From Clostridia bacterium (GTDB taxonomy: Bacteria > Bacillota > Clostridia > Oscillospirales > Acutalibacteraceae), in the NCBI GenBank assembly GCA_017552845.1, contig JAFZOE010000239.1, forward strand, positions 1 to 37,005: a stretch of 37,005 nucleotides of DNA, read 5' to 3'. The notes under the pieces are model-generated. The model did not search any database and had not been told where the DNA came from. It worked only from the letters and a program-made list of their open reading frames with translations. Below, piece after piece: positions 1 to 37,005 of the stretch. The translations under genes and the position numbers were made by a program. Position 1 is the first letter of the stretch. Every line of letters begins with the position of its first letter.

Positions 1-1206
1 AAAAACGGTTTTCATTCCGTCTTTACCGATAATCAGCTTGAGAAGGCCTGTCGGCTGATATCTGGTATTGAACCAGAAATTTCCGAGCGAATATATAACG
101 GGAACTCCCCTGTAGAATTCGAATCCCTGTAAAATATGCGGATGCCCTCCGACTACTGCGTCTGCTCCCGCGTCAATCCACTTTTTGCTGTTTGCAAGCT
201 GTGCGTTTGTGAGCGATGTTGTGCTTTCAATTCCCCAGTGCGGATATGCGATTACATAGTCGCAGGTCGTTTTTGCTTTGCGGATTGCCTCCTCCATTCC
301 TTTGCCGTTATCGTATGAACCGAGAATTCCGTATGATTCTTCGGTCGCGACGGGTGTTTTGATGGGCGATTCAACTCCGCAGCAGGCGAGATAGCCGACC
401 TTGTAGCCGTTTATGATGAACGTAGCGGGGCGCGAGGCCTCCTCATAATTCATACCCGCGCCGACCCAGGGAATGCCGGCGTTTTTAAGCGTCGTGAGCG
501 TATCCTCAAAAGATTCGGGGCCGTAGTCGCTCGCATGATTATTTGCGAGAGAAACGAGATCCACTCCGAGCTCAACCATATATTTGACATATTCGGGATT
601 CGCGTGAAACGTGTATTTTTTGCCGGGAGTCGGTGCGCCGCGGTTTGTATAGGGAAATTCGTTATTCACGAGCAGTATATCCGCCGCGCGCATCTCTTCC
701 TGAAAAGTTTCGTCAATGCAGTCGAGCACGCCGTTCGGCATATTCTTCGCATGAGTCATCACATAGCCGGTTTCGGTAAAGTTTATATCGCCCGTAAAGC
801 CGAGAGTGAATTCATCTTTGCCGTTATTTCCTAGGTCTTTGCTCTCGAGCGTGACATATCTGTCAATCAGCGAATTCAGCGTATATCCGGTCAGCTCGTG
901 CCACAGCGAATCGGTATAATTCCCCTCTTCGGCAGCGGTTTTCAGTGATTTCAGCTGCTCTTTATCAAGATTTTCAAGAAAATCGGCGGTGATTTCGCGC
1001 CGCGTGATGTTTGAGAGCTGTTGAGCGAGTTTATCGGTATTCACCGACGAGGAAAGAGTTTTGTTCTGAGCGGAGGTGGCCGCCTGTGAATCGGGAGCCG
1101 TAAAAGTCGGCACCGAACGGTGAAGAGTGACCGAAACAATAACCGCAATTACGGTCAGAATCGCGAGCGCAAGACAGATTGCCGCCGCAGTATTCTTTTT
1201 CTTCAA
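1..1206 (-). CDS. CapA (PGA_cap)-family metallophosphoesterase-like protein with N-terminal membrane anchor; truncated by the window edge
   Basis: Not in the ORF track because it has no stop inside the window. TTG start at 1206 follows GGAGG. The frame is open to base 1 and reads FTGDIN, NNEF, LANNHASDYG, YPHWGIE, GADAVVGGHPH, YSLGNF, which are typical CapA motifs. Confidence 0.88.
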   Translation of the reverse strand, partial: MKKKNTAAAICLALAILTVIAVIVSVTLHRSVPTFTAPDSQAATSAQNKTLSSSVNTDKLAQQLSNITRREITADFLENLDKEQLKSLKTAAEEGNYTDSLWHELTGYTLNSLIDRYVTLESKDLGNNGKDEFTLGFTGDINFTETGYVMTHAKNMPNGVLDCIDETFQEEMRAADILLVNNEFPYTNRGAPTPGKKYTFHANPEYVKYMVELGVDLVSLANNHASDYGPESFEDTLTTLKNAGIPWVGAGMNYEEASRPATFIINGYKVGYLACCGVESPIKTPVATEESYGILGSYDNGKGMEEAIRKAKTTCDYVIAYPHWGIESTTSLTNAQLANSKKWIDAGADAVVGGHPHILQGFEFYRGVPVIYSLGNFWFNTRYQPTGLLKLIIGKDGMKTVF

Positions 1207-1209
1207 TTT

Positions 1210-2085
1210 TTAATCCTCCAGAGCGGAAAGCGCCTTTGCTATCGCGCCGAGATCCTCTTTGCTGTTGAATGCTATCTCGAGAGTTCCCGATTCCTTTTTA
1301 CCTTTTGTAATGACTCTGGCCTTACGACCGAGAGCACTTGATAATGCCAGTTCGACCTCATCAAAATAGGCAATGCGCTTTGAGGCGGGCTTTTCGGGGG
1401 CCTGCTTCTTTTCTTTTCCGAAGTTTTTGGCGAGTTTTTCGGCCTCTCTGACCGAAAGCCCCTTTTCTGCTATGATTTCAGCGGCGGCGATTATATTCTT
1501 ATCGCCCTCTATGCCGGCAATCGCTTTCGCGTGGCCTGCCGAGAGACGGCCGTCGCGGACCATTTCCACCACTTTTTTGGGTAATTTTATGATTCTGAGC
1601 GCATTTGTGACCGAAACTCTGGATTTACCGACCTTCTGAGCCGCTTCCTCCTGAGTCAGTCCGTATTTCTTTATAAGCTCCTCATAGCCGTATGCCTCTT
1701 CGACCGGATTGAGGTTTTCTCTCTGCAGATTCTCGATAAGCGTGATAACTGCCGCTTCCTCATCGGTCAGCGCTTTGATGATTACGGGAACCTCGGTCAG
1801 CCCCGCCGTCCTCGCGGCCCTGAAGCGTCTCTCGCCCGCGATAAGCTGATATCCGCCGTTTACGAGCGGGCGCACGAGCAGCGGCTGAAGCACGCCGTGC
1901 TGAGCTATTGAATCGGCAAGCTCGGAAATTGCGTCTTCATCAAAATCTTTCCTCGCCTGCGCTTTGTTTGGTTTGATTTCGGATAATTTGAGCGTTACCG
2001 CCGAAGCATTGTCCGCGCTCTGGGCGGAATTGTCGCCGAATAATTCTTCAAGTCCCCTGCCGAGACCGCCTTTTTTAGCTGCCAT
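1210..2085 (-). CDS. parB: ParB/Spo0J chromosome partitioning protein
   Basis: GLGRGL N-terminus, GVLQPLLVR, IAGERRFRAA, ENLQRENLNPVEEA and HTH; lies downstream of parA. Confidence 0.97.
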   Translation of the reverse strand: MAAKKGGLGRGLEELFGDNSAQSADNASAVTLKLSEIKPNKAQARKDFDEDAISELADSIAQHGVLQPLLVRPLVNGGYQLIAGERRFRAARTAGLTEVPVIIKALTDEEAAVITLIENLQRENLNPVEEAYGYEELIKKYGLTQEEAAQKVGKSRVSVTNALRIIKLPKKVVEMVRDGRLSAGHAKAIAGIEGDKNIIAAAEIIAEKGLSVREAEKLAKNFGKEKKQAPEKPASKRIAYFDEVELALSSALGRKARVITKGKKESGTLEIAFNSKEDLGAIAKALSALED

Positions 2086-2096
2086 ATCAATTCTCC

Positions 2097-2861
2097 TTAT
2101 CTGTTGCTCTTCAGAAATTCCTCGGCGAGCTTTTCATAAGCTTTCGCGCCCTTTGAGGATTTATCGTAATACATTACCGGCTCGCCGAAGCTCGGCGCCT
2201 CCGATAGGCGGACGTTGCGGGGAATAAAGGTCGAATAGACCTTTTTGGGGAAGCATTTCTTGACCTCATCGACAACCTGCTGGGTCAGATTCAGGCGCGA
2301 ATCATACATGGTCAGCAGAATTCCCTCGATATCGATATAGGGATTATACACTCTCTTGACCGTGCGGATGGTCGAAATAAGCTGTGACAGTCCTTCGAGA
2401 GCATAGAATTCGCACTGAATAGGTACAAGCACGGTCTGCGATGCGCACAGGCAGTTGAGGGTAATCAGACCGAGCGAAGGGGGACAGTCAATAATTATGA
2501 AATCATACTCCCCTCCTATAAGCACAAGCGCGTTTTTGAGACGGCTCTCGCGCTTTTCAATCTCCGCGAGCTCGATTTCCGCGCCGGCGAGGTCCATTCC
2601 CGAAGGAATCACGGATACGCCTTTGAATTTCGTCTCGATTACGGCATCCTTTGCGGCGCAGTTGCCGATTAAGATATCATAAGAGGTTTTTTCGACCTCT
2701 CTCTTGTTTATTCCGTAGCCGCTGGTCGAATTTCCCTGCGGATCCGAGTCAACGAGCAGGACTTTTTTGCCCTTCGCTCCGAGAGCGGCGGCGAGATTGA
2801 CGGCGGTCGTCGTTTTTCCGACTCCGCCCTTCTGATTTGCGACTGCCACGATTTTTGTCAT
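2097..2861 (-). CDS. parA: ParA/Soj ATPase
   Basis: [11 protein letters not shown] deviant Walker [29 protein letters not shown]. Start moved to ATG 2861 (MTKIVAV), which follows AGGGGG. Confidence 0.96.
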
Positions 2862-2891
2862 TTTTATACCCCCTGATAGGTTACTGCACCG

Positions 2892-2900
2892 ATTATAACA
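2892..2900 (-). promoter_or_regulatory. Extended -10 element (TGtTATAAT) of the putative parAB promoter
   Basis: Minus strand reads TGTTATAAT about 30 nt upstream of the parA ATG, in an AT-rich stretch after the rsmG terminator. Confidence 0.55.
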
Positions 2901-2932
2901 TAAGAAAAAGTAAAATAAAAGTATATTTTTAT

Positions 2933-2964
2933 AAAAATAAGGAACACCCCCGCAGGAGTGTTCC
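2933..2964 (-). terminator. Intrinsic terminator downstream of rsmG, overlapping parS
   Basis: Minus strand GGAACACTCC-TGCG-GGGGTGTTCC-TTATTTTT. Confidence 0.7.
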
Positions 2965-2974
2965 ACGTGAAACA
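2959..2974. promoter_or_regulatory. parS: parS centromere site
   Basis: TGTTCCACGTGAAACA is an exact match to the TGTTNCACGTGAAACA consensus and lies next to parAB. Confidence 0.95.
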
Positions 2975-2980
2975 TATTTA

Positions 2981-3694
2981 TCAAAGAGGCTGTTTTGCAA
3001 TCTGAGCAAACGGTCTCGGGTATTTTGCGGGAGTCGGAGCGACTTTTTTGATTATAACCAGCTTTCTGGTCGCGCCGTCTGTCAGCTCGATATCCTTGAT
3101 GAGCTCGAGCTCTCCGCCGAGGGTTTTGATTGCGTTTGCCGCCGCGGTGACCTCTTCCTCTGTCTTTTCGCTCTTCATCGCTATAAACTTTCCGCCGACC
3201 TTGACGAATGGCAGGCAGTATTCGCAGAGAGTGCCGAGCGAGGCGACTGCGCGGGAGACTGCATAATCATACTGCTCTCTCTCGGAGTGCTTTGCCGCGA
3301 TTTCTTCGGCTCTGCCGTGAACTACTCTTGCTTTGAGACCGAGGGCGTTGACCGCATCATTGACATAGTTGAGCTTTTTATTGGTTGAATCAAGCAGGGT
3401 GAGGTTTATATCGGGGCTCATGATAAGAAGGGGAATTCCCGGAAAGCCCGCGCCCGTGCCGATATCGATGACTTTTATGCCCGCTTTTATATCGGCGGCG
3501 GCAGTCACGCTGACGCTGTCTGCAAAATGCTTGACCGCGATTCCGTCGGGATCGGTGATTGCGGTTAAGTTCAGCACCTTGTTTTTGTCAATCAGCATAC
3601 CCGCGAGTTTATCGAATCTTTCAATCTGCTTTTCGGTGATTTCTTTCTGCAGCTTCGCCGCATTCTGAAGAAATAGTTCCGCGTTAAATCTCAT
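2981..3694 (-). CDS. rsmG: 16S rRNA m7G527 methyltransferase RsmG (GidB)
   Basis: [31 protein letters not shown]. Start is probably ATG 3694 after AAGGAG, overlapping the mnmG end. Confidence 0.96.
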
Positions 3695-5561
3695 TTCGTC
3701 TGCTCCTTTCAAGCCATATTATCAAAACATTTATATCGGCAGGGGAGACGCCCGAAATTCTTGACGCCTGGCCCACTGTCTCCGGCCTGGTTGCTCCGAG
3801 CTTTTCTATCGCTTCAAGGCGCAGTCCCGTTATCTGAGAATAATCAATATCTTCGGGTATTCTCTGCACTTCGAGGCGCTTCATCTCGGAAATCTGCTGC
3901 TGCTGTCTCTTGAGGTAACCCTCATACTTTATATCTATCTCAACCTGCTCGCAGACATCTGAGGGCAGATCGGGTCTGTCCGGATCAAACGGGGCGAGCA
4001 GATCGTAATCAACGAGCGGGCGCTTGAGAAGCTCCGCCATTTTCATCCCTTTTTCGAGCGGGACTGTTCCACGTGAAACAAGCGCCGCGTCGAGCTCGGG
4101 AGATTTCTTTATTGATACTTCTTTGACGCGCTCATGCTCGGCCTCAATCATTTCGAGTTTCTTTTTGAATTTTTCATATCTTTCCTCAGAAATCAGGCCG
4201 GCTCTGTAGCCGTATTCCGTGAGGCGCCTGTCGGCGTTATCCTGCCTGAGAATCAGGCGGTATTCGCTGCGACTCGTCATCATTCTGTAAGGGTCCTTGC
4301 AGCCTTTTGTGACGAGGTCGTCAATCAGTGTGCCGATATATGAGGTTGTGCGGTCGAGAATCATCGGCTCTTTGCCGAGAATTTTAAGCGCCGCGTTGAC
4401 TCCCGCGACAAGTCCCTGGGCCGCCGCCTCCTCATATCCGCTCGAGCCGTTGAACTGCCCCGCGCCGTAGAGACCGGGGAAATCCTTGAATTCGAGAGTC
4501 TGCCTCAGCGCAAGCGGATCGACGCAGTCGTATTCAATCGCATAGGCGGTGCGCAGGAATTCCGCTTTTTCGAGTCCGGGTATGCTGTGAACTATTTTAA
4601 GCTGGACATCCTCGGGGAGCGAGGACGAAAGGCCCTGAAGATACATTTCATCCGTCTTCATGCCGCAGGGCTCAACAAATATCTGATGCCTCTCCTTATC
4701 GGAGAAGCGGACTATCTTATCCTCAATGCTCGGGCAGTATCTCGGCCCGACGCCGTCTATTTTTCCCGAATAGAGAGGGGAGCGGTGAAGATTATCGAGA
4801 ATTATGCGCTTGGTTTCTTCGCCGGTATATGCTATATAACAAGGCTGCTTGTTTTCAACCTCGCATAATTCCAAAAAAGAAAAATGAGTAATTTTTTCAT
4901 CGCCGTATTGCGGTTCGAGTGAATCCGTGTCAACGCTACGGCAGTTTACGCGCGGGGGAGTGCCGGTTTTGAATCTGCGGGTGGGAACTCCGAGCTTTTT
5001 CAGAGCCTTCGCGAGCTCGGTCGCGGGGAACATCCCGTCGGGTCCGCTTTCGTATGAAACATCGCCCACATAGACTCTGCCCGCGAGGAATGTGCCCGTG
5101 GCGATAATCACCGCTTTTGCGCGGTGGACTGCCTCAAGATGGGTAGTCAGCACCCATTCATCGCCGTCTTTATATAAATCCGTGATTTCCGCCTGGCGCA
5201 GGAACAGGTTTTCCTGCTTTTCGAGCGTGCCCTTCATATAATCCGAATAGGCGCGGCGGTCAATCTGCGCTCTGAGAGAGTGAACGGCGGGGCCTTTACC
5301 GAGATTGAGCATACGGGATTGAATCGTATTATAATCTGCCGCGATTCCCATTTCGCCGCCGAGAGCGTCGATTTCACGCACCAGATGGCCCTTGGAAGTG
5401 CCGCCGATTGAGGGATTGCAGGGCATATTGCCGACCCAGTCAAGATTTATCGTGAATACGGCAGTTCTGCATCCGAGGCGCGCAGAGGCAAGCCCCGCCT
5501 CAATTCCGGCGTGACCTGCTCCGATAACGGCTATATCGAAATTTTCTCCGTCATATTTCAT
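3684..5561 (-). CDS. mnmG: tRNA uridine-5-carboxymethylaminomethyl modification enzyme MnmG (GidA)
   Basis: [57 protein letters not shown]. Confidence 0.98.
4065..4080. promoter_or_regulatory. parS: Second parS site, inside mnmG
   Basis: TGTTCCACGTGAAACA, identical to the copy at 2959-2974. Confidence 0.9.
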
Positions 5562-6129
5562 AGGTATGTTTGCAGACCTCTTTTATCTTTTCCTGAAGCG
5601 CGAGGAAATCCTCGAGCGCCGCGGGCTTGTTATTCGGGTTTCTCAGCAGGGCGGCGGGGTGGAAGGTTCCCATAAAGAGAATTCCGCCTTTTTCAATGAA
5701 CTGACCGTGCTGAACCGTTACCTTGAAATCCTTGGAAATCAGGCGTTTCGCGGATATTCTGCCGAGGCAGACCATGATTTTGGGGCGGATAAGCCTCGTC
5801 TGCTCGCGCAGCCACTCGATACAGCAATCCTGCTCCTCTTCGCTCGGATCCCTGTTTTCGGGCGGGCGGCATTTAACCATATTCGCGATATAGATATTCT
5901 TATGCCTGTCGAGATTTATATGCTCAAGGTATTTGTCGAGAAGCTGACCGCCTCTGCCGACGAAAGGCTCGCCCTGCATATCCTCGTTGTAGCCGGGGCC
6001 TTCGCCGATAAACATAACCTCCGCCTTTTCGTTTCCGACTCCGAAAACGAGATTTGTCCTCGTATCGGCGAGCGCGCATCTGCGGCAGGCGCTGCAGTCT
6101 TTTTTGAGTGATTCCCAGTCTTTATACAT
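5551..6129 (-). CDS. Uracil-DNA glycosylase, family 4 (Fe-S)
   Basis: Cxx[29 protein letters not shown]. Confidence 0.93.
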
Positions 6130-7024
6130 TTTCTCTCATCCTCCGCCTGAAAATTCGTCTGCTTTCCGCGGCGTCAAGCTGAATCCGGTTGCTCAGCGCC
6201 TCGTCGGAATTGAATCTTATCTCATCTCTGATGCGGTCAAGCAGGCGCACCTCAAGATTCTGCCCGTAGAGATTGCCGTCAAAGCCGATTATGCAGGTTT
6301 CGCTCCTGAAATCGTTATTTTCATAAGTCGGACGGTATCCGATATTCGTAACCGACGGGTATTCTCTGCCGTCAATGACCGTAACCGAAGCATATACTCC
6401 CGCTTTCGGAATGCAGAAGCCCCCGTCGAAATACTGATTGATTGTCGGCGCGCCGAGCAGACGCCCGCGCTGAAAGCCGCTTCGCACAACGCTTTTATAT
6501 CTGAATTCATATCCGAGCAGGCGGTTGGCCTCGCGGATATTTCCGCTCTGAATGCATTTTCTGATTCTCGACGAATTGACGGGTGAATTCCTGTATTTCA
6601 CAATCGGCACGCATTCAAAGCCGACGCCGTGTTTTTTGCATAGTTTTTCGAGAGTGGCGCAGTTTCCCGCGCCGAATCTGCCGAAGGTATAATTTTCTCC
6701 GCAGCAGACGAAGCCGGCGCCGAGGTTTTTAAGCACGATTTTCTCAAAGAATTCTTCGGGCGTATAATTTCTTATTTCCGAAAAAGAAATTACGCTTGTC
6801 TTTGCGCCTGCTTTTTCAAGCGCTTCTATCCTTAAATCATCCTGCAGCAGGCAGTCCGGAGCTTTGCCCGAGAGAGTCAGCAGGGGATGCGAGTCGAAAA
6901 GCATCACAAGAGGAATAAGCCCACGCTCCTTTTGGGAAAGAGCGCAGGCGATAACGGCTTTATGACCTTTGTGAAGACCGTCAAAGGTGCCGAGCGCCAG
7001 AGCGGTTTTAGCTTTCCGAGCCAT
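6122..7024 (-). CDS. ribF: Bifunctional riboflavin kinase / FAD synthetase
   Basis: LGTFDGLHKGH, GENYTFG, SSRIR, RGRLLGAPTIN, NIGYRPT, IRDEIRF. Confidence 0.93.
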   Translation of the reverse strand: MARKAKTALALGTFDGLHKGHKAVIACALSQKERGLIPLVMLFDSHPLLTLSGKAPDCLLQDDLRIEALEKAGAKTSVISFSEIRNYTPEEFFEKIVLKNLGAGFVCCGENYTFGRFGAGNCATLEKLCKKHGVGFECVPIVKYRNSPVNSSRIRKCIQSGNIREANRLLGYEFRYKSVVRSGFQRGRLLGAPTINQYFDGGFCIPKAGVYASVTVIDGREYPSVTNIGYRPTYENNDFRSETCIIGFDGNLYGQNLEVRLLDRIRDEIRFNSDEALSNRIQLDAAESRRIFRRRMRENV

Positions 7025-7036
7025 TTTTCACTTCCG

Positions 7037-8857
7037 TTATTTCTTTTTGAACTGCTGCTTCATTCTCTGCTCCTTGGAGAGAATTCTCTTGCGAAGGCGC
7101 AGGGATTTGGGCGTGACTTCAAGCAGCTCGTCATCCTTGATGAATTCCATGCACTGCTCAAGGCTGAGAGTGCTGGGCGGAACAAGGCGCAGAGCTTCGT
7201 CCGAGCCGCTTGCGCGGGTATTCGTCAGATGCTTCAGCTTGCAGACGTTGCAGGTGACATCTTCGTTCTTGGCGCATTCGCCGATTATCATACCCTCATA
7301 AACGTCCACGCCGGGGCCGATGAAGAGACGGCCTCTGTCCTGAGTGTTGAAAAGTCCGTATGCCGAGGTCACGCCGGTCTCGTGAACAACTATCGAGCCG
7401 CGCTCCCTCGTCTGAATATCGCCTTTCCAGGGCTCATAGCCGTTGAAAAGCTGATTCATAATGCCGTTGCCGTTTGTATCGGTCATAAACTCCGAGCGGT
7501 AACCGATGAGACCGCGGGAGGGGATTTTGAATTCGAGATGGGATGAGCCGCCTTCACGCGAGCCCATATTCTCAAGCTCGCCCTTGCGGGAGCCGAGTTT
7601 TTCAATGACGATGCCGACATACTGCTCGGGAACTTCGACTATAAGAAGCTCCATCGGCTCGTAGGTCTTGCCCTCGATTTCCTTGAGAATAACCTTCGGG
7701 CGCGAGACCTGGAATTCATAGCCCTGGCGGCGCATTGTCTCGATCAGAATCGAAAGCGAGAGTTCGCCTCTGCCCGAAACCTTGAAGGTATCGGTGGTCT
7801 CTGTCTCCTCGACGCGCATACTCACATTTGTTTCGACCTCTTTGAAGAGGCGGTCGCGTATATTTCTCGAGGTGACGAATTTGCCCTCTTTGCCCGCGAA
7901 CGGGCTGTCGTTGACGATGAAATTCATCGCGATTGTGGGTTCGTCTATTTTGATGAACGGCAGAGGCTCAATGCATTCGGGATCGCAGAGCGTCTCGCCG
8001 ATATTGAGGCCCTCGATACCGCTCACGCAGATTATGTCGCCTGCCTCGGCCTCCTCGCATTCCACTCTCTTGAGGCCTTCAAACTGATACAGGCGCGATA
8101 TCTTCACATTCTGCTGAGTGCCGTCTGTTTTGCAGAGCACGCAGTTTTCGTTCTTCTTAATCCTGCCGCGCTCCATTCTGCCGATGCCGATTCTGCCGAT
8201 ATAATCATCGTAATCGAGCGAGGAGAAAAGGCACTGCAGAGCGCCGTCGGGGTCGCCTCCGGGCGGGTCGATATGCTCTAAGATTGCGTCAAAGAGCGGG
8301 CGCATATCGCCTTCCCTGTCATTCGGGTCAAGGGATGAATAGCCGTCTCTCGCGCTGGCATAGACGACCGGGAATTCGAGCTGATCCTCCTCGGCGCCGA
8401 GGTCGATGAAAAGATCCAGCACTTCATCAACTACTTCATCGGGGCGGGCGTTGGGCCTGTCTATCTTGTTTATGACGACAAGTATTTCCTTCTTGAGATT
8501 GAGCGCCTTTTTGAGAACGAATCTTGTCTGGGGCATACAGCCCTCAAAAGCGTCAACGAGCAGGAGCACGCCGTCAACCATCATCAGGATACGCTCAACC
8601 TCGCCTCCGAAATCGGCGTGGCCGGGGGTGTCGACGATGTTGATTTTTGTATTCTTATAGTGAATTGAAGTGTTTTTGGATAATATCGTGATGCCTCTCT
8701 CGCGCTCGAGGTCGTTTGAATCCATGACTCTCTCGGCGACCTGCTCGTTTTCCCTGAAAGTTCCGCTCTGGCGGAGCATCTGGTCGACGAGGGTGGTCTT
8801 GCCGTGGTCAACGTGCGCGATGATGGCTATATTTCTTAAATCTTTTTTCTGGGACAT
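7037..8857 (-). CDS. typA: Translational GTPase TypA/BipA
   Basis: [53 protein letters not shown]. Start is probably ATG 8857 after AGGTGAT. Confidence 0.98.
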
Positions 8858-8882
8858 GGGTATCACCTGGTTTGGAATTTGA

Positions 8883-10376
8883 TTATTCTTCGATTACTAT
8901 ACCTTCGGCTTCGCGTTTCGCTTTGAGCTCGCTGACTATTCTCTCCTTCTCCTTGCCGGAAATCTTATAGAAGAACATCGGCAGGGCGCAGAGCAGCAGG
9001 CTTACGCCGGGGATGACGGAAACGAGCGAGAACACTGCGAAATTCTGGGCGTGGGTGAGGTCGGTGGCAGCCTTGATTGCCGTGGATGAAAGCATCTCGG
9101 CGGGCTGGAAGCCGATAATCATATACATTACGATAATGCCGCTGGTCGAGAGGGCATTGCCGATTTTGTTGATGAATCCGCTGATTGCGGAGCCGAGGCC
9201 GTTGTCTCTGAAGCCGGTCGTGAGCTCCATATAGTCGAGGCAGTCGCAGATCATCGCGAATGTCAGGACATTGATAACGCCGAGCGGGATGCAGGAAATA
9301 ATTATGAACGGGATGCAGATATAGAGATTGCTGGTAAACCAGCCGATGAGGGTGGTGCCGACGCTGGCAACCGCGCCTGCGAGGCAGGTCGTGATGAGAA
9401 TTTTCTTATAGTCGAATTTCTTCATCATCTTGGGCATGAACAGCATCGCGCCGAACATACCGACTATTGCGCAGACCTGGAAAATGGTCTTGACCGAGGA
9501 GACGCTCGCCGAAATGGCGGCCGTTCTCTCCTCGAGAGTCATTCCGGTAAGATCCGGGCCGATATAGAAAGCGTAACGGGCAACATGGATTGCCGCCGCC
9601 TGAACCATGTATCTGCCGCTTGAGAGAACACCCATAAGCAGAACGAGCATGAGGGGTTTGCAGGTGAATACTCTCTTGAGCTGGGAGGGGTCGCCGGGCT
9701 GACGCTTCTTAACGGGAGGAACAATTCTCTCTTTTACATGGAAATAGGAGTTGATATACATGATAATGCCGATGCCGACCGTGACAATCGCGATAATGAG
9801 ATATCTCTTTTTGTCATAGGCGAGGGGATCGGCAGTGCTGATGATTTTGGGAAGGAGGAAGCCCGCCGCAAGGAAGAATATTTCGGGCAGGGCCGAGCCG
9901 ATTGAATTGATAATCTTTGTGAAGGAGATTACCGAGCCGCGCTCCTTCGCGTCGGGAGTCATTACATTCGGCAGGCACCAGAAAGGAACATCCGCCATCG
10001 TGTAGGTCATACCCCAGAGCACATAGACGACGGCCGCGAATACCATAAGGGCGGTTGCGCTCTTTATATCCGGGCTCGAATACATGAGAATAGTGAGCAC
10101 GGCTATCGGAACGGAGGCAAAGAGGATATAGGGCTTCATCTTGCCCCATTTAGTCGTCTTATGGTCGACTATCATACCCATGAGCGGGTCGTTGATGGCG
10201 TCCCAGACTCTCGCGAGCAGCATGAGCAGCAATACGAAAATCAGCGGAAGCTGAAGTATATTTACATAGTAGTCGCTGATGTAGCTCGACATCATCGCGT
10301 AAATCATACCCTGACCGCCGGCGCCCAGAGCATACATCCACAGCTCTTTTTTGCCTACATATCTTTTTTCTTCCAT
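8883..10376 (-). CDS. MFS transporter, glycoside-pentoside-hexuronide (GPH) type
   Basis: ARVWDAINDPLMG, TKWGKMKPY, many hydrophobic helices, DCLDYMELTTGFR. Start is probably ATG 10376 after GAAAGGAAG. Confidence 0.9.
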   Translation of the reverse strand: MEEKRYVGKKELWMYALGAGGQGMIYAMMSSYISDYYVNILQLPLIFVLLLMLLARVWDAINDPLMGMIVDHKTTKWGKMKPYILFASVPIAVLTILMYSSPDIKSATALMVFAAVVYVLWGMTYTMADVPFWCLPNVMTPDAKERGSVISFTKIINSIGSALPEIFFLAAGFLLPKIISTADPLAYDKKRYLIIAIVTVGIGIIMYINSYFHVKERIVPPVKKRQPGDPSQLKRVFTCKPLMLVLLMGVLSSGRYMVQAAAIHVARYAFYIGPDLTGMTLEERTAAISASVSSVKTIFQVCAIVGMFGAMLFMPKMMKKFDYKKILITTCLAGAVASVGTTLIGWFTSNLYICIPFIIISCIPLGVINVLTFAMICDCLDYMELTTGFRDNGLGSAISGFINKIGNALSTSGIIVMYMIIGFQPAEMLSSTAIKAATDLTHAQNFAVFSLVSVIPGVSLLLCALPMFFYKISGKEKERIVSELKAKREAEGIVIEE

Positions 10377-10414
10377 GCTTTTCTTCCTTTCAGATGGGAT
10401 AGCTTTTAAGAAAA

Positions 10415-10581
10415 CGGGTGTTGCAGTTAAGAAAACAGACAACATAATTGTAACCGTTTACGGTCCGTAACCCCATAAAAGTTAAACTCGCTAGGTTATG
10501 CAACTTCGCGAGTTTACACGGGCGGCAAATCGCCGCCCCAACAAATTTGTCTGTTTGTTTTTCGCTTAAATGCGACAGCCG
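10415..10581. repeat. Structured intergenic repeat element, copy 1 (MITE-like, nested inverted repeats)
   Basis: Imperfect terminal IRs GGGTGTTGCAGTTAAG and (rc) GGCTGTCGCATTTAAG; inner IR AAACAGACAA/TTGTCTGTTT; internal AAACTCGC-N16-GCGAGTTT; 28 bp identical to 25484-25511 in reverse complement. Confidence 0.75.
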
Positions 10582-10588
10582 GGGGAAA

Positions 10589-11620
10589 TTACTCGCCTTT
10601 CATTCCGAGCAGCTCAACAGTGCCTTCGAACGAAGCAACGCTGACCTTGATAGAATCGAAAATAGCCGCTTTGATATCATCCTCGGTTGCGCCGAGCATT
10701 TCACTGTCCTTACGGTCTATGAAAAGATTGATATCCATAATCGAGGGAAGAACGAGCGGATTGATGCCGGGATCTATTCCCTTTTCTTTGTATTCCTTGA
10801 TTACCGAGCCCATGCCCATTTTCATTGCCCAGGGAGGAATGCTGATAATCTTTCTGCCCTTCATTCCTCTCGCGTCATAGACGATTGCGAGGAATTCCTT
10901 CCATGTCTGGTTATACATGGCAATCGGGAAGGCTTCATACTTGGGTGCGCTTTCGTCGAGGCAGCGCTCGGTTGCGCCGCAGATGACTTCGCCGACCTGG
11001 CGGCAGGTGAGCATTGCGGTTCCGCCTGCGGGATACATCGTGAACGGGAGCTTATCCATTCTGGCAAGCTGCTCGATGAGGATGGTCCAGACGGGTTTTC
11101 TGCCGGGCTGGGTGCCGAAAATATAGGGGAGCTCGAGCACTTTCGCGCTGAAATTCTCGTCGCAGGCGTCTTCGCAGACCTTTTCCTGATCGAGACGGGC
11201 TCTGAAATAGGGGTTTGCATCCTCAAAATGCTTTTCGGGCATCTGCTTTGCAAGATAGGAGAAATAGGAGCCGAGCACGACTGCGCCCTTGACGCCCGCC
11301 TTCTTGCAGAGCGGGAATATTCTCTCAAGAGGAGCTATGTTGAATTTCTTATATGCATCATAAACCGGAGCGGGGAATTCCACTCTCTCGTCAACGCCCG
11401 CGGCGAAGATGAAAACATCCTTGCCCTGGAGCATCTCGAGAATTTCGTCATCGGTTTTCTTGTTGATGTCGCCGAATACAAGTTCCATCTCCTCGGGGAT
11501 GGGTGCGCCCTGCGGAAGCGGGGGCAGAGCCGCCGAAGAAACCTTGTGGCCTTTTTTGATGAGCTGAGCGGCCGCCTCGCAGCCGAGCAGACCTGTGCCG
11601 CCGATCATAAATACGTTCAT
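10589..11620 (-). CDS. NAD(P)-dependent epimerase/dehydratase (atypical SDR) family protein
   Basis: N-terminal GGTGLLG Rossmann motif, FAAGVDER, YFRAR, ELPYIFG. Confidence 0.85.
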   Translation of the reverse strand: MNVFMIGGTGLLGCEAAAQLIKKGHKVSSAALPPLPQGAPIPEEMELVFGDINKKTDDEILEMLQGKDVFIFAAGVDERVEFPAPVYDAYKKFNIAPLERIFPLCKKAGVKGAVVLGSYFSYLAKQMPEKHFEDANPYFRARLDQEKVCEDACDENFSAKVLELPYIFGTQPGRKPVWTILIEQLARMDKLPFTMYPAGGTAMLTCRQVGEVICGATERCLDESAPKYEAFPIAMYNQTWKEFLAIVYDARGMKGRKIISIPPWAMKMGMGSVIKEYKEKGIDPGINPLVLPSIMDINLFIDRKDSEMLGATEDDIKAAIFDSIKVSVASFEGTVELLGMKGE

Positions 11621-11780
11621 TAATACTTCCTCCTGATTTTTGATTCTGAAAGCGCGGTTACCGAACCGCCGATTCCATACACAGTAATAATATTACAAAA
11701 ATAATAAATAGTCAAGAATTTTATATAATATATAAAGAGAAATGAATAACCGGGTCTGCCTCAGATGACGCATAAAACGC

Positions 11781-11806
11781 AAAAAACCGGGCGGAAATCC
11801 GCCCGG
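11781..11806 (-). terminator. Intrinsic terminator of the STAS gene
   Basis: CCGGGCGGA-TT-TCCGCCCGG followed by TTTTTT on the minus strand. Confidence 0.75.
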
Positions 11807-11823
11807 CATGATAACCGTAAAAA

Positions 11824-12129
11824 TCAGGTGTTTTCAATATTGAGTATATCCGAGAAACCGGTTACATCAAAGATTTCGCTGACTATCTCGTTGGGGTTGA
11901 GAATTTTGAGCGAGCCGCCCGCCGCCGAGAGTTTCTTCTGCGCACAGAGAATGACTCTGAGACCTGCGGAGGAGATATAATCAAGCTGAGTAAAATCAAG
12001 GGTGAGATCGGTGATGCCGTCAAGATCGGCTTTGAGAGCTTCCTCAAGCTCGGGGGAGGTTAATGTTTCAAGTCTGCCCGAAACGGCATATACGGCCTGA
12101 TTTCCGTTGATTGTTTTATTGATAGTCAT
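11824..12129 (-). CDS. STAS-domain anti-sigma factor antagonist
   Basis: SGRLET, LDFTQLDYISSAGLRVIL, EIFDVTGF. ATG 12129 follows GAGGAG. Confidence 0.92.
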   Translation of the reverse strand: MTINKTINGNQAVYAVSGRLETLTSPELEEALKADLDGITDLTLDFTQLDYISSAGLRVILCAQKKLSAAGGSLKILNPNEIVSEIFDVTGFSDILNIENT

Positions 12130-12335
12130 ATACTCTCTCCTCAAATGAATCTTTGTAATCCGGCGGCATTCAGAATTAAGAATACTTCACGAACATTCAA
12201 TTTATGTTATCATAAAAAATATTTAATATCAATACCTAAAAAGGGCAATTTTTGGCGCGTAATCATTGAAGTTTTCAGATTGATATGATAAAATTAAAGT
12301 CTAAACAACAAATATACCCGATGGGAAGATATAAA

Positions 12336-13481
12336 ATGAAAAAACTCACCAAATCAGACAAGAGAAAACTGATACTTGTCGCGGGGGCGGCGCTGATACT
12401 TGTGCTGTTTATCCTGCTTGTTTCCGCGATAGTCAAAGGCGTGAAATCAAAGAAGGCGGATAAGGATTCGGGCTACAGCTTCTCGACCTCCGCGCTCAAG
12501 GATGTGAAAAACGCCGAGTGCCTCAATGAAGAGATCTGCGTATTCACCGATTCCTCCGGCAGAAAAGGTCTCATGACTCTTGACGGCACAGTCACCGAAA
12601 AGGCGGGGAACTATGAATTCAGGGTTGTCAGCGACGAGTGGCTCAGCTCAAAAATCATCGCGAAGACTCCCGATTCGGAATATCCGCTGATTGTCGATCC
12701 CGAAACGGGGAAAATCGGCAAAAAGCAATATAACAAGCCCGACAACCCCGAAAAAATCGCCTACTGGAACGATGAGGCGGCGGCGCTCTGCTGGTATGGC
12801 GCGGACGGCTACATTGACCGCGTCTCGCCCGCCGAGCTTAAAAGCGGAGTAAAGCTTTACCCGGTCGCTCAGAGCGACGAGCCGGGCGCGAAATACGGCT
12901 ATGTCAACGAGAGTCTGTCTGTCGCAATAGATTTCAGCTATGACAGGGCGGAGCAGTTCAGCGAAGGCCTCGCGGCTGTGAGCCAGAGCGGAAAATTCGG
13001 CTATATCGGCGAAACGGGCAGCGTGGAGATTCCTTTTGAATACGACAGCGCGGGCGAAAAGCCCTATTCCTTCAGAAACGGGCTGGTTCCGGTCACGAAG
13101 GATGCGAAATTCGGAATTCTCGACCGCCGCGGCAGGGAGGCAGTCGGCTTCGATTTTGATAAGATCCTGCAGGGAAAAGACGGCAAGTATATCGCCAACA
13201 AGGGCGGAAAATGGGGAATCCTGACCGTCAATGAGGATACATTCAACGCCGCGAATACAACCACCACACCACAGACGGAATTCGTTGAGAATTACAGAGT
13301 CACAACAAGCGGCAGCACTCTCAATCTGCGCGCAGAGCCGAGCATCCGCGCCGAAAAGCTTGCGGAAATTCCGAACGGAACTCCGATCATGGTCGAATCG
13401 GTTGACGGCGAATGGGCAAAGATAAAATACGGCGCCTATTCGGGATACGTCAGCACAAAATACATAACTCAGATTCAGTAA
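12336..13481 (+). CDS. Membrane-anchored WG-repeat protein with C-terminal bacterial SH3 domain
   Basis: N-terminal TM helix; KYGYVN / FSEGLAAV / GKFGYI / GKWGIL repeats; LNLRAEPS...GEWAKIKY..YSGYVSTKYI SH3b. Start uncertain (12285, 12321 or 12336). Confidence 0.85.
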   Translation: MKKLTKSDKRKLILVAGAALILVLFILLVSAIVKGVKSKKADKDSGYSFSTSALKDVKNAECLNEEICVFTDSSGRKGLMTLDGTVTEKAGNYEFRVVSDEWLSSKIIAKTPDSEYPLIVDPETGKIGKKQYNKPDNPEKIAYWNDEAAALCWYGADGYIDRVSPAELKSGVKLYPVAQSDEPGAKYGYVNESLSVAIDFSYDRAEQFSEGLAAVSQSGKFGYIGETGSVEIPFEYDSAGEKPYSFRNGLVPVTKDAKFGILDRRGREAVGFDFDKILQGKDGKYIANKGGKWGILTVNEDTFNAANTTTTPQTEFVENYRVTTSGSTLNLRAEPSIRAEKLAEIPNGTPIMVESVDGEWAKIKYGAYSGYVSTKYITQIQ

Positions 13482-13500
13482 AATAAAAGAGGAGCCGCTT

Positions 13501-14025
13501 ATGAAACTTTATCTCAAACAGAAAGTGTTTTCCTGGAAAGACAAGAGCAACGTAAAGGACGAACTCGGCAACGATAAATATTTTGTCGAAGGCAAGGTGC
13601 TCTCAATGGGCAAGAAACTTACCGTATTTGACGCGGAGCAGAATGAGGTCGCCTTTATCAGACAGAAGGTCGTTACCTTCATGCCGAAGTTTTTCGTGGA
13701 GATCGGCGGCGAGCAGGTTGCCGAAATCTCAAAGAAATTCAGCCTTCTCAAGCCCAAATACGTCGTGAACGGCCCGGGCTGGGAAATAATGGGCAATTTC
13801 ACCGCGCACGATTATTCGATTCGCGACGGCGAAAAGGAAATTGCCGGCATCCACAAGAAATGGATGAGCTGGGGCGACGCTTTTGAAATCGACATCGCGA
13901 GCGAAAAGGACGAGATTATCGTTCTCGGCGTAGTCCTTGCAATCGACGCCGTTATGGATTCTTCCGAAAACGCGGCGGCGGGCGGCCTGGCCGGCGGCGC
14001 AATCTCCTTCGGCTCAAACGACTGA
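13501..14025 (+). CDS. LURP-one-related / Tubby C2-like (YxjI-like) protein
   Basis: MKLYLKQKVFSWKDK, GNFTAHDYSI, KKWMSWGDAFEI, VLAIDA; AGGAG RBS. Confidence 0.88.
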   Translation: MKLYLKQKVFSWKDKSNVKDELGNDKYFVEGKVLSMGKKLTVFDAEQNEVAFIRQKVVTFMPKFFVEIGGEQVAEISKKFSLLKPKYVVNGPGWEIMGNFTAHDYSIRDGEKEIAGIHKKWMSWGDAFEIDIASEKDEIIVLGVVLAIDAVMDSSENAAAGGLAGGAISFGSND

Positions 14026-14042
14026 TAAACAGGAAAAACACA

Positions 14043-14070
14043 AGAGAGGGAAGCGATTCCCTCTCTTTTT
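14043..14070 (+). terminator. Intrinsic terminator, possibly bidirectional
   Basis: AGAGAGGGAA-GCGA-TTCCCTCTCT-TTTT. Confidence 0.8.
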
Positions 14071-14118
14071 AAATTTGCAAGCCGTTCCGTTATTATTCCA
14101 AATTAGAATAATAATGGA

Positions 14119-14220
14119 CGATAAAAGACGGAGAACATAACATTCTCCGTCTTTTATCGGATGGCTCTGTAATTGTTGCTCACAAATTGCAGATGCATAA
14201 TATTAGCTGGATACTATGCA
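14119..14220 (-). ncRNA. Candidate small non-coding RNA (~100 nt; ~185 nt if it reads on to 14035)
   Basis: Perfect sigma-A promoter directly upstream, tandem hairpins, a terminator-like 17-bp perfect IR at 14119-14159, and no RBS-led ORF. Confidence 0.6.
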
Positions 14221-14225
14221 CCTAT

Positions 14226-14274
14226 ATTATAGCTGCGGGTATGGGGTTTGTCAAGCGTTTTTTGAAAAATTTTT
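14226..14274 (-). promoter_or_regulatory. Consensus sigma-A promoter with A-tract UP element
   Basis: TTGACA (14254-14249), 17 nt, TATAAT (14231-14226), preceded by AAAAATTTTTCAAAAAA. Confidence 0.85.
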
Positions 14275-14301
14275 CCGAAAAAAGAGCTCAGAACGCTTGA
14301 T

Positions 14302-14317
14302 ACACAATATATTGTGG
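14302..14317. promoter_or_regulatory. NrdR-box-like palindrome
   Basis: ACACAATATATTGTGG matches the NrdR consensus acaCwAtATaTwGtg; single copy only. Confidence 0.5.
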
Positions 14318-14334
14318 TTGTTACACCCTGAGTA

Positions 14335-14363
14335 TTGAATTTATGCTGTTTCGGTGTTATAAT
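14335..14363 (+). promoter_or_regulatory. Sigma-A promoter of the GH16 gene
   Basis: TTGAAT-17-TATAAT with extended TG; GGAGGG RBS before ATG 14396. Confidence 0.7.
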
Positions 14364-14395
14364 TTTTTTGAAAAATATAACCTCGGAGGGATAAT

Positions 14396-15310
14396 ATGCT
14401 CGAAAATCTTATGAATTCGCTGAATTTTGCGTTCAGGCAGCAGGATGCCGTTCTGCGTATCGGCAGATTCGCTTCCGCTCTATTTGAAGGAGGCTTTTCT
14501 TTCAAGAAACTCGCGGCCGTATTCATCGCATTTATCGAAATGTTCGGATGCGTGATCTCCGATTATCCGGTGACGCCGCTCGGCGAAGAGCTTTCGCTCG
14601 ACGGCTATTCAATAGTCTTTGAGGATGAATTTAACGGCGACGCGCTCAATCTCGATGTCTGGGAATCGCGCTATGAGGGCGGCGGGAACGGCCGCTTCGA
14701 GACCGTCGATCAGGCGAAGGTCGAGGGCGGAAACCTGATAATGACCGGCGAATACAAGTCGGACGGCAGATACGGAGAGGGTTGGTATTCCTGTGATCTT
14801 CAGCTGAAATAGACCTACTGCAAGGGATATTTTGAAATAAAATGCAAATGCAGCGATACTGCCGATTTCTGGAGCGCCTTCTGGATTCAGGCGGAGCACC
14901 CCTACGATCACGATATATCGAAGGGCGGCCCTGGCGGCGCGGAACTTGATATATTTGAATCCTGCGATTCGGGCTCAACGAGCACCCTGCGCAGAAACGC
15001 GGTTGTCCAGACCGTCCACTGCAACGGATACGACGACAATCCCGACAAGCTCGATTCGCGTATTCTCGGCAAATTCAGGGCCGGCGATATCTATAATGAA
15101 TACACAACCTTCGGCCTCAAATGGACCGAGGATGAATATATATTTTATATCAACGGCGTGGAATCCGCGCGCTCAAGCTTCGGCAACGGTGTCTCCGAAG
15201 AGGAGGAATATGTCTGCGTTTCGCTCTGCATGCCCGCCGAAATCACGCTCGACCACGGCACAAAGGCCGTATTTACGGTCGATTATGTAAAAATCTGGCA
15301 GAAGCAGTGA
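14396..15310 (+). pseudogene. Glycoside hydrolase family 16 gene with a single in-frame TAG at 14810-14812 (nonsense allele, read-through or sequencing error)
   Basis: The frame continues past TAG as TYCKGYFEIKC..FWSAFW..GAELDIFES..YTTFGLKWTEDEYIFYING..VDYVKIWQKQ to TGA 15310. This gives 304 codons, collinear with the 305-aa GH16 at 35684-36601. Confidence 0.85.
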
Positions 15311-15320
15311 GTCATATATT

Positions 15321-15348
15321 GAGATCCTTCACTTTGCTCAGGATGACA
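15321..15348. repeat. REP-like palindromic unit (GTCATCCTGAGC..GAAGGATCTC type)
   Basis: The reverse complement reads TGTCATCCTGAGCAAAGTGAAGGATCTC, resembling a widespread extragenic repeat type; single copy here. Confidence 0.45.
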
Positions 15349-15360
15349 CACAGATAAAAG

Positions 15361-15386
15361 AAAGGCACGGAGACATCCGTGCCTTT
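15361..15386. terminator. Bidirectional terminator between convergent genes
   Basis: AAAGGCACGGA-GACA-TCCGTGCCTTT. Confidence 0.8.
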
Positions 15387-15400
15387 ATGTTTTCAGATGT

Positions 15401-16258
15401 TTATGCCGCTGTTTTGGAGACGGGCTCGGGGATTTCGGCGGTGGTCGAGAATTCAATCGTATCGATTCTCGCGATGAATCCGCCGGCATCCGGCTTCATT
15501 ATGTTATAGCCGATGAACATCGCTCCGCCGAAGAAGAAAATGTTTTCCGCTTCGTTTACCGTATCGGGCAGGACTGCGTAGCCCTGCGGATTGCCCTGCA
15601 GATCGTATTTATAGACGATATTCGGATTGTAGAAGAGCGAATAGAGGTATTCGCCGTCCGAGCCGAGGCTCTGGCGCGTGAATTTATTCTCGGGATTGTC
15701 AATCACGCCGAGCGCGTTGAAATCCTCATCATAACGGACAATATCGCATGAATTCGAGATGCCCGCATACCAGCATTTGCCCGTGCCGACATAGGCGATT
15801 GAATAAATCTTGCGGTCGAGTGTTTTCGTGCCCTTGATTTCAAGCTTGACGGGATCGACAAAGGTGATGGTTGTATAATTCGGCTTGTTGTTGCTGATGA
15901 CGAGCAGCTTGTTTTCCTCGTCATAGGTCATGTCGTTCGCGTGGTCGATTCTGAGCTCATCGCTCGCCTCGACGACCTGCCATTTTTCCGGATTGATTTT
16001 GATAATCCTGCAGGGGACCTCTGTCTCTTCCGCGTCGGGATTTATCATAATCTGATAGATGTAAGTTCCGTCGGTGCAGCCGCCCTCGACCGTTCTTATC
16101 TGCTCGAAGGGCTCGAACGCGATGACCGTCGTCTGCGTTACCTTGGGAACCTCGGGCGGTTTCTCGGGAGACATGATTCCGAGAGCCGTGAGAATCGCCG
16201 TGAAAATCGCGGCAAAACTCTTAAAGAAGCCGATAATGGCTTCAAAGAAGCTTTCCAT
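15401..16258 (-). CDS. Hypothetical exported protein, probable beta-propeller
   Basis: Hydrophobic N-terminus, Pro-rich linker, then EGGCTDGTYIY, DHANDMTYD, QSLGSDGEYLY, EAENI blade-like repeats. Start is probably ATG 16258. Confidence 0.7.
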   Translation of the reverse strand: MESFFEAIIGFFKSFAAIFTAILTALGIMSPEKPPEVPKVTQTTVIAFEPFEQIRTVEGGCTDGTYIYQIMINPDAEETEVPCRIIKINPEKWQVVEASDELRIDHANDMTYDEENKLLVISNNKPNYTTITFVDPVKLEIKGTKTLDRKIYSIAYVGTGKCWYAGISNSCDIVRYDEDFNALGVIDNPENKFTRQSLGSDGEYLYSLFYNPNIVYKYDLQGNPQGYAVLPDTVNEAENIFFFGGAMFIGYNIMKPDAGGFIARIDTIEFSTTAEIPEPVSKTAA

Positions 16259-16387
16259 AAATATTTTCCCCGTTTCATAGATTGCGGTGCGCATTTCGGG
16301 CTGTTCCGCGGCCCGCGCACAAATCAAGCGGTATTATATACCTTTAATATGAGAATGTCATTAACAAATTGTAAATTTCACAAAAGA

Positions 16388-16411
16388 GCCCTCCCCGGAA
16401 ACGGAGAGGGC
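16388..16411 (-). terminator. Terminator after the ABC transporter gene
   Basis: GCCCTCCCCG-GAAA-CGGAGAGGGC hairpin with a T-tract on the minus strand. Confidence 0.7.
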
Positions 16412-16430
16412 GGTGTGTTTTTTTTGCTCT

Positions 16431-19400
16431 TTACTCTGTCCTGAGCGCCACGACAGGATCTTTCTTTGAGGCGATTCGGGCGGGGATGAGGCCTGCGACG
16501 AAGGTCAGGAACATACTGATAATTATGAGTATAATCGCGCCGTTCATCGGTAGCTGCGCCACATGGGGCAGGGTTGTAAGATACTTGATTACGATATTTA
16601 TCGGGATAATCAGCAGGAGCGTTACCCCTATGCCGATGGCTCCCGAAACGAAGCCGACGGTCAGCGTCTCGGCGTTGAATACGCGGGAAACATCCCTCTT
16701 GCTCGCGCCGATTGCTCGCAGAATGCCGATTTCCTTGGTTCTCTCAAGAACGGAAATATAGGTGATGATGCCGATCATAATTGAGGAAACGACAAGCGAA
16801 ATTGCGACAAATGCGATAAGAACATAGGAAATGATATTGACTATCTTTGTGACCGATTTGAGCATGATGCCGATGAAATCGGTGTATTTAATCGATTTTT
16901 CCTCGCCCCTGGATTCGTTGTATTCCTCGATTATATTTGAAATGATATCCTTTGACTCAAAATCCTTCGGATAAATGTTTATCTGCTTGGGATTGCTGAG
17001 ATCCGCAACGCCGAGAATTTCGAGAGCCTCGTCATAGCTGCCCGCGAGCGGCTCGGGTTCCGGCTCGGGTTCCGGTTCGGGCTCGGCGGGAGTTTCCTGC
17101 GCGTCCTCTTCGCCCTTTTCATCGGGATTGTCCGCTTCCTCGCCGGGTGTTTCATCTTCGGGATTGACGGGCACGCCCATATCGTCATAAGCGCCGGATA
17201 CCATGGCGTTGAGCATCTTGAGCTTGGTTTCCTTATCCATCATCGAGAGATAGGTATAGGCCTGCTCGCCGGAGATTGTGCCGTAGCCGGGAATCTCATA
17301 GCCCGAGAGCATCTCGTTCATATTCGCGATAAGCTCTCTTCTCTCGGAAATCGTCAGCACGCTCTTGAGCATGAGCTCGACGGTGCGCTTCATCTTCGCG
17401 GCTTCCTCGCCGCTGTATTTCTGATCTATCTTGGCGTAAATCTCTTCCTCGGTCGCGGAGGGAAGGGACGACATATCGGGCAGCGCGGTCGCCGTGAAGC
17501 TCGCCTGCGGGGCCTCGCCCGAATAAGCGAGAGACGAAACAACGGGCTTCTCAAATGCCGCGGCGGGTTTTGCGGCGGCTGTTGTCTTTTCGGGCTCTGC
17601 CGCTTTCTCATCCGCCTTCTTTTCCTCTTTGGCGTCTGCCTTTTCTTCCTCTTCGGTCTTCGGGAACGGGATGCCGGTGAATACGTCTGTTTCGGGATTC
17701 GCCTTCTGCTGTTTTACTATCTCGGCCTCGTCGGTTTTCTTTGCCGTGTGCTCGACCAGAGAGGGCAGATAGCCGACCGTTCCCATCGTGGCGACGGCCA
17801 CCGAATCCTCGGCGGGTCTGATAATGCCGACAATCGTGATATCCTCGCCGCCGGCGATTGTTTTCTTGACGAATTCCTCGTCGCCGCTCATATCGACCCA
17901 TTCCTTGTTTTCTTCATCATATTCAAAGAATTCGGGAGCGGTGACAAGCTTGAATTTTCTGCCGATAATTTCGCTGTAATCGAGGGCAAAAGACTTGGTT
18001 TCGACCTCCTCGCCCTTCATGATTGCCATCATCATATTCATAATGTCGGTCGAGCTCATGAGGCCGAGACCCTGAATGGTCAGGTCGCTTATCTCGTTAT
18101 TCTTATCGATGATAAGCACGGTTTCGTTATATTTCTCGGGCCATTTGCCGTCGATTAAATCATATTGATTCTTGAGGAGCTCCTGATTGTCGATAAGCTC
18201 CTGCCAGGAATTGTAGTATTTGGAATAGCTCTCCATAGTGGAGGTGTCAATACCCATCGCGCCGAGATTGATTCCGCCCATCATTGAGGTCATCATTTCG
18301 AGAACGGGGCTCGGATAAACCTGATTTGCGCCGTCTCCGGTGCCCTCGGCGTAGATATTCATCTTGCCGCCGTATTGATACTGAATCGAGGAGACATACT
18401 GCTTTATTTCATCATTTGAATCGAGGAATTTCTTGAATTCCTTCAGATCATTGAACCACACGCCCGAGGAATAGGACTGAAGCATATTCTGCGACATCGC
18501 GTTTGAATAGACCTTGTCGAGCTCATGGTCCGCATTGGCGGTGCCGAAATTCGAGAGAGCGCCGAGCATTGAATTCATATCCATCGTCGCCGCGTCAACG
18601 GTCATCGGGTAGGAGGTCAGCGTCTCCTGCTGAATTGAATCTATATATGCCTGGAAGCCGCTCGAGAGCGAGAGAATCAGGGCGATGCCGATGATTCCTA
18701 TACTGCCCGCAAACGAGGTCAGGAAGGTCCTCATCTTTTTGGTGAGAAGGTTGTTGAGCGAGAGGGAGAGAGCCGTGAAGAAGGACATTGACGGCTTTTT
18801 TTCTTTTTTATCAGCGCTCTTTCCGGCGTAATCGGACATTTCCTCTTCGTCGCTGTAGGGAGCGGAATCGTCAATCACCTTGCCGTCGAGCAGGCGGATG
18901 ATTCTGGTCGAATACTCCTGGGCGAGCTCGGGGTTGTGGGTAACCATGACAACGAGGCGGTCCCTGCTTATCTCGCGCAGGATATCCATGACCTGAACGC
19001 TCGTCTCGCTGTCGAGAGCGCCGGTCGGCTCATCCGCGAGCAGAATTTCGGGATCATTCACAAGAGCTCTGGCTATTGCGACTCGCTGCATCTGGCCGCC
19101 CGATAGCTGATTCGGCTTTTTATTGAGCTGGTCTGAGAGGCCGACTCTGTCGAGCGCTTCCTTTGCCCTCTTTTTTCTCTCGGTCTTTGAGACGCCCGAG
19201 AGAGTCAGCGCGAGCTCGACATTCGCGAGCACGGTCTGATGGGGGATCAGGTTATAGCTCTGAAAAACGAAACCGACGCGGTGATTTCTGTAGTTATCCC
19301 AGTCGGAATCCTTGAAATCCTTGGTCGATTTGCCCTCGATGACGAGGTCGCCGTCGGTATACTGATCAAGGCCGCCGATGATATTCAGCAGCGTGGTTTT

Positions 19401-19529
19401 GCCGCAGCCGGACTGACCGAGGATGGAGACGAATTCACTTCTCCTGAAATTCAGGCTGACGCCCTTGAGCGCCACGACCTTTTCGGAGCCGGTCGGGTAT
19501 TCTTTTACGATGTCTTTTAATTTCAGCAT
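16431..19529 (-). CDS. Fused ABC transporter ATP-binding/permease (MacB/FtsX-like)
   Basis: GQSGCGKTT, LSGGQMQR, LADEPTGALD, VTH; C-terminal FtsX-type permease (SVLERTKEIGILRAIGA, DPVVALRTE). Confidence 0.93.
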   Translation of the reverse strand: MLKLKDIVKEYPTGSEKVVALKGVSLNFRRSEFVSILGQSGCGKTTLLNIIGGLDQYTDGDLVIEGKSTKDFKDSDWDNYRNHRVGFVFQSYNLIPHQTVLANVELALTLSGVSKTERKKRAKEALDRVGLSDQLNKKPNQLSGGQMQRVAIARALVNDPEILLADEPTGALDSETSVQVMDILREISRDRLVVMVTHNPELAQEYSTRIIRLLDGKVIDDSAPYSDEEEMSDYAGKSADKKEKKPSMSFFTALSLSLNNLLTKKMRTFLTSFAGSIGIIGIALILSLSSGFQAYIDSIQQETLTSYPMTVDAATMDMNSMLGALSNFGTANADHELDKVYSNAMSQNMLQSYSSGVWFNDLKEFKKFLDSNDEIKQYVSSIQYQYGGKMNIYAEGTGDGANQVYPSPVLEMMTSMMGGINLGAMGIDTSTMESYSKYYNSWQELIDNQELLKNQYDLIDGKWPEKYNETVLIIDKNNEISDLTIQGLGLMSSTDIMNMMMAIMKGEEVETKSFALDYSEIIGRKFKLVTAPEFFEYDEENKEWVDMSGDEEFVKKTIAGGEDITIVGIIRPAEDSVAVATMGTVGYLPSLVEHTAKKTDEAEIVKQQKANPETDVFTGIPFPKTEEEEKADAKEEKKADEKAAEPEKTTAAAKPAAAFEKPVVSSLAYSGEAPQASFTATALPDMSSLPSATEEEIYAKIDQKYSGEEAAKMKRTVELMLKSVLTISERRELIANMNEMLSGYEIPGYGTISGEQAYTYLSMMDKETKLKMLNAMVSGAYDDMGVPVNPEDETPGEEADNPDEKGEEDAQETPAEPEPEPEPEPEPLAGSYDEALEILGVADLSNPKQINIYPKDFESKDIISNIIEEYNESRGEEKSIKYTDFIGIMLKSVTKIVNIISYVLIAFVAISLVVSSIMIGIITYISVLERTKEIGILRAIGASKRDVSRVFNAETLTVGFVSGAIGIGVTLLLIIPINIVIKYLTTLPHVAQLPMNGAIILIIISMFLTFVAGLIPARIASKKDPVVALRTE
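17050..17097 (-). repeat. Pro-Glu coding tandem repeat
   Basis: Encodes PAEPEPEPEPEPEP within the ABC permease extracellular loop. Confidence 0.7.
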
Positions 19530-19542
19530 TTTTATTTCTCTT

Positions 19543-20223
19543 TCATCTTTCGGTTAAATGTTGCGTATCGTTTATGTAATCAAAAACCGTGTCGCCGAAT
19601 TCATAGGTGCCGGGGGCGTAAAACACGATTTTCGTAATTCCCGTATTTGTGAGGCGGAAATCGTAATTCGGCTCTTTATCCCTGTAGCCGGTTATGTAAA
19701 AAATAACATAGGTGAGGAACGCGGCGTGGGAGACGAGCGCGATTTTTTCGCCGTTTTCAAATCTTGAAGCGAGGTATTCGAGCACCTTCTCCGCGCGCTG
19801 AAAATAGCGGGTTTCATCCTCTTTGGGATTATCGTCGCCGATAACGAGCTTTTCTGCGCCTTCGTATCCCTCGGCAATCACGGCCGCGGGGCAGATTTCC
19901 CTGAGCGCTCCGAGAGCCTGACCCGGATAATCGGGGTCAACTCCGATTTCGCATAAATCGGGCAGGATTTCGAGCACATCAGCGCCGCCGTTTTTTATTA
20001 TTCCGTTTGCGGTGGCAACAGCTCTGCGAAGGCCGCTTGAAAAGACGGCGTCGAAGCCGTAGTCCTTAACGAGCTTACCGAGCTTATCGGCCTGAGCGAA
20101 GCCTTTTTCGGAGAGGAGGGGATCGGTGCCGTCAACGGCGTCGGCCGCTTCGATTCCCGCGTTGCCCGTGCTCTCGCCGTGCCTTATCAGATATAATTCC
20201 CTGAGAATTGTTCCTTCAGCCAT
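19543..20223 (-). CDS. Histidine phosphatase family protein
   Basis: LIRHGESTGN, SSGLRRAVATA, LVSHA, NTGIT, NDTQHL. Confidence 0.9.
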   Translation of the reverse strand: MAEGTILRELYLIRHGESTGNAGIEAADAVDGTDPLLSEKGFAQADKLGKLVKDYGFDAVFSSGLRRAVATANGIIKNGGADVLEILPDLCEIGVDPDYPGQALGALREICPAAVIAEGYEGAEKLVIGDDNPKEDETRYFQRAEKVLEYLASRFENGEKIALVSHAAFLTYVIFYITGYRDKEPNYDFRLTNTGITKIVFYAPGTYEFGDTVFDYINDTQHLTER

Positions 20224-20231
20224 ATTTTCCT

Positions 20232-20459
20232 CTAAAATATATCGTCCTTCGGTTTTCTGTCTTTCTTTTTCAAAAGCTTTTCGGGGTCTTTGACAAAGCT
20301 TCTCAGCACGCTGCCGCAGTTTCTGCAGACTGAATGATAAAGTTCCGCGCTGTGCAGGATGCTTTCTGCGTTGGTGACCGCGCCGTATGCGGTCTGACAG
20401 GTTGTGATTATCTCCGAACCGCCGCAGTAGGGGCAGCGGGTAACATACTTATCTGTCAT
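20232..20459 (-). CDS. Small zinc-ribbon protein
   Basis: CPYC...CRNC; GGAG RBS; fills the gap in a minus-strand gene run. Confidence 0.75.
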   Translation of the reverse strand: MTDKYVTRCPYCGGSEIITTCQTAYGAVTNAESILHSAELYHSVCRNCGSVLRSFVKDPEKLLKKKDRKPKDDIF

Positions 20460-20491
20460 TATTTTCTCCGTTATTTCCGTGAAGGAATTAT

Positions 20492-20518
20492 AAAAGCCCG
20501 GTTAAGAGCTAACCGGGC
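20492..20518 (-). terminator. Terminator after the efp operon
   Basis: GCCCGGTTA-GCTCT-TAACCGGGC-TTTT. Confidence 0.75.
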
Positions 20519-20535
20519 CGCAAAGTTTCTGAATA

Positions 20536-20931
20536 TTATTCGTCGGCCTCGTCATCGTCGAAATCAAGGTCGAATTCGAGCTTCTTGCCGCAGTTGGGGC
20601 AGTCCATCGCGCCGTCATCAAGGATTCCGTCGTCAATGGTGATGGTCTCGCCGCAGCCGGGGCAGGTAATCTCATAGAAATCACCGCAGCAGCAGTCGTC
20701 GCCGCATTCATCGCCGTAAACGATGTCTTCAACATCCGCAAGGCACTCGTCAACTTCGTCGATATGCTCCTCGGCATCCGCAAGATCCTCGTCGATTTCG
20801 TCAACAAGGGCTGCCATTTCGTCGAGAGTATCGATCATGGCGAGGATGAGCTTATTGGTATCCTTATCCGCGTCGAGCTTCATGCCGTCCGCAAGGCCTT
20901 TGAGATATGCAACTTTTTCGCTGATAGCCAT
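20536..20931 (-). CDS. CD1247 N-terminal-domain-like acidic zinc-finger protein
   Basis: SEKVAYLKGLADG N-terminus, acidic coil, CPGC..CPNC; this type is commonly found next to efp in Clostridia. Confidence 0.8.
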   Translation of the reverse strand: MAISEKVAYLKGLADGMKLDADKDTNKLILAMIDTLDEMAALVDEIDEDLADAEEHIDEVDECLADVEDIVYGDECGDDCCCGDFYEITCPGCGETITIDDGILDDGAMDCPNCGKKLEFDLDFDDDEADE

Positions 20932-20943
20932 AATGAATCCTCC

Positions 20944-21501
20944 TTATGCTCTGCTGAGATACTCGCCGGTGCGGGTATCGATGGTAATCATTTCGCCCTC
21001 ATCGATGAAGAGGGGGACCTTGACCTCTGCGCCTGTCTCAAGGACGGCGGGCTTGGTCGCGTTGGTGGCGGTGTTGCCTGCGAAGCCGGGATCGGTCTTG
21101 GTGACCTGAAGATCAACGGTGGTCGGGGGCTCTACGCCGAAAACGCTGCCCTTATAGGAAAGGATGCGGCAGGTAACGTTTTCCTTGACAAACTTGAAGT
21201 TTTCGGGAAGCGTATCCTTGCTGATGGGAACCATGTCATAGGTCTCGGGATCCATGAAATAATAGAGATCGCCGTCAACATATGAGAATTCCATATCCTT
21301 GCGCTCGATATAAGCGGTGGGGAACTTATCGGTCGGGTTGAAAGTGCGCTCAGTGACCGCGCCGCCGATGACGTTTCTGATTTTGGTTCTGACGAAAGCG
21401 GCGCCCTTGCCGGGTTTGACATGCTGGAATTCGATGATCTGGTAAACCTGACCGTCCATTTCGAAAGTTACGCCGTTTCTGAAATCGCCTGCTGATACCA
21501 T
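20944..21501 (-). CDS. efp: Elongation factor P
   Basis: EFQHVKPGKGAAFVRTK, PGFAGNTA, VPLFIDEGE..IDTRTGEYLSRA. Confidence 0.98.
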   Translation of the reverse strand: MVSAGDFRNGVTFEMDGQVYQIIEFQHVKPGKGAAFVRTKIRNVIGGAVTERTFNPTDKFPTAYIERKDMEFSYVDGDLYYFMDPETYDMVPISKDTLPENFKFVKENVTCRILSYKGSVFGVEPPTTVDLQVTKTDPGFAGNTATNATKPAVLETGAEVKVPLFIDEGEMITIDTRTGEYLSRA

Positions 21502-21591
21502 AAATAAAGTCTCCTTAATTCAGTAAGATTTATGATTAACAAATCTATTTTATACTATAAATATGCAATTTTCAAGATTTTTTTAATTTGT

Positions 21592-22650
21592 TTACAAAAT
21601 AATGAGGGATTTTTCACATTTGGTGAGGTTTTCATATCCCGTTTCCGTGATGAAAGCCATATCTTCAATGCGGACACCGAATTCGCCGGGGATATATATG
21701 CCGGGCTCGTCCGTCACGATATCGCCCGCCTCGAGAACAGCTTCGCTCCTCGTTGAGAGCGACGGAGCCTCGTGAATATCAACGCCAACACCGTGCCCTG
21801 TGGAGTGGGTGAAATAACTGCCGTAACCCGCTTTTTCAATGACATCCCTCGCCGCTTTATCCGCATCTTTGCAGGGAAGTCCCGGCAGGAGCACATCAAA
21901 GCAGGCCTGCTGAGCCGCGAGCACGGTATTGTAAACTTCCGCCATCTTATCCGTGACGGAGCCGACGGCGACGGTCCTCGTCATATCGCTGTGATAGCCG
22001 CCGAGCAGAGCGCCGTAGTCCATGGTGACGAATTCGCCGCACTCAATTTTTTTATCGGTCGGCACGCCGTGGGGCATTGATGTATTCGCGCCGCTTATCG
22101 CTATCGTTTCAAAAGAGAGGCCGTCTGCGCCGTTTTTCAGCATAAAGAATTCGAGCTCAAGGCGGATATCCTTCTCGCTGACGCCCGGTCTGATGAAGGT
22201 GAGAATATGCTCAAACGCCTTTTCGGCAATTCTCTGCGCCGCGATTATTCTCTCTTTTTCGTATTCTTTTTTGTGCCTTCTCAGATTTGCGACTGCCTCG
22301 TCTGTCTTGCGGGGGCTGACCTCGGAATCAAACATCTTTGAAAGCTTTGAGAAATCGGCGACCGTCAGGTTTTCGGCCTCGGTATAAATCTTATTGATTC
22401 CGAGGGATTTCATAAGAGCGGGCAGTTCCTCATCGGCTTTTTTGAGGAGCATGACCTCGTCGCAGTTTTTCGCTTTTTTTCTCGCCGCTTCGATATATCT
22501 GCCGTCGGTCAGAAGCACGGCTTTTTCCTTTGAAATCACAAGGTAGCCGTCCGATGCCTCGAAATCGGTGAAATAGAATCTGTTGGCCTGCGAAACTATC
22601 AGAAAAGCTTCGCCGGCCTGCAGAGCTGACTGCATTTCTTTGACTGACAT
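21592..22650 (-). CDS. Xaa-Pro aminopeptidase (M24 family)
   Basis: TDGRY, SMPHG, DYG..YHSDMTRT, HSTGHGVG..IHEAP, EPGIY, GVRIED. Confidence 0.93.
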   Translation of the reverse strand: MSVKEMQSALQAGEAFLIVSQANRFYFTDFEASDGYLVISKEKAVLLTDGRYIEAARKKAKNCDEVMLLKKADEELPALMKSLGINKIYTEAENLTVADFSKLSKMFDSEVSPRKTDEAVANLRRHKKEYEKERIIAAQRIAEKAFEHILTFIRPGVSEKDIRLELEFFMLKNGADGLSFETIAISGANTSMPHGVPTDKKIECGEFVTMDYGALLGGYHSDMTRTVAVGSVTDKMAEVYNTVLAAQQACFDVLLPGLPCKDADKAARDVIEKAGYGSYFTHSTGHGVGVDIHEAPSLSTRSEAVLEAGDIVTDEPGIYIPGEFGVRIEDMAFITETGYENLTKCEKSLIIL

Positions 22651-22672
22651 AATTATCTTCTTTCGCTTTGAA

Positions 22673-23254
22673 TTACTGCCTCGCGAGCAGTTCCTTTATT
22701 CTTCTGACCGTCAGGGCGACGGGCAGGCCGACTATATTGCAGTAATCGCCGTTTATGCTCTCGACGAGCATCATTCCCTTGCCCTGAATACCGTAAGCGC
22801 CCGCCTTATCCATAGGCTCGCCGCTCGCGACATAGTGGCGGATTTCGTCATCGGTCAGCTCATAGAATTTGACCTTGCTCGAGCAGTGGAAGGTCTCGTA
22901 TTTGCCCTTATACGCAAGGCAAACGCCGGTTATGACCTCGTGCTCCTGGCCCGAGAGCTTTTTAAGCATATCCGCCGCGTCCGCCTTATCCTTCGGCTTT
23001 CCGAGGATTTCATCGCCGAGCACTACTATTGTATCCGCGCCGATAACGACCGCCTCGGTATTCATAAATGCGACCGCCATAGCCTTCACGGCGGCGGTGT
23101 GCTCAGCGCCCTCGGCTGGGGACATGCCCTCGGGAACGGTCTCGTCCACGCTCTTTATGCAGATATCGAATTTGACCTCCGCTTTTGAGAGCAGCTCGCG
23201 CCTTCTGGGCGAGGAGGAGGCGAGAATTATCTTAGCCTGTATATCCTTACTCAT
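22673..23254 (-). CDS. maf: Maf family nucleotide pyrophosphatase
   Basis: ILASSSPRRRELL, IGADTIV, GKP, DKAGAYGIQG, NIVGLP. Confidence 0.95.
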   Translation of the reverse strand: MSKDIQAKIILASSSPRRRELLSKAEVKFDICIKSVDETVPEGMSPAEGAEHTAAVKAMAVAFMNTEAVVIGADTIVVLGDEILGKPKDKADAADMLKKLSGQEHEVITGVCLAYKGKYETFHCSSKVKFYELTDDEIRHYVASGEPMDKAGAYGIQGKGMMLVESINGDYCNIVGLPVALTVRRIKELLARQ

Positions 23255-23796
23255 ATTTTACCTTCTTTTATGAGATTTGCGACCTTCAGGACGAGAGCCT
23301 GCGTCTTGCCGTCGCGGATTTCGTTATTCATAACCATCTCAACCGCTTTTTCAACGGGAACACTGCTGACGGTCAGAAATTCGTCATCATCTAAGTTCAT
23401 CCGGGTTTTGTGAAGATTATAAGCCGCGTAGAGGTGGATAATCTCGCCGCAGTAGCCGGGCGAGGGATAGAATTTGCCGCAGTCGATATAGTTACCGGCG
23501 ACACAGCCGGTCTCCTCCTCGAGCTCGCGTTTGCCCGCCTCAAAGGGATCTTCGCCCTTCTCCAGCTTGCCCGCGGGCAGCTCGAGCACGACCTCCATAT
23601 AGGGATATCTGAACTGCTCGACAAAAATCAGCTCTCCGTCGGCGGTGAGCGGCGCCACGCAGACTCCGCCCGGATGCTCGACCACCTCGCGGATTGCTTC
23701 GGCTCCGTTGGGGAGCAGGGCGTCATCGCGCCTGACGGTTATTATTTTGCCTTCGTAAATATAATTCTTCTTGATTGTTTTTTCGGTCAGATCCAT
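23251..23796 (-). CDS. nudF: NUDIX hydrolase (ADP-ribose pyrophosphatase-like)
   Basis: REVVEHPGG, QFRYP, ELPAGKLE..RELEEETG Nudix box, YPSPG, DGKT. Confidence 0.9.
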   Translation of the reverse strand: MDLTEKTIKKNYIYEGKIITVRRDDALLPNGAEAIREVVEHPGGVCVAPLTADGELIFVEQFRYPYMEVVLELPAGKLEKGEDPFEAGKRELEEETGCVAGNYIDCGKFYPSPGYCGEIIHLYAAYNLHKTRMNLDDDEFLTVSSVPVEKAVEMVMNNEIRDGKTQALVLKVANLIKEGKI

Positions 23797-23986
23797 AGGC
23801 TGTTTCCTCCCTTGAAATCCCGATTTTCCGCCTTGTATTATAGCATAAAGATATAAAAAATAGATTAGGCAACCCGCACAAAAATTACCCTGTTTTTTAG
23901 TCTATATTGTTATATTTAATTTTATCCTTAAAAATGATATAATAACTGTGTATTATGCGGAATTGCCGCAAAAAGGAGAAGATTCA

Positions 23987-25366
23987 ATGAAGAATCAGTT
24001 TTACTGTGCAAAAGAAAACGGCAAGCTGAATTATCTGCATACCGCTTTCACGGGCTTCGGCTTCATGGCGGTCCAGATTGCGTGGATAATCTACAATGCC
24101 TATGTTCCCCTTATCCTCAAAGAGAATCCGACCATTTCAAATCTCGCCTGGGCGGGAACTGCGGTCGGTATCATAATGGTTATCGATAATGTTTTCGGCG
24201 TAGTATTCCAGCCGCTTTTCGGCAGAATTTCGGACAGAACGCATACCCGCTTCGGCAAGAGAACGCCTTTCCTCATGTATGGTATTCCCGTCTGCGCCCT
24301 GCTGTTTATTCTCATCCCGAGAATCCAGCTTCTCGGCGTGCTGATGCTTGACATAATCGTTTTCAATTTCATTATGTCCACCTGGCGTTCGCCCGTTGTC
24401 GCTCTTATGCCCGACTTCACCCCCTCCGAGATAAGAGGCGAGGGTAACGCGGTCATCAATATCATGGGCGGCGTCGGCGTCGTTCTCGGCACCGTTGCCG
24501 GCAAGGTCATCACCGCTCTCATGCCCGGTCTCACCGAGGCTCAGATAAGAAACAGAGTATTCATCCTCGGCGCGATTGTAATGGTTATCTGCCTCTTCGT
24601 CGTCGTATTCGTCGTCAGAGAGCCCGATAACAGAATCTCCAAGGCGGAGGCCGCAGAGCTCGCCGCCGAATTCGAAAAGAAAAAGGCGAAGGCCGAAGGC
24701 AAGGCCGGCATCAGGCAGATGGGCCTCTCCAAGGGCGAAAAGAAGAGCCTGATCTTCATGCTCGTCGCTCTTTTCTTCAATTCAAACGCGACCGACTCGG
24801 TCAACACCTATTTCACCACCTTCGCGAAATATGAGCTTAAATTCACGGAAGCCAACGCTTCTCTCGTCATAACCCTCTTTGCCGCGGCCACCGTTATCGG
24901 CGCTATTCCCGCAGGCAAACTCGGCCAGAAATTCGGCAGGAAAAAGACGATTATGTCCGGCTGGATCGGCGCACTCGCTCTGTTTCTGGTTTACTTCGCG
25001 ACCAAATGGATGCCGCTGCTCTACGCCGCAATCGTATTCGGCGGAATCTTCATCGCATTTGTTACCATCAACACCCTTCCGCTTGTTCTTGAAATCGGCG
25101 GTCTCGAGAGAGTCGGCACCTTCACCGGTTACTACTACACGGCAACCTTCTCGGCCTCAATCGTCGGCCCCGTTCTCGTCGGCGGTATGTTTGACCTTAC
25201 GAAGGCCTTCTCGTCAAGCGGTCAGATCAACTACTGGTCACTCTTTGTTTACTGCCCGATCTGCTTCGCTCTCGCGCTTATCTGCATGAGCCAGGTCAAG
25301 CACGGCGAAACCCAGACCATTTCAGACGAAATGATAGACCAGATCCGCGACGAAAACGAAGATTAA
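23987..25366 (+). CDS. MFS sugar (maltose/glycoside-type) transporter
   Basis: QPLFGRISDRTHTRFGKRTPF, ALMPD, GTFTGYYY, about 12 TM segments. ATG 23987 follows AAGGAG. Confidence 0.9.
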   Translation: MKNQFYCAKENGKLNYLHTAFTGFGFMAVQIAWIIYNAYVPLILKENPTISNLAWAGTAVGIIMVIDNVFGVVFQPLFGRISDRTHTRFGKRTPFLMYGIPVCALLFILIPRIQLLGVLMLDIIVFNFIMSTWRSPVVALMPDFTPSEIRGEGNAVINIMGGVGVVLGTVAGKVITALMPGLTEAQIRNRVFILGAIVMVICLFVVVFVVREPDNRISKAEAAELAAEFEKKKAKAEGKAGIRQMGLSKGEKKSLIFMLVALFFNSNATDSVNTYFTTFAKYELKFTEANASLVITLFAAATVIGAIPAGKLGQKFGRKKTIMSGWIGALALFLVYFATKWMPLLYAAIVFGGIFIAFVTINTLPLVLEIGGLERVGTFTGYYYTATFSASIVGPVLVGGMFDLTKAFSSSGQINYWSLFVYCPICFALALICMSQVKHGETQTISDEMIDQIRDENED

Positions 25367-25387
25367 TAAACTCAAATAATTCCGATT

Positions 25388-25419
25388 GCGCCCTCTCCGA
25401 GAACGGAGAGGGTGTTTTT
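25388..25419 (+). terminator. Terminator after the MFS gene
   Basis: GCGCCCTCTCCG-AGAA-CGGAGAGGGTGT-TTTT. Confidence 0.8.
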
Positions 25420-25431
25420 GAGTGAAACGAA

Positions 25432-25635
25432 AAAACGGGTGTGGCGATACAAGTTTAATTGTATTTTGATTTCAGCGGCTTGCCGCATTTAAGCGAAAAA
25501 CAAACAGACAATTAGTATTAAAGAAACCCGCAGGGAAACTTAACTCCGCGGGTTTTGATTTTTAGAGCTTATTCGGAATAATTATTTTATTTTGTCTGTT
25601 TTTGATTATTAATAAAAAAGTTATTTATTGCAACA
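25432..25635. repeat. Structured intergenic repeat element, copy 2
   Basis: AAAACGGGTGT (also at 10411-10421), 28-mer CGCATTTAAGCGAAAAACAAACAGACAA, AAACCCGC-N16-GCGGGTTT, TTGTCTGTTTT. Boundaries are approximate. Confidence 0.7.
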
Positions 25636-25686
25636 AATTACTATTTATTTTACACTAATATAAAATGATATTAAGGATGTGTTATT

Positions 25687-26286
25687 ATGAAAAAGATTAT
25701 TTCGATCATTCTTGCTTTGTTTATAGTGTGCGGGTATATATCGGTTGCTTTTGCATACAATCCCGACGATTTTGAAAACAAATACGGAGGCAAAGATGTT
25801 ACCGATAAAGTCTCTGTTATGGTTGATGCACCGGCATACATGCTCGATAAATGCAAGTTGATTGTTAACGGCAACGAAATAAGCGATCATATTGAAGATG
25901 TCAAGATTTACTATGACGGTAATAAAACCGACAGTCATAATGTTCAGGCACAGATACCTTTTATTACTGTTATTAAAGAACTCGGGGCAAAAGTATTTTG
26001 GTTCAGCGATAACACTGCAATAATCATATTCAGAGGAGTTCTTTTTTATCTGAATATTGATAAAAAATTTCTCGCAACTTCGAATCCATTAGGATGGCCG
26101 ATGATTAATCTGTTCCAACCACTTTTTCTTGCGGGCGGTGTATATATAGGAGAATACACGAAGCTTAAAAGAGAGTGCATAATCGACAACCGAACAGATT
26201 TTCAATTCTTTTGCGCATTAAGTGGCGGAAACATAAAAACAAATATTGATTTAGAAACCGCAACAATAACAATTGAAAGCAAATAA
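25687..26286 (+). CDS. AT-rich secreted hypothetical protein with weak resemblance to the copper-amine-oxidase N-terminal/stalk domain
   Basis: Signal peptide MKKIISIILALF..AFA; LIVNG, IPFITVIKELGAKVFW and TITI motifs; codon usage visibly more AT-rich than its neighbours. Confidence 0.7.
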   Translation: MKKIISIILALFIVCGYISVAFAYNPDDFENKYGGKDVTDKVSVMVDAPAYMLDKCKLIVNGNEISDHIEDVKIYYDGNKTDSHNVQAQIPFITVIKELGAKVFWFSDNTAIIIFRGVLFYLNIDKKFLATSNPLGWPMINLFQPLFLAGGVYIGEYTKLKRECIIDNRTDFQFFCALSGGNIKTNIDLETATITIESK

Positions 26287-26311
26287 AACAAACTATTTGA
26301 ATAGACGAAAC

Positions 26312-26347
26312 CAAGGGTACGAAGGCTTAATAACCTTCATACCCTTG
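26312..26347. other. Long hairpin (terminator or mobile-element end remnant)
   Basis: CAAGGGTACGAAGG-N8-CCTTCATACCCTTG, without a T-tract on the plus strand. Confidence 0.5.
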
Positions 26348-26422
26348 ACCTTGTCCACCGCTGTTTGACAGCAAGCGCTATTATTTTGATTGCCAGTCTA
26401 TGGGAGGCAGGCGCTTTTTCGT

Positions 26423-26842
26423 TTATTTTTTCTTTCTTATCAGGTCAGCCATTTTCAGAAAATCGTTGCTTTTCATCAGGGCGATACCCGTGCCCTCATC
26501 GCCGAGCACAACAAGGCTGTCGCCCGGATTGATGCCGAAAACCTTGCGGGCCTTCGCGGGAATCACTATCTGCCCCTTTTCGCCCATTGTGACTATTCCG
26601 AAAAGGTGCTTGCCTTTCGGCGGAACCTCAAGCCCGAAGGCGTCATCCGCGCCGAAGTTGACGAGCTCGTCGAGCGTCACGCCGAAGATTTCGGCGATAA
26701 GTCTGCTCTTTTCGAGGTCGGGGACCGTCTCTCCGCTCTCCCATTTCGCGACCGCCTGCCTTGAAACACCGAGCTTTTCGGCAAGAGCCTCCTGCGTCAT
26801 GGAATTGCGTTTTCTTAAACTCAGCAGATTTTCAGCGAACAT
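26423..26842 (-). CDS. XRE-family HTH regulator fused to an AbrB/SpoVT-like domain
   Basis: MTQEALAEKLGVSRQAVAKWESGETVPD plus VTMGEKGQIVIPAKARKVFGINPGD. Confidence 0.9.
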   Translation of the reverse strand: MFAENLLSLRKRNSMTQEALAEKLGVSRQAVAKWESGETVPDLEKSRLIAEIFGVTLDELVNFGADDAFGLEVPPKGKHLFGIVTMGEKGQIVIPAKARKVFGINPGDSLVVLGDEGTGIALMKSNDFLKMADLIRKKK

Positions 26843-27929
26843 CGGCGGCCGCCTCCTTTTCTTTCTTTTTATTGCTCTTTATTCCCAGAACGGCCCATCT
26901 CACAAAGGGTATTCTTGAAATAATCTCGTTGAGGATGAATCCCCCCGCAAAGCCGCAGACAAGGACGGTAAGATAAACCGCGAGGGCGGGAACATCCGTA
27001 TATTTTGTCAGCAGATAAGCGCTTGCCGAGAGCGGCAGATAATGGAAAACATAAAGCCCGAAACTGCGCTTTTTCATAAAGCGTGTGAAGCCGTTTTCTT
27101 TATTTCCGTATTTATACACGAGTCCGAGCGCTGCGAGGCAGAAAGTCCAGGCATAGGCGATTGCGGGAATCGAATTGAAAACGGGATTTTCGGCATAGTT
27201 GTCGCCGAAATGCAGATAAATATAAACGCCCGCGAGGATGACGGCGGCGATGCCGAGAGGAATGCCGAATCTGCTTATGCGCTCAATAACTTCATCGTGG
27301 GCGAATACAAAATATCCGAGGAAGAACGTCATAGCGTAAATGCCGAATCTGTAGCAGACGATGACGGGTGTGTTGAGAATGAAACTCGAGCCGTAAACGG
27401 GCAGCACAAGCGCGAGAGCGACAAGGATATTCGACTTGCCCGCGAGCTCATACAGTTTGCCTTTCTCAAATTTGCGGATGAACGCGAGCACCATCGAAAA
27501 CAGCCAAAGCATCTGGATGAACCAGAGCACGCCGACGCCGGAAACGGCCATAATCGGATACAGAAACGCTTTCGGTGCTTCAATTTTATCAAAGGCTCCG
27601 CTGAGCTGCATATTGAAATAGCCCTGAATCCACTGAAAAACAAACAGGCCGATTGTTGAGGGAACGAGCAGTTTTGTCGTTCTCGACTTCACGAATTCCT
27701 TTATCGTGTGATTATCAAGATAATACCTCGAGCACATGCCGGCAACGATAAAGAGCAGAATCATCATCCAGGGGTAGAGGATATACTGCAGCGAATCCTG
27801 AAATCTGAAGCGGCTTATCGGGCCGATGATGCCCGCGGAAGCCTCGGCGTTGAACATGTATATCACATGGTAGATGACGACCGAGAGTATTGTGAACGAG
27901 CGGATGTTGTCAAGGTAATGTTTTCTCAT
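26832..27929 (-). CDS. Acyltransferase family 3 membrane protein
   Basis: HYLDNIR, MILLFIVAG, KLLVP, LWFIQML, SFGLYVFH; multiple TM helices. Confidence 0.88.
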   Translation of the reverse strand: MRKHYLDNIRSFTILSVVIYHVIYMFNAEASAGIIGPISRFRFQDSLQYILYPWMMILLFIVAGMCSRYYLDNHTIKEFVKSRTTKLLVPSTIGLFVFQWIQGYFNMQLSGAFDKIEAPKAFLYPIMAVSGVGVLWFIQMLWLFSMVLAFIRKFEKGKLYELAGKSNILVALALVLPVYGSSFILNTPVIVCYRFGIYAMTFFLGYFVFAHDEVIERISRFGIPLGIAAVILAGVYIYLHFGDNYAENPVFNSIPAIAYAWTFCLAALGLVYKYGNKENGFTRFMKKRSFGLYVFHYLPLSASAYLLTKYTDVPALAVYLTVLVCGFAGGFILNEIISRIPFVRWAVLGIKSNKKKEKEAAADVR

Positions 27930-27997
27930 AATAATCCCACCTTTCATACACCTTAAAAACCGGCGGGCGGTTTCGGCCTGCCCGCTTTTACAGGCAT

Positions 27998-28026
27998 ATT
28001 ATAACCCTTGCGGCGCTCATTGTCCA
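27998..28026 (-). promoter_or_regulatory. Sigma-A promoter of the acyltransferase-XRE operon
   Basis: TGGACA-17-TATAAT. Confidence 0.7.
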
Positions 28027-28072
28027 CCAACCGAAGCAAACATTTTTAACATTATTTGTTAATTTGGGTTGC

Positions 28073-28098
28073 AAAAACCCGGAGCTTAACGCTCCGGG
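28073..28098 (-). terminator. Terminator after the sugar kinase gene
   Basis: CCCGGAGC-GTTAA-GCTCCGGG-TTTTT. Confidence 0.8.
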
Positions 28099-28115
28099 CA
28101 GTGTAAAGTATTTGC

Positions 28116-29696
28116 TTATCCCCCGACCGCGGCTTTTTCTGCGGCGAGGCCTTTTTTGTAATTCTCAAGGAAGACCGCAAAGCCCTTCTTATCCTCTTCG
28201 TCGGGCCTGACTTCAAAGGATTCCTGCCCGCCGAAGACTTTATTGTCAAGATAATCTTCAAGCGTTTCGCCCTCCGCTTTGTTGACGGTGTATGAGGCAA
28301 GCACTGCCTGACCCCAGGGGCCGCCCTCGCCCGCGGTTTTCATAACCGAAACGGGAGCGTTCAGCGCCGCCGCCATAACTGCCTGACCCGCAACGGGAGC
28401 CTTGAAATATCCGCCGTGGCCGAGCAGACGGTCGATTTTTACATTCTCGGCGTCAAGGATTTCCTTGCCTATGCTGAGTGTTGCCGCCGCGGAATAAAGC
28501 TGGGTGCGCGAGAAATTCGCAAAATTGAATTTTGAATCGGGACCTCTGAAAAACATCGGCTTGCCGCTCTCGAGACCGGTTATAACCTCGCCCGAGAGAT
28601 AGTTGTAGCCGACTAGGCCGCCGCAGTCCTTATCCGCTTCGAGCGCTTTCTCAAACATTTTGTCGAGCACCTTGTAAATCGAGACATCGGCGCCCATTTC
28701 TTTGCAGATTTCGGTGAATATCCCCGCCCAGGCGTCGATTTCGCCCGAGCAGTTGTTGCAGTGAACCATCGCAACGGGGCTGCCCGAGGGAGTGGTTACC
28801 ATATCGATTTCGGGATAGAGTTTCGAGAGAGCTTTCTCAAGCACGACCATAAGGAAAATCGAGGTGCCGGCTGAGATATTGCCGGTTCTCTGCGCCACTG
28901 AATTCGTCGCGACCATACCGGTTCCTGCGTCGCCTTCGGGCGGGCAGAGCGGGATTCCCGCCTTGAATTCGCCGCTCGGGTCAAGCAGGAGCGCACCCTC
29001 TTCGGTAAGAGTTCCGGCGTTTTCGCCCGCGACAAGAACTTTCGGGAGAATTTCCCTTATATCCCAAGGATAATCCGATGTAAGCGCGGTGAATTTATCG
29101 AGCATGGCCGCATCGTAATCATTGATATTGCTGTCAATCGGGAACATACCGCTCGCTTCGCCGATGCCGACAACTCTCTGACCGGTCAGGCGGAAATGGA
29201 CGTATGACGCGAGCGTGTAAATTGCCGCAATATCCTTCACGTGCTCCTCACCGTTGAGCATCGCCTGATAAAGATGCGCGATGCTCCAGCGCTGGGGAAT
29301 GTTGAAATCAAAGAGAGTGGAGAGTTTTTCGGCCGCCTCGGCGGTGATAGTGTTTCTCCAGGTGCGGAATTCGGCAAGCTGACTGCCGTCTTTATCGAAA
29401 GCGAGATAGCCGTGCATCATGCCGCTGATGCCGAGAGCTCCCGCGCTCGTGAGCTTAACGGAATATTTTGCCTCAACATCCGCCTTCAGCTTCGCGAACG
29501 CTGTCTGCAGACCGTTTCTGACCTCGTCGAGAGAGTAGGTCCAGATGCCGTTTTTATAGCTGTTTTCCCAGTCAAAAGAGCCGGAGGCGAGCGGAGTCGC
29601 TTTATCGTCAATCAGCACCGCCTTTATTCTCGTCGAGCCGAATTCGATGCCTATGCTTGTCTGCCGGGAATTGATGATATTTACTGTGTCGGACAT
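28116..29696 (-). CDS. FGGY-family carbohydrate kinase (xylulo/ribulokinase-like)
   Basis: [53 protein letters not shown]. Confidence 0.9.
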
Positions 29697-29725
29697 AATA
29701 CTGCCTCCCGAAATTTATTATAGTC

Positions 29726-29754
29726 ATTATATAACAATATCAAATTGCAGTCAA
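29726..29754 (-). promoter_or_regulatory. Sigma-A promoter of the kinase gene
   Basis: TTGACT-17-TATAAT. Confidence 0.7.
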
Positions 29755-29776
29755 GAAACATTGTTGACATTATCGG

Positions 29777-29805
29777 TTGACAGAAGGCGGCGTAAATGGT
29801 ATATT
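29777..29805 (+). promoter_or_regulatory. Sigma-A promoter of glyA
   Basis: TTGACA-17-TATATT with extended TG. Confidence 0.7.
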
Positions 29806-29837
29806 TTATAATGATATTTATATGGAAGGTGATTAAA

Positions 29838-31088
29838 ATGTATTCCGATATTATGGATTCAATCGGCTTTGTCGCGAAGTATGATCCCGAAGTGGCCGAC
29901 GGAATGAACGAAGAACTCAAGAGGCAGAGAAGAAATCTCGAACTCATAGCGAGCGAAAATATTGTTTCCCCCGCGGTTATGGCGGCTATGGGAAGCATTC
30001 TTACGAATAAATACGCCGAGGGTTACCCCGGCAAGAGATACTACGGCGGCTGCGAATATGTCGATGTTGTCGAGAGCATCGCAATCGAGAGAGCGAAGAA
30101 GCTTTTCGGCGCGGAGGCGGCAAACGTTCAGCCCCACTCGGGCGCTCAGGCGAATATGGCGGCCTATGCGGCTATCCTTGAGCCCGGCGATACCGTTCTC
30201 GGCATGTCCCTCGCCCACGGCGGCCATCTCACTCACGGTTCGCCCGTCAACGCGAGCGGCAAGCTCTATAAATTCATCGCCTACGGCGTCAATGACGACG
30301 GCTTCATCGACTACGACGAGCTTGAAAAAATCGCGAAAGAGAATAACCCCAAGCTCATAGTTGCGGGCGCATCCGCATATCCGAGAATCATTGATTTCGA
30401 AAGAATTTCGGCGATAGCAAAATCGGTCGGCGCATATTTCATGGTAGATATGGCTCATATCGCGGGCCTTGTCGCCGCAGGGCTTCATCCCTCGCCGGTC
30501 CCCTATGCCGATATAGTCACGACCACCACTCATAAAACGCTCAGAGGTCCGCGCGGAGGCCTGATTCTCTGCAGAGAGGAGCTCGCCGCGGCCATCAACA
30601 AGGCGATTTTCCCCGGCAACCAGGGCGGTCCGCTCGAGCATATAATCGCGGCGAAGGCTGTCTGCTTCGGCGAGGCGCTCAAGCCCGAATTCAAGGAATA
30701 CGCTCAGAGAATCATCGATAACTGCAAGGCGCTCGCCGACGGTCTCACCAAGAGAGGCATCAATCTCGTCAGCGGCGGCACCGATAACCACCTCATCCTC
30801 GTTGACCTGAGAAACACCGAGGTTACCGGCAAGGAGCTCGAGCACAGGCTCGATTCCGTCTGCATCACCGCGAATAAAAACGCCGTTCCCAACGATCCCC
30901 AGAAGCCGTTTGTCACAAGCGGTGTCCGTCTGGGCACAGCGGCTGTCACCACCCGCGGCCTTCAGCCTGCCGATATGGATAAGATTGCGGAATACATCGC
31001 CCTTTGCGTCACAGACTACGAGGCGAACAAAGACCGCATCCGCGAGGAAGTCAACGCCCTCTGCGCCAAATACCCGCTGTATGAATAA
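29838..31088 (+). CDS. glyA: Serine hydroxymethyltransferase
   Basis: [53 protein letters not shown] 29838 follows AAGGTGAT. Confidence 0.98.
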
Positions 31089-31095
31089 CAAATCT

Positions 31096-31119
31096 TCCCC
31101 CTGTCATCCGGCAGGGGGA
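31096..31119 (+). terminator. Hairpin after glyA
   Basis: TCCCCCTGTC-ATCC-GGCAGGGGGA; weak T-tract. Confidence 0.65.
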
Positions 31120-31152
31120 TATTATTCAGCAAGCGACGCCGCATAAAAATTA

Positions 31153-31181
31153 TTGACATTTTCTTTATTATTTGTTATATT
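31153..31181 (+). promoter_or_regulatory. Sigma-A promoter
   Basis: TTGACA-17-TATATT with extended TG. Confidence 0.7.
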
Positions 31182-31268
31182 TAATTCCCCATTATGAATA
31201 TATATACACATAATGAAAAACCAAATAAGCGGAACGCTTAAAATATAAATAAAACGGAGGATGGAAAA

Positions 31269-32108
31269 ATGAAACAAGGCAAGAGACTTCTTTCACTCGT
31301 AATTGCTCTCACAATGGCATTCGGCATCTTTGCTTTTACTGCTCAGGCCAAGAGCAAAGCCGCGCCCCTCTCGCTCGATGTAGAGGTCAGCAGCTTTGAC
31401 AGCGGCTATACCGGCCTTGTTACCGTGGCGGTAACCGTAAAGAACACCTCGTCCAAGGATGTCAAAAACATCGTAGTCACTTCCTGCGGCTCAACCGGTC
31501 TTTGCATGTATAGGCCGATTGATAAAAATGTTGTGATTACAAATCCCGGTTCAAAGCCGGTTTCTAAAAAGAACGCAATGGCGGCCTGCCTGAAACCCGG
31601 CGGAACAATGAAATACGTTTACTGCGTGCTTCTCGGCTACCAGTATGCAAAGAACAAAGTCCCCGAGGCAACCCGTGTTATTATGCTGGAACAGCATAAA
31701 CTCCTCAAGACCAAGAATTTCCGCCCGCTTTCAATCAAGGCAAATTATGTTGAAAGCAAGGGAAATCTCACATTCGGCAGCATCAAGACCACCCTTGATG
31801 TAAAGGCATATTATAATGTAAAGGCCGCGACTTATGAGAGCATTGCCGGCGGCTCAAGCGTGGTTCAGAATAAGGCAGTAAAAACCAACGGTAACTATGA
31901 TGCGTCTGCTTCTTCAAGTTCGACAAAGAGCACGAGTGCAAAAAGCACAGGCGAAAAAAAGAATTATATAGTTGATACTCATACTATGCATTATCATACC
32001 CATAATTGTGGTGGTTTACCAACTACTTACAGAGAGGATATTTACGCCACAAAAGAAGAAATTGAAGAAATGGGATATACTCTTTGCGGCAACTGTGCAA
32101 GGCAGTAA
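31269..32108 (+). CDS. Secreted hypothetical protein, paralog A (Ig-like N-domain, Ser-rich linker, C-terminal H/C metal-binding motif)
   Basis: Signal peptide ending AQA; C-terminal YHxxxC...GYxxCxxC; GGAGG RBS. Confidence 0.85.
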   Translation: MKQGKRLLSLVIALTMAFGIFAFTAQAKSKAAPLSLDVEVSSFDSGYTGLVTVAVTVKNTSSKDVKNIVVTSCGSTGLCMYRPIDKNVVITNPGSKPVSKKNAMAACLKPGGTMKYVYCVLLGYQYAKNKVPEATRVIMLEQHKLLKTKNFRPLSIKANYVESKGNLTFGSIKTTLDVKAYYNVKAATYESIAGGSSVVQNKAVKTNGNYDASASSSSTKSTSAKSTGEKKNYIVDTHTMHYHTHNCGGLPTTYREDIYATKEEIEEMGYTLCGNCARQ

Positions 32109-32119
32109 TCAAATCAAAC

Positions 32120-32145
32120 TTCCCCCTCCCAAACGGGAGGGGGAA
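32120..32145. terminator. Shared terminator hairpin between the convergent paralogs
   Basis: TTCCCCCTCCC-AAAC-GGGAGGGGGAA. Confidence 0.75.
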
Positions 32146-32165
32146 TTCTTATTATATCTTTCAGT

Positions 32166-33185
32166 TTATTCTGCGCAGTGTTTGCAAAGTTTATAGCCGT
32201 CGCTTTCGAGTTTCGTTGCGGTGGTTTCTCTGCTGACCTTGTTTGCAGTAGGCCAGTGGCCGCAGTTCTTTGAGTGATAGGTCTTTGTCGCGGTGTCAAG
32301 AATATAGGTTCTGACCGTATCTTTACCCGCTTTTGAGTTCGGCGTGGTTTTTGAAGACGACGAGCTGTTTGAGGAGGAGCCGGATGATGAACCGCCCGAT
32401 GATGAGGAACCGGAAGATGAAGATGAAGTTGTCTTCTTTGCCGAGCCGATTGTATATGATGATGAGCGAGAATCCGATGCGGCGCCGGAAGCGGATGACG
32501 AAGCGTCAGCGGATGAGGCGGAGCCGGATGAAGAACTGCGCGCAGAGGAAGCGTCGTAGTTGCCTCTGGTTCTGACTGCCGGATTCTGGGTTACGCTTGA
32601 GCCGCCGGCAATGCTCTCATAAGTCGCGGACTTGACATTGTAATACGCCTTGACATCGAGCATGGTTTTGATATCGCCGAAAGTGAGATCGCCTTTGCTT
32701 TCAAGATAATTAGCTTTGATTGAGAGCGGGCGGAAATCCTTCGTGCCGATATGTTTATGCTGTTCGAGCATGATGATGCGTATAGCCTCGGGAACCTTGT
32801 TCTTCGCATACTGATAGCCGAGGAGCACGCAGTAGACATATTTCATCGTTCCGCCGGGTTTGAGGCATGCGGTCATCGCGTTCTTTTTAATCGCCGGTTT
32901 CGCGCCGGGATTGTTTATTACTACATTGTAGTCAAGAGGTCTGAACATGCAGAGGCCCTTGGAGCCGCAGGACGTAACAACAATATTTTTGACATCCTTG
33001 CCCGAGGTGTTTTTCACGGTTACCGCCACTGTGATGAGGCCCGCATAGCCGCTTTCAAAGCTGCTTACCTCAACATTGAGCGAGAGCGGAGCCGCCTTGC
33101 TCTTTGCCTGCGCGGTAAAGGCGAAAACGCCGAAAGCCATCGTGAGCGCGATGACGATTGAAATAATCCGCCTGACCTGTTTCAT
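32166..33185 (-). CDS. Secreted hypothetical protein, paralog B (long Ser-rich linker)
   Basis: First ~213 aa align without gaps to paralog A; same C-terminal H/C motif. Confidence 0.85.
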   Translation of the reverse strand: MKQVRRIISIVIALTMAFGVFAFTAQAKSKAAPLSLNVEVSSFESGYAGLITVAVTVKNTSGKDVKNIVVTSCGSKGLCMFRPLDYNVVINNPGAKPAIKKNAMTACLKPGGTMKYVYCVLLGYQYAKNKVPEAIRIIMLEQHKHIGTKDFRPLSIKANYLESKGDLTFGDIKTMLDVKAYYNVKSATYESIAGGSSVTQNPAVRTRGNYDASSARSSSSGSASSADASSSASGAASDSRSSSYTIGSAKKTTSSSSSGSSSSGGSSSGSSSNSSSSSKTTPNSKAGKDTVRTYILDTATKTYHSKNCGHWPTANKVSRETTATKLESDGYKLCKHCAE

Positions 33186-33216
33186 TTTTTCTTCCTCCGT
33201 AATATGTGAATTGGTT

Positions 33217-33747
33217 TTATTCTGTTTCGCCGAGCCACGCCGAGGCGTATTTTGCCGAGATTCTCGCGTGGGCCGAGGCCATGTAATCGACCTCTTCGTC
33301 GGTCAGATTTTCGTCATTTTCGTATTCTGCCGCTTTTTTAACATAGCCGTCGTAGCGGTCGGAAAGCGCCTGATAACCGGGATTCGTTTTGTCGTTCAGA
33401 ACAGCCGCATTGGAATCCATGAAACTCTCGTATTCGTCCCAGAACTTTTTGAATTCCGGGGAAATGCCGCCGTGTTTCAGCGTTCCTTCTTCGCTTTCTC
33501 CGGCGACTTCGTCTTCCGCGGCCGCTTCGTCTGCTGTTTCCTCTTCGGAAACATCCGCTTTCGTTTCTTCCGTTGCTGCGGATGAAGGCACCGTATCAGA
33601 AATCTCTTCGGGTATTGTCGATGAAACGTCTGCCGGCTGCGCATCGTTTCCGCGCACGGCTTTTGAATAGTAAACCGCCGCGCCCGCAATCAGCCCGATG
33701 CCGATAACGGCAAGTATGATAATGATAATTAAACTTTTATTCTTCAT
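33217..33747 (-). CDS. Membrane-anchored acidic hypothetical protein (DUF6591-like helical C-terminus)
   Basis: N-terminal TM, acidic linker, GISPEFKKFWDEYESF...LTDEEVDYM..ARI. The family call is tentative. Start is probably ATG 33747. Confidence 0.65.
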   Translation of the reverse strand: MKNKSLIIIIILAVIGIGLIAGAAVYYSKAVRGNDAQPADVSSTIPEEISDTVPSSAATEETKADVSEEETADEAAAEDEVAGESEEGTLKHGGISPEFKKFWDEYESFMDSNAAVLNDKTNPGYQALSDRYDGYVKKAAEYENDENLTDEEVDYMASAHARISAKYASAWLGETE

Positions 33748-33854
33748 ATAATTACAACTTATAAATATACCGGCGGAATTCAAATATATCACCGGTAAAA
33801 ACAATTGTCAACTCCGTAAATACTGCCGTTTTGTAATCAAAACTCCGCAAAGCC

Positions 33855-35177
33855 TTATATTTCGGGCGGTTTCTCGGCAGGAGACCATTCTTTGACGAGT
33901 TTCTTGAAATGCTTGCCCTTGTGCTCATAGTCCTTATATACATTGTAGCTTGAGGCGGCGGGGCTCATCAGGCAGGATTTGCCTTTCTCCGTCACGGCGA
34001 AAGCCATGCTGACCGCGCCCTCCATATCCTCGGCGAGGATGACGTTGCCGTCATAGCCTCTGTTTGCGAGGTTGGTGCATATCTGTCTGCCTGTATCGGG
34101 CAGACCGATGAGATTGGGAATTCTCTTCTTGTAGAGGTAATTCTCGAATTCGTCAAGCGGCACGCCGACCGGCATTCCGCCGAAAATCAGAGTCCCGACA
34201 TCGCCGAGGCCGTCAATCGCGGCAATCGTTGCCTGCGGAATTGTGGCATCCGCATCGTTATAGAAGTTCACGCCGAAATATTCGCCGACAGGCTCGAGAC
34301 GGTGCTCAATCCCTTTGAATTCAAGGATAGCGGCGGATATATCCTCATCGCTTATGCCGAGGCGCCTTGCGGCCGCGGCGGCGAGGAAAGCGTTATGCAT
34401 GCTGTGGTTGCCGATAAGGAACTGATTCTGCTCGACCGCCTCGTAAATTCTCTCATAGCCGCTGATATCGGAAGAAATCTTGATTACGGTTGACGGAATC
34501 TGCGAGAAATTGCAGTAGCCGTCATAACTCTGGGAGGCATTGCAGATAAAGAAATCATCGGCGGTCTGGTGGCGGACTATATTGAGTTTTGCATTGACAT
34601 AGCCCGTAAAGCCGTTGTGATGCCCGATATGCTCCTGATATATATTCGTAATCAGCGCGATATTCGGCGACGCGGTTGTGAATTCAAGCTGGCGCGACGA
34701 CATTTCAACTATCGCGATTTCGGGTTCCTTATCCTCGAGCACATCGAGCGCGGGAAGCAGAACATTGCCGACGAGCGCGGCGTTCCTGCCCGCCTTCAGC
34801 GCCATTTCATAGAGAAGTGTTGCGACCGTTGTTTTACCTTTCGTGCCGGTAACGCCGACACACAGACAATCGGAAAATTTGAGGAAAAGGTCGGTCTGGC
34901 AGGTGAGTATCGTCTCATCATTGACGATATAGTCCGAGAGCGAGATGCCCGGAGTCTTGATGACGACATCGTAATCGTTGATGCATTTGGTGTAATCCTT
35001 GCCCGAATAGAGCACGGCGTGAGTATCATCAAGCTCAATCTGCTTTATATCGCTTATTCCGATTTCCTTCTCGGGCAGATGGCGCCTGATTATGTCATAG
35101 GTCGACCTGCCCTCTCTGCCGAAACCGAGAATGAGCACCTTATGATTATTTATAAAATCGATAAAATCTCTGAACAT
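33855..35177 (-). CDS. murD: MurD-family Mur ligase (divergent; MurD2-like features)
   Basis: ILGFGREG, KTPGI, GVTGTKGKTT, EMSSRQL, HRLE, SPAASSY. Confidence 0.75.
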   Translation of the reverse strand: MFRDFIDFINNHKVLILGFGREGRSTYDIIRRHLPEKEIGISDIKQIELDDTHAVLYSGKDYTKCINDYDVVIKTPGISLSDYIVNDETILTCQTDLFLKFSDCLCVGVTGTKGKTTVATLLYEMALKAGRNAALVGNVLLPALDVLEDKEPEIAIVEMSSRQLEFTTASPNIALITNIYQEHIGHHNGFTGYVNAKLNIVRHQTADDFFICNASQSYDGYCNFSQIPSTVIKISSDISGYERIYEAVEQNQFLIGNHSMHNAFLAAAAARRLGISDEDISAAILEFKGIEHRLEPVGEYFGVNFYNDADATIPQATIAAIDGLGDVGTLIFGGMPVGVPLDEFENYLYKKRIPNLIGLPDTGRQICTNLANRGYDGNVILAEDMEGAVSMAFAVTEKGKSCLMSPAASSYNVYKDYEHKGKHFKKLVKEWSPAEKPPEI

Positions 35178-35276
35178 AGGAAGTCCCCGTATTTCAAAAA
35201 CTGAATAAATGCCGTATATTTTATTTTAATACATTGAAATATAAAAGTCAAGCGAGCGGGAGGGGATAAAAATTAC

Positions 35277-35300
35277 CCCGCAGCCGTGTGACTGCGGGGC
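35277..35300 (-). terminator. Terminator hairpin after the small gene
   Basis: CCCCGCAG-N8-CTGCGGGG followed by TAATTTT. Confidence 0.65.
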
Positions 35301-35317
35301 TCGGGATATTGCCTCAA

Positions 35318-35536
35318 TTAAAAGTTTGCAAAAGCTGCAAGGAATTTGTTGACCATTTCCCAGATGGGATTCCAGATTGCGCTGTATTTTGTGAGAAGCT
35401 CTGCAATCGTGGTGGTGTCAACCGTTCTGATATCAAAGTTGTTTACCATAAGAGCGAACATGTTGTAAATCATTTCCTCGATACCGCTCATGTCAACAGA
35501 CTTGAATACCTCAACGAGTTCGGTGAAAAATTCCAT
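35318..35536 (-). CDS. 72-aa hypothetical amphipathic protein
   Basis: Has its own consensus promoter, AGGGGG RBS and terminator. Confidence 0.75.
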   Translation of the reverse strand: MEFFTELVEVFKSVDMSGIEEMIYNMFALMVNNFDIRTVDTTTIAELLTKYSAIWNPIWEMVNKFLAAFANF

Positions 35537-35593
35537 AGTTATATCCCCCTGTTTTATTTTTCGGAACGCCCTAAGGCCCCTCCGAGTGCCTAA

Positions 35594-35622
35594 ATTATAT
35601 AAAAAAGAGTCAATTTTGTCAA
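35594..35622 (-). promoter_or_regulatory. Consensus sigma-A promoter
   Basis: TTGACA-17-TATAAT. Confidence 0.8.
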
Positions 35623-35683
35623 GTGGGCAAATTCCGGGAAGTGTATAGCAACAAAAATCGGGTGTGGGTAATCATTTTCTTTA

Positions 35684-36601
35684 TCAAATCATATCTTTAT
35701 ACTGATAGCATCGGATGTAGTCGACTTTGAACTCTGCGGGCCAGTTTTCCTGCGGGGTTTTGCTGATTTCGCCGGTGCCGTGGCGGTCGGAATTCTGGAT
35801 TCCGTTTTCGCCCGCGAATTCGACCGAGAGCAGGAAATATTCGGGATTCTGCGAAACTCCGCCGTCGGGAGTCAGGCGGCCCGTCTCCTTGCCGTTTATG
35901 TAGAAAATGTATTCATCCTTCGTCCACTCGAGGCCGTAGGTGTTGTATTCGCTGTAGGGATCGTTCGGCAGATACTGTTTGCCGATTGAGTCGCCCTTGT
36001 GGTCGTCGCCGTAGCCGTCATAATGAATGCCCGAGGAAATGTAGTCGCCGCCGAAGGCATAATCCTTATAATAGAAGGATTCAAAAACATCGACCTCTGT
36101 GCCGTCCGCGCCGCTGCCGTCGACATTATAGACGCCGTCGTCATTCATCAGCCAGAATGCGCTCCAGAGGCCCGTCGCGGCGGGCAGAATGCATCTGACC
36201 TCAAAATAGCCGTAGGTCTGCTCATATTTATTGCGCGAGACAACCTTGCCCGTATACCAGCCGGGTTTATAGGGCTTTATCCAGTCGTGTTCGCCGTAGT
36301 AGAAGGGCATCGCCTCATCCTTGTATTCGGCGGAAATCACGAGGTTGCCGTCCTCAACGCGGACCATATCCTCATGCCAGTAGCCGCCCTTGCGCTCGGT
36401 TATCCACCAGGAAAAATCCCATTTTGTGCGGTCGAGGGCGTCGCCGTCAAATTCATCGCTCCAGACGAGCTCAAACTGACTCATATCGACCTCTTTGCCC
36501 TTTGTATAGGGTTTGCCGGTGAGCTGGCCGCCGAGCGAGCCGAAAAATGCGGAAATGCTCAGGAATATTGATATTATTGATTTGCAGAGGGGTCTTAACA
36601 T
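35684..36601 (-). CDS. Glycoside hydrolase family 16 protein
   Basis: LVWSDEFDG, YGYFEVR, GLWSAFWL, EVDVFE catalytic motif, YGLEWT, VDYIRCYQ; AGGAGG RBS. Confidence 0.92.
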   Translation of the reverse strand: MLRPLCKSIISIFLSISAFFGSLGGQLTGKPYTKGKEVDMSQFELVWSDEFDGDALDRTKWDFSWWITERKGGYWHEDMVRVEDGNLVISAEYKDEAMPFYYGEHDWIKPYKPGWYTGKVVSRNKYEQTYGYFEVRCILPAATGLWSAFWLMNDDGVYNVDGSGADGTEVDVFESFYYKDYAFGGDYISSGIHYDGYGDDHKGDSIGKQYLPNDPYSEYNTYGLEWTKDEYIFYINGKETGRLTPDGGVSQNPEYFLLSVEFAGENGIQNSDRHGTGEISKTPQENWPAEFKVDYIRCYQYKDMI

Positions 36602-36720
36602 AACTCTTCCTCCTTGGTGTAAAGCAAATTTGCTTTACAATCTCGGGCGTTTTCTTTATTGATATCAGCATACCATAAATTCTCCGATGTTTCAAGTGCG
36701 GTTAAAACTGAAAATCCCGA

Positions 36721-36750
36721 TTGAAAAGCATTATGGTGATATGTTATAAT
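36721..36750 (+). promoter_or_regulatory. Sigma-A promoter
   Basis: TTGAAA-18-TATAAT with extended TG. Confidence 0.6.
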
Positions 36751-36774
36751 TTAAAAAGCAAGGGAGGAACGGAT

Positions 36775-37005
36775 ATGGATATCACTGCAATTTTTCTTTC
36801 TGTAATTACTTTCATCTCCTCGTTTTTCTGGGGAATGTTTTATCCCGAATACACAGATAACTCCGAAAAGGTCGCGGATATACCGGGGCTGCATACCGAT
36901 TTCGTGCCGCAGGGCTCGACTTATCTGGCGGATGAGGATATATATATCTGCTGCGGCTATATGAATAACGACGAGCCCTCCCGCCTCTATCTGATAAAAG
37001 ACGGG
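36775..37005 (+). CDS. Hypothetical exported protein, truncated by the window edge
   Basis: GGAGG RBS. The open frame reads MDITAIFLSVITFISSFFWGMFYPEY..IPGLHTDFVPQG..CGYM..PSRLY. Confidence 0.75.
   Translation, partial: MDITAIFLSVITFISSFFWGMFYPEYTDNSEKVADIPGLHTDFVPQGSTYLADEDIYICCGYMNNDEPSRLYLIKDG

Follow-up and report, generated by a model that had tools for sequence, protein, structure and literature searches.

A predicted small-RNA family limited to one uncultured genus of gut Clostridia

The DNA analysed here, a 37,005-nt stretch from a Clostridia bacterium henceforth referred to as the window, contains a strong promoter on the minus strand that leads into a structured region rather than into a gene. 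The question raised by this locus is whether a small RNA is made from it and, if so, how such an RNA would act in the cell.

Promoter and predicted transcript in the window

The locus is placed between a convergent LURP-one-related (LOR) gene (13501–14025) and a divergent GH16 glycoside hydrolase gene (from 14396). A preliminary description of this DNA had reported an orphan promoter, consisting of an A-tract and TTGACA-17-TATAAT on the minus strand, followed by a protein-free structured RNA taken as a candidate novel ncRNA. The promoter is present as described, and its 12/12 match is unique among the 19 promoter-like sites in 11000–17000. Hairpins 1, 2 and 4, the 17-bp inverted repeat (hairpin 3) and the terminator of that description were likewise all located, with hairpin 1 spanning 14220–14194 on the minus strand and the terminator, given as 14043–14070, called as a stem at 14042–14067. 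The minus strand was also said to be free of genes for ~2 kb downstream, which agrees with the nearest gene call at 11824–12129, about 2 kb off. Transcription is predicted to start at G14219 and to end in or shortly after the U-tract 14126–14120. The coordinates of the individual features are provided in Table 1.

Table 1 Features of the small-RNA locus and its neighbours in the window.
Feature	Coordinates	Strand	Basis
A/T-tract (UP-element-like) upstream of -35 box	14255..14280	-	sequence
Sigma-A-type promoter TTGACA-17-TATAAT	14226..14254	-	12/12 match; TTGACA(14254), TATAAT(14226)
Predicted small RNA, ~95-100 nt	14120..14219	-	covariance-model match and homolog lengths
P1, 5' hairpin	14195..14219	-	variable sequence, kept structure
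P2, weak middle hairpin with GAGCAACAA at 14181-14173	14166..14193	-	sequence-conserved
Single-stranded linker AGCCAUCC(G)	14158..14166	-	conserved across loci
P3, perfect 17-bp hairpin then UUUUAUC, predicted intrinsic terminator	14119..14159	-	compensatory changes
Hairpin 4, lineage-specific, outside conserved RNA	14086..14118	.	local to few loci
Bidirectional terminator stem, outside conserved RNA	14042..14067	.	called on both strands
LOR gene, convergent with small RNA	13501..14025	+	Pfam PF04525
WG-repeat/SH3b protein gene, beyond LOR gene	12285..13481	+	Pfam PF14903, PF08239; ortholog match

The GH16 gene (14396–15290, plus strand) contains a single in-frame TAG at 14810–14812. In the close relative L105 the gene is intact (302 aa) and has a lysine codon at the TAG position, so the TAG reflects either a nonsense change specific to this strain or an error in the assembly.

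Both a 188-nt and a 105-nt minus-strand form folded with high stability compared to shuffled sequences (z -8.6 and -8.1, respectively, with 0/200 shuffles as good in either case). The plus strand of the same 188 nt was as stable as the minus strand (z -9.8), so folding by itself cannot assign the strand. The minus strand was fixed as the RNA strand from the alignment of P3, which on that strand contains 23 G-U cells versus 4 unpaired cells, because these G-U pairs would read as A-C mismatches on the plus strand. This answers, in favour of the minus strand, the earlier caveat that some G-U pairs favour the plus strand.

The window was also screened for known RNA classes. Nothing in the window reached the Rfam gathering cut-off, a local scan giving sub-threshold hits only, and the element had no family match at gathering score in 15 homologous loci either. 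ARAGORN called 0 tRNA or tmRNA genes in the window, and the SRP RNA (RF00169, RF01854) was found at G000:C27 of this genome (G000) and in 3/4 relatives, away from the small-RNA locus. The earlier description, which recognised no tRNA, tmRNA, SRP or riboswitch motifs, agrees with these searches.

Conservation across the genus

A DNA search of 61 relatives, in which some matches were limited to the A-rich promoter part, matched 32 of 36 same-genus genomes. The predicted transcript was aligned from 29 of the 30 returned loci, one being cut by a contig end, and the alignment was converted into a covariance model. The model matches the window at 14112–14215 (92 bits, the sole locus in the genome) and detects exactly one locus in 103 of the 132 genomes of the genus, which was placed in Acutalibacteraceae from record titles; the second matches listed were the opposite strand of the same hairpin. 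Among high-quality genus genomes, 43/59 had a match and 16/59 had none, so the small RNA appears dispensable in some lineages. Ten of the high-quality negative genomes were searched, and five keep a full-length ortholog of the WG-repeat/SH3b (WG/SH3) gene. Neither the small RNA nor a diverged copy was present behind that ortholog in the five genomes read, and a deeper model search of five negative genomes gave only one 27-bit terminator. In G348 and G003, the sequence after the WG/SH3 stop resembles a mobile-element end. An identical, inserted-looking sequence occupies the usual place of the small RNA in both (L212 and L220), and the frame after the insert in L212 may resemble the C-terminus of a serine recombinase; the spot behind the WG/SH3 stop is a possible site of integration.

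Scanning the GTDB collection with a sequence pattern yielded 114 hits, of which 19 were non-matching and 95 scored at least 76 bits. The latter are labelled Acutalibacteraceae, Clostridia, Ruminococcaceae or Oscillospiraceae bacterium, or similar, and were for the most part sampled in herbivore guts. When the model was run on 150 genomes of the order and 150 of the family, no score outside the genus exceeded 42 bits, and 26 order and 25 family hits, among the matches listed, were terminator-like hairpins that lacked the core. In its exact form, the core pattern occurred in 0/400 other genomes of the class and in 0 viral contigs; these out-of-genus searches would overlook a more diverged form. 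Other families of the order contain a multi-copy intergenic element (L042, L063, L068, L044, L046, L066 and L096), in which TTGACAAGCACTGCATTTGTG comes after a similar terminator hairpin. This element has CTGCATTTGTG in common with P2, though arranged differently, and is possibly a repeat element.

The anatomy of the element was compared over 85 distinct loci, drawn from 130 examined including duplicates, by a regular expression that skipped the most divergent type, e.g. L030. Homolog lengths ranged from 75 to 109 nt with a median of 94 (84 loci). In 79 of the 85 loci the promoter kept TTGAC and, across a 17-bp spacer, TAnnnT; five of the others fit a 16-bp spacer and one has TTTAAT. A run of at least four A within 14 nt 5' of the -35 box was present in 75/85. 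Identity was 0.39 in the promoter spacer versus 0.88 in the RNA core. The predicted first nucleotide was G in 47/84 loci.

The three hairpins are conserved in different ways. P1 showed double changes at 6/6 pairs in the larger, model-fitted alignment, and a hairpin of -2 kcal/mol or better was formed in 77/85 loci, being weak or missing in 8/85. P3 was paired in 99.4% of cells with 11/17 pairs doubly changed in a sequence-only MAFFT alignment, and in 99.7% of cells with 8/17 pairs doubly changed and 8/17 invariant in the model-fitted alignment. Compensatory changes in P1 and P3 exceeded those of all 500 shuffles and of all slid controls. P2 is weak by itself (-5.1 kcal/mol, z -0.8) and showed double changes at just 2/10 pairs in the model-fitted alignment; its pairing register differs between lineages, with a loop of GAGCA or a shifted form. 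The motif GAGCAACAA was unaltered in 82/84 loci (variants GAGCAAAAA and GAGCGACAA) and the linker AGCCATCCG was present in 83/84, counts that lean high because the GAGC and CCATYC cores belonged to the search pattern and regular expression. A divergent linker form, AACCATCC, was observed in L030, L235 and L236. Alternative pairing of the loop with P3 was considered and rejected as not conserved.

Public sequencing runs were inspected for expression. Among 24 runs listed, four labelled as RNA, from two studies, contained a small share; one of them was only guessed to be RNA. Three of these four contained contigs of 151–245 nt at a depth of 2–3.5 over 14086–14274, which extend into the promoter, so DNA or read-through may be their source; the fourth covers the LOR gene only. 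The promoter, the covariation and the single-copy distribution very probably reflect a real, transcribed small RNA.

Mode of action and rival explanations

Classical base-pairing small RNAs have their own promoter and terminator and occupy conserved intergenic regions, as set out in PMC9438474. Sequence comparison finds the same here: an own promoter, an intrinsic terminator and no conserved ORF. Like the trans-encoded small RNAs of PMC9438474, the element is about 100 nt, has a Rho-independent terminator and retains conserved unpaired segments. It differs from them in having no Rfam match and no target found, and in that Hfq was detected in 0/5 genomes tested. Base pairing with mRNAs is preferred as the mechanism because of this anatomy and the usual behaviour of such RNAs as the paper presents it, with a probability of roughly 0.45.

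In the proposed mechanism, sigma-A RNA polymerase would start at G14219, P1 would shield the 5' end from exonucleases, and P3 would terminate transcription and protect the 3' end. The weak P2 would open so that its loop, its 3' strand and the linker act as a seed, and the small RNA would pair in trans with mRNAs via the near-invariant exposed motifs GAGCAACAA and AGCCAUCC. Since Hfq was not found in the tested genomes, such pairing would be Hfq-independent. A weak, sequence-conserved P2 with a shifting register fits recognition of sequence, and the combination of a protective 5' hairpin, a weak conserved middle and a terminator fits a trans-acting regulator recognised by sequence.

Targets were searched for in several ways. 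A duplex scan of 1601 start regions of this genome gave best scores within the shuffled ranges. Comparison with 1.75 Mb of G020 over 921 ortholog pairs gave 37 shared sites versus 18–61 for shuffles, and a whole-mRNA test gave 7 versus 0–12. These scans are of limited sensitivity: they used a genome that is 77% complete and gene calls from a custom script, considered ungapped helices only in the two-genome comparisons, and ignored accessibility. When intergenic complement sites were inspected, no partner common to them emerged.

A glnA leader gave the best loop hit of this genome, at about 14 complementary bases, but was rejected as a target since the site is not conserved among 26 leaders. 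The GTTGCTC site is exact in three of them (G000, G413 and G418), and partial in two (G412 and G009), while genomes that do carry the small RNA, e.g. G339, G029, G349 and G018, lack it; the glnA of that leader was detected by DNA search in just 27/132 genus genomes. The leader itself (L253:1190-1275, G000:C85) precedes an operon of glnA, an ANTAR response regulator, glutamate dehydrogenase and guaA. It comprises a AACAAAGGCGUU hairpin and then a terminator, has no Rfam match, and keeps the first hairpin in 15 of the 26 leaders examined; from its sequence, this conserved leader looks like an ANTAR antitermination site. A second glnA has near-identical upstream sequence in seven otherwise diverged genus genomes (L273–L279) and a more distant form in L280, which suggests recent transfer.

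Further regulatory classes were compared with the small RNA itself. Type I antitoxins are accompanied by an overlapping or adjacent antisense small toxin gene. No conserved toxin-type neighbour ORF was found in scans with 70–80 aa minima, and by inspection the antisense AUG in the window stops after three codons. ANTAR target RNAs have two hairpins with six-base loops whose first base is A and whose fourth is G, according to PMC3369931; this class was rejected, such a loop occurring in P1 of 1/85 loci only.

In the main, if somewhat doubtful, rival to base pairing, the small RNA would act in trans on an RNA-binding protein, as its decoy or scaffold, and the protein would read the P2 loop, the linker and perhaps a constant face of P3. 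Near-invariant single-stranded motifs, the eight P3 pairs that never vary, a consensus-strength promoter with a mostly G start, and the lack of a conserved complementary mRNA in the scans all speak for it. The invariant P3 pairs exceed the needs of a terminator, and protein binding there could be the reason. CsrB/Rsm-type RNAs sequester protein through repeated exposed GGA motifs, and they resemble the small RNA in being multi-hairpin RNAs with conserved exposed motifs. The small RNA differs in having no repeated GGA loops, and CsrA was found in 0/5 genomes searched; a sponge of this kind was rejected, the sole GGA lying in P3, where it is paired and variable. Also against a decoy, P2 loop size and register vary among lineages, contrary to a fixed shape, and no candidate partner gene travels with the small RNA. 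The more specific proposal that an abundant, near-housekeeping RNA titrates or scaffolds an undescribed RNA-binding protein via GAGCAACAA, AGCCAUCC and the constant terminator face is considered unlikely.

The gene neighbourhood bears on a third reading, in which the element would act in cis, either as a leader or attenuator for metallophosphoesterase–sanA genes or by forming the 3' end of the WG/SH3 mRNA and regulating there. The WG/SH3 gene, whose product looks membrane-anchored in the window (12285–13481), is nearly restricted to the genus; in 150 genomes of the family, other genera gave three matches, all weak and partial. It is the upstream same-strand neighbour in 68 of the 84 loci having an upstream ORF, and in most loci 42–109 nt separate its stop codon from the predicted +1 that follows. 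Downstream, 85 loci comprised 41 with a close same-strand gene, 36 convergent, 7 with a distant same-strand gene and 1 with none. The 41 close genes begin at most 80 nt from P3, often at 12–25 nt, where read-through is likely, and include 27 metallophosphoesterases and 11 DUF218/SanA proteins.

This arrangement would suit a cis element, but in a quick maximum-likelihood tree built from 67 WG/SH3 proteins a single clade contains 30 of the 33 same-strand-close rows, and the element is fully conserved before convergent genes in loci spread over several deep branches. It is also kept, promoter included, without a WG/SH3 gene upstream in 16/84 loci. The window is one of these: here the small RNA and the WG/SH3 gene lie apart and on opposite strands, with the promoter and core of the RNA intact. 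Inspecting the alignment revealed no conserved antiterminator, and Rfam gave no riboswitch or leader match. A cis-regulatory leader was rejected on the convergent loci and the mostly one-clade metallophosphoesterase/sanA context, and a cis role as a whole is quite improbable. Downstream genes vary and are convergent in 36/85 loci, which argues for a stand-alone RNA. From these comparisons, the small RNA is predicted to be its own transcription unit, independent of flanking genes.

Behind the WG/SH3 gene, P3 would also terminate the WG/SH3 mRNA. DapZ, MicL and Lactococcus ArgX, covered in PMC9438474, are small RNAs that lie at the 3' end of the gene upstream yet have a promoter of their own. 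As in the cases given there, the small RNA mostly follows a gene with which it would share a terminator; unlike them, its promoter mostly lies past the stop codon, and the unit survives detachment and inversion.

It is highly improbable that the element is a short peptide gene or acts at the DNA level, as an inverted repeat of operator type next to a terminator. The P2 inverted repeat fits TGTNA-N7-TNACA, the GlnR/TnrA box, in this strain and in some homologs resembles the lac operator, but the TNACA half is broken in most homologs and the G-U wobbles favour one strand, as RNA would. An AUG in the P2 3' strand opens at least 15 codons in 64/85 loci, but it is absent in 15/85 including this window and closed early in 6, and four-fold degenerate positions scarcely vary. 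Sense and antisense peptides and the GlnR-box and lac-operator likenesses were all rejected as not conserved.

The preliminary description had further proposed an RNA of either ~100 or ~185 nt, possibly in two conformations, with the longer form compatible with a divergent 6S-like RNA. The shorter size agrees with the homolog lengths. The longer does not hold up, no conserved sequence being found downstream of P3 across homologs. Because nothing past P3 is conserved, the conserved RNA is taken to be about 95–100 nt. Only 19/84 loci have a further hairpin of at least -8 kcal/mol in stability behind P3, with differing sequences and mostly ahead of a convergent gene. The 14042–14067 terminator lies 17 bp past the LOR stop at 14025, was matched by none of the homologs when 61 relatives were searched with the DNA, and most simply belongs to the convergent WG/SH3-LOR genes. 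The long-range helix AATTTGTGAGC/GCTTGCAAATT does form part of the MFE fold of the 188-nt form, but the two conformations drawn from it fail, the partner strand not being conserved: its best duplex is -10.4 kcal/mol here versus a median of -5.5 over 84 loci, and one unrelated locus reaches -11.5, stronger than that of the window.

6S RNA is about 180–200 nt, has a long stem with a central bubble and is conserved over its length. Like SRP RNA, it resembles the small RNA in being single-copy, strongly promoted, structured and protein-free; both differ from it in size and fold, and the small RNA is limited to one genus. The canonical 6S RNA (RF00013) was found at G000:C12:4238-4452 and in 4/4 relatives, so that in 5/5 genomes, this one included, it sits elsewhere. 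A 6S identity was rejected, the conserved unit of 75–109 nt forming three separate hairpins. A ~185-nt 6S-like or two-state RNA ending at the 14042–14067 terminator is extremely improbable: its 188-nt fold is stable and includes the long-range helix, and the U-tract behind P3 is short, so some read-through is plausible in this strain, but canonical 6S RNA lies elsewhere, the region past P3 is not conserved, and the fold is without the long stem and central bubble typical of 6S RNA.

Novelty and significance

A literature search returned no paper with GAGCAACAAUG, and a search for Acutalibacteraceae with small RNA found no paper, and none on this RNA. The motif was absent from the searchable supplements of PMC8040213; two large files outside that search may bear on novelty. 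Judged by its sequence conservation, this single-copy small-RNA gene is most readily described as a new family of a known general kind, apparently limited to one uncultured gut Clostridia genus.

The reach of the finding is limited to one genus and to a predicted function. Within it, the family is well supported and could be turned into an Rfam-style model at once, and the uncultured lineage that carries it is abundant in the herbivore gut. The window contributes an arrangement in which the small RNA is both detached and inverted, along with target tests that came out negative. If true, the protein-titration reading would represent a new RNA–protein regulatory pair. The small RNA is kept once per genome over about 100 species despite Hfq and CsrA not being found, and naming its partner could reveal RNA-based gene regulation in bacteria without detected Hfq or CsrA.
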